64,000 bases of DNA from NCBI GenBank assembly GCA_963826115.1, contig CAWGVS010000010.1:256001-320000 (forward strand). The letters are read 5' to 3'. Numbering within the stretch: the first letter of the stretch is position 1; every line of letters begins with the position of its first letter. The DNA comes from an uncultured Candidatus Rokubacteria bacterium (GTDB taxonomy: Bacteria; Methylomirabilota; Methylomirabilia; Rokubacteriales; DASRDR01). Shown here in pieces: positions 1-64,000 of this stretch. Under the pieces are notes generated by a model. The model was not told the origin of the DNA and did no database searches. It saw only the letters and a program-made list of their open reading frames with translations. The position numbers were made by a program, and so were the translations under genes.

Positions 1-34
1 AAGAAGTAGCTGACGGCTCGATGATCACCGACCG

Positions 35-1105
35 GTGACCGGCGCGCCGGCCGGGACGCGGCTTCCGGGAGCGAGGGCGCCCTCGCTCCCGGTTCGTGTC
101 CTGTGGCCGGTCGCGCGGGTCGCCGGGTCGGTCGCCCTGACCTTCCTCGGCCTCCTGCTCGTCACCTTCCTGATCGGGCGCGTCGTCCCGATCGACCCGG
201 TCCTCGCGGCGGTCGGCGACCGCGCGCCCGCGGCGGTCTACGAGCGGGTCAAGCAGGAGCTCGGCCTCAACCTCCCGCTCTGGCAGCAGTTCTGGATCTA
301 CCTGAAGAAGGTCCTGCGCGGGCGACTTCGGACGCTCGGTCCTGACCTCCAACCCGGTCCTCGTCGACATCCGCCGCTTCTTCCCGGCCACGCTCGAGCT
401 GGCGACCGTCGCCACGCTCATCGGCGTGGTGCTCGGGATCCCCATGGGCGTGATCGCCGCCGTGTCGCGCGGGCCGACTGGCCGGACCAGGTGATCCGCG
501 TGGTGAGCCTCCTCGGCTACTCGGTGCCGGTCTTCTGGCTCGGCCTGATGGGGCTCCTCCTCTTCTACGGGCGGCTCGGCTGGGTGGCGGGGCCGGGCCG
601 CATCGACGTGGCCTTCGAGGACCTCGTGACGCCGGTGACCGGCGTGATCCTGGTCGACTCCGCGCTCGCCGGCGAGTGGGAGGTGTTCTGGAACGCGTTC
701 AGCCACGTGATCCTGCCGGCGTCGATCCTCGGCTACCTGTCGCTCGCGTATCTCGCCCGGATGACGCGGAGCTTCATGCTGGCCGAGCTCGGCCAGGAGT
801 ACGTGACGACGGCGCGGATCAAGGGGCTCGCCGAGCGGCGGGTCGTGTGGCGCCACGCGCTCGGCAACGTGATGGTGCCGCTGATCACGGTCGTCGCCCT
901 CGCCTACGCGAACCTCCTCGAGGGCTCGGTGCTGACGGAGACGGTCTTCGCCTGGCCGGGGCTCGGGCAGTACATCACGAGCTCGCTCCTGAGCGCCGAC
1001 ATGAACGCCGTGCTCGGCGGGACGATCGTCGTCGGCTCGATCTTCATCGGCCTCAACCTCCTCTCCGACCTCCTCTACCGTCTCGTGGACCCGCGCGCGC
1101 GATGA
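35..1105 (+). CDS. Peptide/nickel ABC transporter permease (DppB/OppB-like), with compensating frameshifts at ~320 and ~470-480
   Basis: Contains an EAA-loop region (ARMTRSFMLAELGQEYVTTARIKGL) and ETVFAWPGLG. The missing segment GDFGRSVLTSNPVLVDIRRFFPATLEL is encoded in an alternative frame between ~321 and ~472. Confidence 0.88.
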   Translation: MTGAPAGTRLPGARAPSLPVRVLWPVARVAGSVALTFLGLLLVTFLIGRVVPIDPVLAAVGDRAPAAVYERVKQELGLNLPLWQQFWIYLKKVLRGRLRTLGPDLQPGPRRHPPLLPGHARAGDRRHAHRRGARDPHGRDRRRVARADWPDQVIRVVSLLGYSVPVFWLGLMGLLLFYGRLGWVAGPGRIDVAFEDLVTPVTGVILVDSALAGEWEVFWNAFSHVILPASILGYLSLAYLARMTRSFMLAELGQEYVTTARIKGLAERRVVWRHALGNVMVPLITVVALAYANLLEGSVLTETVFAWPGLGQYITSSLLSADMNAVLGGTIVVGSIFIGLNLLSDLLYRLVDPRAR

Positions 1106-2027
1106 CGCCGCCGGGCGGGCTCGCGTCGCGCCCCGGGTGGCGCGCCTGGCTCCTCGACGAGACTCCCGCGTCGCGGACGCAGGCGCGGCTCGGCCAGGCG
1201 TACGTCAGCTGGCTCGGCTTCCGCCGGAACCCGCTCGCCATGGCGGGCCTGGCGGTCCTGATCGGCCTGCTGCTGCTGGCGCTCCTGACCCCGATGCTGA
1301 CCGACCGGTCGCCGGTGACCCAGGACCTCAGCGCCCGGCTCCAGCCGCCGAACGCGGCAGTACTGGTTCGGGACCGACGAGCTCGGGCGCGACATCTACA
1401 CGCGGGTGCTCTACGGGTCGCGCATCACGCTCGGGATCGTGGGGCTCGTGGTGATCATGGTCGCCCCCGTCGGCCTCCTCATCGGCACCGCCGCCGGCTA
1501 CCTGGGCGGCTGGGTCGACACGGTGCTGATGCGGGTGACCGACGTGTTCCTCGCCTTCCCGCGGCTGATCCTCGCGCTGGCGTTCGTGTCGGCCCTGGGC
1601 CCGGGCATCGAGAACGCGGTCATCGCCATCGCCTGCACGGCGTGGCCGCCCTACGCGCGGGTCGCGCGCGCGGAGACGCTGACGATCCGGCAGCAGCGAC
1701 TTCATCGCGGCGATCCGCCTCCAGGGCGCGGGCCCGCTCCGGATCGTGCTGGGCCACGTCGTGCCGCTCTGCACCTCGTCCCTGATCGTGCGCGTCGGCC
1801 TCGACATGGCCGGCATCATCCTGACCGCGGCCGGGCTCGGCTTCCTCGGGCTCGGGGCCCAGCCGCCCGCGCCGGAGTGGGGCGCCATGATCGCCTCGGG
1901 CCGGCGGTTCCTCCTCGACCAGTGGTGGGTGGCCACGGTGCCCGGCATCGCCATCCTCGTGGTGAGCCTCGGCTTCAACCTGCTCGGCGACGGGCTGCGC
2001 GACGTGCTCGACCCGAAGGTCGGGTGA
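1102..2027 (+). CDS. Peptide ABC transporter permease (DppC/OppC-like), split by two apparent 1-bp insertions (~1355, ~1695)
   Basis: Three frames give consecutive parts: MTPPGG...QPPN, then WFGTDELGRDIYTRVLYGSRITL..., then ...GLGFLGLGAQPPAPEWG...FNLLGDGLRDVLDP. ATGA overlap with the upstream stop. The length of 926 nt equals 924+2. Confidence 0.85.
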
Positions 2028-2037
2028 GGGCAGGGGC

Positions 2038-2884
2038 ATGACGCCGATCCTGACCGTCGAGGACCTCCGGGTCCGCTTCCCGGGACGGGTCGGCACCGTG
2101 GAGGCGGTCCGGGGCGTCAGCTTCGAGGTCGGCCGCGAGAAGCTCGGCATCGTCGGCGAGTCCGGGTCCGGGAAGTCGATGACCGGCCGCGCCATCCTGC
2201 GCCTGGTGCCGCCGCCCGGCCAGGTCACCGCCCGCCGGCTGGACTTCGAGGGGATGGACCTCCTCACGGCGAGCGAGGCGGCGATGCGCGACATCCGGGG
2301 CCATCGGATCGCGATGGTCCTCCAGGACCCGAAGTTCTCGCTGAACCCCGTGATGCCGGTCGGCGTCCAGGTGGCCGAGGCCTGGCGCGTCCACTCGGGC
2401 GCGTCCTGGAAGGAGGCGCGCCGGCGGGCGCTCGAGATGCTGGAGGCGGTGCGGATCCGGAATCCCGCGCGCGTGTACGACGCCTATCCGCACGAGGTCT
2501 CGGGCGGCATGGGGCAGCGGGTCATGATCGCCATGATGCTGGCCGCCGGCCCGGACCTCCTGATCGCCGACGAGCCGACCTCGGCTCTCGACGTCACCGT
2601 GCAGATGCAGGTCCTGGCGATCCTCGACGACCTGGTCAGCGAGCGCGGGATGGGGCTCGTCTTCATCAGCCACGATCTCAACCTGGTCGCGTCGTTCTGC
2701 GACCGGGTCCTGATCATGTACGCGGGGCGGATCGTCGAGACCTGCGCGGCGCGCGACCTCGCGAACGCCCGCCACCCCTACACCCAGGGCCTCCTCCGCG
2801 TCGCTGCCCCGCATCGACCGGCCGGTCGCCGAGCTGGCGGTGCTCGAGCGGGACCCCGCCTGGCGCGACGGGGCCGGCGCGTGA
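2038..2884 (+). CDS. Peptide ABC transporter ATP-binding protein (DppD-like), with an apparent +1 frameshift at ~2797
   Basis: Walker A GESGSGKS, signature VSGGMGQR, Walker B LLIADEPT. The expected tail HPYTQGLL(A)SLPRID...* continues in the +1 frame to TGA at 2882-2884. Confidence 0.85.
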
Positions 2885-3684
2885 GCCTGTCGCCCGCGAT
2901 CCTCGAGGTCGAAGGGCTCCACGTGGTCTTCGGCCACGGCGAGGACGCCGTGCGCGCCGTCCGCGACGTGTCCTTCCGCGTGGCCGAGGGCGAGGCGTTC
3001 GGCCTGGTGGGCGAGTCGGGCTCGGGGAAGACCACCGTGCTGCGGGCGGTCGCGGGCCTGGTAGCGCCGGCGGGCGGGCGGATCGCGGTGGCCGGCCGGA
3101 CGCAGGGGCCGCATCGCGAGCGGGCGTTCGCCCGCGTCTGCCAGATGGTCTTCCAGGATCCGTACGGGTCGCTGCACCCGCGCCACACGGTGGACCGGGT
3201 GCTCATCGAGCCGCTCGCCATCCACGGGCTCGCCCGGCGGGGCGAGGCCGACCGCCGCGTCGAGCGCGCGCTCCGCGAGGTCGGACTCGGCCCGAGCTTC
3301 CGGTTCCGCTACCCGCACCAGCTGTCCGGCGGCCAGCGCCAGCGGGTGTCGATCGCGCGGGCCCTCATGCTCGAGCCGCGCGTCCTCCTGCTCGACGAGC
3401 CGACGTCGGCGCTCGACGTGTCCGTGCAGGCGGAGATCCTGAACCTCCTCGCCCGCCTGCGCCGGGAGCACGGCCTGACGTACGTGCTCGTGAGCCACAA
3501 CCTCGCGATCGTGGCGCACCTCTGCGAGCGCCTCCTGGTGATGAACCACGGCCGGGTGGTCGAGGAGCTGACGGCGGGCCAGCTGCGGGCGTCGACGCCG
3601 TCTGAGCCCTACACGCGCCAGCTGCTCCAGGCGAGCCTCGGCTACGATCGCCAGGCCGCCGCCCAGCTCACGACGTTCGACTAG
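2881..3684 (+). CDS. Peptide ABC transporter ATP-binding protein (DppF-like)
   Basis: GTG start overlaps the upstream TGA. Motifs GESGSGKT, LSGGQRQR and LLLDEPT. Confidence 0.88.
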   Translation: MSLSPAILEVEGLHVVFGHGEDAVRAVRDVSFRVAEGEAFGLVGESGSGKTTVLRAVAGLVAPAGGRIAVAGRTQGPHRERAFARVCQMVFQDPYGSLHPRHTVDRVLIEPLAIHGLARRGEADRRVERALREVGLGPSFRFRYPHQLSGGQRQRVSIARALMLEPRVLLLDEPTSALDVSVQAEILNLLARLRREHGLTYVLVSHNLAIVAHLCERLLVMNHGRVVEELTAGQLRASTPSEPYTRQLLQASLGYDRQAAAQLTTFD

Positions 3685-3726
3685 GGGCGCCGCGGCCCGG
3701 GCCGGCGCGGGTCCCCGTTGGACGCG

Positions 3727-4596
3727 TCAGCGCAGCGTGAAGGGGAACTCGCTCTCCACCACGTGGCCGTCGACGGAAAGGACGCGGAACTTGACCTTGT
3801 AGGTGCCGCGGCCGAGCGGCTTCACGCCGACCGTGAGGTGCTTCGGATCCTCGGGCTCCACGCGGGCGTCTCCCAGGTCCACCTGCTGGCCGGCGGCATC
3901 CCAGACGGACACGCTCGAAAATTTCGGCTCGATGGCCTCGTTGAACCAGAGCTGGACGCGGTCCGGCGCGGTCGCGAGCGTGGCGCGCCGGGCGGGGCTC
4001 GATCGGACCAGCGAGGCATGGGGCCAGGCCGGCGTTGCCGGGAGCAGGAGCAGGAGGACGCCCAGCGTGGCGGCGGCCAAACGGCGCCGGCGGACGACCG
4101 TGACCGCCATCATCAGGACGAGTGCGGCAGCGCCGAGGACCGCCCCGGGCCACCAGCGGCTGTTCGCCGGCGCGACGTCGACCGGGAAGCTGACCGCCGC
4201 CGGCCCCGCCGGCCCCGCGACGGAGACCGACACCATCCAGGGCCCCGCGGCGCGGAGCGTGAGCGCCGCCCGGTAGCGCACGCCGAGCGGGTCGTCGGCG
4301 CGGCGGGCGTCCGTCTCGACCGAGCCGCCGCCCCCGCCGACGGGCTCGGCGCGCACCCGGACCACGGCGTCCGCCACGGGTAGACCGCCATCCCGCATCA
4401 CCGCCACGTCGACCTGCCAGGGTCCAACCTGGGGCGGTGAGGGCTGGGTCCAGACCGACAGGGCATAGTGGCCCGCGTCGACTCGGTTCAGCTGCATCAC
4501 GCCGCCATGACCCGCCCACGTCGATCGCGCGCCGAGCGAGCCGCTCAGGACGAGGCCTGCAAGAACGAGGTATTGGACCAAGGTCCTACATTTCAT
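3727..4596 (-). CDS. Exported beta-sandwich (YtkA/FixH-like) domain + TM segment + C-terminal CopC copper-binding domain
   Basis: The C-terminal HASLVRSSP...FNE.IE...YKVKFRVLSVDGH is typical of CopC. N-terminal signal peptide present. The start at ATG 4596 is inferred, and the YtkA-like call is tentative. Confidence 0.75.
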   Translation of the reverse strand: MKCRTLVQYLVLAGLVLSGSLGARSTWAGHGGVMQLNRVDAGHYALSVWTQPSPPQVGPWQVDVAVMRDGGLPVADAVVRVRAEPVGGGGGSVETDARRADDPLGVRYRAALTLRAAGPWMVSVSVAGPAGPAAVSFPVDVAPANSRWWPGAVLGAAALVLMMAVTVVRRRRLAAATLGVLLLLLPATPAWPHASLVRSSPARRATLATAPDRVQLWFNEAIEPKFSSVSVWDAAGQQVDLGDARVEPEDPKHLTVGVKPLGRGTYKVKFRVLSVDGHVVESEFPFTLR

Positions 4597-4746
4597 GCGC
4601 CCAGAGTACGCCAAACCGGCTCCGGTTGCTCGGGCCGTCTCGCCCGGGTCGAAGTCGAGTTTGCGCATATGTATTAGCTACTTACAAATAATAGATGACA
4701 TCGATCCTGGCAAGCGGGTGAGGGGATGCCCCCTGTCAGGTTTTTC

Positions 4747-4774
4747 TTGACCCGCGGTCCGACCAGTGTATACT
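4747..4774 (+). promoter_or_regulatory. Probable sigma70 promoter of the cold-shock gene (TTGACC-N16-TATACT)
   Basis: Near-consensus hexamers in an otherwise very GC-rich sequence. It implies a ~140-nt 5' UTR, as is typical of csp mRNAs. Confidence 0.65.
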
Positions 4775-4920
4775 TCCGCCAGCTTCGTGGTTCAGTGGGA
4801 AGGCAGTCGAGTGAAGGCAACGCCGCGTGAACCCGGGTTCTCGCGGCGTTTTCCTTTGTCCCCCGATGTGGGGGAGGCACCGCCGCATCGGCGGGAACCA
4901 AGCAAGGAGGAGTACTGAGT

Positions 4921-5121
4921 ATGGCGCAGGGACTGGTGAAGTGGTTCAACGACGCGAAGGGCTACGGGTTCATCACCCAGGAGGACGGGCAGGACGTGTT
5001 CGTCCACTACTCGGCCATCCAGGCGAGCGGGTTCCGCAGCCTGGCCGAGGGTGACCGGGTCGAGTTCGAGGTGACCCGGGGTCCGAAGGGCCTCCAGGCG
5101 TCGAACGTGAAGAAGGTCTAA
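4921..5121 (+). CDS. cspA: Cold-shock protein
   Basis: 66 aa with [13 protein letters not shown] (RNP1) and DVFVHYSAI (RNP2). Strong SD AAGGAGGAG. Confidence 0.96.
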
Positions 5122-5139
5122 CCAAGCCTTCCCAAGCGC

Positions 5140-5173
5140 ACGGCCCGGCTCCCCTAACGGGAAGCCGGGCCGT
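5140..5173. terminator. GC-rich stem-loop between convergent genes
   Basis: Perfect 11-bp inverted repeat ACGGCCCGGCT / AGCCGGGCCGT. No U-tract, so terminator function is uncertain. Confidence 0.5.
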
Positions 5174-5223
5174 CGTGCGTTCTAGAACCCGCCGAGCTCG
5201 CCCGAGCCGCGGGCCCCTTCGCT

Positions 5224-5586
5224 CTAGAATTCGATCCCGTCGACGAAGTACGTCCCGACGTTCACGCTCGGGTAGGCGATGCAGAGGACGGCCGGAGTCC
5301 GCCCGACGTTCCGCAGCGCATGCACCGTGTTCGCCGGCGCCAGGAAGGTGGCCGGCGCGTCGACCTCGGCGACGTCGGTCCCGATCAGGACGCGAAGCCG
5401 TCCCTCGAGGAGCGTCATCGATTCTTCGACCCGGTGGGTGTGCGGCCGCGTCTGCTTCCCGGGCTCGATCGTGACCATGCCCTGGGTGATCGCGCCCGCG
5501 CCGAGATTCTGGTCCATGACGACGATGCGGAAGAGCCCCGGGCTCGGCGAGGCGCGCTCGAGCTCCTGGTGGCGATGAAGGATCAT
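5224..5586 (-). CDS. Cupin domain protein
   Basis: Cupin motifs PHTHRVEE...LEG and PANTVHALRN in 120 aa. This is the C-terminal part of track ORF 5224..6978. Confidence 0.85.
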   Translation of the reverse strand: MILHRHQELERASPSPGLFRIVVMDQNLGAGAITQGMVTIEPGKQTRPHTHRVEESMTLLEGRLRVLIGTDVAEVDAPATFLAPANTVHALRNVGRTPAVLCIAYPSVNVGTYFVDGIEF

Positions 5587-5597
5587 CGACCCGCTCC

Positions 5598-6938
5598 CTA
5601 GGCGCGGCTGGCCGGGACCCGGTCGGCCCGGCGTGCGGGCGCGCCGAGCGTCGCGAACACGCGGTCCACGGCGGCGAGCGTCTCCTCGACCTCGGCGACC
5701 GTGTGGACGGCCGAGACGTAGAAGCGGCCGTCCGGGAGCACGTGGAGCCCTTCCTCGAGGGCGCCGCGAAGGAAGCGATCCAGGAGCTCGGCGTCGTCGT
5801 CGAGCGTGTCGCGATAGTCGCGGAGCTCGGTCCGCTTCGTGAAGTGGACCGTGAACGCCGCCCCGAAACCGGTGACCAGGACCGGCAGGCCATGCTGCCC
5901 GGCGCGCTCCCGGATGCCCTCCATCAGCGCCTGCCCGGCGCGATTGGCCTGGACGACCGCCGCGCCGCCGTCCTTGGCGAGCTCCTCCAGCGTGGCGTCG
6001 GCGATCGCGAGCGACAGCGGGTTGCCGTTGAAGGTCCCGCCGAACGCGACGCCCGAGCCGTGGAGCTGCTCCATGATCTCCCGACGGCCGGCCACGACCG
6101 ACAGGGGCGCGCCGCCCGCCACGGCCTTCCCGAACGTCGAGAGGTCCGGCGTGACGCCGAAGTGCGCCTGGGCGCCGCCGAGGGCGATCCGGAAGCCCGT
6201 GATGACCTCGTCCATGATGAAGAGCGTCCCGTTCCGGCGGCAGAGGTCGCGGACGCCCTCGAGATAGCCCCGCACGGGCATGAGGCACCCGCTGTTGCAG
6301 AGGACCGGTTCCATCATGACCGCCGCCACGCGGTCGGGGTGGGTCCGGAACAGGCCCTCCAGCAGGCCGAGGTCGTTCCACGGCGCGACGACGACGTTCT
6401 CCACGACGTTCGGCACCTGGCCGAAGGACCCCGGGATGACGTTCGGGGTCTCGCGGGGGCCAAGCCCCTCGCGCGGGTGATAGCTCACCAGCGCGCCGTC
6501 GATCCAGCCGTGATAGTGGCCCTCGAACTTCAGGATGAGGTTCCGGCGCGTGTACGCCCGGGCGAGCCGGTGCACGAGCTGGACGACCTCGCTGCCGCTC
6601 GAGCTGAACGCCACGCGCTCGGCGGAGGGGACGGCCGCCTGGACCCGCTCCGCCACGGAGATCTCGAGCTCGTGCTGGGCCCCGTAGGTGAACGGGCGGT
6701 CCGCCGCGCGGTGGGCGGCGGCGACGAGGGCGGGGTGGGAGTAGCCCAGGATCACCGGTCCCCACGCGGCGGCGTAGTCGATGTACCAGTTCCCGTCGGC
6801 GTCCTGCAGCCGGGGGCCGACTCCGCGCGTGAAGTAGAGGGGAACGGGTGCGGTGCCGCGAACGGGGCTCGACACGCCTCCCGCCAGGGACCGGCGGGCG
6901 CGCTCCAGGAGGGCTCGGGATCGGTCGAACGTGCGCAT
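5598..6938 (-). CDS. Class-III PLP aminotransferase, glutamate-1-semialdehyde 2,1-aminomutase-like
   Basis: Motifs AGGVSSPVR, FEGHYHG, DEVITGFR, TFGK (PLP lysine) and GTFNGNP. SD GAGGAG precedes ATG 6938. Confidence 0.9.
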   Translation of the reverse strand: MRTFDRSRALLERARRSLAGGVSSPVRGTAPVPLYFTRGVGPRLQDADGNWYIDYAAAWGPVILGYSHPALVAAAHRAADRPFTYGAQHELEISVAERVQAAVPSAERVAFSSSGSEVVQLVHRLARAYTRRNLILKFEGHYHGWIDGALVSYHPREGLGPRETPNVIPGSFGQVPNVVENVVVAPWNDLGLLEGLFRTHPDRVAAVMMEPVLCNSGCLMPVRGYLEGVRDLCRRNGTLFIMDEVITGFRIALGGAQAHFGVTPDLSTFGKAVAGGAPLSVVAGRREIMEQLHGSGVAFGGTFNGNPLSLAIADATLEELAKDGGAAVVQANRAGQALMEGIRERAGQHGLPVLVTGFGAAFTVHFTKRTELRDYRDTLDDDAELLDRFLRGALEEGLHVLPDGRFYVSAVHTVAEVEETLAAVDRVFATLGAPARRADRVPASRA

Positions 6939-7030
6939 GGTCGCTCCTCTGATCGGGGTCACACCTCGGCTGGCCCACACGCGGGGCTCTTTGAGCTTGC
7001 CCCGAAACGGACGGAAGGGAAAGGCCGGCC

Positions 7031-9262
7031 CTAGTTGGTGCCCGCGCGCCAGCGGAAGGCGGTCAGGAGGCTGGAGAAGTTGTCGGTCCAGGGCGCGAGG
7101 TCCGGCGGCGCGTCGAGGGCCCGCCAGTGCGGGTCGTCGAGCAGCGCGCCGAGGTCCTTCCCGCGCCGGGCCAGCACCACCCACTGGGACTCGACCTTAC
7201 CCACGAGGCGCTCCTGGGGGTCGATGTGCGAGTCGTTCCGCGTGCGCGCGACGAGTCCCGCCGCCCGCGCGATGGCGCCGACGACGGGCTCGAGCACCAG
7301 GTGGCGGTTCGAGATGTTGAGGATCAGCACGCCGCCGGGGGCGAGCTTCGTCAGGTAGAGCTGGAACGCGTCGAGCGTGATGAGGTGGAGCGGCGGCGCG
7401 TCCGAGCTGTAGGCGTCGAGCACGATGAGGTCGTAGGCGGCGTCGGGGGCGCGGGCGATCGTGAGGCGAGCGTCGCCCAGGATGACGAGGGGCTTCGGCC
7501 CGCAGTCACGGAGCAGCGTGAAGAACCGGGGGTCGTTCGCGATCCGGAGCACCGTGGGGTCGATCTCGTAGAACGTCCACCGCTGGCCGGCCTGGCCGTA
7601 GCACGCGATCGATCCGGCCCCGAGGCCGACGACCGCCACTGCGGGCCGCGGCCCGACGGCGTAGATCGCCGGGAAGACCTGCCCGAGCGGCCCGCTCCGG
7701 TAGTAGTAGGTCAAGAGCTCCCGCCGCCGTCCCGGCGCGAGGGCCTGCATCCCGTGGAGCGTCGTCCCGTGGAGCAGCATGTGGTACGCGCCGCTCGGCG
7801 GCCGGGTGACACGCGAGACGCCGAAGAAGCTCCGCTCGGCGTAGAGGACTGGCCCTTCCTCGCCCCGGTAGACGGATCCGGCGACGAGCAGGACCGCGAG
7901 CCCGAGGGCGAAGCGCACCGGCCGGCGCGCGAAGGTGAGACAGATGAGCGTGACCACGCCCACGGCCGGCCCGATCGCTCCCGGTCCGGCGCCCACGCGC
8001 TCGAGGCCCCGGATCAGCCCGACCGTGACGCCCCCGAGCGCCAGGGGCAGCACCACGTCCAGGACCTGGCGCCGCGTCCCCGACCAGGCCGCGGGGGCCC
8101 GGGCCGGCAGGAGGGGGAGCAGCACCAGGACCAGCGGGTACTCGAAGATGTCGCGGAACACGCGCGGCGCGACCAGCGCCGTGAACGCGCCGCCGACCAC
8201 GCCGCCGCCGGCCATCCAGAGATAGAAGGCGGTGAGGTGCCGCGGATCGGGCCGGTCTTGCGCGAGCTCGCCGTGGCAGACCATCGCGGCGACGAAGAAG
8301 ACCGCGAGGTGTGTGCCGATCACGAGGACCAGCGGCTCGTTGGCCCGGGCCACCAGCACGAGCACGAGCGGCAGCAGGGCGACCGGGAGCACCTCCACCC
8401 ACAGGCGGTGCGGGACGATCCGCCGGCGGCCGAACACGAGGGCGAACGTCAGGAGGTAGAGCGCCAGCGGCACGATCCAGAGGAGCGGGATCGCCGCGAT
8501 GTCGGTGGAGAGATAGGTCGTGACGCTCAGCATGAGGCTCGACGGCACCGCGGCGAGGACGACCCATCGCGCGCAGCGGCCCGCGCCCAGCGGGGCGACG
8601 GCCGACGGCGCGGTCGCGCCGGCCGGCTCCCGGGCGGCGGGAGGCGCGGCCACCGGGTCGCCCGCCCGGGCTCGCGACCGCCACAGGGCGAGCGCGCAGC
8701 CGGCGGCGAGCAGGAGGAGCGCGCCGTAGCCCCAGGCCCAGAGCCGGCTTTGCGCCGGGAGCGGGAGGAGCCGCTCCACGACCAGCGGGTACGCGAGGAG
8801 CGCCAGCATGCTCCCGACGTTGCTCGCCGCGTAGAGCACGTACGGATCCCGGGCGGCCGGGTGGCCGGTGGCCGCGAACCACGCCTGGAGGACCGGGCTG
8901 GTCGCGGACACCGCGAAGAACGGGAGCCCCACCGCGGCGGCGAGAAGCCCCAGGAGCCACGGGATCGGGCTCGTGTGCCCGGGCGGGGTCCAGCCCGCCG
9001 GCAGGGCGATCGGCAGCGCGAGGAGCGGGACAAGAAGGATCAGGAGGTGGAGGCCGGCCTGCCGATGGACGCCGAGCCAGCGCGTGGTGACGTGGGCGTA
9101 CCCGTATCCGATCAGGAGCACCGCCTGGTAGAAGACCATCGCCGTGTTCCAGACCGCCGGCGCGCCGCCGAGGAGCGGCAGCGCCATCCGGGCGAACATG
9201 GGCTGGACCAGGAAGAGGAGGCTTGCGCCGACGAAGATCGTGGCGCCGAACAGGATCAGCAC
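7031..9262 (-). CDS. Fused MFS-like membrane domain / spermidine synthase-like SAM-dependent domain
   Basis: Multiple TM helices followed by HGTTLHG, VVGLGAG, YEIDP, GDARL, LDAYSSD and WTDNFS. Confidence 0.9.
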   Translation of the reverse strand: MLILFGATIFVGASLLFLVQPMFARMALPLLGGAPAVWNTAMVFYQAVLLIGYGYAHVTTRWLGVHRQAGLHLLILLVPLLALPIALPAGWTPPGHTSPIPWLLGLLAAAVGLPFFAVSATSPVLQAWFAATGHPAARDPYVLYAASNVGSMLALLAYPLVVERLLPLPAQSRLWAWGYGALLLLAAGCALALWRSRARAGDPVAAPPAAREPAGATAPSAVAPLGAGRCARWVVLAAVPSSLMLSVTTYLSTDIAAIPLLWIVPLALYLLTFALVFGRRRIVPHRLWVEVLPVALLPLVLVLVARANEPLVLVIGTHLAVFFVAAMVCHGELAQDRPDPRHLTAFYLWMAGGGVVGGAFTALVAPRVFRDIFEYPLVLVLLPLLPARAPAAWSGTRRQVLDVVLPLALGGVTVGLIRGLERVGAGPGAIGPAVGVVTLICLTFARRPVRFALGLAVLLVAGSVYRGEEGPVLYAERSFFGVSRVTRPPSGAYHMLLHGTTLHGMQALAPGRRRELLTYYYRSGPLGQVFPAIYAVGPRPAVAVVGLGAGSIACYGQAGQRWTFYEIDPTVLRIANDPRFFTLLRDCGPKPLVILGDARLTIARAPDAAYDLIVLDAYSSDAPPLHLITLDAFQLYLTKLAPGGVLILNISNRHLVLEPVVGAIARAAGLVARTRNDSHIDPQERLVGKVESQWVVLARRGKDLGALLDDPHWRALDAPPDLAPWTDNFSSLLTAFRWRAGTN

Positions 9263-9375
9263 GGCTCTTCCCGGGCCGCGACGGCTCGCGCGGCCGCCCG
9301 GGCCGTCAGGATGGGTGGGTGCATACTGGGGACCGGGCGCGCGGCGGCGTGCCGCCCTCGAGAGGAGGCACGGTC

Positions 9376-9768
9376 ATGGGGTTCCTGGTCCGGGCGCTCG
9401 TGAACGCGCTCGCCATCTGGCTTGCCACGGAGATCGTCCCCGGCATCGAGGCGCGGAGCTGGGCGACGGTCGCCGCGGCCGCGCTGGTGCTCGGCCTGGT
9501 CAACGCGATCGTGCGGCCGGTGCTCCTCGTGCTCACACTGCCGCTGACCCTGGTCACGCTCGGCCTCTTCCTGTTCGTGCTGAACGCGCTCTGCCTCTGG
9601 CTCACGTCGGTGATCGTGCCGGGCTTCGAGGTGCATGGGTTCTGGCCGGCCTTCTGGGGCGCGCTGATCGTGAGCGCGCTCAGCTGGATCGTGAACGGGT
9701 TCGTGAGCGACCGAGGCCGCGTCGTCGTCATCACCCAGCGCGAGCGCCCGGCCCTGCCGCCCCGCTGA
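9376..9768 (+). CDS. 4-TM phage-holin-family (YvlD-like) membrane protein
   Basis: LGLVNAIVRPVLLVLTLPLTLVTLGLFLFVLNA signature. SD GAGGAGG. Confidence 0.88.
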   Translation: MGFLVRALVNALAIWLATEIVPGIEARSWATVAAAALVLGLVNAIVRPVLLVLTLPLTLVTLGLFLFVLNALCLWLTSVIVPGFEVHGFWPAFWGALIVSALSWIVNGFVSDRGRVVVITQRERPALPPR

Positions 9769-9806
9769 GCGGCGACGCCGCGCTCCGGTGGGGCCGATCC
9801 CGGGCC

Positions 9807-10847
9807 TCACCACGCGCGCGTCTCCCCGTGGCGGAGGATCCACACCCGCCCGGGGTCGAGGCTCAGGCGCCGGGCCTCGGCCAGGGTGCGGACCGGCGGC
9901 TCGCCGATGGGCTCGTCGGCGAGGTTGAAGGTCCCCCAGTGGATCGCGATCAGCCGGCGCGCGCCGATGTCCGTGAAGACCTGGAGCGCCTCCTCCGGCG
10001 TCAGGTGCGAGAACTGCATCATGGCCCGGGGCATGTACGCGCCGACCGGGAGCGCCCCGAGATCGAAGGGCCCGTAGCGCCGCCCGATCTCCTGGAAGAT
10101 CGGGGCGTAGTAGCCCGTATCCCCCGCGAAGTAGAAGCGCCGCTCCCGTCCGATCACCGCCCAGCCCGCCCAGAGGCGCTGGTTCTGGTCGAAGAGGGTG
10201 CGCGCGCTCCAGTGCTGGGTCGGCAGGCACACCACCGTGAGGCCCCGGACGGTGCGGCTCTCCCACCAGTCGAGCTCCTCGACGTCGTCGATCCCGATCT
10301 CGGCGAACCAGGCCTTGAGCCCGAGCGGCACGAGGAATTGCGGGCGATGGGTCGCCCAGAGGCGTTTGACCGTGGCGACGTCCAAGTGGTCGTAGTGGTC
10401 GTGCGAGACGACGACGAAATCGATCGGCGGCAGATCCTCGAACCGGAGGCCCGGCGGCGTCACGCGCCGCGGGCCGGCGAACGAGAAGGGACTCGCGCGC
10501 TCCGACCACTGGGGATCGGTCAGGAAGCTCACGCCCTCGAGCTGGACCAGGACGGTCGAGTGCCCGACCCAGGTCACGGTGGGCTCGCTCCCGTTCTCGC
10601 GAAGGGCGGCCCCGTCGTTCACCGCGACCGGGAACTCGGCGGACCGCGAGAACGTCGACTTGAGAAGGCGCGGGATGACGAAGCTCCAGCGCGTCCAGAA
10701 GCCGGGACGGGCGTACCCGGGGTTGAGGTTGCGGAAGCCGTGGTCGAGGTGATGGGACGGCCCGTCCGGATTCGGGGCGCCGGTTCCCTGGCAGGCCGCG
10801 CCCAGCAGGACGACGATCGCCAGGAGGCAGGGGAGGCCGGCCCGCAC
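9807..10847 (-). CDS. MBL-fold metallo-hydrolase (NAPE-PLD/RomA-like), probable lipoprotein
   Basis: Motifs TWVGHST, SHDHYDHLD, FAGDTGY, LPVGAY and IHWGTF. Lipobox-like LGAA-C follows a hydrophobic N-terminus. Confidence 0.88.
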   Translation of the reverse strand: MRAGLPCLLAIVVLLGAACQGTGAPNPDGPSHHLDHGFRNLNPGYARPGFWTRWSFVIPRLLKSTFSRSAEFPVAVNDGAALRENGSEPTVTWVGHSTVLVQLEGVSFLTDPQWSERASPFSFAGPRRVTPPGLRFEDLPPIDFVVVSHDHYDHLDVATVKRLWATHRPQFLVPLGLKAWFAEIGIDDVEELDWWESRTVRGLTVVCLPTQHWSARTLFDQNQRLWAGWAVIGRERRFYFAGDTGYYAPIFQEIGRRYGPFDLGALPVGAYMPRAMMQFSHLTPEEALQVFTDIGARRLIAIHWGTFNLADEPIGEPPVRTLAEARRLSLDPGRVWILRHGETRAW

Positions 10848-10931
10848 GGGGCGAGTATACGCGACGGGGTCGCGCTGGACCGAGTTTGGCGGGGCTTGAC
10901 ACTCCGGGCCGGGTTGTCTGAAGTACGCCTC

Positions 10932-11702
10932 GTGAGCCGGAAGGGTTACCTCCGCCTCGTCGACGCCTGCGCCCTGCCGGGCTGCCCGGTCTGCGCGTGC
11001 CTCCGCGACGTGGCGGGCCGCCACCTCGCGGCCGTCCTCGCCGAGCACGTGACGGATCCGGCGTCGCGCGCCCGCCTCGCCGAGGCGTGGGGGTTCTGCG
11101 CGGCGCACGCGACGGCGCTCCGCGAGATGCCGGAGGCCGCGCTCGGCACGGCGATCGTCTACCACGCCCTCGTGGAGCGCGCGTGCCGATGGCTCGACGA
11201 GGCGGCGCGGGCCGTGGCGCCGCCGCCCCGGCGGCGCGGCTGGCGCGCCCTCGTCGGGGACGCGGGGCGCGCGGCGACCGCGGCGCGGCCCCGCCGCGCG
11301 CCCTGCCCGGTGTGCGTCGAGCTGGTGGCGGCCGAGGCGAACCAGCTGGACGCGCTTCTCGCCGGCCTGGCCGCTCCGCCGCTCGGGCCCGCCTACGTGG
11401 CCTCGGACGGCCTCTGCCTCCCGCACCTCGACCTCGCCCTCGCGCGCGGCGGCGCCCGGCCGGAAACGGCGCGCCTCGTTGCCCTCACGCGGGAGAAGCT
11501 CCGGGCCCTCGCCGACGACCTGAAGCAGTTCGTCGACAAGCACGACCACCGCGTCGCCCGGCCGGTCTTCACCGACCGCGAGGCGGGCGCCTGGCGCCAG
11601 GCGCTCTCCCTCCTGGCGGGACGAGTGGAGGTCTTCGGCCCCGAGATGCCGCGAGGCCGGGCCGCGGGAGGCCGTCCTCCGCGGGCGAAGCGGACGCCGT
11701 GA
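10932..11702 (+). CDS. DUF6062-like protein with a duplicated CPVC...GxCxxH motif
   Basis: CPVC/GFCAAH and CPVC/GLCLPH. The stop overlaps the next GTG. Confidence 0.75.
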   Translation: MSRKGYLRLVDACALPGCPVCACLRDVAGRHLAAVLAEHVTDPASRARLAEAWGFCAAHATALREMPEAALGTAIVYHALVERACRWLDEAARAVAPPPRRRGWRALVGDAGRAATAARPRRAPCPVCVELVAAEANQLDALLAGLAAPPLGPAYVASDGLCLPHLDLALARGGARPETARLVALTREKLRALADDLKQFVDKHDHRVARPVFTDREAGAWRQALSLLAGRVEVFGPEMPRGRAAGGRPPRAKRTP

Positions 11703-12496
11703 GCCACGAGGCGATCCCGGGACTCCGCCGCGTTCTGATCGGGATGGTCCACCTCCTCCCGCTGCCCGGCAGCCCGCGGTGGGGCGGCTCCATGGACGAG
11801 GTGGTCGCCCGCGCGGTGGCCGACGCGCGCGCGCTCGAGGCCGGCGGCTTCCACGCGTGCCTCGTGGAGAACTTCGGCGACGCGCCGTTCAGCCCGGGGC
11901 GCGCCGACCCGGCGAGCGTGGCGGCCGTCGCGCTCGCCGCCGCCGAGGTGCGCCGCGCCGTGGGCCTCCCCGTCGGGATCAACGTGCTGAAGAACGACGC
12001 CCAGTCGGCGCTCGCGGTGGCGGCGGCCGTGGGCGCCGCCTTCATCCGTGTCAACGTCCACGTGGGCGCGGTGGTCGGAGACCAGGGCGTGCTCCAGGGC
12101 GACGCCTACGGGACCCTCCGCTACCGGCGCCTCCTCGGGACGACGACCCGCCTCTTCGTCGACGTGGGCGGCAAGCACGCGGTCCCGCTCGCGCCGGTCG
12201 AGCTCGAGCAGGTCGCGCGGGACGCCGCGCACCGGGGGCTGGCCGACGCCCTCGTCGTCTCGGGCGTCGCCACCGGCGAGCCGACGCCGCTCGGCGACGT
12301 CAAGCGCGTGCGGGCCGCGGTCCCCGACCGGCCGATCCTGGTCGGCTCGGGCGTCGAGCCGGACACCGTGACGGAGCTCCTCCGCGTGGCCGACGGCGCC
12401 ATCGTCGGGACCTGGGTGAAGCGCGACGGCCGGACGACGGCGCCCGTCGATCCGGCTCGCGTCGCCGCCGTCGCCCGCGCCGCCCGCGCGGAGTAG
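11699..12496 (+). CDS. BtpA/SgcQ family TIM-barrel protein
   Basis: Motifs IGMVHLLPLPGSP, ENFGDAPF, GINVLKND, VSGVATG, VGSGV and GAIVGT. Confidence 0.9.
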   Translation: MSHEAIPGLRRVLIGMVHLLPLPGSPRWGGSMDEVVARAVADARALEAGGFHACLVENFGDAPFSPGRADPASVAAVALAAAEVRRAVGLPVGINVLKNDAQSALAVAAAVGAAFIRVNVHVGAVVGDQGVLQGDAYGTLRYRRLLGTTTRLFVDVGGKHAVPLAPVELEQVARDAAHRGLADALVVSGVATGEPTPLGDVKRVRAAVPDRPILVGSGVEPDTVTELLRVADGAIVGTWVKRDGRTTAPVDPARVAAVARAARAE

Positions 12497-12759
12497 CGCG
12501 TCGCCCTGCCGGATTGCGCCGTCCGTCCGGCAGGGGGCGAGAGAGCGCAGCGGTCTCCTGGAGATTCGTGGAGAGCGCCGCTCAGGGAAAGCTCGTACGC
12601 TCCTCGCGCATGGACGAGAGGGAACGGCGCATGCCTGAGTGGCTGCAGCCCGACCACTGTCCGTTCTGCGAGACCTGAGCCGGGGGAACGGGAACCGGCC
12701 ACTCCAACCGGGACCGTCGACCGGCGCAGTCTCGGTCGACCGAGCCCCGGACCGCTAGC

Positions 12760-13821
12760 TCAGACGCTCACCCAGCCCGAGCGGGCGGACTGGCGGACGG
12801 CGTCCAGCACCTTCTGGACGGCCACGCCGTCGCGGAACGTCGCGGCGGGCGCCACCGGCGCGCCGTCGAGGGCGGCCTGGACGAGGTGGTCCACCAGGCG
12901 GACGAACGACAGGCCCCAGAGCGACACGTACTGCATGCCCGGGGGCGTGGGGAGCGTCTCCGCCTCGGTCAGCTCCTGGAGCGTGTCGCCGAGCTTCCCG
13001 CCCCAGAGTCGGTCCGCCTCGTCGAGGACGAGTGAGCCGCCGTCGCCCCACACTTCCGCGCGCGGCCCGATGGCGTGCGTGGCGACGGAGCTGAGCACCA
13101 CCGTGGCGACCGCGCCGGAGCGGAAGCGGAGGGAGAAGCTCGAATAGTCGTCGGCGGTCACCCGGCGCCGGCCATGGCCGTCGGGGGCGGGCCGCTCCGG
13201 GACGAACGCGCCGATGGTGCCGGTGACGGCGACGATCTCCCCGAGCCAGTAGCGCAGGAGGTCGACCTGGTGGGACCCGACCGCGCCGAGGAGGCCGCCG
13301 CCCTGCGTCTCGTCGTACCACCAACCCCACGGCTTCGTGGGATCGTGGCGACCGGAGTTCACGATCGTCAGGAGCGCGTGGCGCGGCACGCCGATGAACC
13401 CGTCGTCGATCAGCCGCCGCACCTTCCGGCGGTTCGGATTGAAGCGGAGCTCGTGGTCGATCACGTGCACGCGTCGGGCCCGGTCGCCGTGCGCCAGCAT
13501 GTCCTCGGCCTCGGCCGTCGACATCGCCATCGGCTTCTCGCACAGGACGTGCCGGCCGGCGGCGAGCGCGGCGAGCGCCATCGGGTGGTGGAGCGACGGC
13601 TGCGTCGTGATGCTCACCAGGTCGAGGTCGGCGGCGACGAGCTTCCGCCAGTCGTCGAAGGCGTGCGGCACGCCGAGGGCGTCGGCCGTCTTCTTCGCCT
13701 TGCCGGGAGTCCCGCTCGCCACCGCCACGACCTCCGCGCGCGCGTGCGCCCGGAAGGCGGGAATCTGGACGAGCGAGCCGAAGCCAGTGCCAATCATGCC
13801 GACGCGGAGCCGCGAGGCCAT
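12760..13821 (-). CDS. Gfo/Idh/MocA family oxidoreductase
   Basis: Rossmann motif GMIGTGFG, HVLCEKP, GGGLLGAVGSH. Confidence 0.9.
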   Translation of the reverse strand: MASRLRVGMIGTGFGSLVQIPAFRAHARAEVVAVASGTPGKAKKTADALGVPHAFDDWRKLVAADLDLVSITTQPSLHHPMALAALAAGRHVLCEKPMAMSTAEAEDMLAHGDRARRVHVIDHELRFNPNRRKVRRLIDDGFIGVPRHALLTIVNSGRHDPTKPWGWWYDETQGGGLLGAVGSHQVDLLRYWLGEIVAVTGTIGAFVPERPAPDGHGRRRVTADDYSSFSLRFRSGAVATVVLSSVATHAIGPRAEVWGDGGSLVLDEADRLWGGKLGDTLQELTEAETLPTPPGMQYVSLWGLSFVRLVDHLVQAALDGAPVAPAATFRDGVAVQKVLDAVRQSARSGWVSV

Positions 13822-13852
13822 CCGGGATCCCTCCGAGGTGGTGAGTCGGTGG

Positions 13853-14992
13853 TCAGGGGGTCTTGAGTGCCGCCAGGATCGGGCGCCCGAAGGCGTCGAC
13901 GCGCCAGCGGCGGAGCCCGGGCACGCTCCGGAGCCCCGCGAGGTCGGTCGGCGGGTCGAGCGCGAGCGCGTCGATCAGGCGCTGGGGGAGGAGCACCCCC
14001 GGGTCGAGGCCCGAGCCTTCGGAGGTCTCCGTCCGCCACTTCTTGAGCGACTCCGCGCGCAGGCGGCTGGCGTTCGTGACGACCGGCCGCATCGGCCGTG
14101 GCGCCCGGGGCGGCTCGGGCATGGGCTCCGTGAGCCCGCGCGCCGTGGCCGCCAGGAGGCCCTCGCCGTACCGCTCGACGAGCCGAGGGCTCAGGCCCGG
14201 CACGCCCGCGAGCGCGGCCGGCTCGGCCGGCAGCCGCTCGGCGAGCGCGATGAGGGTCTCCGGGCTCAGGACCTTGAAGGGCGGCCGGTGCTCGGCCCGC
14301 GCCCACGCCTCCCGCTGGAGATAGAGCGCGCGGAGCACGGCCAGCCCGCGCGGCAGGAGCCGCGAGGCCCCCCGGATCCGGCGGTACGCGTCCTCGTCGG
14401 AGAGTCGCTCGGGGACGGGCAGCGCCGCCAGCGCCTCGCACTCCTCGTCGAGCCAGCTCTCGCGACCGATCGCGCGGAGCTCGACGACGAGCCGCTCCCG
14501 GAGCGGGATCAGATGGCGCACGTCCTCCGCGGCGTAGTGCTCCTGCGCCGGCGTCAGCGGCCGGCGCGCCCAGTCCGTCTTCTGCTGCGACCGGGCCGCC
14601 GGGACGTCCATGTACTTCAGGAGCAGACGCTCCAGGCCGAGCTCCCGGACGCCCAGGAAGCGCGCCGCGAGCATGGTGTCCGACAGGCCCGCGAACGCGA
14701 GACCGAACCGGCGCTTCAGGTACACCACGTCGTTGTCGCCGCTGTGGAACACCTTCAGGGTCGCGGGGTCCGCGAAGAGGGGACGGAGGGGCTCGAGGTC
14801 CACGAGGGCCAGCGCGTCCAGGAAGAAGACGCGACTCCCGGGGTCGGCCACCTGGATCAGGCAGAGGCGCTCGGGATAGTGGTGGAGGCTGTCCGCCTCG
14901 GTGTCGATGGCGATGGCCGGGACGCCCTGGAGGTCGCGGGCGAGCGCCTCGGCCTCGTCAGCGGTCCGGATCCAGACGGGGGCGGGCCACAC
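13853..14992 (-). CDS. rnd: Ribonuclease D family 3'-5' exonuclease with HRDC domains
   Basis: DEDDy motifs IDTEAD, FHSGDND, DTMLAA and DWARRPLT...YAAEDV, followed by an HRDC-like C-terminus. Confidence 0.88.
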   Translation of the reverse strand: MWPAPVWIRTADEAEALARDLQGVPAIAIDTEADSLHHYPERLCLIQVADPGSRVFFLDALALVDLEPLRPLFADPATLKVFHSGDNDVVYLKRRFGLAFAGLSDTMLAARFLGVRELGLERLLLKYMDVPAARSQQKTDWARRPLTPAQEHYAAEDVRHLIPLRERLVVELRAIGRESWLDEECEALAALPVPERLSDEDAYRRIRGASRLLPRGLAVLRALYLQREAWARAEHRPPFKVLSPETLIALAERLPAEPAALAGVPGLSPRLVERYGEGLLAATARGLTEPMPEPPRAPRPMRPVVTNASRLRAESLKKWRTETSEGSGLDPGVLLPQRLIDALALDPPTDLAGLRSVPGLRRWRVDAFGRPILAALKTP

Positions 14993-15041
14993 GCCCCAAG
15001 GATACCAGGGGGCGCCGGCCAGCGGGGGCCGGCCGTCCGGG

Positions 15042-16004
15042 TCAGTCCTCCTCGGTCCAGCGCTCCATCAGGCGGGCGCCGAGCGACCGGTGACCGAGGA
15101 AGAAGTACGTGATCATCGCGACCGACGCGAGCAGGTTCCCGATCGCCACGTTCCACCAGGGGAGCGCCCCGGCCAGCAGGGCGTCGAGCGCCTCGAGGAA
15201 CCCGAAGAAGAAGATCTGGAAGCAGAGGAACAGGACGAAGAGGCCCAGCAGGATCCGCGGCTCTCGCTCGGCGCCCAGGAGGAACGCGGCGACCGCGATC
15301 CCGAAGAACGCGAAGACCGCGAAGTGGAAGACGGTGTACCCGGCCACGACGTCGAGCCGTGGGATCAGGTGCTCCGGGTCGCGGAGCCCCTGGAGGACCG
15401 CCGCGCCCAGGAGCGCGGGCGTGTAGAGGGGCCGCAAGCGGATGGCGTCGTAGAGGAGGAACCACACCGCGACGACCGAGCCGCCGAGGAGTCCGGCCAC
15501 CATTCCCTCGCGGACGACGTCGACCCAGCGGCCGATCAGGCTCCGCGCGAGCCCGGGGTGGCACCGGTGGAAGTAGTAGAGCATCGCCGCCGAGGCGACG
15601 AGGTTTCCGGCCAGGATCTCCCACCACGCGAGCACCCCCAGGACGGGGAGCGCCCAGAAGGCGATCAGCGCCAGGAAGAAGACCTCGAAGGCCGCGAAGA
15701 AGATGAGGAGCGCGAGGACCATCGCCGGCTCGCGCTCGGCGCTCGCCACCAGGAACGCGGCGATGAGCCCGACCGCGATGAAGCCGAGGCCGTGGATGAT
15801 CGTGTAGCCGAGGATCGAACCTGCCGACACGGTCGCGAGGTTCGGGTCGCGGATGCCCTTCAGGATCGCCGACCCGAGGATCGCGGGGCTCTGAAGCGGC
15901 GCGCCGCCCGCGATGTCGAAGAGCAGGATGAGGATCGCCACCGCGGCGGCGCCGATGAGACCCGCCACGACTCCCTCGCGGACGATGCGACTCTCAGCCG
16001 CCAT
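15042..16004 (-). CDS. Internally duplicated polytopic membrane protein, last gene of the oxidase operon
   Basis: Two ~150-aa repeats (VREG.VAGL.G, GYT..H, AEREP, WW....GNL.AS.AM). Overlaps the ctaG stop. Confidence 0.8.
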   Translation of the reverse strand: MAAESRIVREGVVAGLIGAAAVAILILLFDIAGGAPLQSPAILGSAILKGIRDPNLATVSAGSILGYTIIHGLGFIAVGLIAAFLVASAEREPAMVLALLIFFAAFEVFFLALIAFWALPVLGVLAWWEILAGNLVASAAMLYYFHRCHPGLARSLIGRWVDVVREGMVAGLLGGSVVAVWFLLYDAIRLRPLYTPALLGAAVLQGLRDPEHLIPRLDVVAGYTVFHFAVFAFFGIAVAAFLLGAEREPRILLGLFVLFLCFQIFFFGFLEALDALLAGALPWWNVAIGNLLASVAMITYFFLGHRSLGARLMERWTEED

Positions 16005-16821
16005 GCGCCGTCGCCTCCACCGGACCGACCGGGGCCTCGCCGTCCTCGCGGGCCTCGGGTCCGGCCCACCGGAAGAACACCACCGTCCCCGCCACCAGGT
16101 AGCCGAACGTCCCGCCCACCCACATGAGGACCCCGGCCAGCTCCTGGTCCAGCCGGGGCGCGAGCGGCCACGCGCCGCCGGCCGTCGCGTAGAAGGGGTA
16201 GAGCAGGTCCTCGGCGAGCGTGATCGGGGCGGCGATCGCCATCATCGGGATCGTGGCCAGGAAGAGATAGAGGAGCTGGGCGGGCGGGCCCGGCCGCGGC
16301 CACTCGGGCGCCGGGCCGGCGACCGGCCACCAGAGCAGCAGCCCCGACGCGAGGAACGTCACGTGCTCCAGCGCGTGGAGCCGCTCCACGCGGAGGGCGG
16401 CGTCGAACGCCAGCGGCAGGTGCCAGACGACCTGGACCGCGGAGGCGATGGCGAGCGCGGCGAGCGGCCGGGTGAGCCACCAGCCGGCTCGCCCGACGAC
16501 GGGCGTCCGGGCGAGCGGCGCGACGAGTCCGGGCGGCAGCCCCCGGAGCCACAGGAGCGGCACGACCAGGATCAGCAGAAGGTGCTGGACCATGTGGGCC
16601 GAGAGCGCGGCGTGCTCCGCCCAGCCGGCCAGCGGTCCGAGGACCGAGCCGGCGAGGATCAGGGTGCCTCCGAGGAACGCCGCCACGCGCGCTCGCCCGG
16701 GGGGCGGGCCCCAGCCGAACCGGCGCCGCAGCACGCCGGTCGCCAGGAGATAGCCCGCCACGAGGGCCTCCAGGCCCAGCGCCACCTCCGGGTGCCAGTG
16801 GAACGCGGTCATCGCGCTCAC
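15994..16821 (-). CDS. ctaG: Cytochrome c oxidase caa3-type assembly factor
   Basis: Motifs SAHMVQHLL, WHLP, HALEH and DQELAGVLMW. Confidence 0.88.
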   Translation of the reverse strand: MSAMTAFHWHPEVALGLEALVAGYLLATGVLRRRFGWGPPPGRARVAAFLGGTLILAGSVLGPLAGWAEHAALSAHMVQHLLLILVVPLLWLRGLPPGLVAPLARTPVVGRAGWWLTRPLAALAIASAVQVVWHLPLAFDAALRVERLHALEHVTFLASGLLLWWPVAGPAPEWPRPGPPAQLLYLFLATIPMMAIAAPITLAEDLLYPFYATAGGAWPLAPRLDQELAGVLMWVGGTFGYLVAGTVVFFRWAGPEAREDGEAPVGPVEATAHGG

Positions 16822-17174
16822 CCGGCGCCCGCCGGCGTCCCGCCGGTCGTGCCGATGTGATGGAAGAGCCAGAGAAGGGCCACGGCGAGCCCGACCGCCA
16901 TGATGAGGGGCACGACGAAGACGTAGGAGAACCAGGCGTGGTCGAACCGGAGGTGCATGTAGAACATGGCGACCAGCGCGAACTTGAGCGTCGAGAGGAT
17001 CAGGAGGATCGGGACGAGGACGCGGGCCAGGGCCGGGACGTAGAAGATCCAGACCTCCATCACGGTGATCGCCAGCAGGAAGGCCGCGACCACCAGATAG
17101 GTCCGGGCGCCCGCGCCCGTGTGGACCGCGCCGGTCGAGTGCCCGGCCTCGCTCTTCGTTGCCTCTCCGCTCAC
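16818..17174 (-). CDS. ctaF: Cytochrome c oxidase subunit IV
   Basis: Three TM helices, KFALVAMFYMHLRFD, and operon position. Confidence 0.85.
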   Translation of the reverse strand: MSGEATKSEAGHSTGAVHTGAGARTYLVVAAFLLAITVMEVWIFYVPALARVLVPILLILSTLKFALVAMFYMHLRFDHAWFSYVFVVPLIMAVGLAVALLWLFHHIGTTGGTPAGAG

Positions 17175-17205
17175 GTCCGCCGCCTTCCTCGAAGCCGCCC
17201 TGATC

Positions 17206-19668
17206 CTACTGGATCAGGTAGACCAGGGTGAAGATCGCGATCCACACGACGTCCACGAAGTGCCAGTAGAGCCCGACCATGTCCACGACCGCCTCGTCCC
17301 GGGCGCCGAGCCGGCCGCGCGTCAGGAGGACCCAGAGCGTCAGGAGCCAGAGCACGCCGACGGTGACGTGGGCGCCGTGGAAGCCGACCATCACGTAGAA
17401 CGTCGCGGCGAAGAGGTTCGTCGTGAGCCCGAGCCCCTCGTGGACGAAGTGGCTGAACTCGTAGACCTGGCCGGCGAGGAACACGCCCCCGAGGGCGGCC
17501 GTCGCCAAGAGCCAGCGTCTGGCCGCGCGGACGTCGCGCGCCTGGATCGCGGCCACGCCGAGCACCATCGTCAGGCTCGACATCAGGAGGACGAAGGTGC
17601 TGATCGTGATCAGCGGGATGTTCAGGACGTCGTGGGGGTAGGGGCCCTGGAGGCTCCGGCCCCGGTAGACCATGTAGGTCGAGATCAGCGTGCCGAAGAA
17701 GAGGCACTCCGAGCCGATGAACACCCACATGCCGAGCTTCCGGTGGTCGAGGCCCGTCGCCCCGATGTGGGGATCCTCGCGGCCGTGGGCCGCGTGGCCG
17801 CTCTCGTCCGCGCGGGCCGGGACGAGCTCGGTCGCGAACCCGAGGACCGCGAGCGCGGTCAGGAGGCCCCCGAGGATCACGACCCCCAGGTGGAGCAGTG
17901 CCCCCGACACCAGCACGATCATCGCGAGGGCGGTCAGGAGGGGCCAGTGGGACGGCGCCGGCATGTGGATCGCCCCGACCGGCGCGACGAGCGCGCGGGG
18001 ATCCTCGAGGCCCGGCCCGCGCGCGTCGGGATGCTTGGTGAGCCAGAGGGCGTCCCGGCGGCGGACCGTCGGGAGCGACGCGAAGTTGTAGGCGGGGGGC
18101 GGGGAGGGGATCGCCCACTCGAGCGTCCGGCCGTCCCAGGGGTCGGGGCCCGCGGGGGCGCCCGCCCGGAGGCTCCGCGCGACGTTCGCGAGGAACACGA
18201 GCATCGAGACGCCCTGGGTGATTGCGCCGATCGTGCAGACCAGATTCCAGAAGTCCCAGCCGAGCCCCGGCGCGTAGGTGTAGATCCGCCGCGGCATGCC
18301 CATGAGCCCCAGGAAGTGCATGGGAAAGAACGTCAGGTTGAAGCCGATCAGCATGAGCCAGAAGTGGACGATCCCCAGGCGCTCGTCGAGGAGCCGCCCC
18401 GTCATCTTCGGGAACCAGTAGTAGATACCGGCGAAGAGCCCGAGCACCATGCCGCCGAACAACACGTAGTGGAAGTGCGCCACGATGAAGTAGGAGTCGG
18501 TCTGCTGGAGGTCCACGGGCGGTGAGGCGTGCATGATCCCGGAGAGGCCGCCGATCGTGAACATGGCCACGAACGAGGCGGCGAAGCAGAAGGCCGTCCG
18601 GAACCGAAGCGAGCCGCCCCAGAGGGTCGACAGCCAGTTGAAGATCTTGATGCCGGTCGGGATGGCGATCAGCATCGTCATCAGCGAGAAGGCCGAGTCG
18701 GCAATCGGGCCCATGCCGACCGCGAACATGTGGTGGGCCCATACGCCGAAGCCCAGGAAGCCGATGAGCGCCGTCGCGTAGACCATCGACGGGTAGCCGA
18801 AGAGCGGCTTCCGCGCGAAGGCCGGCAGCACCTCAGAGACGATCCCCATCGCCGGGAGGATCAGGATGTACACCTCGGGATGGCCGAAGATCCAGAAGAG
18901 GTGCTGCCAGAGGAGCGGCGAGCCGCCGCCGGCGGGGATGTAGAAGGAGGTCCCGAAGAAGCGGTCGAACATCAGGAAGATCAGGGCGACCGTGACCGGC
19001 GGGAAGGCGAGGAGGATGAGGACGTTCGTGACGATCGTCGTCCAGACGAAGATCGGCAGCCGGAGGAAGGTCATTCCCGGCGCGCGTAGGTTGAGGATGG
19101 TGACCAGGAAGTTGATGGACGCGAGGATGCTCGACGTCCCGAGGAAAATGAGACCGAAGAGCCAGAAGTCCGAGTTCGGGCCGAGGGAGAACGGCTTGGT
19201 CGTGAGTGGCGCGTAGCCGAACCACCCGGCGTCCGGCGCGGCGCCCACGAACCAGCTGGCGTTCAGGAACAGCCCGCCGAGGAGGAAGACCCAGTAGGAG
19301 AAGGCGTTGAGCCGCGGGAAGGCGACGTCCCGCGCGCCGATCATGAGCGGGATCATGTAGTTGAAGAACGCGGCCGAGAGCGGCATCACTGCCAGGAAGA
19401 CCATGCTCGTCCCGTGCATGGTGAAGAGCTCGTTGTAGCGCTGGGCGCTCAGCAGCTGGCCGTCGGGGCGCGCCAGCTGGAACCGGATCAGCAGCGCCTC
19501 CACCCCCGCGATCAGGAAGAACGCGAGCGCCGTCGAGCCGTAGAGCAGACCGATCCGCTTGTGGTCGACCGTGGTGAGCCACGCGGCGAGACCGCGGCCC
19601 TCGGCGGCCGGCATGGCGTGAGCGGCGGCGGCGACCGACGCGGCGTGACCGTGGGTGGGTGGGCTCAC
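17206..19668 (-). CDS. ctaD: Cytochrome c oxidase subunit I fused to subunit III (A1-type heme-copper oxidase)
   Basis: Subunit I motifs TVDHKRIG, FTMHG, GHPEVY, VWAHH and AHFHY are followed in the same frame by subunit III motifs GMWVFIGSE, GFHGAHV and YWHFVDVVW. The GTG start overlaps the ctaC stop. Confidence 0.93.
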   Translation of the reverse strand: MSPPTHGHAASVAAAAHAMPAAEGRGLAAWLTTVDHKRIGLLYGSTALAFFLIAGVEALLIRFQLARPDGQLLSAQRYNELFTMHGTSMVFLAVMPLSAAFFNYMIPLMIGARDVAFPRLNAFSYWVFLLGGLFLNASWFVGAAPDAGWFGYAPLTTKPFSLGPNSDFWLFGLIFLGTSSILASINFLVTILNLRAPGMTFLRLPIFVWTTIVTNVLILLAFPPVTVALIFLMFDRFFGTSFYIPAGGGSPLLWQHLFWIFGHPEVYILILPAMGIVSEVLPAFARKPLFGYPSMVYATALIGFLGFGVWAHHMFAVGMGPIADSAFSLMTMLIAIPTGIKIFNWLSTLWGGSLRFRTAFCFAASFVAMFTIGGLSGIMHASPPVDLQQTDSYFIVAHFHYVLFGGMVLGLFAGIYYWFPKMTGRLLDERLGIVHFWLMLIGFNLTFFPMHFLGLMGMPRRIYTYAPGLGWDFWNLVCTIGAITQGVSMLVFLANVARSLRAGAPAGPDPWDGRTLEWAIPSPPPAYNFASLPTVRRRDALWLTKHPDARGPGLEDPRALVAPVGAIHMPAPSHWPLLTALAMIVLVSGALLHLGVVILGGLLTALAVLGFATELVPARADESGHAAHGREDPHIGATGLDHRKLGMWVFIGSECLFFGTLISTYMVYRGRSLQGPYPHDVLNIPLITISTFVLLMSSLTMVLGVAAIQARDVRAARRWLLATAALGGVFLAGQVYEFSHFVHEGLGLTTNLFAATFYVMVGFHGAHVTVGVLWLLTLWVLLTRGRLGARDEAVVDMVGLYWHFVDVVWIAIFTLVYLIQ

Positions 19669-20696
19669 TGGAGGCTCTGGAGGTAGGCGACCAGCGCGGC
19701 CACCTGATCGTCGGTCAGCGACTGGTCCGGCATCAGGGAGCCGGGTTTCACCGCCCGCGCGTGCCGCACCCATCGCGCGAGGCTCTCGGGCGTGTTCGGG
19801 AGGATGCCGCCCGCGAGGGTCCGCCGCGAGCCCACGTGCGTGAGGTCGGGTCCGATCCCGCCGCCCGAGACGCCGCGAATCGTGTGACAGCCGACGCAGG
19901 TGCCGGTCCGGAAGAGCTGGAGCCCGAGCGCCGCGGGCGACCCGTCGGGCGGAGTCGGGGCCGGCTCCTTCTGCTTCGCCACCCACGCCTGGAACGCCTC
20001 GGGCGCCTCCACGACGGCGAAGTGCCGCATGTTGGCGTGGGAGACGCCGCAGAACTCCGCGCACTGACCGTAGTACACCCCGGGGGTGTCCGCGGTGAGC
20101 ACGATGCGCGTCCGGGTACCGGGCATCGCGTCGCGCTTGCCGCCGAGGCCCGGGACCCAGAAGCTGTGGATCACGTCGACGCTGCCGATCTCGAGGCTCA
20201 CCGGCCGGCCGGCCGGCAGGTGGAGATCGCTCGCGGTCACGATCCCGAGCTCCGGGTACTGGAACTCCCACCACCACTGGTGGCCGATCACCTTCACGCG
20301 AAGCGCGTCCTTGGGCGGCGCGGCCTGCGTCCGGAAGATCGCCGACACGGTCGGGAAGGCGATGAACGTGAGGATCACCGCGGGGATGAGCGTCCAGATG
20401 ATCTCGAGCATCGCGCTGCCCCGGACCTGCCGGGGGATCGCCTTCGGGTCGCGCTCGCGGAACCGGAACACGGCGACCAGGAGGAGCACCTGCACGATGA
20501 GGAAGATCGCCGTGTCCCACCGGAGGATCTGCATGAAGATGCGATGCGAGAGCCAGGCGAAGTCCGATCGCGGCAGGAGGGTGGTCGCCGGCGAGTCGAG
20601 GAGGCCGCACCCGGCCAGCAAGAGGCCGAAGGCCAGCGCCCCGAGTCGCAAGACCGGGGTCGGCCGCGCGCGCCTGAGGGCCGGTGTCGAGTCCAT
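19665..20696 (-). CDS. ctaC: Cytochrome c oxidase subunit II with C-terminal cytochrome c (caa3-type)
   Basis: Lipobox LAGC, GHQWWW, CuA ligands HSFW and CAEFCGVSHANM, heme c motif CVGCH. Confidence 0.93.
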   Translation of the reverse strand: MDSTPALRRARPTPVLRLGALAFGLLLAGCGLLDSPATTLLPRSDFAWLSHRIFMQILRWDTAIFLIVQVLLLVAVFRFRERDPKAIPRQVRGSAMLEIIWTLIPAVILTFIAFPTVSAIFRTQAAPPKDALRVKVIGHQWWWEFQYPELGIVTASDLHLPAGRPVSLEIGSVDVIHSFWVPGLGGKRDAMPGTRTRIVLTADTPGVYYGQCAEFCGVSHANMRHFAVVEAPEAFQAWVAKQKEPAPTPPDGSPAALGLQLFRTGTCVGCHTIRGVSGGGIGPDLTHVGSRRTLAGGILPNTPESLARWVRHARAVKPGSLMPDQSLTDDQVAALVAYLQSLQ

Positions 20697-20902
20697 GTCG
20701 AGAGCGATCGGAGGAAGTCCGATCAACGGGCGCCGGGGGACAGCCTAGCGCAAACGCATCGGGCCTGCCAGGGCGCGTTGGCCGTCCGGACCCGGCGCAA
20801 CGAGGCACGCGGCCGCGCGCGCCTCGGCACGGGCCCGGGTCTTGCTACACTCCGAGATGGATGCGGTCTCACGCCGAATCTCGCCGCTCCGAGGCTCCCG
20901 CG

Positions 20903-22894
20903 ATGGTGTCGGAAGGGACACGCCCCGTCGACGGCGCCGTCCGGCTCGACCTCGACGCCGGCCTCCGTCGACTGGGCTACGCCGACTTCCGGCCCGGTCA
21001 GCGGGAGGCCATCGAAGAGCTCCTCACCGTCGGGCGTCTCCTCCTCGTCGCGCCGACCGGAGGAGGCAAGAGCCTCGTCTACCAGCTCCCCGCCGTGCTC
21101 CTCGACGGGACCACGCTGGTCGTGTCGCCGCTCATCTCCCTCATGCAGGACCAGGTGCGCGCCCTCGAGTCGCGCGGCATCGCGGCCACCTACCTGGCCT
21201 CGACGCTCGACCCTGGCGAGATGCGGCGACGGCTGGCCCAGCTCGAGGCCCGACGTCTCGCCATCGCCTACGTCGCCCCCGAGCGGCTCGCCTATCCCGG
21301 ATTCCTGGCGCTCCTCCGGCGACTCGCGTGTCCGCTGGTCGCCATCGACGAGGCCCACTGCATCAGCGAGTGGGGCCACGATTTCCGCCCCGAGTACCTC
21401 CAACTGGGGGCCGTCCTGGCCGAGCTCGGGGCGCCACGCGTGCTCGCGTGCACGGCCACCGCGACGCCGGTCGTCCGCGACGAGATCCTGGCTCGGCTCC
21501 GCCTTCCCGCCGGCACGCCGCAGATCGTGCAGGGCTTCGCGCGACCCAACCTCGCGCTGCGCGCGGCGGAGGTGGACGGCAACCCGAGCCGCGCCCTGCG
21601 GGTGGATGCCCTACTTGCCGAGGCGCTCCGGCAGCCCGGGGCAGGGGCCGGGGCGGCGATCGTCTATGCGGCGACCCGGCGGGAGACCGAGTCGGAGTGC
21701 GCGCGCCTGGCGGCGGGCGGCTGGAACGTCGCCGCCTACCACGCGGGTCTGGACGGCCGGCGGCGCGACCTCGTCCAACGAGCCTTCTCGGAGGGGCGGG
21801 TGGAGGTCGTCGTCGCCACGAACGCCTTCGGCATGGGGATCGACCGGGCCGACGTCCGGGCCGTGGTGCATCTGACGCCGCCCGGGTCGATCGAGGCGTA
21901 CTACCAGGAGGTGGGCCGGGCAGGGCGCGACGGAAGGCCGGCGGTCGGACTGCTCCTCACTGGTCCCGGAGACATGGCGCTCCGACGGCGCCTCATCGAG
22001 CGAGCCGCTGACGGCGAGGTCGTCGACGAGGCGGCGATCGAGCACAAATGGACCCTGTTCCTGGAGCTCATGCGCTGGACGGAGGGCGGCAGCTGCCGAC
22101 ACGACGCCATCCTGCGCTACTTCGGTGACGAGGCGGAGGCCCTCGACGGCTGCGGGCGCTGCGACGAGTGCCTGACCTTCCGCCGCGTGGAGGACGCCGA
22201 TCCGGCCGCGACGACGCTCGTCGTACGCAAGGCCCTCAGTGGCGTGGCCCGCGTCAGTGGACGGTTCGGCATCCAGCTGGCGGTGAAGCTCATCCGGGGA
22301 GAAGCCGATCCCCGGCTCGAGCGGGCCGGTCTCACCTCGACGCCGACGTTCGGCAACCTCAAGGCGCATTCGGCCGCCTGGCTCCTGAGCCTGCTCCGAC
22401 GGTGCGTGACCGCGGGGTGGGCGACCTTCAGCGGCGGCGACCGACCCGTGCTGGTGCTGACCGAGGACGGGCGCCTGGTCATGCGGGGCGAGCGGCCGGC
22501 TCGCCTCCGGTTGCCTCCGGCCGCGGCCGGGCGAGCGCCGCGGCGGGCGTCGGTCTCGACGCAGACCGGCGGCCCGCGCGGCGCGACGACCGGAGCCGCT
22601 CCGGGCGGGGAGTCGGGACCCCGGCCGGCTCCCGTCGAGGCCGACCCGATCGCGCGCGACATCTTCGAGGCCCTCCGGCAGCACCGGCTGGCGTTGGCGC
22701 GCGAGGAGGGGCTGCCGCCGTACGTGATCGCGAGCGACCGGACACTCCGGGAGGTGGCCGAGCTCCGGCCGCGCACCCTCGCCGACCTGCGGCTCGCCCA
22801 CGGCATCGGCCCGCACAAGGTCGACCGCTACGGGGCGGGGCTCCTGGCCGTCGTGGCGGGAATCCTGACGGCGCGCGACGCCGGATCGGCCTGA
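20903..22894 (+). CDS. recQ: ATP-dependent DNA helicase RecQ
   Basis: APTGGGKS, DEAHCISEWGHDFRPEY, QEVGRAGRDG, zinc motif CR...CGRCDEC, then RQC and HRDC domains. Confidence 0.95.
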   Translation: MVSEGTRPVDGAVRLDLDAGLRRLGYADFRPGQREAIEELLTVGRLLLVAPTGGGKSLVYQLPAVLLDGTTLVVSPLISLMQDQVRALESRGIAATYLASTLDPGEMRRRLAQLEARRLAIAYVAPERLAYPGFLALLRRLACPLVAIDEAHCISEWGHDFRPEYLQLGAVLAELGAPRVLACTATATPVVRDEILARLRLPAGTPQIVQGFARPNLALRAAEVDGNPSRALRVDALLAEALRQPGAGAGAAIVYAATRRETESECARLAAGGWNVAAYHAGLDGRRRDLVQRAFSEGRVEVVVATNAFGMGIDRADVRAVVHLTPPGSIEAYYQEVGRAGRDGRPAVGLLLTGPGDMALRRRLIERAADGEVVDEAAIEHKWTLFLELMRWTEGGSCRHDAILRYFGDEAEALDGCGRCDECLTFRRVEDADPAATTLVVRKALSGVARVSGRFGIQLAVKLIRGEADPRLERAGLTSTPTFGNLKAHSAAWLLSLLRRCVTAGWATFSGGDRPVLVLTEDGRLVMRGERPARLRLPPAAAGRAPRRASVSTQTGGPRGATTGAAPGGESGPRPAPVEADPIARDIFEALRQHRLALAREEGLPPYVIASDRTLREVAELRPRTLADLRLAHGIGPHKVDRYGAGLLAVVAGILTARDAGSA

Positions 22895-22984
22895 ACGGTC
22901 GCCCGCGCTCCGATTCGCGGCGGCGACGCGGGTCGGGGGGACTCACCGGCGGTCTCGCCCCGAGCGAGGTCGCCGGTCCTGGCG

Positions 22985-23827
22985 TCAGTGCATGACGGTG
23001 CCCCCGGCGAGGTTGATGGCCTGGCCGGTGACGTAGGCGGACGCGTCCGATCCGAGGAAGGCGGCCAGCTCCGCGACGTCCTCGGCGCTCGCGACGCGCC
23101 CGAGGGGGATCTGGGCGGCCCGGTCGGCGAGCGCGCGCGCGTGGAGCGCGGGGTCGTAGCTCCCGTCCGCGCGCCGTCCGAGAAAGTCGAGCCGGTCGGT
23201 GTCCGCCGAGCCGGGGCAGATCGCGTTCACCGTGATGCGATGGGGTGCGAGCTCCATCGCGAGCGCCTGCGTGAGCCCGATCACGCCGAACTTCGAGGCG
23301 CAGTACGCGGCGAGCCGCGCGTAACCCACCTTCCCGCAGTTCGAGGACATGTTGACGATCCGGCCCGGCGTCCCGCGCGCCACCATGAGCCCGGCGACGG
23401 CCTTGCTGCAGAGGTACGTCCCCGTCAGGTTGGTCTCGAGCACCACGTGCCACGCCTCCTCCGGCAGCTCGACCACCGGGACGCGGTCGGCGCCGGGCGG
23501 GGCGGCGGCGTTGTTGACGAGGATGTCGATCCGGCCGAACGTCCGGTCGGCCAGGTCGACGGCGCGCTGGATCTGGTCGGCGGCCCGCACGTCGACCAGG
23601 GCCGTCACGGCCCGGCGGCCGGCCTGGCGGACCTCGTCGGCCACGGCGTCGAGCCCGCGCCACCCGCCGGCGGGCTTCGTGGCCACGACGCGAGTGCCGG
23701 CCGGCGCGACGTCCGTGAGGACGAGGTCCGCGCCCTCGGCCGCCAGCCGCCGGGCGATCGCCCGGCCGAACCCGCGCTCGCCTCCGCTTCCCGTCACCAT
23801 CGCCACCTTGCCCTCGAGACGGCCCAT
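22985..23827 (-). CDS. Short-chain dehydrogenase/reductase
   Basis: TGSGGERGFG, LVNNAA, catalytic YCASK, NAICPG. Confidence 0.92.
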   Translation of the reverse strand: MGRLEGKVAMVTGSGGERGFGRAIARRLAAEGADLVLTDVAPAGTRVVATKPAGGWRGLDAVADEVRQAGRRAVTALVDVRAADQIQRAVDLADRTFGRIDILVNNAAAPPGADRVPVVELPEEAWHVVLETNLTGTYLCSKAVAGLMVARGTPGRIVNMSSNCGKVGYARLAAYCASKFGVIGLTQALAMELAPHRITVNAICPGSADTDRLDFLGRRADGSYDPALHARALADRAAQIPLGRVASAEDVAELAAFLGSDASAYVTGQAINLAGGTVMH

Positions 23828-23950
23828 CCGGAGACCCCCTGTGCTCGGCGCTGGTCGAATTTTCGGCGGCCATCATACCGTGCGTTGGCTGTGGTACGCT
23901 CGCCCCGCACGCCGGGCGGGCCCGAGGACGCTGGGTGCGGAGGTCCTCGC

Positions 23951-24616
23951 GTGAGCGTGACGCCTCTCGGTCAGGAGTCGGTGCCGGGCCGCGTGGTCCG
24001 GGTGATGGAGATTCCCGCGCGCCACGGCGCCGCGGTCGAGGTCGCCCGCGGGCTCGTGCTGCGCGTGATCGACGTCGAGGGCCAGCAGGTCGGCGACTTC
24101 GTCTGCTTCAACCGGGACGACCTCGACGAGCGGTACTCGCCTCAGAACACCGTGCTCTTCAACCGCACGATCTACCCGAAGGCGGGCGCCGCGCTCGTCT
24201 CCGACCGCGGACGGCCCATGATGCGCCTCGTCGCCGACACCGTGGGCATCCACGACCTCATCTGCGGGTCGTGCAGCGAGGAGTACTACCGGAACCGCCT
24301 CGACTACACGGGCCCGCACCGGAGCTGCCGCTCGAACCTGGCCGAGGCGTTGGCGCCCTGGGGCATCGAGCTCCAGGATGTGCCGTTCTCGTTCAACTTC
24401 TTCATGCAGTGGCCGGTGCAGCCCGACGGGGCGGTGCGGCCCATGGCGGCGCCCTCGCGGGCGGGCGACTACGTCGACCTCCTCGCCGAGATGGACGTGC
24501 TCGCGGCGAACTCCGCGTGCCCCTCGGACATCACGCCCACCAACGCCCACCGCCCGACGTCCATGCGGTTCGTGCTCTACGAGCCGGATCCCGGAGCCGC
24601 CGGGGCCGCCCGCTGA
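23951..24616 (+). CDS. Urea carboxylase-associated family (DUF1989) protein
   Basis: Motifs DVEGQQVGD, HDLICGSC, SCRSNL, GDYVDLLAEMD and SACPSD. The start codon is uncertain (23951, 23981 or 24005). Confidence 0.85.
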   Translation: MSVTPLGQESVPGRVVRVMEIPARHGAAVEVARGLVLRVIDVEGQQVGDFVCFNRDDLDERYSPQNTVLFNRTIYPKAGAALVSDRGRPMMRLVADTVGIHDLICGSCSEEYYRNRLDYTGPHRSCRSNLAEALAPWGIELQDVPFSFNFFMQWPVQPDGAVRPMAAPSRAGDYVDLLAEMDVLAANSACPSDITPTNAHRPTSMRFVLYEPDPGAAGAAR

Positions 24617-24621
24617 CGCGC

Positions 24622-26051
<1,430 letters not shown>

Positions 26052-26061
<10 letters not shown>

Positions 26062-26185
26062 ACTGTGCACCCTGCACTGTCTAGTGTGCAGCGTGGCATA
26101 ACATATTGATTCTGAACGAGTAATCACGCCGGAGGTCCCGTCGGGGCGCTCACTCCCGTGTAGGAAGTGCACAAGAAACAGTGCA
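26052..26185. promoter_or_regulatory. Three TGCAC-N8-GTGCA palindromes, probable enhancer (UAS) sites
   Basis: Sites at 26052-26069, 26073-26090 and 26168-26185. The half-sites match the NtrC-type TGCAC/GTGCA and lie 100-235 bp upstream of a sigma54 promoter. Confidence 0.75.
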
Positions 26186-26285
26186 CCGTGAACTAGTGAC
26201 GATACACCCCACCTGCTGTCGCTCCGATTCGGATTCATCCGTAACGGCCAGCACTTAGATCTCCGAAGCGGGCTCGGATCCCCCG

Positions 26286-26301
26286 TGGCCCCGCCATTGC
26301 T
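26286..26301 (+). promoter_or_regulatory. Sigma54 (-24/-12) promoter
   Basis: TGGCCCCGCCATTGCT has exact GG-N10-GC spacing with TGGC and TTGC. It lies directly downstream of a sigma54 activator gene and 63 bp before the first peptide gene. Confidence 0.8.
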
Positions 26302-26363
26302 CTCCGAGCCTGCGACACCCACACAAGGCGTCCCGTCTCGGGACGCATGGAGGAGGCCTGCCC

Positions 26364-26510
26364 ATGACCAAGAAGCTCACCGCAATCCTGGCGCTCATCG
26401 CGTCGTTCCTGCTGGTCGCGCCCGTGCTCGAGTCCGGGACGCCGAACCAGGTCCACGTCTTCCAAGCGGTCGGCGACGCGTGCGACAGCGGCGGTGGCGG
26501 CGGCTGGTAA
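26364..26510 (+). CDS. Small exported peptide precursor, copy 1 (48 aa): MTKKLTAILALIASFLLVAPVLESGTPNQVHVFQAVGDACDSGGGGGW
   Basis: [10 protein letters not shown] 7 nt before ATG. Signal-peptide-like N-terminus. Paralogous to the three downstream copies, with synonymous changes. Confidence 0.88.
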   Translation: MTKKLTAILALIASFLLVAPVLESGTPNQVHVFQAVGDACDSGGGGGW

Positions 26511-26580
26511 GCCCGGGTCCGATGCGGCGATTCCGAACCCAGTCCGAACCTGGTGGCGCGCTGCGGCGCGCCGGGAGGCC

Positions 26581-26727
26581 ATGATGGCAAGACTATTGGC
26601 GGCGCTGGTGGTGGTGGTGTCCTTCCTGCTCGTGGCGCCCGTGATCGAGTCCGGGACCCCGAGCCACGTGCACGTCTTCCAGGCGGTCGGCGACGCGTGC
26701 GACAGCGGCGGTGGCGGCGGCTGGTAG
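26581..26727 (+). CDS. Small exported peptide precursor, copy 2 (48 aa): MMARLLAALVVVVSFLLVAPVIESGTPSHVHVFQAVGDACDSGGGGGW
   Basis: GGAGG SD, tandem ATGATG (the second ATG may be the start), same length and core as the other copies. Confidence 0.88.
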   Translation: MMARLLAALVVVVSFLLVAPVIESGTPSHVHVFQAVGDACDSGGGGGW

Positions 26728-26798
26728 GCCCGGGCCCGGTGCGACGACTCTCAACCCCTTTCCGAACCCAGAGGCGCGCGACGGCGCGCATGGAGGCC

Positions 26799-26945
26799 AT
26801 GATGGCGAGACTATTGGCGGTGCTGACGGTGGTGGTGTCCTTCCTGCTCGTGGCGCCGGTGATCGAGTCCGGGACGCCGAACCAGGTCCACGTGTTCCAG
26901 GCGATCGGCAACGCCTCCGACAGCGGTGGTGGCGGCGGCTGGTAG
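26799..26945 (+). CDS. Small exported peptide precursor, copy 3 (48 aa): MMARLLAVLTVVVSFLLVAPVIESGTPNQVHVFQAIGNASDSGGGGGW
   Basis: GGAGG SD. This copy carries Ser in place of the conserved Cys. Confidence 0.88.
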   Translation: MMARLLAVLTVVVSFLLVAPVIESGTPNQVHVFQAIGNASDSGGGGGW

Positions 26946-27016
26946 GCCCGGGCCCGATGCGGCGACTCTCAACCCCTTTCCGAACCCAGAGGCGCGCGGC
27001 GGTGCGCTTGGAGGCT

Positions 27017-27163
27017 ATGATGGCGAAGTTATGGGTCGTGCTCGCGGTAATGGTGTCCTTCCTGCTCGTGGCGCCGGTGATCGAGTCCGGGACCCCGAGT
27101 CACGCGCGTGTGTTCCAGGCCGTGGGCGACGCCTGCGACAGCGGCGGCGGCGGCGGCTGGTAA
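27017..27163 (+). CDS. Small exported peptide precursor, copy 4 (48 aa): MMAKLWVVLAVMVSFLLVAPVIESGTPSHARVFQAVGDACDSGGGGGW
   Basis: GGAGG SD, same length and C-terminus as the other copies. Confidence 0.88.
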   Translation: MMAKLWVVLAVMVSFLLVAPVIESGTPSHARVFQAVGDACDSGGGGGW

Positions 27164-27180
27164 CCTCTCCGCAGGTTCGA

Positions 27181-28833
27181 ATGCGTCTCGCCGGGGCGGG
27201 ACCCCGCCCGCGACGCGGGCGGCAGGCCGCGGGTCTCCTCCTCGGGGCGATCGCGGGGGCGCTCTGGCTCTCGCTGGGCCTCTGGCCGTCGATGGCCGAG
27301 GCCCAGGAGCGCCCGCCGGCCCAGGCGGGCGGAGTGTACCGTCGCCCGCTCGGCAACGACCCGGCGACCCTCGACCCCGCTCGTCTGCGGGACATCTACA
27401 GTCTCGCGGTCGGGCAGCAGCTCTTCGACGGGCTGGTCCAGTTCGACCAGACGCTGAACATCACCCCGGCGCTGGCGCAGTTCTGGGTCGCCTCGCGTGA
27501 CTGGCTGACCTGGACCTTCACGCTGCGGAAGGGGGTCAAGTTCCACCACGGACGCGAGGTCACCTCGGACGACGTCGTGTACTCGTTCACGCGCCTCCTG
27601 GATCCCCGCCTGCGCTCGGGCGGGGCGGACCACTTCATGACGATCCAGGGGGCGCCGGAGTTCCGGGAAGGGAAGGCCAAGCAGGTCGCCGGCCTGGCGG
27701 CTCTCGATCGCTACACGGTGCGCGTCACCCTCACCGAGGCGTCGGTGCCGTTCGTCTCCATCCTCGCGGTCGGCCAGGCGAAGATCGTGCCGCGGGAGCT
27801 GGTCGAAGAGCAGGGGGAGGCGTTTGGGCTCCAGCCGGTGGGAACCGGCCCCTTCAAGTTCGTCCGCTGGGAGCGCGGGAAGGAGATCGTTCTCGCGGCC
27901 AATCCCGACTACTTCGACGGGCCGCCGAAGCTCGCGCGGCTCGTGTTTCGCATCTTTCCGGGCGAGCGCCTCGACAGCGTGTTCGCGGACTTCCAGGCCG
28001 GGAACCTCGAGGACAGCCCGATCCCGTCCAAGGACTACCGCCAGATCATTGCGAGCCAGGCCTACCAGTACTTCCGCCGGCCGATCTTCAGCCTGCGGCA
28101 CTACGGGCTCAACACCCGGATGAAGCCGCTGGACGACCGGCGGGTGCGCCAGGCGCTCGTCTACGCCATCGACCGCGAGGCCATCGTCGCGGATCCGTGG
28201 CTCGGCCGCTACGCGCTCGCGCGCGGCATCCTGCCGCCCGGGACGCTCGGGTTCAATCCGAAGCTTCGGGGCTATCCGTACGATCCCCCGCGCGCCCGGG
28301 AGCTCCTGGTCCAGGCGGGCTACCCCGGCGGGAAGGGCCTGCCCCCGATCGCGATCTGGTCCAGCGTACGCTCCGAGGAGATGCTGCGCGAGCACGAGCG
28401 CATCCGGAAGGACCTCGAGGCCGTCGGGGTGACCGCGGAGTTCCAGTACAGCCCGGACTGGCCGACGTACTCCAAGGCCATGTCCGAGCGGAAGCTGCCG
28501 GTCTTCCTCCGGGGCTGGCTCGCCGACGTGCCGGACCCCGAGAACTTCCTGGCCAAGCTCTTCCACTCCGCCAGCCCGTGGAACTACATGGGCTACGCGA
28601 ACGCGACCGTGGACGGCCTCCTCGAGAAGGCCCGGGCCGAGCCGGACGTGCCGCGCCGGGTCGAGGTTTACCGCCGGGCCGAGGAGCTCGTCATGGATGA
28701 CGCGCCCGTGATCCCGGTCTGGCACCAGACCTACGAGCGCCTCTTCCAGCCGTACGTCAAGGGTGTCGAGGTGAGCGGCCTCGGCGACGCGTACATCCCC
28801 TTCCGAAAGGTGTGGCTCGAGCGACCGCGCTGA
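27181..28833 (+). CDS. Family 5 (OppA/DppA-like) solute-binding protein with no adjacent permease or ATPase
   Basis: Signal peptide ending AEA-QE. Motifs DPATLDP, WTFTLRKGVKFHHG, PVGTGPFK and RVRQAL. Confidence 0.92.
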   Translation: MRLAGAGPRPRRGRQAAGLLLGAIAGALWLSLGLWPSMAEAQERPPAQAGGVYRRPLGNDPATLDPARLRDIYSLAVGQQLFDGLVQFDQTLNITPALAQFWVASRDWLTWTFTLRKGVKFHHGREVTSDDVVYSFTRLLDPRLRSGGADHFMTIQGAPEFREGKAKQVAGLAALDRYTVRVTLTEASVPFVSILAVGQAKIVPRELVEEQGEAFGLQPVGTGPFKFVRWERGKEIVLAANPDYFDGPPKLARLVFRIFPGERLDSVFADFQAGNLEDSPIPSKDYRQIIASQAYQYFRRPIFSLRHYGLNTRMKPLDDRRVRQALVYAIDREAIVADPWLGRYALARGILPPGTLGFNPKLRGYPYDPPRARELLVQAGYPGGKGLPPIAIWSSVRSEEMLREHERIRKDLEAVGVTAEFQYSPDWPTYSKAMSERKLPVFLRGWLADVPDPENFLAKLFHSASPWNYMGYANATVDGLLEKARAEPDVPRRVEVYRRAEELVMDDAPVIPVWHQTYERLFQPYVKGVEVSGLGDAYIPFRKVWLERPR

Positions 28834-28844
28834 TCGGGGCTGGG

Positions 28845-30764
28845 ATGAGGCGCCCGGTGTTCGTCTCGCTCCGCACGAAGCTCCTCACCGGCACGCTGCT
28901 CATCGTCGCCGTCCTCATGGCCGCCGTGACCGCGGTCGTCGAGCACCGGCAGCGGACGACCATCATCGAGGAGGTTCACCGGCGCGGGACGGCGATGGCG
29001 GAGGGCCTGGCCGGGGTCTCGGCGGGCGCGCTCCTCCTGTACAACTTCACCGCGCTCGAGCAGAACGTCGTCCGCTTCGACCGCGAGACCGACGTCGTCT
29101 CCGCGATGATCCTCGACCGTTTCGGCCAGGTGGTGGCGCACAGCCGGACGCCCGCCGCGGTGGGGTCGACGCTGTCGGACCCGGTGTCGCTCCGCGCCCT
29201 CTCGGCCGCGCCCGTGCTCCAGGAGACGGCCGGGCCGGACGGCGAGGCTCTCTACGACGTCGCCGTGCCCATCCTCGTCGAGGGAGTCCGGTGGGGCACG
29301 GTGCGGATCGCGCTGTCGCGCCAGCGCATGGACGCGGAGATCTCGGGCACGCGGCGCGAGCTGGCCATGGTCGCGGTGGTCGCCCTCGTGCTGGGCGGGC
29401 TGGCGACGGTGATCGTCGGCCGCCGGATGACCCGGCCGGTCCGCCAGCTCGCCGACGGCGTCGCCGCGATCGCGCGCGGCGAGCTGGACCAGCGCATCGA
29501 ACCCGGCCGGTCCGACGAGCTGGGTCGCCTGGCGCTCGCCTTCAACGAGATGGCGGCCCAGCTCCGGCAGCAGCGGACGGACCTCGAGGTTGCCGACGCC
29601 GCGCTCCGCCAGCGGTTCGCGGAGCTCTCCGACCTCAAGAGCTACACCGACCACATCCTCCGGTCGTTCGTGAACGGCCTGGTGACGCTCGACCTGGACG
29701 GCCGGGTGGTCACCGTGAACCCCGCGGCGGAGGCCCTCACGGGCCGCGCGGCGGCCGAGCTCACCGGGCGCCCGACGACGGAGACGTTCCAGAACGCGCC
29801 GGAGCTCCGGGACCTGCTCCTCGAGACGCTGCGAACCCGGGTCGGCGTGCCCCACGTGTCGCTGATGCTGCCCCGGGGCGACGGCCCGCCGGTCCCGGTG
29901 GAGGTCACCACGACGCCCCTCCGCGGGGCCGAGGGGCAGGCGCTCGGCGTGGTGGCGATCCTCCGCGACCTCACCCCCGTTCGCCAGCTGGAGGAGCAGC
30001 TGCGGCGCTCCGACCGCCTCGCGGCGCTCGGCACCCTGGCCGCCGGCCTGGCCCACGAGATCAAGAACCCGCTCACCTCCATCATGACGTTCAGCCGCCA
30101 CATCGCCCGGCGATTCGACGACGAGCGGTTTCGGCAGCGGTTCCAGAGCGTCGTCCCGCGGGAGCTCGAGCGCATCAACGCGATCGTCGACGGGCTCCTC
30201 CGGCTCGCCCGGCCCGCGCGCCTGGTCCTGGCGCCGGTGCACGTGCCGCCCCTCATCGAGCAGGCCCTCGAGCTCTACGCTCCGCAGATCGAGGCCCGCC
30301 GCATCCGCGTGCGGCGCGAGTGGCCGATCGGCATGCCGCCCATCCCGGGGGACACGGAGCACCTCTACCAGGCCTTCCTGAATCTCGTCGCGAACGCGAT
30401 CGACGCGATGGAAGAGGAAGGGGGGACGCTCACCCTGCGCCTCGGCTGGCCCCGGGACGCCGACGGGCTCGGCCACGCCGTGCGCGACCGGGTGGTGCTG
30501 GAGGTGATCGACACGGGGAGCGGCATCAAGCCCGAGGAGACGCCCGAAGTCTTCAACCCGTTCTTCACCACGAAGTCGGGGGGCACCGGGCTCGGTCTCG
30601 CCATCGCCCACAAGATCATCGAGGATCACGGAGGCACGGTGACGTTCCGGAGCAGCCCCGGCCAGGGGACGGTGTTCACCGTGGTGCTCCCGGTCCGCGC
30701 CGGCCGGCACGCCGAGCCCCTGGTCCGCGGGGAGTGGCGAGTCGGGGGTCAGGCTCCCCCGTGA
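28845..30764 (+). CDS. Membrane sensor histidine kinase (TM-periplasmic-TM-HAMP-PAS-HisKA-HATPase), NtrB-like
   Basis: HAMP DELGRLALAFNEM, PAS VNPAAEALTG, H-box LAHEIKNPL, N-box NLVANAIDA, DTGSGI, FNPFFTTK, GTGLGL. Confidence 0.94.
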   Translation: MRRPVFVSLRTKLLTGTLLIVAVLMAAVTAVVEHRQRTTIIEEVHRRGTAMAEGLAGVSAGALLLYNFTALEQNVVRFDRETDVVSAMILDRFGQVVAHSRTPAAVGSTLSDPVSLRALSAAPVLQETAGPDGEALYDVAVPILVEGVRWGTVRIALSRQRMDAEISGTRRELAMVAVVALVLGGLATVIVGRRMTRPVRQLADGVAAIARGELDQRIEPGRSDELGRLALAFNEMAAQLRQQRTDLEVADAALRQRFAELSDLKSYTDHILRSFVNGLVTLDLDGRVVTVNPAAEALTGRAAAELTGRPTTETFQNAPELRDLLLETLRTRVGVPHVSLMLPRGDGPPVPVEVTTTPLRGAEGQALGVVAILRDLTPVRQLEEQLRRSDRLAALGTLAAGLAHEIKNPLTSIMTFSRHIARRFDDERFRQRFQSVVPRELERINAIVDGLLRLARPARLVLAPVHVPPLIEQALELYAPQIEARRIRVRREWPIGMPPIPGDTEHLYQAFLNLVANAIDAMEEEGGTLTLRLGWPRDADGLGHAVRDRVVLEVIDTGSGIKPEETPEVFNPFFTTKSGGTGLGLAIAHKIIEDHGGTVTFRSSPGQGTVFTVVLPVRAGRHAEPLVRGEWRVGGQAPP

Positions 30765-31208
30765 GCGGGCCGGCCGCGGGCGCGCAGCACGAAGGCGCGC
30801 CGCCGCCCCCGGGGGATCCCCCGCGAGCCCTCCTCGTCGAGGACGAGCGCTTCGTGGGCGAGCTCCTGGCCGAGTACCTCTCCCTGGAAGGGTACGAGGT
30901 CGATCGGGCGATGGACGGGCGGGAGGCGCTCGCACTCGTGCGGCAGCGCGACTATGCTCTGATCGTCAGCGACGTGCGGATGCCGGACGTCGACGGCCCG
31001 ACTCTCTACCGCGAGCTCCAGGTCGCGCGCCCCGAGCTGGCGCGGCGCATGGTGTTCGTCACCGGGGACGTCGTCAGCACCGGGACGCGCCGGTTCCTCG
31101 ACGAGACGTGCCTCCGCTACCTGGAGAAGCCGTTCACGATCGCGCAGTTCCAGAGGGTGGTGCAGGGGGTGCTGGCGGCGCCACCGCCGCCGGGCCGCGG
31201 ACCGGCGG

Positions 31209-31216
<8 letters not shown>
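30761..31216 (+). CDS. Stand-alone response regulator receiver protein
   Basis: GTG overlaps the kinase TGA. Motifs LLVEDE, SDVRMP, VTG and EKPF. No output domain. Confidence 0.88.
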
Positions 31217-32882
<1,666 letters not shown>

Positions 32883-32945
32883 GGCCCACGTATGATACAC
32901 GACGCGGCGGCGCCGAGGCCGTCGGACGCCGCGGGAGGTCGTGCG

Positions 32946-33827
32946 GTGGCGGATCGTCGGGTGCAGTTCGACTTCGAGGTCGAGTTCTCCAACGGGGGCG
33001 GCCTCCAAGGCGACGGTTTCCGGCTCGACATCGAGGGAGACGACATCGCGGACGAGGCCCTCGGCGCCTACCTCGTCCGGGACATGCGGCTCCTCATGGT
33101 GGGCGCGGTGCGGATCCGCAACAAGACGATCATCACCGAGCCGCACAAGCGCCGGGCCCCGGGCGCGCCGACGTCCCGGCTGGTCGACGTGAGCCACGAG
33201 GTCGAGGACGGCATGATCACCTACCGGGGGCTGCCCGGGCCGGTCATCCGCGACCACTGGACCCGCGAGGAGTCCCGCCCCCACTTCACGGCCGGCACCG
33301 AGTTCCACATCGGCCGGATCGACATGGTCGCGAACACCGGCACGTACGTGGACAGCCCGTTTCATCGCTATCCCGATGGCCCGGACCTGGCGGCGCTCCC
33401 GCTCGAATCGCTGGCCGATCTCCCCGGCCTGGTGGTGCGCGCGGCCGGGCGGGCGGAACGCGGGATCGACGTCTCAGCGCTCGCGGGGCTGGACGTCCGG
33501 GGAAAGGCGGTGCTCCTCCACACGGGCTGGGACGCCCACTGGCGGACCGACCGCTACTTCGAGGGGCACCCCTTCCTGACCGCGGCCGGCGCGGAGTGGC
33601 TGGCCGGCCACGGCGCGGCCCTGGTGGGGATCGACTCCCTCAACATCGACGACACGACCGACGGGCGGCGCCCCGCGCACAGCATCCTGCTGCGTCACGA
33701 CATCCCGATCGCCGAGCACCTGCGCGGTCTCGACCGCCTGCCCGATTCGGGCTTCCACTTCTTCGCCGTGCCGGTGAAGGTGCGCGCGTTCGGGACGTTT
33801 CCCGTCCGCGCCTTCGCGGTGGTGTAG
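32946..33827 (+). CDS. Cyclase/kynurenine formamidase-like protein with an extra ~70-aa N-terminal domain
   Basis: SD GGAGG. Motifs [39 protein letters not shown] and FPVRAFA. Confidence 0.85.
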
Positions 33828-33837
33828 CGGCCGGGGA

Positions 33838-34362
33838 TCAGTCCCGGCGCTTCGGGCGCGGCGCGCGCGGGCGGGTCGTCCGCTCGACGAGGATGATCGA
33901 CCGCTTCGAGAACCGGTAGCCCCGACCGCGCCGCCAGTCCCGGACCTGCCGTTCGAGCGCCCGGAGCTCCTTCCGCACCAAGGGATCGGTCTTCGGGTTC
34001 CGGAGCTGTTCGAGGATCGCCAGCTCGAGGTCCGCCAGCCCGCGCCCCTCGTCGAAGGCCAGGAAGGCGCGGCCCGACGCGACGGGCACCACCGACATTC
34101 CGGGCGCGCTGCGGACCGCCCGGGGGTCCACGACGATGAGCGCGCTGCGATCGGACAGCCGGGCCAGGTCGACGACGGGCTGGCGGGGAGGCGGCGTGGG
34201 CCGCGCTCGCTTCACCACCTTCTCGTAGAGCGCCACGATGGCCCAGGCGGGGTCGGGGTGGATGCGGCGGAGCGCGGCCACGACGTCGTGCGGCAGGGTC
34301 AGCGCCAGTAGCCGTCCCGGCCGGCCGAACTTCAGCGGGCGACCGCGCTGCCTCCGAGCCAC
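33838..34362 (-). CDS. Hypothetical basic protein, possible DNA-binding regulator
   Basis: The N-terminus RGRPLKFGRP...LTLPHDVVAALRRI resembles an AT-hook plus ribbon-helix-helix. Co-oriented 31 bp after the methyltransferase. Confidence 0.65.
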   Translation of the reverse strand: MARRQRGRPLKFGRPGRLLALTLPHDVVAALRRIHPDPAWAIVALYEKVVKRARPTPPPRQPVVDLARLSDRSALIVVDPRAVRSAPGMSVVPVASGRAFLAFDEGRGLADLELAILEQLRNPKTDPLVRKELRALERQVRDWRRGRGYRFSKRSIILVERTTRPRAPRPKRRD

Positions 34363-34393
34363 GGCCGGATTCTCCGCGACCGAGCCGTGGTCG

Positions 34394-35626
34394 TCAATCC
34401 ATCGTCGCGACGACGTCGAACTGGAGCATGCCCTGGGGCAGGACGGCGGCCCGGGTCAGCTCGCGGTCCCGCTCCTCCCAGTACCGCACCAGGGCATCGG
34501 CGCTCCGGAACTCCGCGTCGTCCCCGAAGGCGGTGATGACCCGCAGCCGGGAGTAGTAAGACAGAAGCTGCTCCGCGTAGGCCCCCGCGGGAACGCCGCC
34601 CACCTCGCGCAGGCACCGCGGGTTGAACTCCGTGAGGAGCGTCGGGCGGTGCCGCTCGATCAGGCCCTGGGCGCCCCGGATGGCTCGCGGCTCGTGCCCC
34701 TCGATGTCGATCTTGATCAGGTCGATCCGGTCCACGTGGGCCAGCGCCTCGTCGAGGCGGACCAGCTGCGCGTACGCCCGGCCCTCACCGAGCGGCGCGG
34801 GGAGGACGAGGTACGTGTTCGAGGCGCCCCCCTTGAGGGACATGACCCCGGGCGCGTCCCAGGCCGCGCACGGCCACACCTCCACGTTCGCCCACTCGTT
34901 CATCACGATGCCGGCGAACAGGAGCTGCACGTTGTCCGGGTTGGGCTCGATCGCGATCACCCGGCCCCGCTCGCCGACGAGCCGCGCGGCCTGAAAGCAG
35001 AGACAGCCGACGTTGGCGCCCACGTCCACGACGACCTGGCCCGCATGGACGCTCTCCTGCATGAAGCGACGCACGTGCGGCTCGTAGTCGTGCGTCGCGA
35101 CGATGGCCTGGCCGAAGTCCTGGTCGGACGCCCGGACGCAGACCACGTAGCCGCCGAGGTCCACGCTGACCGCGTTCTCCGCCAGGAGGCGCTGGCGGAT
35201 CCCGCTCTTGACCTCAGCGGGCAGTGTGGGAACGATGCGCTGCCGGTACTCGTCCGAGTTCATCAGGCTCCCGACGAGCTCCTCGAGCGAGAGCCCGCGA
35301 GCCACCGCCCGCCCGTAGTGGGCGCGGCCGTCCGCATCGGGCTCGCGGCGCAGGATCATGCGGTAGGCGCTTGCGATGTCCTGAAGCGTGGCCGCAGCCG
35401 GGGAGGAGTCGTCAGCTCGCGCCGATCCCGATCTCGCGCCCGCGATCCGAGCGACGAGCCCGACGCCGCGCTTCACGGTCGCGCGCAGACGGGTCGCAAT
35501 CCGCCATGCGGTTCCGCTCGCGGCCCCATCGGGAGCCTCGGATCGTCCGGTCGCCGGGCTGCGTGGCGCGAGCGGTGAGAGCTGCGGAACGGGACCGCCA
35601 TGGGCCGTCGTCGACACGGCCCTCAT
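34394..35626 (-). CDS. FkbM-family SAM methyltransferase with an N-terminal DUF4214-like helical domain
   Basis: Motifs VDVGANVG, IEPNP and IKIDIEGHE. AYRMILRREPD..G...LMNSDEY is DUF4214-like. The true start is uncertain and probably further downstream. Confidence 0.85.
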   Translation of the reverse strand: MRAVSTTAHGGPVPQLSPLAPRSPATGRSEAPDGAASGTAWRIATRLRATVKRGVGLVARIAGARSGSARADDSSPAAATLQDIASAYRMILRREPDADGRAHYGRAVARGLSLEELVGSLMNSDEYRQRIVPTLPAEVKSGIRQRLLAENAVSVDLGGYVVCVRASDQDFGQAIVATHDYEPHVRRFMQESVHAGQVVVDVGANVGCLCFQAARLVGERGRVIAIEPNPDNVQLLFAGIVMNEWANVEVWPCAAWDAPGVMSLKGGASNTYLVLPAPLGEGRAYAQLVRLDEALAHVDRIDLIKIDIEGHEPRAIRGAQGLIERHRPTLLTEFNPRCLREVGGVPAGAYAEQLLSYYSRLRVITAFGDDAEFRSADALVRYWEERDRELTRAAVLPQGMLQFDVVATMD

Positions 35627-35675
35627 TTTCATAGTTAAAAAAAAGAGCGTCAACCATTTATTTTTAAATTAATAG
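35625..35675 (-). promoter_or_regulatory. AT-rich patch with a candidate sigma70 promoter (TTGACG-N17-GAAAAT) and UP-element-like tract
   Basis: About 50 bp of mostly A/T in a very GC-rich window, directly upstream of the methyltransferase on the minus strand. Confidence 0.5.
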
Positions 35676-35732
35676 ATGCGGGGATTCCCCGACGCTGCCG
35701 GGGCGGATGGGGAGTTGGGTGCGGCTCGCGCG

Positions 35733-36566
35733 TCAGCGCTGCCGAACCGGCACCCACGCGGTGGTGCGTCCGGCGATCGTCTCCCGCCGGATCACGTCGC
35801 CGTGCACGGTGATCCCGGGCCGCGCGTTCCAGCGCCGGTGGAAGAGCCACGCTCGCGGGAACCGATCGCTGTCCGCGCGTGCCGCCACGGCCCGGCGAAC
35901 GATCGCGAGAAGGCGGGTCCGGAGCCGGTCGAGCTCCCGGTCGGACAGCGAGCGGACCGGCCGGCGCGGGGCGATGCGCGCCTGGTAGAGGATCTCGTCG
36001 GCGATCCAGTTCCCGACGCCCGCGGCGAAGCCCTGGTCGAGCAGGAGCGCCTTGACCGGGACCGCCCGCGCCCGCGCCAGCGCGCGGAACCGCGTGGACC
36101 CCGGGACACGGCGGAGCGCATCGAAGCCGAGCCCGGCGATCGGCGGCTCGGTGGCGGGGTCGCGGCGGAGCCGGATGCGGCCGAGTCGTCGGCCATCGGC
36201 GATCGCGAGCTCGCTCCCGTCGTCGAGAAACAGGCGAAGCTTGGTGAAGCGGGGCGGCCATTCGGCCTCCGCGCGGCGCCCGCTCGACACGAGGCGCACG
36301 CTCGCCCGGCGCGAGGTGTGGAGCCCGCCGGCCATGCCGAAGTGGACGGAGAGCCACGGGCGCCGGTCGAGCTCGAACCAGAAGTGCTTGCCGTGACGGC
36401 GCACGGCGCGGACCCGGCGGCCTCGGAGCGCCCGTCGGACCCGGTCGGGCGGGACGCGCTCGAACACGATCGGGTCGTCCGCCACGGCGACGTCCGCGAT
36501 CCGTCGGCCGACCGCCGCCGCCGCGGCGGCGCGCCGGGCCGTCTCGACCTCGGGGAGCTCCGGCAT
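35733..36566 (-). CDS. Fpg/Nei family DNA glycosylase without a zinc finger
   Basis: N-terminal PELPEVE, RHGKHFW, HFGMAG, H2TH LLDQ...GVGNWIADE. The protein has no Cys, and the C-terminus is GRTTAWVP. Confidence 0.9.
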   Translation of the reverse strand: MPELPEVETARRAAAAAAVGRRIADVAVADDPIVFERVPPDRVRRALRGRRVRAVRRHGKHFWFELDRRPWLSVHFGMAGGLHTSRRASVRLVSSGRRAEAEWPPRFTKLRLFLDDGSELAIADGRRLGRIRLRRDPATEPPIAGLGFDALRRVPGSTRFRALARARAVPVKALLLDQGFAAGVGNWIADEILYQARIAPRRPVRSLSDRELDRLRTRLLAIVRRAVAARADSDRFPRAWLFHRRWNARPGITVHGDVIRRETIAGRTTAWVPVRQR

Positions 36567-36587
36567 GGCCCTAGCGGCGCCGGCGCG

Positions 36588-37799
36588 TCACGCGACCCAC
36601 GCCCGGGTGGTCACGCAGAACGCCCCGAGCGCGGCCACGGCGACCACGATGAGCGCGAGCGCGGTCGCGTAGATGACGAGGTAGGAGCCCGTCCAGTCGT
36701 GGAGCACGCCCGCGAGCAGCGGCCCCGTCGCGGATCCCAGGCTGTTGCCGATGCCGAGCAGCCCGAAGACCACCCCGTAGTGCGCGGGAGCGGCGATGCG
36801 GCCCACGAGCACCGAGCCGATCGTGGCCCGCGAGCCCATGGGGAGGAAGAGCAGCACGACGTAGCCGTAGACGAGCGCCCGCACGGGCCAGCGCTCGATG
36901 CCCAGGAGACATGCCGTGCCGAGGAACGTGAGCGCAAAGGAGACGAAGCCCGCCGACGGCGCGCCCACGCGGTCGGCCATGATCCCGAACAGGACGCGCC
37001 CGCTCGCGGCCAGCACGCCGCCGACGCCGAGCAGGACGGACGCGGTCTCGGGCGAGAACCCCCGCTCGGTGAGGTAGAGCGTGTGCTGCGTGGTCGCGAG
37101 ACCGCCGAAGATCGGCGGCATCGTCATCACCACCAGCAGGAACCAGAACGGCGCCGACCGCACCACGGTCCGCACGGCGGAGTCGAGGACGAGGGGCCGG
37201 CCGGGCGGGTGATCCCCGGCCGCCCGGAGCCGCGAAGGCAGCACCGTCCACGCCAGGAGGATGAGGGCAGCCACCGCCACCGCGTAGGCCGCGAGCGCCG
37301 CGCGCCAGCCGAAGCGCGCGATCACCCACTGGCACGGGGGCGCCAGCCCGTAGCCGGCCATCCCGCCCGAGAACGCGATGCCCATCGCGACGCCCCGGCG
37401 GCGGACGTACGCGTCCGCGAGGAGCGCGGCCTGCGTCACCATCCCCGTCAGCCCCACGCCGATGCCGGCGCCGACTCCCACCGCCAGCGTGAAGGTGGAG
37501 AGGGAGCGCGCCGCCGCCCCCACGCCGAATCCGAGCGTCGCGGCCCCGAGCCCCAGGCTGACGACGGCGCGCGGGTTCCAGCGCGCGACCGCCCAGCCCG
37601 CGATCGGGCCGAGCGCCGCCCCGCCGATCCAGATGAGCGTGATCGTCGACGCGGTCGCGGCGCGCGAGCCGCCGAACTCGGCGAGGAGCGCAGGAAAGAA
37701 GACGGGGAAGGTGTTGGTGATGCCGGCCACGAGGAGCGTGCACGCGAAGGCGAGCACGAGCCGGCCGCTGGCGAGGCTCTCCCGGGGGGCGGTCGTCAC
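36588..37799 (-). CDS. MFS transporter
   Basis: About 12 hydrophobic segments. Motifs RRRGVAMGIA, GIMADRVG and LHDWTGSY. Confidence 0.88.
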   Translation of the reverse strand: MTTAPRESLASGRLVLAFACTLLVAGITNTFPVFFPALLAEFGGSRAATASTITLIWIGGAALGPIAGWAVARWNPRAVVSLGLGAATLGFGVGAAARSLSTFTLAVGVGAGIGVGLTGMVTQAALLADAYVRRRGVAMGIAFSGGMAGYGLAPPCQWVIARFGWRAALAAYAVAVAALILLAWTVLPSRLRAAGDHPPGRPLVLDSAVRTVVRSAPFWFLLVVMTMPPIFGGLATTQHTLYLTERGFSPETASVLLGVGGVLAASGRVLFGIMADRVGAPSAGFVSFALTFLGTACLLGIERWPVRALVYGYVVLLFLPMGSRATIGSVLVGRIAAPAHYGVVFGLLGIGNSLGSATGPLLAGVLHDWTGSYLVIYATALALIVVAVAALGAFCVTTRAWVA

Positions 37800-37863
37800 C
37801 GGGAGATTATGGACCGATTCCGCGGGACCGCGTCGCGGCGGCGGCCACGCGGCGCCCGTCCGG

Positions 37864-38268
37864 TCAGCCGGCGAGGACCATCTGGGTCTGGATCGTCAGG
37901 GAGAGGAGCCGCCCGCTCGCGTCGGTGACCCGCGTCTGCCACACCATGGTCCGTCGCCCGCGGTGGAGCCATGTCGCCTCCGCGCGGAGGGTGCCACCGC
38001 GCCCTGCCGCGAGGAAGTTGGTCTTCGACTCGAGGGTGGTCGTGGTGGCGCCGGGCGGCAGGTTCAGCACCGTGGCCGCGGCCCCCACCGTGTCGGCGAG
38101 CGCCATCAGGGTCCCGCCGTGCACGGCGCCCGCGACCGTCGTGAGGGCGTCCCGGACCGGGAGCTCCGCCACGACCCGGTCGAGGCCCGCCTCGACGAAC
38201 CGGATGCCGAGGAGGTCGGCCAGGGTGCCCCGGAAGCGCTCGGTCAGAGTGGCCGGATCGATGTCCAT
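37864..38268 (-). CDS. PaaI family (hotdog-fold) thioesterase
   Basis: Motifs VHGGTLMALAD, TTLESKTNFL and HRGRRTMVWQT. Confidence 0.9.
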   Translation of the reverse strand: MDIDPATLTERFRGTLADLLGIRFVEAGLDRVVAELPVRDALTTVAGAVHGGTLMALADTVGAAATVLNLPPGATTTTLESKTNFLAAGRGGTLRAEATWLHRGRRTMVWQTRVTDASGRLLSLTIQTQMVLAG

Positions 38269-38322
38269 GCTGGTCCTCCGCGCGACACCCCGCACCGTGC
38301 GGCGCGCCCGCTCCTGCGATCA

Positions 38323-38339
38323 ACTACCTCCGAGGTAAT
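38323..38339. promoter_or_regulatory. Palindromic operator candidate ACTACCTCCGAGGTAAT
   Basis: Inverted repeat TACCTC-C-GAGGTA in the divergent intergenic region between the thioesterase and the XRE regulator. Confidence 0.6.
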
Positions 38340-38373
38340 GGCTAGGGTCCGGCGACCGGTGTAGAGTCCCGCC

Positions 38374-39219
38374 ATGGCCACGACGCCGCCGGTCGACGCC
38401 GGGCGGCCACCCGGCCCCGGCCGGGAGAACGCCTTCGGGCCGGCGCTCCGCGAGTGGCGGACGCGCCGCGGGCTGAGCCAGCTCGCGCTCGCCGGAGATG
38501 CCGGCGTCTCGGCCCGCCACCTGAGCTTCGTCGAGACGGGCCGCGCGCAGCCGAGCCGGGAGATGGTACTCCTCCTGGCGCGGGCGCTCGACGTGCCGCT
38601 CCGCGACCGGAACGACCTCCTCTCGGCGGCGGGGTACGCGGCGGTGTACCGCGCGACGGAGCTCGAGGCGCCGGCGCTCGCCCAGGCGCGCCGCGCGCTC
38701 GACTTCGTCCTCCGGCAGCAGGAGCCGTATCCGGCGATCGTGATCGACCGGCGGTGGAACATCCTGCAAGCCAACGGGGGGACCGCCCGGCTGGTCGAGC
38801 TGTTCCTCGAGCCGTCCGCGACGACGGAGCTCGGGCTGAACGCGATGCGCCTCATGCTGCACCCGCGCGGCTTCCGCCCACACATCGTGAACTGGGCGGC
38901 GATGGCCGCCGCGCTGGTCCAGTGGCTGCACCGTGACGTCCTGAGTGGGCTCGGCGACGCCGGGACCCGGCAGCTCCTCGAGGAGCTCCTCGCGTATCCG
39001 GGCGTCCCGCGCGACTGGCACCGCCTCGACCTCGACGCGTCGACCGATCCGTTCCTGCCGATCGTGTTCCGCCGCGGCGACGTCGAGCTCCGCTACTTCT
39101 CGATGCTGACGAGCCTGGGGACGCCGCACGACATCACGCTCCAGGAGCTCCGGATCGAGTCCTTCTTCCCGGCCGACCCGGTCACCGAGGACGTGGCCCG
39201 CCGCCTCGCCGCGGGTTGA
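38374..39219 (+). CDS. XRE-family HTH regulator with MmyB-like ligand-binding domain
   Basis: LREWRTRRGLSQLALA...HLSFVETGRAQPSR, EPYPA and ELRIESFFPAD. Confidence 0.9.
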   Translation: MATTPPVDAGRPPGPGRENAFGPALREWRTRRGLSQLALAGDAGVSARHLSFVETGRAQPSREMVLLLARALDVPLRDRNDLLSAAGYAAVYRATELEAPALAQARRALDFVLRQQEPYPAIVIDRRWNILQANGGTARLVELFLEPSATTELGLNAMRLMLHPRGFRPHIVNWAAMAAALVQWLHRDVLSGLGDAGTRQLLEELLAYPGVPRDWHRLDLDASTDPFLPIVFRRGDVELRYFSMLTSLGTPHDITLQELRIESFFPADPVTEDVARRLAAG

Positions 39220-39255
39220 CCTCGCGCCGGGCGCGGCGCCCGCCCGCGCGCGCCG

Positions 39256-40263
39256 CTAGCGGACGGGCGTCCAGGCGCCGCCCTCGTGCGCGGACCGGGT
39301 GGCGGCGAGGGCGATCCGGAGGGCCATCAACCCGTCATGGCCGGTCGGCGTCACCGGCGTCCCGCCCCGCACGGCGCCGACGAAGGCGTGGAGCTCCGCC
39401 GCATAGGCCTGGGCGAAGCGCTCCGGGAAGTACGGTACGTAGTCGTGGTGGGCGCCGCCCTGGTCGTAGCGGGTGAGCGGCGTGTGCCGCTCGTAGCCGA
39501 CCTTGAGCCCGCCCCGGTCGCCCAGGATCTCGGTGTGGATGTCGTACCCGTAGCCCGACTGACGCGAGTTGACGATCGACCCGAGCGCCCCCGACGCGAA
39601 GCGGAGCGAGAGCACGGTCGTGTCCCAGTCGTCGGCGGCCCGGAACGCGGCGGCCTGCGGGCCGAGCGCCGTTCCCACGGCGGACACGCTCTCGACCTCG
39701 GATCCCGTGACGAAGCGGGCGACGTCGAGGTCGTGGATGGTCATGTCCACGAACTGCCCGCCGCAGGTCGGGATGTAGTGCGGGGGCGGGGGGTAGGGGT
39801 CGTAGCTCACCGAGCGGAGGAGGTGCACGCGCCCGATCTCGCCCGCCGCGATGCGGCGCTGGGCCTCGGCGAAGCCGGAGTCGAAGCGCCGCTGGAACCC
39901 GATCTGGAGCGGCACCCCGCACTCCTTCACCACGGCGAGCGCCCGCTCGGTCGAGGGGACGTCGAGCGCGATCGGCTTCTCGCAGAAGATCGCCTTGCGC
40001 GCCCGCGCGGCCACCTCGATCTGCTCGGCGTGGGCGCCGGTGGGGGTGACGATCACCACCGCCTCCACCTCGCGGTCGTGGATGGCCTCGCGGGGGTCCG
40101 CGACCGTGCGGGCGCCGTAGCGGGCGCCCAGCTCGCGCGCGGCCGGCGCCGGATCCGCCACCACCGCGAGGTACACCTCCGGGAGACTCGCCAGGGTGCG
40201 GGCGTGAGCGGCGCCGAGCCGCCCGGCCCCGAGGAGCGCGATGCCCAGCCGCGCGCCGGCCAT
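39256..40263 (-). CDS. Inositol 2-dehydrogenase-like Gfo/Idh/MocA oxidoreductase
   Basis: Motifs LGAGRLG, IFCEKP, GFQRRFD, DMTIHDLD and YGYD. Confidence 0.9.
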   Translation of the reverse strand: MAGARLGIALLGAGRLGAAHARTLASLPEVYLAVVADPAPAARELGARYGARTVADPREAIHDREVEAVVIVTPTGAHAEQIEVAARARKAIFCEKPIALDVPSTERALAVVKECGVPLQIGFQRRFDSGFAEAQRRIAAGEIGRVHLLRSVSYDPYPPPPHYIPTCGGQFVDMTIHDLDVARFVTGSEVESVSAVGTALGPQAAAFRAADDWDTTVLSLRFASGALGSIVNSRQSGYGYDIHTEILGDRGGLKVGYERHTPLTRYDQGGAHHDYVPYFPERFAQAYAAELHAFVGAVRGGTPVTPTGHDGLMALRIALAATRSAHEGGAWTPVR

Positions 40264-41321
40264 CAGCGGACCCTCCCGCGCGCGGAGACGGGCCACACGA
40301 CCTCGACCTGGTCCCCGCGGACGCCCACGAGCTCGTCCATCATGTTGGACACGACGCAGCAGTGGTTCGGCACGACGTTGACGACCTCCCCGACGCGAGG
40401 CCGCTCCGGGCACTGGGAGAGGTCCACCACTCCGTGTTCCTCGGAGAGCCCCGTGATCGCGGCCTCCGGGTACTCGAGGACGTGGCCGTAGCCCGGCATC
40501 CCGTACTGGTCCGACGTCAAGACCTTCGTGCCGCAGTCGATCACCGCTCGCGCGTCGTTGGGCCGGCTCACCACCGTCGCGCGCACCCGCATCGCGCACT
40601 GCGCCCAGGTGGACCACCCCGAGCGGACCGTCGCCGCATCGTTGAAGACGCAGGTCCCGGCCCGATGCTCGGTGAGCATCGGGAACTTCTCCACCGTCTG
40701 AAGCGCAGGGGTCCCGCCTCCCGACACGATCGGCACCGGGATTCCCGCGTGCTTGAAGAGATCGAGCGCGCGCTCGAAGTAGGCGCGCGTGTCGGGGTCG
40801 CGGTTGGGGAACGTCATCAGGCCCTGGAAGTCCATCCGCGGGAGCTTCATGACGGCCTGCGCCAGGTCGAAGGCGGCCTGCGGTGACTGCACGCCGTTCC
40901 GGGCGCCCCCGGTGTCGCACTCGAGGACGAAGGGGACGTCCTGCCCGTGCCGCACACCGGCCTCCGAGAGGCCCCGCGCAACGACCTCGTTGTCGAGCAC
41001 CACGGTCAGGCGCACGACGCGGCGAGCGACCGCCATGAGGCGGTCGAGCTTGGGCCGCCCGAGGATGTTGTAGGTCAGCAGGATGTCGGGCGCGACGCCG
41101 TGGTCGGCGAAGACCTCGATCTCGCCGATCTTCTGGCAGACGATCCCGCTGGCGCCGCCGGCGAGTTGCATCCGGCCGATCGCCGGGACCTTGTGGGTCT
41201 TGATGTGTGCGCGGTTCCCGATGCCGTGGCGATCGAGGTGCGCCTGCACGCGACGGATGTTGTCCTCCATCGCGTCGAGGTGGATCGTGACGACCGGGGT
41301 GTCGAGGTCCTGGACCCTCAT
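40263..41321 (-). CDS. D-threonine aldolase/D-serine dehydratase (DSD1) family PLP enzyme
   Basis: Motifs RAHIKTHK, SGGGTP, EHRAG, LSEEHG and VPNHCC. Confidence 0.9.
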   Translation of the reverse strand: MRVQDLDTPVVTIHLDAMEDNIRRVQAHLDRHGIGNRAHIKTHKVPAIGRMQLAGGASGIVCQKIGEIEVFADHGVAPDILLTYNILGRPKLDRLMAVARRVVRLTVVLDNEVVARGLSEAGVRHGQDVPFVLECDTGGARNGVQSPQAAFDLAQAVMKLPRMDFQGLMTFPNRDPDTRAYFERALDLFKHAGIPVPIVSGGGTPALQTVEKFPMLTEHRAGTCVFNDAATVRSGWSTWAQCAMRVRATVVSRPNDARAVIDCGTKVLTSDQYGMPGYGHVLEYPEAAITGLSEEHGVVDLSQCPERPRVGEVVNVVPNHCCVVSNMMDELVGVRGDQVEVVWPVSARGRVR

Positions 41322-41538
41322 GCGCGCCCTCCTGGGTGCGACGCGGCGACGGAGCCGCGCTCGGCCGACGTCGCCGGACCGTCCGGGCCGGCTCGTCAGC
41401 GCCCCCCAGCATGCGACGCCGGCACGTCAGGCATCAAGGGCCTTTCCGCCGCCGCCGGCGCGCTTGACACCCGGAGAGCGCCCCCCCAGCATTGGGGCCA
41501 CGCGTCCGGCCACTCGTCGACGAGTCGGAGGAGGGCAC

Positions 41539-42111
41539 ATGAAGACGAGCGGGACAAGGAGTCGTCGATCGCTGCTGGGGTCAGTGGCCCTGGCCGTTGC
41601 CGTGCTCGTGCCGCCGGTCGCGGCGGACGAGCGGGAGGGACCGAGCGCCCCCGACGTCCGGGCGCTCTTCGAGCGTCTGACTCCCGGGATGACCTCGCGG
41701 CAGGTCGCCGCGTTGGCCGGCGGCCGGCTCCAGGCCGCTTCCGGGTCGGTGACCACCTGGATCCTGTGGAACGCGACGCCCGACGGGAAGGGCATGGCGG
41801 TCCTGCGGGCCGCCTTCCAGGACGGACGCGTCATCCGGATCGAATACGAGTCGTTCGGCGCCGAGTATCGCCGGCTGGTGAAGGGCGCGGATCCTTGGAT
41901 CGAGATCGCGGGGGACGAGCTCGCGCGGATCTGGCGGCGGTCCTGGCAGGTTGATCAGGCGGCCGACAGCTGTCACCTTGCGCTCGACGCGTATCACCAC
42001 GTGGTGCTGGGCGCCCAGGAGCGCCTGACGTTCGACGAGCAGCGCGAGTGGGCGCGCGCGCTCCAGCTCCGGCAGGAAGCGGAGCGGCGCTTCCTGCCCG
42101 TCGCCCCCTAG
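41539..42111 (+). CDS. Hypothetical exported protein
   Basis: [10 protein letters not shown]. The signal peptide has SRRSLL and VAA-D, followed by LTPGMTSRQV. Confidence 0.7.
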   Translation: MKTSGTRSRRSLLGSVALAVAVLVPPVAADEREGPSAPDVRALFERLTPGMTSRQVAALAGGRLQAASGSVTTWILWNATPDGKGMAVLRAAFQDGRVIRIEYESFGAEYRRLVKGADPWIEIAGDELARIWRRSWQVDQAADSCHLALDAYHHVVLGAQERLTFDEQREWARALQLRQEAERRFLPVAP

Positions 42112-42118
42112 AGCCGTC

Positions 42119-43268
42119 GTGAAGATCGCCGCGATCCGTCTCCACCTCGTGGAGTGCCGGTTGCCCGAGCCCCAGGGCAACGCGACCCGGTTCATCGACC
42201 GGCGCGCCGCGCTCCTGGTCGAGGTGCGGAGCGACGACGGGGTCGGCGGCTGGGGCGAGACGTGGCACTCGCCGCTGGCGGCCTGGACCATCATCGAGAC
42301 GACACTCGCGCCGGCGATCCTCGGCCAGGATCCAATGGAATACCACCGGCTCTGGGCCGCGATGCACGAGCGCCTCGGCTACGAGCGCCAGGGACCCGGT
42401 CTCATGGCGCTGTCGGCCGTGGACATGGCGCTCTGGGACCTGCGCGGCCGCGCGCTCGGCCAGCCGATCTGCCGGCTCCTCGGCGGGCCGGTGCGCACCC
42501 GGGTGCCCGCGTACGCGAGCGGGCCGTACCTCCGGCCGGGCCGGGATCCCTACCGTGCGTACCGGCGCGAGGCCGAGCGCTTCATCGCCCCCGGATTCCG
42601 GGCCCTGAAGATGAAGGTGGGCGTCGATCCCGCCACCGACGGGCGCGCCGCCAGCGCGGTGCGGAAGGTCGTCGGGCCCGACATCATCCTGCTCGCGGAC
42701 GCGAACCAGGGCTACACGGTCCGGCCCGCGATCGAGACCGGCCGCCAGCTGGAGGCCGAGGGCTTCGCGTGGCTGGAGGAGCCGGTGGCGCCGGACGACG
42801 TCGAGGGGTACGCCCACGTGGCCGGCGCCCTCGGGCTGGCCGTCGTGGGCGGCGAGGCGCTCGGCGGGATCCGCGCGTTCCGGTCCTTCTTCGAGCGGAA
42901 CGCCCTCGACGCCGCGCAGCCGGACCTCGCGATCGCGGGCGGGTTCACCGAGGTGGCGCGGGTGGCCGCCCTGGCCGCGGCCTGGGAGGTGCCGGTCGTG
43001 CCCCATGTGTGGGGCACGGCGGTGAACTTCTACGCGTCGCTCCAGCTGTGCGCGGTGCTGCCCGGCTACCGGAGCCACACCGCCATGCCGTACCCGTGGT
43101 TCGAGTACGATCAGTCCCCCAACCCGCTGCGGGAGCTCTGGGGGACGCCGGCGGTCGGCCCGGACGGCATGGTCGAGGTCCCCCAGGGACCGGGGCTCGG
43201 GATCGACGTCGACCCGGCGCGCGTTCGCGCCGTACCTCCTGCGGCGCGCCGAGGTCAGCCCCGAGTGA
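42119..43268 (+). CDS. Mandelate racemase/muconate-lactonizing enzyme family protein; probable 1-bp indel near 43220
   Basis: Motifs GWGE, SAVDMALWDL, KMKVG, DANQG, WLEEP, GGE, QPD and PGLG. As sequenced, the frame runs to 43375 and overlaps the convergent gene by 120 bp; the shifted frame gives FAPYLLRRAEVSPE* ending at 43268. Confidence 0.85.
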
Positions 43269-43761
43269 CGTCGTGGAGAGCGGCGACGAAGCGCTCGTCG
43301 CCCTCGGGCGTCACGAGCAGCGGCCGACCGGTGCGGAGGCGCACCAGCACGACGCGATCAGTGCGCGAGACGTAGAGCCCGAGCAGGCCCTTCGAGGTGT
43401 AGAGCCACCCGAAGCCGCCCCACAGCCCGCCGGCCCCGATCCGCATTCCCCAGCCGAAGTCGCGGCGAAGCGCCTCGCGCGAGAGCACGACGGCCTCGGC
43501 GATCTCGCGAGCCGGAATCGTCCGGACCCGCAGAGGCCACACGATGCGCAAGCCGCTCCGGTCCACCTCGAACGCCGTCGGCCGCCAGAGGAGCCACACC
43601 GACGCGTAGATGATGATGACCAGGACCGAGACGACCAGGAGCACGCCGCGCACCGGTTCTCGCCCCAGGATGGCGCCCAGGACCAGCCCGAGCGGCGCGA
43701 CCCCGGCGATCGCCGTCAGGACGCGGATGTCCCCCGACATCGGCGCGAGCGGGAACCGCAT
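43255..43761 (-). CDS. Membrane protein with bacterial PH-like domain
   Basis: Two TM helices followed by RIGAGGLWGGFGW...LLVTPE..ERF. Confidence 0.75.
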   Translation of the reverse strand: MRFPLAPMSGDIRVLTAIAGVAPLGLVLGAILGREPVRGVLLVVSVLVIIIYASVWLLWRPTAFEVDRSGLRIVWPLRVRTIPAREIAEAVVLSREALRRDFGWGMRIGAGGLWGGFGWLYTSKGLLGLYVSRTDRVVLVRLRTGRPLLVTPEGDERFVAALHDVTRG

Positions 43762-44029
43762 GACTGGCGTGGACGACCCTCCGGAGCGTACGGTCGAGCT
43801 CGCTTTACCTCGGGCCAGGGCCCCCGGAAGAACAGCACCCGCCCGTGGGCCCGTCAAGGCCGTCGGCGGCGCGACGCGCGGCGGCTTGTCACCGGGTGTG
43901 CGCCCGGTCTACCATCCAGGTCACCCGGGGCGCTCGTCGAGGCCGGACAGCCGGCCACGCCACGGGATGGTCGGGACAGAGCGCGCCGCGTTCTCGGCGC
44001 ACGACAGACACTCACCAGGAGGGCCGCGA

Positions 44030-45631
44030 ATGGCACGGGACATGTCACGCTCGCATCGAGGGATCGGTCGGCGCTCGTTCCTGGGCGGGAGCCTGGCGCT
44101 GGGTGGCGGCCTCGTGGGCCTGGACCTCTCCAGGGCTCACCTCGTCTCCGCGCAGACGCCGAAGCGGGGCGGGACGCTCACCGCGGCCGCCGAGATCGAT
44201 CCGATCGGTCTCGACCCGCACAACAGCTCGAACTTCTCGTCCTGCCAGGCGTACGACCACTTCTACGAGAGCCTCACGTCGTACGACGAGAAGACCAACA
44301 TCGTGCCGTGTCTCGCCACCAGCTGGGAGATCACGAACGGCGGGAAGACCTACACGTTCAAGCTCCGCCCGAACGTCAAGTTCCACAACGGTCAGACGAT
44401 GACCGCCGACGACGTGAAGTACAGCGTCGAGCGCGTGCTCGACCCGAAGACGGCGTCCCCGTGGATCTCCTGGCTGACGTCGATCAAGGAGGTCAAGGTC
44501 ATCGACCCCTTGACCGTCCAGATGAATCTCGATGCCCCCTATCCGCTCCTCGGCTCGTTCGCGGGGCTCCGGGCGTCGGCGATCATCCCCAAGGGCATCG
44601 CCGAGCAGGAGAACCTCAAGATCAAGGGGATCGGGACCGGCCCGTTCAAGCTCGTCGAGTACGTGCCCCAGGACCGGATCGTCTACGCGCGCCACACGGA
44701 CTACTGGGACAAGTCGCTCCCGTACCTCGACGGGATGGTCTTCAAGGTGCTGACGGAGGAGAACGCCCGGATCGCCGCCCTCAAGGCCGGCCAGATCCAG
44801 TACGCCTTCTTCTCCGGCCAGGGTGCGGCGCAGCTCGAAGGCGCTCCGGGGATCACGGTCGCCAAGAGCCCGACGGCCTGGGTCGTCGTCCACTACATCA
44901 ACCGGCGGAACAAGCCCTTGAGCGACGCGCGCGTCCGCCGCGCCTTGCGGATGGCCGTCGACACCAACGAGGTGATCCAGAAGGCCGCGTTCGGCGCCGC
45001 GGTGCCCTCGGGCCCCGTGCCCACGGGCTACGGCGAATGGTACGTCGACCAGAAGAACCTACCGTTCGTGAAGGCCGACGTCGAGGGCGCCAAGAAGCTC
45101 CTGGCCGAGGCCGGGTACCCCAACGGCGGCTTCAAGATCGAGATCAAGTGCTCGCCTCAGTACCCGGAGTTCGTCGCCACGACGCTCGTGATCCAGGAGT
45201 CGCTCAAGAAGCTCAACGTCGACGTCACCGTGACCCAGATGGAGTGGGGCGCGTTCGTGGCCGACAACAAGAAGTCGAACGTCAGCTGCGGCAAGGAAGG
45301 CACGGACATCTACTCGTCCGCCAACACGTTCCGCCCCGACCCGGACGGGTACCTCTACCCGTACTTCCACTCGAAGGGCGAGATCAACAAGGGCGGCTGC
45401 GACACGCCGGACCCGAAGCTCGACGCCCTGCTCGTCGAGGCGCGCCAGTCGAGCAACCCGGCGGAGCGGAAGCGCCTCTACCAGGAGATCCAGCGCCACG
45501 CGATGCAAGAATCCCTCGACTGGTGGTGGTACGCGAAGTACAACATCGAGGGTGTGTCGAGCAAGCTCCAGGGCTACTCGCAGTCGTTCACCGGCCGCCG
45601 GCTCTTCATGAAGAAGGCCTGGCTCGCCTAG
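44030..45631 (+). CDS. Family 5 ABC solute-binding protein, Tat-exported
   Basis: SD AGGAGG, Tat motif GRRSFL, KRGGTL, YTFKLRPNVKFHNG and GTGPFK. Confidence 0.92.
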   Translation: MARDMSRSHRGIGRRSFLGGSLALGGGLVGLDLSRAHLVSAQTPKRGGTLTAAAEIDPIGLDPHNSSNFSSCQAYDHFYESLTSYDEKTNIVPCLATSWEITNGGKTYTFKLRPNVKFHNGQTMTADDVKYSVERVLDPKTASPWISWLTSIKEVKVIDPLTVQMNLDAPYPLLGSFAGLRASAIIPKGIAEQENLKIKGIGTGPFKLVEYVPQDRIVYARHTDYWDKSLPYLDGMVFKVLTEENARIAALKAGQIQYAFFSGQGAAQLEGAPGITVAKSPTAWVVVHYINRRNKPLSDARVRRALRMAVDTNEVIQKAAFGAAVPSGPVPTGYGEWYVDQKNLPFVKADVEGAKKLLAEAGYPNGGFKIEIKCSPQYPEFVATTLVIQESLKKLNVDVTVTQMEWGAFVADNKKSNVSCGKEGTDIYSSANTFRPDPDGYLYPYFHSKGEINKGGCDTPDPKLDALLVEARQSSNPAERKRLYQEIQRHAMQESLDWWWYAKYNIEGVSSKLQGYSQSFTGRRLFMKKAWLA

Positions 45632-45633
45632 GT

Positions 45634-45759
45634 AAGCACGTCGGCGTGCTTCGGGGCTGCCGTCCCGGGGGGAGGCAGGCCCCGAAGCGTTCGCCGAGAG
45701 GCGAACGCCGCGGCTTTGCCGCGGGGGCCGTCGGAAGGGGGGCGGAGCCCCCCTCCGAG
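45634..45759. repeat. Cluster of GC stem-loops between the SBP and permease genes (REP-like or mRNA-stabilising)
   Basis: AAGCACG/CGTGCTT, GCTTCGGGGC/GCCCCGAAGC, GCGTTCGCC-GAGA-GGCGAACGC, CCGCGGC/GCCGCGG and TCGGAAGGGGG/CCCCCTCCGA. Confidence 0.6.
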
Positions 45760-45764
45760 TAAAG

Positions 45765-46712
45765 ATGCGCTACCTCGCGCGGCGCGCGGTCTGGACCCTC
45801 GTCGCCGTCCTCGGCGTCTCGGTCCTCATCTTCTTCCTGGTCCGCCTCCTGCCCGGCAACATCGTCGACATCATCGCGGGCACCGAGGGCCAGCTGAGCA
45901 AGGCGCAGCGCGCGGCCGTGCTGAAGGAGTTCGGCCTCGACCAGCCGCTGCCGGTCCAGTACCTCCGGTGGATCGGCAACATGCTCCGCGGGAACTTCGG
46001 CTGGTCGTTCCGCACCGGCCAGCCGGTCGCGGCGCTCATCGTCTCGCGGCTGCCGATCACGATCGAGCTCGCCCTCCTCGCGGTTGTGAGCGTGGCGCTC
46101 GTGGCCATCCCGTTTGGCGTGGCGGCCAGCGTCTCGCGGAGCGCGCGCGTGCGCACGCTGGTGCAGATCATCGGGGTTCTCGGGCTGTCCCTGCCGAACT
46201 TCTGGATCGCGATCCTGCTCATCATCGGGGCGTCGTCGCTCTTCGGGTGGCTGCCGGCCCTCATCTACGTCACCCCGTGGGCGGACCCGTGGGTGAACCT
46301 CCAGCAGATGTTCCTGCCCGTGCTGTCTCTCGGGCTCGGGCTCTCGGCCGTCGTCATGCGCATGACCCGGTCCTCGATGCTCGAGGTGTTGAGCCAGGAC
46401 TTCATCCGGGTGGCCCGCGCCAAGGGGCTGGCGACGCGGACGGTGCTCCTGCGTCACGCGCTCCGGAATGCGCTCGTGCCGATCGTCACGGTGCTCGGCC
46501 TCCAGATGGGCTTCCTCCTGGGCGGGGTGGTGATCACCGAGCAGATCTTCGGTCTGCCGGGCCTCGGCTGGACCCTGCTGAACGGCGTCTACCAGCGCGA
46601 CTATCCGGTGGTGCAGGGGACCGTGATGGTCTTCGCCGTCACCTTCGTCCTGGTGAACCTCCTCGTGGATCTCCTCTACACGTACCTCGACCCCCGCATC
46701 CGCTATGAGTGA
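45765..46712 (+). CDS. Peptide ABC transporter permease (DppB/OppB-like)
   Basis: RMTRSSMLEVLSQDFIRVARAKGL, EQIFGLPGLG and LDPRIRY. Confidence 0.93.
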   Translation: MRYLARRAVWTLVAVLGVSVLIFFLVRLLPGNIVDIIAGTEGQLSKAQRAAVLKEFGLDQPLPVQYLRWIGNMLRGNFGWSFRTGQPVAALIVSRLPITIELALLAVVSVALVAIPFGVAASVSRSARVRTLVQIIGVLGLSLPNFWIAILLIIGASSLFGWLPALIYVTPWADPWVNLQQMFLPVLSLGLGLSAVVMRMTRSSMLEVLSQDFIRVARAKGLATRTVLLRHALRNALVPIVTVLGLQMGFLLGGVVITEQIFGLPGLGWTLLNGVYQRDYPVVQGTVMVFAVTFVLVNLLVDLLYTYLDPRIRYE

Positions 46713-47598
46713 CGCGGGGGCCGCCCCGGGCGTCGTCGCGCTGCCCCGCGGCCTGGACCCGGCGCGCGCCGCGCGGGCCCGGTGGCGCCGCAGCGTGACC
46801 CCGGTCGCCCTCATCGGCGCGACGCTGGTGGGGCTCGTCGTCGTCGTCGCGATCGCCGCGCCGGTGCTGGCGCCCTATCCGCCGGCCGCGCAGATCGCCA
46901 AGCCGCTCTTGCCCCCCGGGTCGACGTACCTCCTCGGGACCGACGAGTTCGGGCGCGACGAGCTGAGCCGCCTGATCTGGGGGGCGCGCGTGTCCCTCTA
47001 CGTGGGCGGGCTCGCGGTCCTCATCGCGCTCGCGCTCGGCGCCACCGCGGGCGTGGTGGCGGGATTCTTCGGCGGCTGGGTCGATGACGTCATCATGCGC
47101 GTCATGGACGTCGTGCTGTCGCTGCCGGCGCTCGTCCTCGCGATCGCCATCACCAGCGTGCTCGGCCCGACCCTGACCAACGCGATGCTCGCGATCGGCC
47201 TCGTGTACGCGCCGACCTTCGCGCGCGTGGCGCGCGGGCCGACCCTGACGGTCGTACGGGTGCCGTTCATCGAGGCGGCCCGCTCGATCGGCGCGTCGAA
47301 CTGGCGGATCATCGCGCGGCACGTCCTGCCGAACGTGATGGCGCCGATCCTGGTCCAGACGACGGTCTCGTTCTCGACCGCCATCCTCACCGAGGCCGCG
47401 CTGTCCTTCCTCGGGCTCGGCACGCAGCCGCCCACCGCCTCCTGGGGGCTCATGCTGAGCGCCGCGCGGCAGTACATGCTGATCCACCCGTGGATCGCCG
47501 TGCTGCCGGGGTCGGCGATCGCGGTGACCGTGCTGGGCTTCAATCTCCTGGGCGACGGCCTTCGCGACCTGCTCGACCCGCGGATGCGGGCCCTCTGA
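46705..47598 (+). CDS. Peptide ABC transporter permease (DppC/OppC-like)
   Basis: LGTDEFGRD, FIEAARSIGAS, LSFLGLG and GDGLRDLLDP. Confidence 0.93.
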   Translation: MSDAGAAPGVVALPRGLDPARAARARWRRSVTPVALIGATLVGLVVVVAIAAPVLAPYPPAAQIAKPLLPPGSTYLLGTDEFGRDELSRLIWGARVSLYVGGLAVLIALALGATAGVVAGFFGGWVDDVIMRVMDVVLSLPALVLAIAITSVLGPTLTNAMLAIGLVYAPTFARVARGPTLTVVRVPFIEAARSIGASNWRIIARHVLPNVMAPILVQTTVSFSTAILTEAALSFLGLGTQPPTASWGLMLSAARQYMLIHPWIAVLPGSAIAVTVLGFNLLGDGLRDLLDPRMRAL

Positions 47599-47625
47599 TC
47601 CGGCGCCCGGCCCGCCGGCTGTCGC

Positions 47626-48830
47626 TCAGGCGGCGCGCGGCGTCGACTCGGGCACCCGGACCCAGGGGACCAGGAGCCAGCAGGCCGCGGTCGTGGCCGC
47701 GCTGATGGCGATGAGCCAGGAGAGCCCGACCCAGTCGTAGAGCTGGCCGCCCAGCCACTGTCCGCCCGTCGTCCCGAGGTTCATGACCGACATGAGGGCG
47801 GCGAAGAAGGTGCCCTCGGCATGGCTCGGGACGGCCCGGGCCGCCAGGTCGAGGGTCGCCAGGAGCGCGATCGCGGTCACGAAGCTGACGGTGACGCTCA
47901 GCGCGACCGCCGACCACCAGCCGACGAGGCCGTAGTAGGCGAGGGTCCCGGCGACGCCGATCCCGATGGCCAGGTTCAGGAGCGACCGCGGCGCGAGCCG
48001 CAGCGCGTAGCGGCCGAAGACGATGGCGCCCAGCATCGCGGCGCCGTTCGACAGGCTCGACAGCACGCCGAGCTGGATCTTCGTGACCCCGAGGACGTCC
48101 ACCATGTGGTACTCGAGCGGAACGCCGAACGACGGGCTGAAGTTCCAGAGGAAGATGAACGCCGCAGCCCGCCAGAGCGGCCCGGAGCCGAGGCCCGATC
48201 GGAGCGCGGCCAGTGTCTGGCGCACCGTGGCGCGGTCGAAGCGCGTCCGGGTGTCGCGTACCGCCCAGACGGACACGGCGAGCGACAGCACCGGGAACAG
48301 CGCGACGAGGAGGAAGACCCGGTTGTACGCGACGTGGGCCGCGAGGTAGCCGCCCCCGACGCCGGCCAGGACGCTCGCCCCGTAGACGGCCGCCCACTGG
48401 ATCGACTGGAAGCGGCCGGTGAGGCCGCGGGCCTTGCCCTCCTCCACCATGACCGCATCGCAGAGCACGTCGGTGAACGCGAGGCCCAGGCCCGTCAGTC
48501 CGAGGATCGCGAGCGTGAGCCCCCAGGGATGCGCGGGGAGGAGACCGAGCGCGAGCCACCCGAGCGCCGCCATCGCCGTCGTCACGAGCAGGTAGGACCG
48601 CCGCCGGTAGCCGAGGAGAGGGACCAGGTCCGAGAGGAGCCCGTAGAGCGGCTTCACGTTCCAGGCGAAGCCGACGAGCGCGAGGAACGTGGCCGTCTCG
48701 GCCGCGCCGAGCCGCATCTCGTCCTTGAGCAGGAAGAAGATGGGCGTGGTCGCGAGGCCGGCGTTCGGCTCCGCCACGCCCTGGACGGCGTAGACGGTCG
48801 CGAAGAAGACGAGGAGGCGCCGGAGCGGCG
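47626..48830 (-). CDS. MFS transporter, folate-biopterin (BT1)-like; start codon unclear
   Basis: [12 protein letters not shown]...[17 protein letters not shown] and [10 protein letters not shown]. The first TM ([16 protein letters not shown]) lies upstream of the first canonical start at 48777, so the 5' coordinate is approximate. Confidence 0.82.
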
Positions 48831-48865
48831 TCGGGCGGTCCGACCCGCCTACGGACGGTCCGGGG

Positions 48866-49255
48866 TTAGCAGCGGACGACGAGGTCGATCTCGACCAGCG
48901 CGCCGAGGGCGAGCCCCGTCACGCCGACGCAGGTGCGACCGGGCAGCCGCCCGGGCGCGAAGTAGCTCGCGTAGACGGCGTTCATCGCCGCGTAGTCGGC
49001 GAAGTTGACGAGGTACACGCGCGCGAACGCGACGCGCGCCAGGCTCGAGCCCGCGCCGGCCAGGACCGTCTGGAGATTGCGCATCACCTGGTGGGTCTGT
49101 TCCGTGATGCCGCCCTCGACGAGCTTGCCGGTCGTCGGATCGGCGGGCATCTGCCCGGTCACGAAGAGGAACTCGCCGGCGCGCACCGCGTGACTGTACG
49201 GCGCCGTGGGCGGCGGCGGGGGCGCGCCCGGCACCATGAGGAACTCCAGGTCCAT
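48866..49255 (-). CDS. RidA/YjgF family protein
   Basis: Motifs [29 protein letters not shown] and LVEID. Confidence 0.92.
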
Positions 49256-49381
49256 GGCGACCCAGGATGGGCCCGCCTCCGAGAACGTGTCAAGGCGCGC
49301 CGTCCGCGCGGCGCGCCTCGCTTGACTTCATCCGGGCCGTGGAGGAGAGTCGGCGCGCGCGGAGCGCGAAAGGGGGCCGTG

Positions 49382-50410
49382 ATGCGGCTGGGACTCGCCC
49401 TGGGATACACGGGGGCGCAGGTGCGCCTCGACGCCCAGGCCGTGCAGGACGCCGAGCGTCTCGGCTACCACTCGGTCTGGACCGCGGAGGCGTACGGCTC
49501 GGACGCCGTCGTGCCGCTCGCGTGGCTCGGCGCCGTGACCTACCGGATCCGCCTGGGCACCGCGATCCTCCAGATGGCCGCGCGGACGCCGGCGATGACC
49601 GCGATGACGGCGATGACCCTCGACGCCCTGTCGGGCGGGCGCGCGCTCCTCGGCCTCGGCGTGTCCGGGCCCCAGGTGGTCGAGGGCTGGCACGGGCAGC
49701 CGTTCGGCAAGCCGCTCGGCCGGACGCGCGAGTATGTGTCGATCGTGCGCGCGATCCTGGCGCGCGAGCGCCCCCTCGAGCACGCCGGCGAGTACTACCA
49801 GATCCCGTATCGCGGCCCCGGCGCCACCGGGCTCGGCAAGCCGCTCCGGAGCATTGTGCACGGGCGGGCGGACCTGCCGATCTACCTGGCCGCGATCGGA
49901 CCGCGAAACGTCGCGCTGGCCGCGGAGATCGCGGACGGCTGGCTGCCGGTCTTCTACTCGCCCGCCCGCGCGGGCCTCTTCCAGGCCGCGCTCGCCGAGG
50001 GCTTCGCCCGCGCGGGGGCGCCCGGCAAGCGCGAGCGCTTCGACGTGGCGCCGATGGCCCCGGTCGTCGTCGGCCCGAACGTGGACGCGTGCCGCGCCCA
50101 CGTGAAGCCGCGACTCGCGCTCTACGTCGGGGGCATGGGCGCGCGGGGCCGGAACTTCTACTTCGACCTTGCCTGCCGCTACGGCTACGAGGCGGAGGCC
50201 GCCCGCATCCAGGAGCTCTACCTGGCGGGACGCCGGCCCGAGGCGGAGGCGGCGGTTCCGGATGCGCTGGTCGACGAGGTCGCTCTCTGCGGGCCGCCGG
50301 CGCGGATCCGGGAGCGGCTCGCGACGTGGCGGGACGCGGGGGTCACCACGCTGATCTGCGGGACGTCCCAGTCCGAGGCGATCCGCCTCATGGCCGAGCT
50401 GGTGCTCTAG
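49382..50410 (+). CDS. LLM-class (luciferase-like) probably F420-dependent oxidoreductase
   Basis: Motifs [26 protein letters not shown] and YVGGMGA. Confidence 0.9.
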
Positions 50411-50473
50411 AGGTCCCGCGGCAGGCCGGGGCGGGGCGGACGCTTCCACCCCGCGCCCGAGCCGCGGCGCCGC

Positions 50474-50869
50474 TCAGAAGAGGCGGCGCGCTTCCTGGAA
50501 GTCCCGGTCCCGCTGAAGCTCGCCGTCGAGGGCCTCGAGCGCCGACTTCGCCGACGCCGTGTTGCCCCCGATCGCGATCTGCTGCACGAGGTTTTGGGCG
50601 CGCTCGCCCCACGCGCGGGCCTTGGCCGCGTAGGACCAGGGATCCGGGTGGGTGAGCTTGCTGCGCTGGATCTCGTCGCGGAGGCGCTCGGCGCGCTCGC
50701 CGAGGTCCGCACCGGAGGGAGCCGGCGCCGGGCGAGCGGGCGCGGCCGGTCGCTTCGCCGCCGCCTTGACCGGCGCCTTCTTGGCCGCCTTGGGGGCGGG
50801 TCGCGGAGCCGCCTTGGGAGTCTTCGCCGCCTTCTTGTCTGCCGCGCGCTTCGCTGCCTTCTTTGCCAC
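50474..50869 (-). CDS. Small protein with a Lys/Ala/Pro-rich histone-H1-like N-terminus and a helical C-terminal domain
   Basis: [10 protein letters not shown] before GTG 50869. Sequence AKKAAKRAADKKAAKTPKAAPRPAPKAAKKAPVKAAAKRP...DFQEARRLF. Confidence 0.75.
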   Translation of the reverse strand: MAKKAAKRAADKKAAKTPKAAPRPAPKAAKKAPVKAAAKRPAAPARPAPAPSGADLGERAERLRDEIQRSKLTHPDPWSYAAKARAWGERAQNLVQQIAIGGNTASAKSALEALDGELQRDRDFQEARRLF

Positions 50870-50910
50870 GGTCCCGTCGTCCTCCTCGTGTCGCGTCGGT
50901 GGGTGAGAAG

Positions 50911-51762
50911 TCACTCGCCGGAGATGCTGCGTCCGACCCGGGGCTCGAACGGGCCCGCCAAGGGTCGGACGAGATGATACATACAAAACACCTCCAGCGC
51001 GAACACGGGGAAGCCGAGATAGCCGGCGAGCGGCATCTCGAAGAGCCGGACCGACGGGAAGACGGGGACGCCCACGTAGCGCCACTTGGCGAGCGCCCAG
51101 TAGTTCCAGTACTCCCACAGGAGCCCGCAGAGGATCCCCGCGCCGATCCACCGCCAGACGAACCCGCGGTCACCGTCACGCCAGGCCGCCAGGAAGGACG
51201 GACGGCCCGCGCGGGCGTTCAGCGGATCGAGGAGGAGGATGAAGCCCAGCCAGACGAAGCCGAAGGTCCAGGGCCGCGCGGCGGCCGGGAGGAGCGGCGG
51301 GACGATCACGAAGGCGGCGCCGACGAGCATCGCGACGCGGAGCCCGAGCGTCGGCGGCACCGTGGCCCGCGTCGCGTCCGGCATCGGCAGCGGCCCCGCG
51401 CCCAGGAGCGCGGCGGTCTCGAACAGCCCGGGCCAGATCGTGGCGAACGACCACGCGTAGCCGAGAGCGGCCAGCCAGAGCGGCTCGGGTACGCCGAAGT
51501 ACGCCCAGTTGGCGAGGCGGAGGTTGTATCCCTCGAAGACGAGCCAGAGCGGGAGGGAGACGGTCGCCATGAACGCGGCCTCCCGCGGGCGGTCGTGGAG
51601 CAGCGAGCGGCCCTCCCGCCGGAGGACCCCGGCGTCGACGAGCAGGATGTAGGCCGTCCACATGACGGGCGTGAACCAGCGCGCCAGGACGTCGATCTGC
51701 CAGGGCAGGAGCACCTGGTTCACGACGAGGACGAGCGCCCCGACCCAGCCGTACCAGGCCAT
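50911..51762 (-). CDS. Conserved-looking integral membrane protein of unknown function
   Basis: About 7 TM helices. WLVFEGYN..L.NW.Y is echoed by GLLWEYWNYWA..KW.Y, followed by LFEMPLAGYLGFP.F. Confidence 0.75.
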   Translation of the reverse strand: MAWYGWVGALVLVVNQVLLPWQIDVLARWFTPVMWTAYILLVDAGVLRREGRSLLHDRPREAAFMATVSLPLWLVFEGYNLRLANWAYFGVPEPLWLAALGYAWSFATIWPGLFETAALLGAGPLPMPDATRATVPPTLGLRVAMLVGAAFVIVPPLLPAAARPWTFGFVWLGFILLLDPLNARAGRPSFLAAWRDGDRGFVWRWIGAGILCGLLWEYWNYWALAKWRYVGVPVFPSVRLFEMPLAGYLGFPVFALEVFCMYHLVRPLAGPFEPRVGRSISGE

Positions 51763-51785
51763 CGCTTCCTCTATATACTCGGGGC

Positions 51786-51983
51786 GTGTCGGTCCTGACG
51801 CGCCTTCTGGGCTCCATGAACCTCCGCTTCCCGACGCTGTTCGTGGTATTCCTCGCCCTGACGGTGCTCGACTTCGTCACTCCCGATCCGCTCCCGCTGG
51901 TCGACGAGCTCGGGCTCGCGCTCCTCACCCTGCTGCTCGCGGTCTGGCGCAACCGGCGGCCGACGAGGACGCCGGGGCGCTAG
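51786..51983 (+). CDS. Small membrane protein (DUF6116-like)
   Basis: LRFPTLF...DFVTPDPLPLVDE.GL motif. TATACT lies 6 nt before the GTG. Confidence 0.7.
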   Translation: MSVLTRLLGSMNLRFPTLFVVFLALTVLDFVTPDPLPLVDELGLALLTLLLAVWRNRRPTRTPGR

Positions 51984-52116
51984 CGTCGCCGTTCCGATCC
52001 TTCGGCGAGACACCCTGGTGAACCGCCACCGCGCGCTTCCGGGCGCGCGCGAGTGTTGACCCGCGGGGGTACCCCGGTGGACAATGACGATCGAGGCATC
52101 CCGAAAGGGGGCGCGC

Positions 52117-53211
52117 GTGCCGCGGACGAGACTGGACGTCCCGTCAGTCGAACATCTGTCCATCGTTGACGAGGAAGGCCGCGTCGACGAGGGTCTCGAG
52201 CCCCCAATTCCCGCCGAGGACCTTCGCCGCCTCTTCCGCACGTTCCTCCTCGCGCGCCGGTTCGACGAGCGGATGCTGCGGCTCCAGCGCCAGGGGCGGA
52301 TCGGCACGTTCGGGCCCATCCGCGGCCACGAGGCCGCCGTCCTCGGGAGCGTCTACGCGCTCCGAGCCTCGGACTGGATGGTGCCCTACTACCGGGAGTG
52401 GCCCGCGTACATGTGGCGGGGCTGGCCGCTCGAGAACCTCATCCTCTATTACGCCGGGTACGCCGAGGGCATGCAGGTGCCCGACGGGGTGCGAGACCTG
52501 CCGCTGTGCATCCCGATCGCGAGCCAGATCCCGCACGCGGTCGGGCTCGCCTACGCGAGCCGGAGCAAGGGCGAGGACAGCGTGACGATGGTGTACTTCG
52601 GCGACGGCGCCACCTCCCACGGCGACTGCCAGGAGGCGATGAACTTTGCGGGCGTCTTCCAGACGCCGCTCATCTTCTTCTGCCTGAACAACCAGTGGGC
52701 GATCTCGCTGCCGCGGGCCAAGCAGAGCCATGCCCGGACGCTCGCCCAGAAGGCGATCGCCTACGGGTTCCCCGGGATCCAGGTGGACGGCAACGATGTG
52801 CTCGCGAGCTACGTGGCGACGCGCGAGGCCGTCGAGCGCGCGCGGCGGGGCGAGGGGCCGACCCTGATCGAGGCGCTGACGTACCGCCTGTCGCTCCACA
52901 CGACCGCGGACGACCCGACGAAGTATCGTGACGACGCCGAGGTGAAGGCGTGGGAGGCGCGGGAGCCGCTCCCCCGGTTCCGCCGGTACCTCCAGGCCAA
53001 GGGCGTCCTCGACGCCGCCGGCGAAGCCCAGCTGGAGGCCGAGGTGGACGCCGAGATCCGGGGCGCCGTGGAGCGGGCGGAAGCGCGGATGCAGGCGAAC
53101 CTGGTCGACGTGTTCGAGCACGTCTACGCGGAGCCCACCGAGACGCTCCGGGGGCAGCGCGAGGAGCTCGAGCGCGAGCTCGCCACGACCGGTGAGGCGA
53201 CGCACGGGTGA
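52117..53211 (+). CDS. pdhA: Pyruvate/2-oxoacid dehydrogenase E1 alpha subunit
   Basis: LQRQGRIG, TPP motif GDGATS...NN, YRLSLHTTADDP. GTG 52117 follows AAGGGGG. Substrate (pyruvate versus branched-chain) is not resolved. Confidence 0.88.
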   Translation: MPRTRLDVPSVEHLSIVDEEGRVDEGLEPPIPAEDLRRLFRTFLLARRFDERMLRLQRQGRIGTFGPIRGHEAAVLGSVYALRASDWMVPYYREWPAYMWRGWPLENLILYYAGYAEGMQVPDGVRDLPLCIPIASQIPHAVGLAYASRSKGEDSVTMVYFGDGATSHGDCQEAMNFAGVFQTPLIFFCLNNQWAISLPRAKQSHARTLAQKAIAYGFPGIQVDGNDVLASYVATREAVERARRGEGPTLIEALTYRLSLHTTADDPTKYRDDAEVKAWEAREPLPRFRRYLQAKGVLDAAGEAQLEAEVDAEIRGAVERAEARMQANLVDVFEHVYAEPTETLRGQREELERELATTGEATHG

Positions 53212-53250
53212 CGCGGCGGATGGCACCCGACAGCCGACGAGGAGCCGGGA

Positions 53251-54240
53251 ATGACTGAGCAGCGGAAGCTGACGATGGTCCAGGCCATCAACCTCGCCCT
53301 CATGCAGGAGATGGAGCGGGACGACGACGTCCTGGTGCTCGGCGAGGACATCGGCGTCGACGGCGGCGTGTTCCGCGTGACCGACGGCCTCCTGGCGAAG
53401 TTCGGGGAGCAGCGCGTCATCGATACGCCGCTGGCCGAGGGCGCCATCGTCGGCATGGCGATCGGCATGGCGATCTACGGGCTGAAGCCCGTGCCGGAGA
53501 TCCAGTTCTCGGGCTTCTCGTTCCAGGCCTTCCACCAGATCGAGAACCACGCCGCGCGGTACCGGGCGCGGACGCGCGGTCGCTACCACATCCAGATGGT
53601 CGTGCGGATGCCGTACGGCGGCGGCGTGCGCGCGCTCGAGCACCACTCCGAGAGCGAGGAGGCGTACTACGCGCACACGCCGGGGCTGAAGATCGTGATT
53701 CCGTCGAGCCCTCGCTCCGCTCGCGCGCTCCTGGTCAGCGCGATCCGCGACCCGGACACCGTGATCTTCTTCGAGCCGAAGGCCCTCTACCATGCCGTCA
53801 AGGAGGAGGTGCCGGTCGCCGAGGAGACGTGGCCCATCGGGAAGGCCCGCATCGCCCGCGAGGGGAAGGACCTGACGCTGGTGGCGTACGGGGCGATGCT
53901 CCATCGCTGCCTCGAGGTCGCCGAGCGGGTCCACGCCGAGGACGGCGCCCAGGTGGAGGTGATCGACCTCCTGTCGATCTCGCCCATGGACACCGAGGCC
54001 ATCGCCGCGTCCGCGCGCAAGACGGGGCGGGTCGTCGTCGCCCACGAGGCCCAGCGGAGCTTCGGCGTCGGGGCCGAGATCATCGCGCGGGTCGTCGAGA
54101 CCGCCTTCCTCCAGCTCCAGGCCCCCGTCCGGCGCGTCACCGCCTTCGACGTCGTCTATCCGGGCTTCGCGCGGGAGCGCGGCTGGCTGCCCGGGCCGGA
54201 CCGCGTGCTGCGCGCCGTCCGCGAGACGCTCGCCTTCTAG
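53251..54240 (+). CDS. pdhB: Pyruvate/2-oxoacid dehydrogenase E1 beta subunit
   Basis: GEDIGVDGGVFRVT, DTPLAE, EIQF and EHHSES. Confidence 0.9.
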   Translation: MTEQRKLTMVQAINLALMQEMERDDDVLVLGEDIGVDGGVFRVTDGLLAKFGEQRVIDTPLAEGAIVGMAIGMAIYGLKPVPEIQFSGFSFQAFHQIENHAARYRARTRGRYHIQMVVRMPYGGGVRALEHHSESEEAYYAHTPGLKIVIPSSPRSARALLVSAIRDPDTVIFFEPKALYHAVKEEVPVAEETWPIGKARIAREGKDLTLVAYGAMLHRCLEVAERVHAEDGAQVEVIDLLSISPMDTEAIAASARKTGRVVVAHEAQRSFGVGAEIIARVVETAFLQLQAPVRRVTAFDVVYPGFARERGWLPGPDRVLRAVRETLAF

Positions 54241-54268
54241 CCGGCGCCCGCCGCGCCGACCTCTTCCG

Positions 54269-55546
54269 ATGGCGAAGGAATTCAAGCTGCCCGATCTCGG
54301 CGAGGGCCTCACCGAGGCCGAGATCGTCCGTGTCCTCGTTGCCGAGGGCGACGAGATCAAGGAGGACCAGGCCGTCCTCCTGGTCGAGACCGAGAAGGCC
54401 CAGGTCGAGCTGCCATCCCCCTTCGGCGGGCGCGTCGCCGCGGTCCACGTCCAGGCGGGCCAGCGGGTGAAGGTCGGGGCGGTCCTGCTGAGCTTCGGCG
54501 ACGGTGCCCCCGCCGCTCGCGTCGCAGCGCCGGCATCGGCGCGCGCGGTGACGCCCGCGCCGCCCACCGCATCCGCCGCGCCGGCGCCCGCGACCGGCCT
54601 GCCGCCCGCGGCCACGCCCGCCACCCGGCGACTCGCGCGCGAGCTCGGCGTGGAGCTCGGGGCCGTCCGCGGGACCGGGCCGGGCGGGCGCATCTCGGAC
54701 GACGACGTGCGGGCCGCCGCGGGCGGCCGCCCCGCGTCGGGGGCGGGCGTGTCCCGGGCTGGGTCGTCGGCCGCGCCCGTCGAGCCGCCCCGACCGCTGG
54801 CCGGCCCGGTCGCGCTGCCGCCGCTCCCGCGCTTCGAGCAGTGGGGCCCGGTCGAGCGCGAGCCGCTCCGCGGCATCCGGCGCCGGAGCGCCGAGCACCT
54901 GGCCCTCGCCTGGGCGGTGATTCCCCACGTCACCCAGCACGACCAGGCGGACGTCACCGAGCTCGAGACGATGCGTCGCCGCCACCAGAAGCGGGGTGGG
55001 GAGACGGGCGCGGAGCTGACACTGACCGTCTTCCTCCTGAAGGCGGCAGCGCTCGCGCTCCGGGCCCACCCTCGCTTCAACGCGAGTCTCGACCAGGGCA
55101 CGGGCGAGCTGGTCCTGAAGCGCTACTACAACATTGGCGTCGCGGTGGACACCGACCAGGGGCTCGTGGTCCCGGTGGTGCGCGGGATCGACGGCAAGGG
55201 GATCCGGGAGCTCTCCGCCGAGCTCGCGCGCCTGGTCGCACGCACGCGCGAGGGGAAGGCGACGCTCGAGGACCTTCGGGGCGGGACGTTCACCGTGACC
55301 AACACCGGGGCGCTCGGCGGCACCGGGGCCACGCCGATCATCAACTATCCCGAGGTCGCCATCCTCGGCGTCGGCCGGGCCCGGCTGACGCCCGTCGTCC
55401 GCGACGGGCAGATCGTCCCGCGCCTGGTGTTGCCGCTCTCGCTCGCGTTCGACCACCGGGTGATCGACGGGATGGAGGCGGCGCGCTTCTCCACCGAGCT
55501 CGTCGGCCTCCTCGAAGCTCCCGAGCGCCTCTTCCTCGAAGGGTAG
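54269..55546 (+). CDS. Dihydrolipoamide acyltransferase E2
   Basis: Lipoyl domain LPDLGEGL...VETEKA, E3-binding ATPATRRLARE...GTGPGGRI, catalytic DHRVIDG. Confidence 0.93.
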   Translation: MAKEFKLPDLGEGLTEAEIVRVLVAEGDEIKEDQAVLLVETEKAQVELPSPFGGRVAAVHVQAGQRVKVGAVLLSFGDGAPAARVAAPASARAVTPAPPTASAAPAPATGLPPAATPATRRLARELGVELGAVRGTGPGGRISDDDVRAAAGGRPASGAGVSRAGSSAAPVEPPRPLAGPVALPPLPRFEQWGPVEREPLRGIRRRSAEHLALAWAVIPHVTQHDQADVTELETMRRRHQKRGGETGAELTLTVFLLKAAALALRAHPRFNASLDQGTGELVLKRYYNIGVAVDTDQGLVVPVVRGIDGKGIRELSAELARLVARTREGKATLEDLRGGTFTVTNTGALGGTGATPIINYPEVAILGVGRARLTPVVRDGQIVPRLVLPLSLAFDHRVIDGMEAARFSTELVGLLEAPERLFLEG

Positions 55547-55558
55547 GGGGCCGCGCCC

Positions 55559-56983
55559 GTGGTGATGGGCGAGCTGCCCCGCGACGCGGATCTCGTCGTG
55601 CTCGGCGGCGGGCCGGGCGGATACGCTGCCGCCTTCCGCGCGGCGGACCTCGGGCTCGACACGGTCCTGGTCGAGACGCGGCCGGCGCTCGGTGGCGAGT
55701 GCCTCCACGTGGGCTGCATCCCGTCCAAGGCGCTCCTCGGGATCGCCGCGCTGATCCACGACGCGGCCGACGCAGGGGACGCGGGCGTGACGTTCGGGCC
55801 GGCCCGGGTCGACCCCGTGAAGCTCCGCGCGTTCACGCAGCGGTCGATCGACCGCCTCGCCAAGGGGCTCGCCGCCATCGCCAAGACGCGCGGGGTCGAC
55901 GTCGTGGCCGGTCACGGACGCTTCGAGCGCGACGGCTCGATCCGGGTGTCGCGGGACGACGCGCCGCCGGCGACTCTCCACTTCAAGCATGCGATCGTGG
56001 CGACGGGCTCCCGTGCCGCGACGCTGCCGGGGCTCGAGCCCGGGCCGCGCGTGTGGGACTCGACCGCGGCGCTCGCGCTCGAGCGCGTGCCCGGGCGTCT
56101 CCTGGTCGTGGGCGGCGGCTACATCGGGCTCGAGCTCGGGAGCGTGTACGCCGCTCTCGGTGCCGAGGTGACGGTGGTGGAGCTCCTGGACGGGCTCCTT
56201 CCGGGTGTCGACCGGGATCTGGTGGCGCCGCTCGCCCGCCGGCTCGGGAAGCGCTTCAAGCGCATCCTCCTCGGCACCAAGGTCACGGGGGTTCGGGAGA
56301 CGGGATCGGGTTTGACGGTGACGCTGGTCGGGGATGGGGCGCCCGCGACGCTCGAGGTCGACCAGGCGTTGGTGGCCGTCGGGCGGCGCCCCCGCTCGGA
56401 CGACCTCGGGCTCGAGCACACGCGCGCCGTGCGTGACGCGCGCGGCTTCATCGAGGTGGACGCGCAGCGCCGGACCGCCGATCCTCGAGTCCTCGCCATC
56501 GGGGACGTCGCGGGCGAGCCGATGCTGGCCCACAAGGCGATGGCGGAGGGACTGGTCGCGGCGGAGACGGCGGCGGGGCGGCCGGCCGCCTTCGAGCCCC
56601 TGGCCGTCCCGGCGGTCGTGTTCACCGATCCCGAGGTCGCGTGGTGCGGGCTGACGGAGGGCGAGGCGCGGGCGCGGGGGGTCGAGGCGCGCGCGGTGAA
56701 GGTGCCGTGGAGTGCGTCGGGCCGCGCGGTCGCGATGGGCCGGCCGGACGGGCTCACGAAGGTCGTGTTCGAGCCGAAGTCGGGGCGGCTCCTCGGCGTC
56801 GGCCTGGTGGGGCCGCACGCGGGCGACCTGGTCGCCGAGGGCGCCCTCGCGATCGAGATGGGCGCGGTGGCGGAGGACGTCGCCGGGACGATCCACACGC
56901 ACCCCACGCTGTCCGAGACTCTGGGCGAGGCGGCCGAGCTCTTCCTCGGGCACCCGATCCACCTCCCGCCGCCCCGGGGCTGA
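55559..56983 (+). CDS. lpdA: Dihydrolipoyl dehydrogenase E3
   Basis: GGGPGGY, GGECLHVGCIPSK, GGGYIG and HTHPTLSE. Confidence 0.94.
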   Translation: MVMGELPRDADLVVLGGGPGGYAAAFRAADLGLDTVLVETRPALGGECLHVGCIPSKALLGIAALIHDAADAGDAGVTFGPARVDPVKLRAFTQRSIDRLAKGLAAIAKTRGVDVVAGHGRFERDGSIRVSRDDAPPATLHFKHAIVATGSRAATLPGLEPGPRVWDSTAALALERVPGRLLVVGGGYIGLELGSVYAALGAEVTVVELLDGLLPGVDRDLVAPLARRLGKRFKRILLGTKVTGVRETGSGLTVTLVGDGAPATLEVDQALVAVGRRPRSDDLGLEHTRAVRDARGFIEVDAQRRTADPRVLAIGDVAGEPMLAHKAMAEGLVAAETAAGRPAAFEPLAVPAVVFTDPEVAWCGLTEGEARARGVEARAVKVPWSASGRAVAMGRPDGLTKVVFEPKSGRLLGVGLVGPHAGDLVAEGALAIEMGAVAEDVAGTIHTHPTLSETLGEAAELFLGHPIHLPPPRG

Positions 56984-57015
56984 CGCGCCCGCCGGGACGG
57001 GCTGAGCGCCTGGCC

Positions 57016-58248
57016 GTGCCGCGCCCGGTCCTCGTCGCCGCGCTCGGGGTGCTGACGGTCGCGCTCGACGCCGCCGTCAACATCGCGTTCCCGGCCATCT
57101 CCGCCGCGTTCCACGTGTCCGCCACGTCGATGCAGTGGATCGTCCTCGCCTACATGGTGACCTTCGCCCTGGCGCTGGTCCCCGGGGGCCGGCTCGCCGA
57201 CCGGGTCGGTCACGCGCGCGTCTTCCGCAGCGGGCTCGTCCTCACCGGCCTGACGCACGTCCTGTGCGGGCTCGCGCCCGCGTGGGGCTGGCTCCTCGGC
57301 GCCCGCACCGCGCAGGGCGTCGGGGCGGCGCTGGTGATGGCGAGCGCGCCCGCGTTCGCGACCTTGACGACCGAGGCGAGCCGACGCGGACGGGCGCTGG
57401 GCCGGCTCGGGCTGGCGGCGAGCCTCGGCGCCGTCGTGGGCCCGCTCGGCGGCGGCTTGCTCGTCGACGCGCTGGGATGGCGCGTGGTGTACCTCGGCCG
57501 CCTCCCGCTGGTCTTGGTGGCGCTCGTCCTCGGGAGCGGGCTCGTGGTGCCGCGCGCGCCCTCCGGAGCGTCGCGCGCGGAGCCTGGCGCGCGGCCGGCG
57601 CGCCGGGCGGCCGTGAACGCGACCGACCGGCGCGGCCTCGCGATCGCGAGCGCCGCGCTCATGCTCGGATGGGTGGCGCTCTTCGCCGTGTGGCTCCTCG
57701 TGCCCTACTTCCTGATCGACCGGCGCGGCTTCCCGGCCGGATGGGCCGGGATCCTCTTCATGATCGGACCGCTCGCGCAGGCGGCCGCCGCTCCCCTCGC
57801 GGGCCGCCTCGCCGACCGGGGCACCGGGCGCTGGCTCGCGCCGCTGGGCCTCGCCCTCGAGGCCGTGGGTCTCTGGCTCACGGGCCGCCTCGACGACGCC
57901 GCCGGCCCCGGGCGCATCGCCGTCGCGCTCGGCCTGGGAGGCTTCGGCTCCGGCCTCTTCATCGTCGCCAACATGCACTACGTCATGAGTGCGCTGCCGC
58001 CGGCGCGTCAGGGCGTGGCGGGCAGCCTGGTGGCACTCATGCGGACCGCGGGCGTCGTCGTGGGAGCGGCGCTGACGGCGGCCGTCTACGCCGCGCGCCT
58101 CTCCGCGCATGCGTCGCTCGGGGACCGTGACGCCGCGGCGGCGGCCTTCGCGGACACCTTCACGCTCGCGGCGAGCATCGCGGGCCTGGCCGCCCTCGTC
58201 AGCCTGATCCCGCCGCGCCGGCGCGCGCGCGGCGCTTTCGTGCCTTGA
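57016..58248 (+). CDS. MFS transporter (drug:H+ antiporter-like)
   Basis: MFS motif GRLADRVG, a second GRLADRG, and multiple TM helices. Confidence 0.86.
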   Translation: MPRPVLVAALGVLTVALDAAVNIAFPAISAAFHVSATSMQWIVLAYMVTFALALVPGGRLADRVGHARVFRSGLVLTGLTHVLCGLAPAWGWLLGARTAQGVGAALVMASAPAFATLTTEASRRGRALGRLGLAASLGAVVGPLGGGLLVDALGWRVVYLGRLPLVLVALVLGSGLVVPRAPSGASRAEPGARPARRAAVNATDRRGLAIASAALMLGWVALFAVWLLVPYFLIDRRGFPAGWAGILFMIGPLAQAAAAPLAGRLADRGTGRWLAPLGLALEAVGLWLTGRLDDAAGPGRIAVALGLGGFGSGLFIVANMHYVMSALPPARQGVAGSLVALMRTAGVVVGAALTAAVYAARLSAHASLGDRDAAAAAFADTFTLAASIAGLAALVSLIPPRRRARGAFVP

Positions 58249-58303
58249 CACCGCTCGCGCGGCCGGTGTATACCCCGACGCGCCGGCGCTCGGCCGACCT
58301 ACG

Positions 58304-58882
58304 GTGACGCCGGGCGAGCTCACGATGCGCGTCCCCGAACCCTCCCGAGAGCAGCTCGAGCCCGCCGCGCGGGCGCTGTACGACCGCATCGCGTCGACGC
58401 GCGGGGGCACGCGAGGGCCGTTCCTCGTGCTCCTCCACCATCCCGCGCTCTGCGAGCGCGTGGCCGCGCTGGGGGAGCTGCTCCGCTTCAACTCGACGCT
58501 GCCGGGGGCGGACCGCGAGCTCGCGATCCTGACGGCCGGCCGCGAGTCGGAGGCCCCGTACGAGTGGGTCGCGCACGAGCCGGTCGCGCTCCGCGAGGGC
58601 ACGCGCCCCGAGGCCATCGCCGTCGTGCGCGACGGCCGCGCGACCGACGGGCTCCGGCCGCGCGAGGCGCTCCTGGTCGACACCGTGCGCGCCCTCTCCC
58701 GGGCCCACCGGCTGACCCCGGAGCAGTTCGCGCGCGCGGAGGCCGAGCTCGGGCGGCAGGGGCTGATCGAGCTCGTGACACTCGCCGGCTACTACGGGAT
58801 GGTCGCGAACGTCCTCAACGCGTTCGAGGTGGACCTCCCGCCGGGCACCACGCCACCGCCGTTCGGCCCCGCCAGACGCTAG
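58304..58882 (+). CDS. Carboxymuconolactone decarboxylase/AhpD-like family protein
   Basis: GPFLVLLHHP, RELAIL, YEWVAH and ELVTLAGYY. Confidence 0.85.
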   Translation: MTPGELTMRVPEPSREQLEPAARALYDRIASTRGGTRGPFLVLLHHPALCERVAALGELLRFNSTLPGADRELAILTAGRESEAPYEWVAHEPVALREGTRPEAIAVVRDGRATDGLRPREALLVDTVRALSRAHRLTPEQFARAEAELGRQGLIELVTLAGYYGMVANVLNAFEVDLPPGTTPPPFGPARR

Positions 58883-58934
58883 GGCGGGCTCCGGAGTCCG
58901 CCCCGCTCGCGCGCCCGGCCGCGCGGCGCCGCGC

Positions 58935-59450
58935 CTACCGTCCGTCGACCAGGGCGCGGATCCAGCCGTGATGCGCCTCGTAGTGCTCCCAGGTGTTTCC
59001 GCCGATCCACGCCGCCGCGGGGCTCCCGTCGCTCTCGGCGCCCGGCGGGAGGACGCCGGCGACCGGACCCGAGACCGCCCGGTCGCTGAGCGCGGCGAGC
59101 CGGCCGCGCGCCGCGCGGTGGCTGGCCCGGAGCGCGTCCAAGACCTCGGGGATCGGGCGATGGCGGTGGAGCGCGAAGATCACGGCGTTTTCGGCGTCCT
59201 CGTCCCCTGAGAGCACGGACTTGTCGACACCCAGCGCCTCGTGGGTCGGCCGCCCGGCGAGCCTGGCCACGAACGCGTCCTCCCAGGCGGCCACGTGCAT
59301 GAGGTGGTCCTTGACCGCCCATCCGGCCGGGTCGCGCACGTCGCCGAGCTGGGCGGAGGTCAGCCGGCCGATCGTGCCCTCGAGGGCCGTCCACGCCTGG
59401 TCCACCCGGGACAGGAGCTCCGCCGTGGTCTTCGGGGTCGCATCGCTCAT
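58935..59450 (-). CDS. DinB-like four-helix-bundle protein
   Basis: WAVKDHLMHVAAWE and EHYEAH, forming a His triad. Confidence 0.82.
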   Translation of the reverse strand: MSDATPKTTAELLSRVDQAWTALEGTIGRLTSAQLGDVRDPAGWAVKDHLMHVAAWEDAFVARLAGRPTHEALGVDKSVLSGDEDAENAVIFALHRHRPIPEVLDALRASHRAARGRLAALSDRAVSGPVAGVLPPGAESDGSPAAAWIGGNTWEHYEAHHGWIRALVDGR

Positions 59451-59622
59451 CGTGGACCTCCAGGGGCAGGGGAGTTGGAGACGCGAAGTGTGGTCGTCAC
59501 CCCTTGAAGACCCCGGAGGGGCGCGAACGTGAAACGCGCCGGCGCCGCCGTCGGAGCGAAGCGTCGGCCGCAGGGGTAGGTGCCTTCCCGGCTCGCAACG
59601 AACCGGCTATCCTGTCGGACGG

Positions 59623-60342
59623 ATGGCGACGTTCGCGCTCGTCCACGGCGCGGGGCACGGGGCCTGGTGCTGGGAGCGACTGATCCCGATGCTCGAGGCT
59701 CTCGGGCACCGCGCGCTCGCCATGGACCTTCCGTGCGAGGACCAGACGGCGGGCGCGACGCGCTACGCCGAGGTCGTCGATCGGGCTCTCCCTCCGGCGC
59801 GCGATCTCGTCCTGGTCGGTCACTCGCTCGCCGGGCTGACCATCCCGCTGGTGGCCGCGCGCCGTCCCGTCCGGCGGCTCGTGTTCCTCTGCGCGGTCGT
59901 CCCGGAGTTCGGCCGGAGTCTCTTCGACCAGGTGGAGGCGGAGCCCGACCTCTATCACCCCGTGAGTCGCTCGCACCCGGGCCGGCTGACGGCCGCCGAC
60001 GGCACCGTGACCTTTCGCGACGAGGCCGCCGCGCGCGACGTCTTCTACCAGGACTGCAGCCCCGAGGACGTCCGCCGGGCGTTCGCGCGGCTCCGTCCCC
60101 AGGCGGCGGCCCCGCGCCGCGAGCCGTGCCCGCTGTCCGCGTGGCCGCCGGGCGAGCGGGCCTACATCCTGTGCCGGCAGGACCACGCGATTGCGCCCGC
60201 CTGGTCGCGTCGCGTCGCGCGCGAGCGCCTCGGCGTCGAGGCGATCGAGCTCGACGGGGGCCACTCGCCGTTCATCGCCCAGCCCGCGGCGCTCGCCGGC
60301 GTGCTGGATCGCCTCGCGCGCGAGCGCGCGGCGGTCGCGTGA
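59623..60342 (+). CDS. Alpha/beta-fold hydrolase
   Basis: LVHGAGHGAWCW, nucleophile GHSLAG, D (RQDHAI) and H (GGHSPF). Confidence 0.9.
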   Translation: MATFALVHGAGHGAWCWERLIPMLEALGHRALAMDLPCEDQTAGATRYAEVVDRALPPARDLVLVGHSLAGLTIPLVAARRPVRRLVFLCAVVPEFGRSLFDQVEAEPDLYHPVSRSHPGRLTAADGTVTFRDEAAARDVFYQDCSPEDVRRAFARLRPQAAAPRREPCPLSAWPPGERAYILCRQDHAIAPAWSRRVARERLGVEAIELDGGHSPFIAQPAALAGVLDRLARERAAVA

Positions 60343-60419
60343 GGGCCGCGATGCCGGGCCGCCCGCGCCCGTTCCCGCGGGTCCGTCCGATCCGAGACCT
60401 CTGACACGGAGGCGCGCCG

Positions 60420-61829
60420 ATGGCGTCCGACGAGCTCTGCTGGCTGTCCGCCACCGACCTGGCGGCCCTCATCCGCCGCCGCAAGGTCTCGCCCGTCGAG
60501 GTCGTCGACGCGGTGCTGGATCGGATCGGCCGGCTGAACCCGCAGATCAACGCGTACGTCACGGTCACCGCCGACGAGGCCCGCCGCTCGGCGCGCCTGG
60601 CCGAGCGCGAGGCCGTCCGCCGCCGGGCCACCCTCGGCCCGCTCCACGGAGTCCCGTTCTCCGTGAAGGACCTCGTGATCACGAAGGGCGTCCGCACGAC
60701 GTTCGGCACGCCGCTCTTCGCCGACACGGTCCCGACCGAGGACGCGCCCATGGTCGCCCGCCTGAAGGCGGCCGGCGCCATCATGGTCGGGAAGACCAAC
60801 ACGCCCACGCTCGGCTGGCTGGGGGCGACCCACAACCTCCTGTTCGGCCCGACCCGGAACCCCTGGCGGCTCGACCGGACGCCCGGCGGGTCGAGCGGCG
60901 GCGCCTCCGCCGCGGTCGCCGCCGGCCTCGCTCCGATCGCGGTCGGGACCGACGGCGGCGGCTCCATCCGGATCCCGGCCTCGTTCGCCGGCATCTTCGG
61001 CCACAAGCCGTCCTACGCGCGCATTCCCACCTATCCGGCGAGCGCCGCGTGGAGCGTCTCCCACATCGGCCCCATGACGCGGACGGTGGCCGACGCCGCG
61101 CTCGCCATGCAGGTGTGCGCCGGACCCGACGAGCGGGACCCGTACTCCCTGCCGCGGGACGGGACGCACTACGTGCGGGCGATCCGCGGCGGCGTGAAGG
61201 GGCTCCGGGTCGCCTACGCGGAGGACCTGGGCAACCTGGCCGCGCTCGATCCCGAGGTGCGCCAGGCGACGGCGCGGGCCGCCCGCGCCTTCCGCGACCT
61301 CGGATGCCGCGTGGACACCGCGACGCCGCGGTGGCCGTCGCCGTACGACTGCTGGTTCCAGATCTTCTGCGGCGGGCTGGGCACCCGGCTCCTCCCGTAC
61401 CGCGACCGCCGCGACGAGATCGAGCCCGGGCTCCTCGCGATCATCGAGGCGACCGCGGCGAACCCGCCGAGCCGGTACGTGCAGGCCTGGTTCGACCGGC
61501 TGGCGTGGTGGCAGCATCCCCGCGCCTTCTTCGAGCGCTACGACCTCCTTCTCACGCCGACGGTCGCGTGTCCGGCCTTCCCGGTGGGCCTCGACCATCC
61601 CGCCGACGTCGCCGGGCGCGCGGTCGCGCCGTACGCGTGGCTCCCGTACACGTATCCCTTCAACCTCACGGGGCAGCCCGCGGCGTCGGTCCCCTGCGGC
61701 TTCACGCACGACGGGCTCCCGATCGGCCTCCAGATCGTGGGGCGGCGGTTCGACGACGCGACGGTGCTCCGCGCCGCGGCGGCGTTCGAGCGCGAGCGAC
61801 CCTGGGCGAACGCGCGCCCCGGACTGTAG
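60420..61829 (+). CDS. Amidase signature family enzyme
   Basis: SVKD, GGSSGG and GTDGGGSIRIPA. Confidence 0.94.
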   Translation: MASDELCWLSATDLAALIRRRKVSPVEVVDAVLDRIGRLNPQINAYVTVTADEARRSARLAEREAVRRRATLGPLHGVPFSVKDLVITKGVRTTFGTPLFADTVPTEDAPMVARLKAAGAIMVGKTNTPTLGWLGATHNLLFGPTRNPWRLDRTPGGSSGGASAAVAAGLAPIAVGTDGGGSIRIPASFAGIFGHKPSYARIPTYPASAAWSVSHIGPMTRTVADAALAMQVCAGPDERDPYSLPRDGTHYVRAIRGGVKGLRVAYAEDLGNLAALDPEVRQATARAARAFRDLGCRVDTATPRWPSPYDCWFQIFCGGLGTRLLPYRDRRDEIEPGLLAIIEATAANPPSRYVQAWFDRLAWWQHPRAFFERYDLLLTPTVACPAFPVGLDHPADVAGRAVAPYAWLPYTYPFNLTGQPAASVPCGFTHDGLPIGLQIVGRRFDDATVLRAAAAFERERPWANARPGL

Positions 61830-61830
61830 G

Positions 61831-63081
61831 GTGACCTGGTGGCTCTTCGCGGGGGCCGTCGCCGTCCGCCTGGCGGCCCTCGCAATCCTGGGCCTCCGGC
61901 CTGAGCGCTTCGAGTACGAGTCGCAGGCGCTCAGCCTCCTCGCCGGCGAGGGCTACCGGTACGTCCATCTCGGGACTCCGCACCTTGCCGTCGGCCCGCC
62001 GCTCTACGGGTTTCTCTGCGCCGGTCTCTACCGCGTCTTCGGCCACGCGCCACTGCCGGTGATCCTGGTCCAGATCGCGGCATCCTCGCTGATCCCGGGC
62101 GTGGTCGTGCGCATCGCCCGCGAGGTCGGGCTCCCCGCGCGGCTCGCGCTCGTCGCGGGCCTGCCCGCGGTCGTGCACCCCGGGCTCGTCGTCTACGCGG
62201 TCCACAAGCTCCACCCGCTCTCGCTCGACGCGCTCTTTCTCGCCCTGACCGTGCTGGCCGTGCTGCGGCTCGCGCCCGTGCCGGCGGCGGGCGCTTACGC
62301 GCGGGCGGGTCTCGTGCTCGGGCTGGCGACGTTGTCGCGCGCGACCGTGGCGGCGTTCGCGCTGCCGGCCGCCCTCTGGCTCGCGTGGCTCGCGCCCGCG
62401 CTCCGGCGGCGGCGCGCCGGGGCCGGGATCGCTCTCTTCCTCCTGGTGGCCGGCCTCGTCGTGCTGCCGTGGACGGCGCGCAACTACCTTCTCTTCGGCC
62501 GGTTCGTGTTCGTCACCACGGACACCGCGGAGCTCTTCTGGCGGGGGAACAACCCGATCGCGACGGGTTCCGCGCTACTCCTGGACGGGCGCGCGGTCTT
62601 CCTCGGGGCACCCGAGGCGTTCCGGCGCGAGATCCTGTCGCGGGATGAGCTGGGCCAGGTCGATCTCTTCCGCGAGACCGCCCGCGCGTTCGTGCGGGAC
62701 CATCCCACGGAGTTCGCCGCGCTACTGGTCCGGAAGTGGGTGTCGTTCTGGTGGTTTCCGGCCAGCGCCGGGCTCCGCTACCCCGGCGCGTGGCTGCGCC
62801 TCTACCAGGCGTTCTACGTGGCGCTCCTCGCAGGCGCGATCCTCGGGGCGGTGGTCGCCTGGCGCCGCGCCGACGCCGACGGCCGCCGGAGGCTCGTCCT
62901 CGTGCTGGTGATGCTCGTCTGCGTCTCGGTCGCGCAGAGCCTCTTCTACGTGGACGTCCGGCACCGGTGGGGCGTCGAGCCCTTGCTGGGAGTCTTCCTG
63001 GCGGCCGGCGCGAGCGCGTGGCCGGCCATCGCGGGCGCCGGACGGGGGCGTCCCCTTGACGGCGGCGCCGGCCCTGCCTGA
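61831..63081 (+). CDS. GT-C (ArnT/PMT-like) membrane glycosyltransferase
   Basis: Polytopic protein with PPLYG, GLATLSR, LPWTARNY...G.F and WRGNNP. Confidence 0.78.
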   Translation: MTWWLFAGAVAVRLAALAILGLRPERFEYESQALSLLAGEGYRYVHLGTPHLAVGPPLYGFLCAGLYRVFGHAPLPVILVQIAASSLIPGVVVRIAREVGLPARLALVAGLPAVVHPGLVVYAVHKLHPLSLDALFLALTVLAVLRLAPVPAAGAYARAGLVLGLATLSRATVAAFALPAALWLAWLAPALRRRRAGAGIALFLLVAGLVVLPWTARNYLLFGRFVFVTTDTAELFWRGNNPIATGSALLLDGRAVFLGAPEAFRREILSRDELGQVDLFRETARAFVRDHPTEFAALLVRKWVSFWWFPASAGLRYPGAWLRLYQAFYVALLAGAILGAVVAWRRADADGRRRLVLVLVMLVCVSVAQSLFYVDVRHRWGVEPLLGVFLAAGASAWPAIAGAGRGRPLDGGAGPA

Positions 63082-63205
63082 GGATGCTGTCGGAAGCACT
63101 CCGGTCGCGTCGCCGGCCGTGCCCTCGTCGCCCGGGACGGCACCGGCCGGGCACCTCGCCTCGCTGACATCGTGGCCGGTCGGAACGGCCACGCGGAGGT
63201 GGCAC

Positions 63206-64000
63206 ATGGGCGTCCTGCGAAAGCTCCGCATGCTCGGCCTCGCGGTTCTCCCCGTGCTGGCCCTCGGCATCGCCGCCGACGCGCAGGCCCCCCGGAAGGG
63301 CGGCGTGCTGCGGATCGGCAACCTCGGCGAGCCGCCGACCCTCGACGCCCACTGGACGACGGCGACCCTGACCGAGGTGCTGACGAACCACCTCTACGAG
63401 GGCCTCTATGCCCTGGACGAGGGATACCGGCCGGTTCCGATGCTGGCGGAGGGCATGCCGACGGTCTCGACGGACGGCCTGACGTACGTGATCCGGCTCC
63501 GCCAGGGCGTCAAGTTCCACAACGGCAAGGAGATGACGTCGGACGACGTCGTCGCGTCGCTCAAGCGCTGGACCCAGCAGTCGCAGTACGGGAAGGCGCT
63601 CGCGACGGTGCTGGCCGACATGCGGGCGACCGGGAAGTATGCCGTCGAGCTCAAGCTCAAGCAGAAGTCCGCGGCGGTCGTCGTCTCGCTGGCGGCGCCG
63701 AACAACTTCGGCGCGATCTACCCGAAGGAGATCGCCGAGAAGTTCCCGCCGGCCGAGAAGGCCACGGAGTTCGTCGGGACAGGGCCCTTCAAGCTCGCCG
63801 AGTGGAAGCCGGACCAGTACATCCGGATGGTGCGGTTCGACGACTACAAGTCGCGCTCGGATCCGCCGAGCGGGTACGGTGGCGCCAAGGCTGCCCACGT
63901 CGACGAGCTCCGATGGATTCCGGTGCCGGACGTCGCCACCCGCGTCGCCCAGATGGAGACGGGCGAGCTCGAGTTCGCGGACGACCTCAACATCGACGCC
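63206..64000 (+). CDS. Family 5 ABC solute-binding protein (runs off the window end)
   Basis: SD GGAGGT. MGVLRKLRMLGLAVLPVLALGIAADAQAPRKGGVLR...PPTLDAH, LRQGVKFHNG and GTGPFK. No stop before 64000. Confidence 0.9.
   Translation, partial: MGVLRKLRMLGLAVLPVLALGIAADAQAPRKGGVLRIGNLGEPPTLDAHWTTATLTEVLTNHLYEGLYALDEGYRPVPMLAEGMPTVSTDGLTYVIRLRQGVKFHNGKEMTSDDVVASLKRWTQQSQYGKALATVLADMRATGKYAVELKLKQKSAAVVVSLAAPNNFGAIYPKEIAEKFPPAEKATEFVGTGPFKLAEWKPDQYIRMVRFDDYKSRSDPPSGYGGAKAAHVDELRWIPVPDVATRVAQMETGELEFADDLNIDA

Follow-up and report, generated by a model that had tools for sequence, protein, structure and literature searches.

A 64-kb stretch of a MAG of Candidatus Rokubacteria, an uncultured bacterium (the whole stretch is referred to here as the window), carries four tandem ORFs that are genuine genes for small proteins of 47 to 48 aa under purifying selection. 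These genes come first in a sigma-54-dependent operon that continues with genes for a periplasmic binding protein (SBP) and a sensor histidine kinase, and a gene for an NtrC-type regulator lies upstream (Table 1). The small proteins constitute a new, lineage-wide family that is mis-extended by gene callers. We propose, with the case for and the case against about evenly balanced, that the cassette is a self-regulated periplasmic peptide-sensing circuit in which the small proteins would serve as the ligand or modulator of the neighboring SBP and kinase.

Table 1. Features of the cassette in window coordinates; for the peptide genes, the range runs from the start of the 48-aa reading to the end of the stop codon.
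Feature	Position	Strand	Basis
NtrC-type sigma-54-dependent response regulator (receiver, AAA+ sigma-54 interaction, Fis-type HTH)	24655..26061	+	Pfam
Enhancer-like palindrome 1, TGCAC-N8-GTGCA	26052..26069	.	Position conserved in 8 same-genus loci
Enhancer-like palindrome 2, 21 nt after palindrome 1	26073..26090	.	
Enhancer-like palindrome 3	26168..26185	.	
Sigma-54 type -24/-12 element, TGGCCC-N5-TTGCT, 78 nt 5' of the copy 1 start codon	26286..26301	+	Promoter scan
Peptide gene copy 1, 48 aa, "type A" N-terminus	26364..26510	+	Sequence, ORF list, alignment, codon analysis
Peptide gene copy 2; 48 aa if begun at the first ATG, start probably at 26584 (47 aa)	26581..26727	+	As for copy 1
Peptide gene copy 3, tail Ser instead of Cys; VFQA-G-A block with Ile and Asn	26799..26945	+	
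Peptide gene copy 4	27017..27163	+	Also RNA-library contig identical over 27006 to 27126
Orphan periplasmic SBP, family 5 (DppA/OppA-like), N-terminal signal sequence	27181..28833	+	Pfam SBP_bac_5, E = 5.5e-87
Sensor histidine kinase (TM, sCache_3_2, TM, HAMP, PAS, HisKA, HATPase)	28812..30764	+	Pfam

The four same-strand ORFs, read from the sequence and the ORF list, each occupy one tandem unit of 218 nt (i.e., 26321 to 26538, 26538 to 26755, 26756 to 26973, and 26974 to 27191), and a repeat search placed the four units at 69 to 88% identity to the reference copy. Copies 1 to 4 end in TAA, TAG, TAG, and TAA, respectively, and every copy is preceded by a GGAGG-type Shine-Dalgarno sequence. The first-pass annotation described four genes of 147 nt, each with its own Shine-Dalgarno sequence; the number of genes and their ribosome-binding sites stand, but the length is probably 47 aa for copies 2 to 4, since the GGAGG lies only 2 nt from the first ATG and 5 nt from the second and since most relatives begin where the second Met lies. 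These three copies appear in the ORF list only as over-extended ORFs (77, 130, and 150 aa), as had been pointed out; copy 1, thought to be missing, is listed correctly. A GC-rich local stem is present just 5' of the Shine-Dalgarno sequence at each copy. The folding of the inter-copy spacers was no better than that of shuffled sequences (z = -0.64 to +1.41).

Across the four copies, the N-terminal residues 1 to 13 are variable while remaining basic and then hydrophobic, as annotated, with the amino acid altered in 10 of the 12 variable codon columns. Over residues 14 to 48, 11 variable columns are synonymous only and 8 change the amino acid; the pairwise dN (0.03 to 0.10) is well below the dS (0.26 to 0.86), and the resulting dN/dS ratio of about 0.07 to 0.3 bears out the proposal of selection at the protein level. 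The RNA-library contig that matches the copy 4 region and a second contig bearing the peptide gene of a relative give a weak hint that the peptide genes are expressed; RNA libraries can contain DNA. All of the RNA-library runs (two of which, X19 and X20, appear to be duplicate submissions of a single data set) consisted of assembled contigs, from which transcript ends, strand, and levels are therefore unreadable. These runs left most of the SBP and kinase genes uncovered, an absence that carries no weight as a result.

Homologues of the peptide were found in 32 of 41 related genomes at an E value of ≤1.3e-6 (35 at ≤1), and a sample of 251 genomes from the phylum yielded homologues in 117 (≤1e-4). 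A profile search among 1.84 billion proteins recovered 66 representative clusters (E ≤ 1e-3); one match of 3322 aa (P0064), an SprB-repeat/CHU_C protein, was rejected as a chance Gly-rich match. The Pfam and NCBIfam models gave no match at an E value of ≤10 save for one chance match far under the cut-off, and a search of a protein atlas returned only unnamed clusters (0.87 to 0.89, under the 0.9 lead level). The family is thus without a Pfam or NCBIfam model.

Members of the family (42 to 48 aa) share a basic N-terminus, a hydrophobic run of 18 to 22 residues, and a short C-terminal part. The two middle blocks singled out from the four copies are conserved across the order as SFLLVAPVIESGT and VFQA[VI]G[NT]A. 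In a 29-member alignment, L16, P20, and E23 are the most conserved residues and S14, A19, V21, I22, S24, G25, and T26 are conserved in at least 90%, so that the highest conservation lies within and just past the hydrophobic segment and straddles the membrane boundary. The invariant residues are encoded by 3 to 5 synonymous codons among the 29 orthologues and are therefore held at the protein level. The C-terminal tail (3 to 9 residues, ending in W, D, E, G, F, or M) is the least conserved part: (C/S)DSGGGGGW is found in all four copies of this genome, but the invariance claimed for DSGGGGGW does not extend to relatives. The tails are acidic, Gly-rich, fast evolving, and particular to each genome (e.g., CDSGGGGGW here, SDGAGD or EDGGGGW in congeners). 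In this genome, no Lys or Arg follows Glu23, so that standard tryptic proteomics would overlook the C-terminal region. Neither Cys, present in only 14 of the 29 aligned members, nor Trp is conserved among the homologues.

This distribution does not support the proposed layout of signal peptide, pro-region, and mature core in that form: conservation is lowest in the presumed nonapeptide, which cleavage after G-D/N-A would release, and peaks in what was taken for the "signal peptide end" and the "pro-region." Two readings suit this pattern, namely, a species-specific signal between conserved processing sites and a conserved functional core with a floppy tail. By its length, the hydrophobic run could be either a membrane anchor or a cleavable signal. 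Most members carry Ser directly after the invariant Glu, and a distant family has Ile or Leu there, so a signal-peptidase site is not obviously conserved at one position; an [IL]-x-S motif after the invariant Glu always lies at most 3 residues from that position.

The order of the cassette is NtrC-type regulator, palindromes and -24/-12 promoter, one to five peptide genes, SBP, and Cache-HAMP-PAS kinase. Regulator, peptide(s), SBP, and kinase are intact on one strand in 15 of 20 wide loci, and 3 others keep the order but are broken by contig ends; of the two deviant loci, L031 has no regulator within 8 kb, and L030 is without regulator and kinase and has frameshifted peptide copies. Among 65 further loci, 44 have regulator, SBP, and kinase, and 21, many of which stop at a contig end, have one or two of these partners. 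The same order is kept in a different order of the class, where the peptide is much diverged. The regulator orthologues found upstream of the peptide genes in relatives are 62 to 95% identical. The SBP orthologue is absent from all five near-complete genomes without the peptide, in which the best SBP match is 32 to 40% identical, compared with 59 to 88% for orthologues. The four components are syntenic and appear to be lost together. In this genus, the peptide genes are amplified to 2 to 5 tandem copies. The titles and opening lines of abstracts on sigma-54 and quorum sensing in Rokubacteria and on SBP-assisted peptide-sensing kinases do not describe such a module.

The -24/-12 element is the sole strict promoter match in the window, yet at least one match was obtained in 23 of 100 shuffles (i.e., not significant); of the 20 related loci, 18 have a single TGGC-N7-TTGC element between -74 and -113. 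Palindrome matches number 49 in the 20 upstream regions, whereas 200 shuffles gave 3.1 on average and never more than 9. The gap between copy 4 and the SBP gene is 17 nt, and scans for sigma-70 promoters and intrinsic terminators gave nothing in 25900 to 31300. With a -24 GG/-12 GC promoter, upstream sites, rpoN in the genome, and an activator gene, the peptide genes, SBP, and kinase constitute a sigma-54-dependent operon. The regulator (Pfam matches Response_reg, Sigma54_activat, AAA_lid_14, and HTH_8) has an uncertain start codon, with the receiver domain beginning near 24667. On the basis of its adjacency, it probably drives this promoter via the three palindromes. The triple-palindrome layout also occurs at about 10 other loci of the genome with unrelated neighbors, and the palindromes may be sites of some other activator or part of a broader regulon.

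The link to an oligopeptide-binding protein foreseen in the first-pass annotation draws strong support from the gene context: the gene that follows the peptide array, syntenic through the lineage, encodes a member of the DppA/OppA family. Its closest solved relatives bind peptides, dipeptides, or heme and include PrgZ, a pheromone-binding family 5 SBP. The W-x-x-D...DPDNF block common to DppA is conserved (W446, with D449 in at least 90% of the rows); we take D449 to be the residue that holds the free amino terminus of a peptide. No permease or ATPase gene is present at the locus beside the SBP gene, which adjoins the kinase gene. Among about 50 paralogues, this SBP alone has a kinase together with a sigma-54 regulator within 6 kb. 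Given the lack of transporter genes and these unique neighbors, it looks like the sensor part of a signaling system. [quoted passage not shown] Comparison with the N-termini of orthologues makes a conserved Met at 28845, 12 nt past the SBP stop codon, its likely true start. A predicted complex of SBP residues 44 to 550 (18-row alignment) with peptide residues 19 to 48 (alignment A1), run without controls, gave ipSAE values of 0.03 and 0.02 (threshold, 0.32), which count neither for nor against binding.

In the circuit that we propose, the small protein would consist of a short basic N-terminus, a hydrophobic segment of 18 to 22 residues, and a C-terminal part of about 25 residues facing the periplasm. 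The exported part, whether freed by signal peptidase or tethered, would be the cognate ligand or modulator of the SBP, which would act as a co-sensor for the Cache-domain kinase. The kinase would signal to the regulator and so feed back, with either sign, on the peptide promoter, which would make the cassette a self-contained autoregulatory peptide-sensing circuit. We infer the export and cleavage of the peptide and its binding to the SBP or kinase. The conservation around P20 and E23 agrees with a membrane-anchored modulator no less well than with a released ligand. A periplasmic peptide of about 24 residues would cross the outer membrane of a diderm poorly, and a role between cells is therefore doubtful unless the peptide is processed further. 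A bolder version, which we offer only tentatively, is that a Sec-exported peptide, the SBP, the Cache kinase, and the sigma-54 activator make up a hitherto unknown kind of diderm autoinduction, in which the tail would be a small, porin-permeant, species-specific "pherotype" signal and the conserved blocks would be sites of processing and recognition.

The small proteins might instead remain uncleaved in the inner membrane (N-in/C-out) and, like MgrB, tune the kinase through its transmembrane or Cache region or tether the SBP as a feedback element induced by the two-component system, which we consider unlikely. MgrB, which is induced by the PhoQ system that it regulates, has about 47 aa, with a transmembrane segment at its N-terminus and its C-terminus in the periplasm. 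The rokubacterial proteins resemble it in size and layout and in their presumed induction by their own system (their promoter is probably under the adjacent two-component system), and disposable signal peptides seldom show a peak of protein-level conservation at and immediately past the hydrophobic segment. However, the sequences of the rokubacterial proteins are related neither to MgrB nor to any other Pfam or NCBIfam family, and they lack conserved cysteines. Moreover, the tandem amplification suggests a high demand for the product, which would not be expected of a protein that pairs stoichiometrically with a kinase, and a dedicated peptide-type SBP, with its conserved and putatively N-terminus-anchoring Asp, would be left unexplained.

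Alternatively, the SBP and kinase could sense an external compound (e.g., an environmental oligopeptide), as many external ligands are bound by family 5 SBPs, and the small proteins would be the regulated output, i.e., a secreted or envelope product with an antimicrobial, surface-active, or protective role. Their genes stand first behind the sigma-54 promoter, are amplified in this genus, and share the operon with no other obvious target gene. We nevertheless find this reading distinctly improbable because a fixed order and strict co-occurrence across the class are unusually tight for a mere target, and the peptides have no likeness to known bacteriocin families and no immunity or export genes conserved nearby. 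It is very improbable that the peptides are RiPP precursors in which the conserved blocks are a leader for modifying enzymes encoded elsewhere and the Gly-rich tail with Cys and Trp is the core: short, nearly identical precursors arrayed in tandem, with a "core" that varies at the C-terminus behind conserved blocks, invite this view, as does a YcaO gene near the module in one of five family f2 loci (L034; 1 of the 10 flanking ORFs examined), but Cys and Trp are not conserved, a Sec-type N-terminal hydrophobic segment is atypical of RiPP leaders, and a modifying enzyme, peptidase, or exporter is neither present in the window nor conserved in the 20 wide loci. The first-pass annotation likewise saw no RiPP-modifying enzyme or dedicated protease next to the array.

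The proposed peptide-sensing circuit can be compared with several known systems. SBP-stimulated kinases include the family 5 CBP/ChiS pair of Vibrio, the sigma-54 system AioX/AioS/AioR, LuxP/LuxQ, and TorT/TorS (PMC8050422). As portrayed there, these systems likewise have an orphan binding-protein gene adjoining a gene for a kinase with a periplasmic sensor domain; CBP shares the SBP family, and AioXSR shares the sigma-54 activator at the end. The ligand of those kinases is an environmental small molecule, whereas the candidate here is a syntenic, gene-encoded small protein under what is presumably the promoter of its own system.

A short precursor gene beside its own kinase and regulator genes is also the arrangement of comCDE and agrBDCA of the Firmicutes, in which conserved blocks flank a variable segment; the cassette shares both features and is presumably auto-induced as well. 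Unlike those loci, it has no C39-peptidase ABC exporter or AgrB (export is putatively of the Sec type), it includes an intervening binding protein, its regulator belongs to the sigma-54 activators, and its host is a probable diderm. A Phr precursor gene usually lies just downstream of the gene for its TPR-type Rap/RRNPP receptor, and the mature penta- or hexapeptide is imported by Opp. The small, putatively Sec-dependent precursor and the OppA-family SBP, with PrgZ among its solved relatives, recall the Phr/Rap and enterococcal pheromone/PrgZ systems, but the peptides of those systems are imported to cytoplasmic RRNPP-type receptors in another taxon. The locus contains no TPR receptor and no Opp permease, and relatives have the same neighbors; since the peptide genes are partnered with genes for a sigma-54 regulator and a histidine kinase, the "Phr-type" label given earlier does not hold. 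We thus view the cassette as a variant of binding-protein-assisted two-component signaling, with a gene-encoded peptide as a built-in part, and exclude the Phr/Rap type.

Gene-encoded peptide signaling is a textbook matter in the Firmicutes and is rare and poorly understood in diderms. Rokubacteria are abundant in soil and, to our knowledge, have no cultured member. The compact, lineage-conserved cassette brings a candidate signal, receptor, transducer, regulator, and promoter together within about 6 kb; it is therefore directly testable and could be rebuilt in E. coli. If the proposed circuit is real, a gene-encoded peptide would join the short list of ligands that act on kinases through binding proteins.

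The interval 26321-27191 consists of four 218-nt units arranged head to tail (69 to 88% identity to the reference unit in a repeat search). The four 147-nt ORFs that the first-pass annotation had described there, each with a GGAGG-type ribosome-binding site, were confirmed from the sequence and the ORF coordinates (copies 1 to 4; table). In copies 2 to 4, the Shine-Dalgarno sequence lies 2 nt from the first ATG and 5 nt from the second. Since the peptides of relatives usually start at the position of the second ATG (alignment of 29 sequences) and the first lies only 2 nt from the Shine-Dalgarno sequence, copies 2 to 4 probably encode products of 47 aa. The dN/dS check among the copies upheld the earlier proposal of protein-level selection, as well as that of a variable segment at residues 1 to 13. 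For residues 14 to 48, pairwise dN was 0.03 to 0.10 versus a dS of 0.26 to 0.86, and 11 variable codon columns were synonymous only, with 8 changing the residue; in residues 1 to 13, 10 of the 12 variable codon columns changed the residue. Judged by their codons, the four genes are under selection at the protein level. The only matches to the peptide in the whole 6.2-Mb genome are the four in this array. Perfect GC-rich stem-loops of 6 to 8 bp directly precede the Shine-Dalgarno sequences of copies 1 to 3 (26326-26346, 26555-26572, and 26773-26790), with stabilities not above those of shuffled controls.

Features of the peptide gene cassette and positions of related regulatory sites
Feature	Position	Strand	Remarks
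NtrC-type response regulator	24655-26061	+	Upstream of array, same strand; receiver, sigma-54 AAA+ domain, HTH
TGCAC-N8-GTGCA palindromes (three)	26052, 26073, 26168		Between regulator stop codon and promoter
Sigma-54 type element	26286-26301		78 nt ahead of copy 1; no other strict TGGC-N7-TTGCW match in the window
Peptide gene copy 1	26364-26510	+	147-nt ORF, GGAGG-type site
Peptide gene copy 2	26581-26727	+	147-nt ORF, GGAGG-type site
Peptide gene copy 3	26799-26945	+	147-nt ORF, GGAGG-type site
Peptide gene copy 4	27017-27163	+	147-nt ORF, GGAGG-type site
Family-5 binding protein (SBP)	27181-28833	+	Starts 17 nt downstream of copy 4; Pfam domain search
Histidine kinase	28812-30764	+	Next after SBP; sCache_3_2, HAMP, PAS, HisKA, HATPase
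Triple-palindrome loci elsewhere in the genome (G000; examples)	C1:22200, C6:38941, C6:566280, C6:778055, C6:805636, C6:1035917, C10:55132, C10:60382, C12:568900, C12:684500		

The peptide lacks a counterpart among Pfam and NCBIfam models (the sole match, at E = 0.2, is a chance one far below its cutoff), and its family is new to these curated libraries. The peptide was detected in 32 of 41 related genomes at E ≤ 1.3e-6 (35 at E ≤ 1) and in 117 of 251 genomes sampled from the phylum at E ≤ 1e-4; both tallies include three unpublished genomes (G038, G113, and G244), and all relatives compared are MAGs. By family within the phylum, it occurs in 18/20 genomes of f1, 91/159 of f2 (entire genera lack it, with 0/10 and 0/21 genomes), and none of f8 (0/15) or f13 (0/20); f7 gave weak matches in 4/21. 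When a profile was run against 1.84 billion representative proteins, 66 clusters matched at E ≤ 1e-3 (39 at E ≤ 1e-10); of these, the 27 examined were short or misextended versions of the peptide, plus two unrelated long proteins. Most of 65 loci are assigned to Candidatus Rokubacteria, Rokuibacteriota, or Methylomirabilota. Six contigs binned under other phyla look like Rokubacteria contigs, since all carry the same module with 60 to 69% SBP identity and 61 to 69% G+C content. Most genomes have one peptide copy, and those of the window's genus have 2 to 5.

In the alignment of 29 sequences, L16, P20, E23, F33, A35, G37, and A39 are invariant, and S14, A19, V21, I22, S24, G25, and T26 are conserved in at least 90%. 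The conserved blocks are SFLLVAPVIESGT and VFQA[VI]G[NT]A; residues 1 to 13, residues 27 to 31, and the tail vary. Each invariant residue is encoded by 3 to 5 synonymous codons, and its conservation is therefore at the protein level. Of the peptide's sequence, only P-x-x-E ... VF-x-x-[VI]G-x-A-[DE]-Gly-run remains in another order of the class. The tail comprises an acidic residue and then a Gly run of differing length; its last residue is W, D, E, G, F, M, S, or P (e.g., CDGGGGGGW, CDGDGGGGW, EDGGGGW, DDGGF, SDGAGD, and AEGAGD). The DSGGGGGW terminus previously called invariant is thus specific to this genome. In the window's genus, the first copy has a type A N terminus (...LTAIL...) and later copies have type B (...VWTVL...). 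Both types are common to several species, so the duplication predates speciation. Tails of the two types are alike within a genome and unlike between genomes (window array and relatives' loci L024 to L028), a pattern that gene conversion of the 3' half or co-selection could have produced. Overall, the conservation allows two readings. Signals that form pherotypes typically combine conserved flanks with a variable tail, whereas invariant residues at the membrane boundary (P20 and E23) are expected of a retained, functional anchor.

Among 20 wide loci from relatives, 15 keep the order regulator, peptide(s), SBP, and kinase on one strand, and three more keep it up to contig ends that cut them. 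L031 has no regulator within 8 kb; L030 (G004:C18) lacks regulator and kinase and keeps the SBP with frameshifted peptide copies. Intact 44-aa copies are interleaved with the frameshifted ones in this congener (~8050-9130), reflecting either decay of the module or an artifact of assembly. Across the 65 loci, many of them short, 44 have all three partners, 11 have regulator and SBP, 6 have SBP and kinase, and 4 have a single partner. The module SBP is at most 34% identical to the genome's ~50 family-5 paralogues, and among them it is the only one with a kinase as well as a sigma-54 regulator within 6 kb. Five near-complete genomes (96 to 100% complete) without the peptide also lack an SBP orthologue (best match, 32 to 40% identity); the two best of these matches belong to ordinary tandem SBP pairs without kinase or regulator. 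Given this synteny and joint absence, the four components behave as one inherited unit. The kinase likely starts 12 nt after the SBP stop codon, judging from its conserved N terminus, and the unit ends with the kinase because a convergent ABC-F gene follows. The window annotation places no permease or ATPase gene beside the SBP.

A 243-codon ORF immediately preceding the regulator (23885-24616, + strand) is rich in third-position GC and lies in a frame different from that of the long, spurious ORF at 23935-26061. An extra hybrid kinase/receiver or stand-alone receiver gene follows the kinase in f2 relatives (L032:11587-12813, L040:3323-4465, L037:11740-13338, and L036:3898-4293), which suggests a phosphorelay extension absent from the window's family. 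L035 (G024:C53, 4680-7855) has two tandem family-5 SBP genes between peptide gene and kinase (62% and 45% identity to the window's SBP).

The strict promoter match alone is not significant (at least one match in 23 of 100 shuffles). A looser sigma-54 pattern matched exactly once in each of 20 upstream regions, at -74 to -113 in 18; the outliers are L030 (~77 nt before the frameshifted first copy) and L043 (-320). The palindromes occupy the same positions in 8 loci of the genus, and the 20 regions contain 49 matches versus a shuffle mean of 3.1 (maximum, 9; 200 shuffles). The genome encodes rpoN. Because a scan found no sigma-70-like promoter or intrinsic terminator between array and kinase, peptides, SBP, and kinase are most simply read as one sigma-54-dependent operon, and we infer from adjacency that the regulator activates it. 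About 10 further loci in the genome repeat this arrangement of three palindromes, in which two TGCACAGT-N2-ACTGTGCA-type sites lie 21 nt apart and the third follows 82 to 103 nt on. At three of these loci, a strict sigma-54-like element is found within 400 nt, and the genes adjacent to the loci are unrelated to one another. The loci may form a regulon of the module's regulator or of a related activator, and the cassette's own palindromes may accordingly belong to a wider regulon or serve a related activator.

The closest solved relatives of the SBP bind peptides, dipeptides, or heme (8upi, DppA 1dpp, and HbpA), together with OppA and the pheromone binder PrgZ. It shares a W-x-x-D...DPDNF block with DppA, in which W446 is invariant among orthologues and D449 is present in at least 90% of rows. 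In DppA and OppA, this Asp anchors bound peptides by their free alpha-amino group. A corresponding role here would imply a ligand whose N terminus is free in the periplasm, and this would favor cleavage of the small protein over its retention as an uncleaved N-in anchor.

We propose, with about even confidence, a self-regulating circuit in which the N-terminal hydrophobic segment would direct insertion or export of the small proteins, the SBP-kinase pair would recognize their extracytoplasmic part, and the kinase would set phosphorylation of the sigma-54 regulator, which would control the promoter ahead of the peptide genes. The loop might be positive (autoinduction) or negative (MgrB-like). 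The recognized fragment might be the 24-mer from G25, the variable tail, or the conserved boundary segment, the last by analogy with enterococcal pheromones, which derive from signal peptides. RNA libraries give a weak hint of expression: a 151-nt contig that matches window positions 27006-27126 (copy 4) exactly and a 244-nt contig (depth, 7.9) bearing a relative's peptide gene, both devoid of strand or end information and possibly DNA carry-over. The figures of runs X19 and X20 are identical, as if one data set had been deposited twice.

The peptides fall outside the MgrB family, having no Pfam or NCBIfam match beyond the chance one, and there is no sign of a RiPP locus; a YcaO-domain gene ~1.3 kb beyond the regulator (L034:10946-12307) occurs in one of five f2 loci examined and is not conserved elsewhere. 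The likeness to Phr-type precursors suggested earlier did not hold, the partners being a histidine kinase and a sigma-54 regulator. As in comCDE and agr loci, precursor, kinase, and regulator are co-located; unlike them, the cassette would have a binding-protein adaptor, Sec-type export, and sigma-54-dependent output. The adaptor role proposed for the SBP resembles that in CBP/ChiS and AioX/AioS, as covered in passages of a review of SBP signaling (PMC8050422). No such cassette is described in those passages or in the literature searched. In its mode of action, the cassette would most resemble an SBP-assisted two-component sensor whose gene-encoded ligand or modulator is built in.
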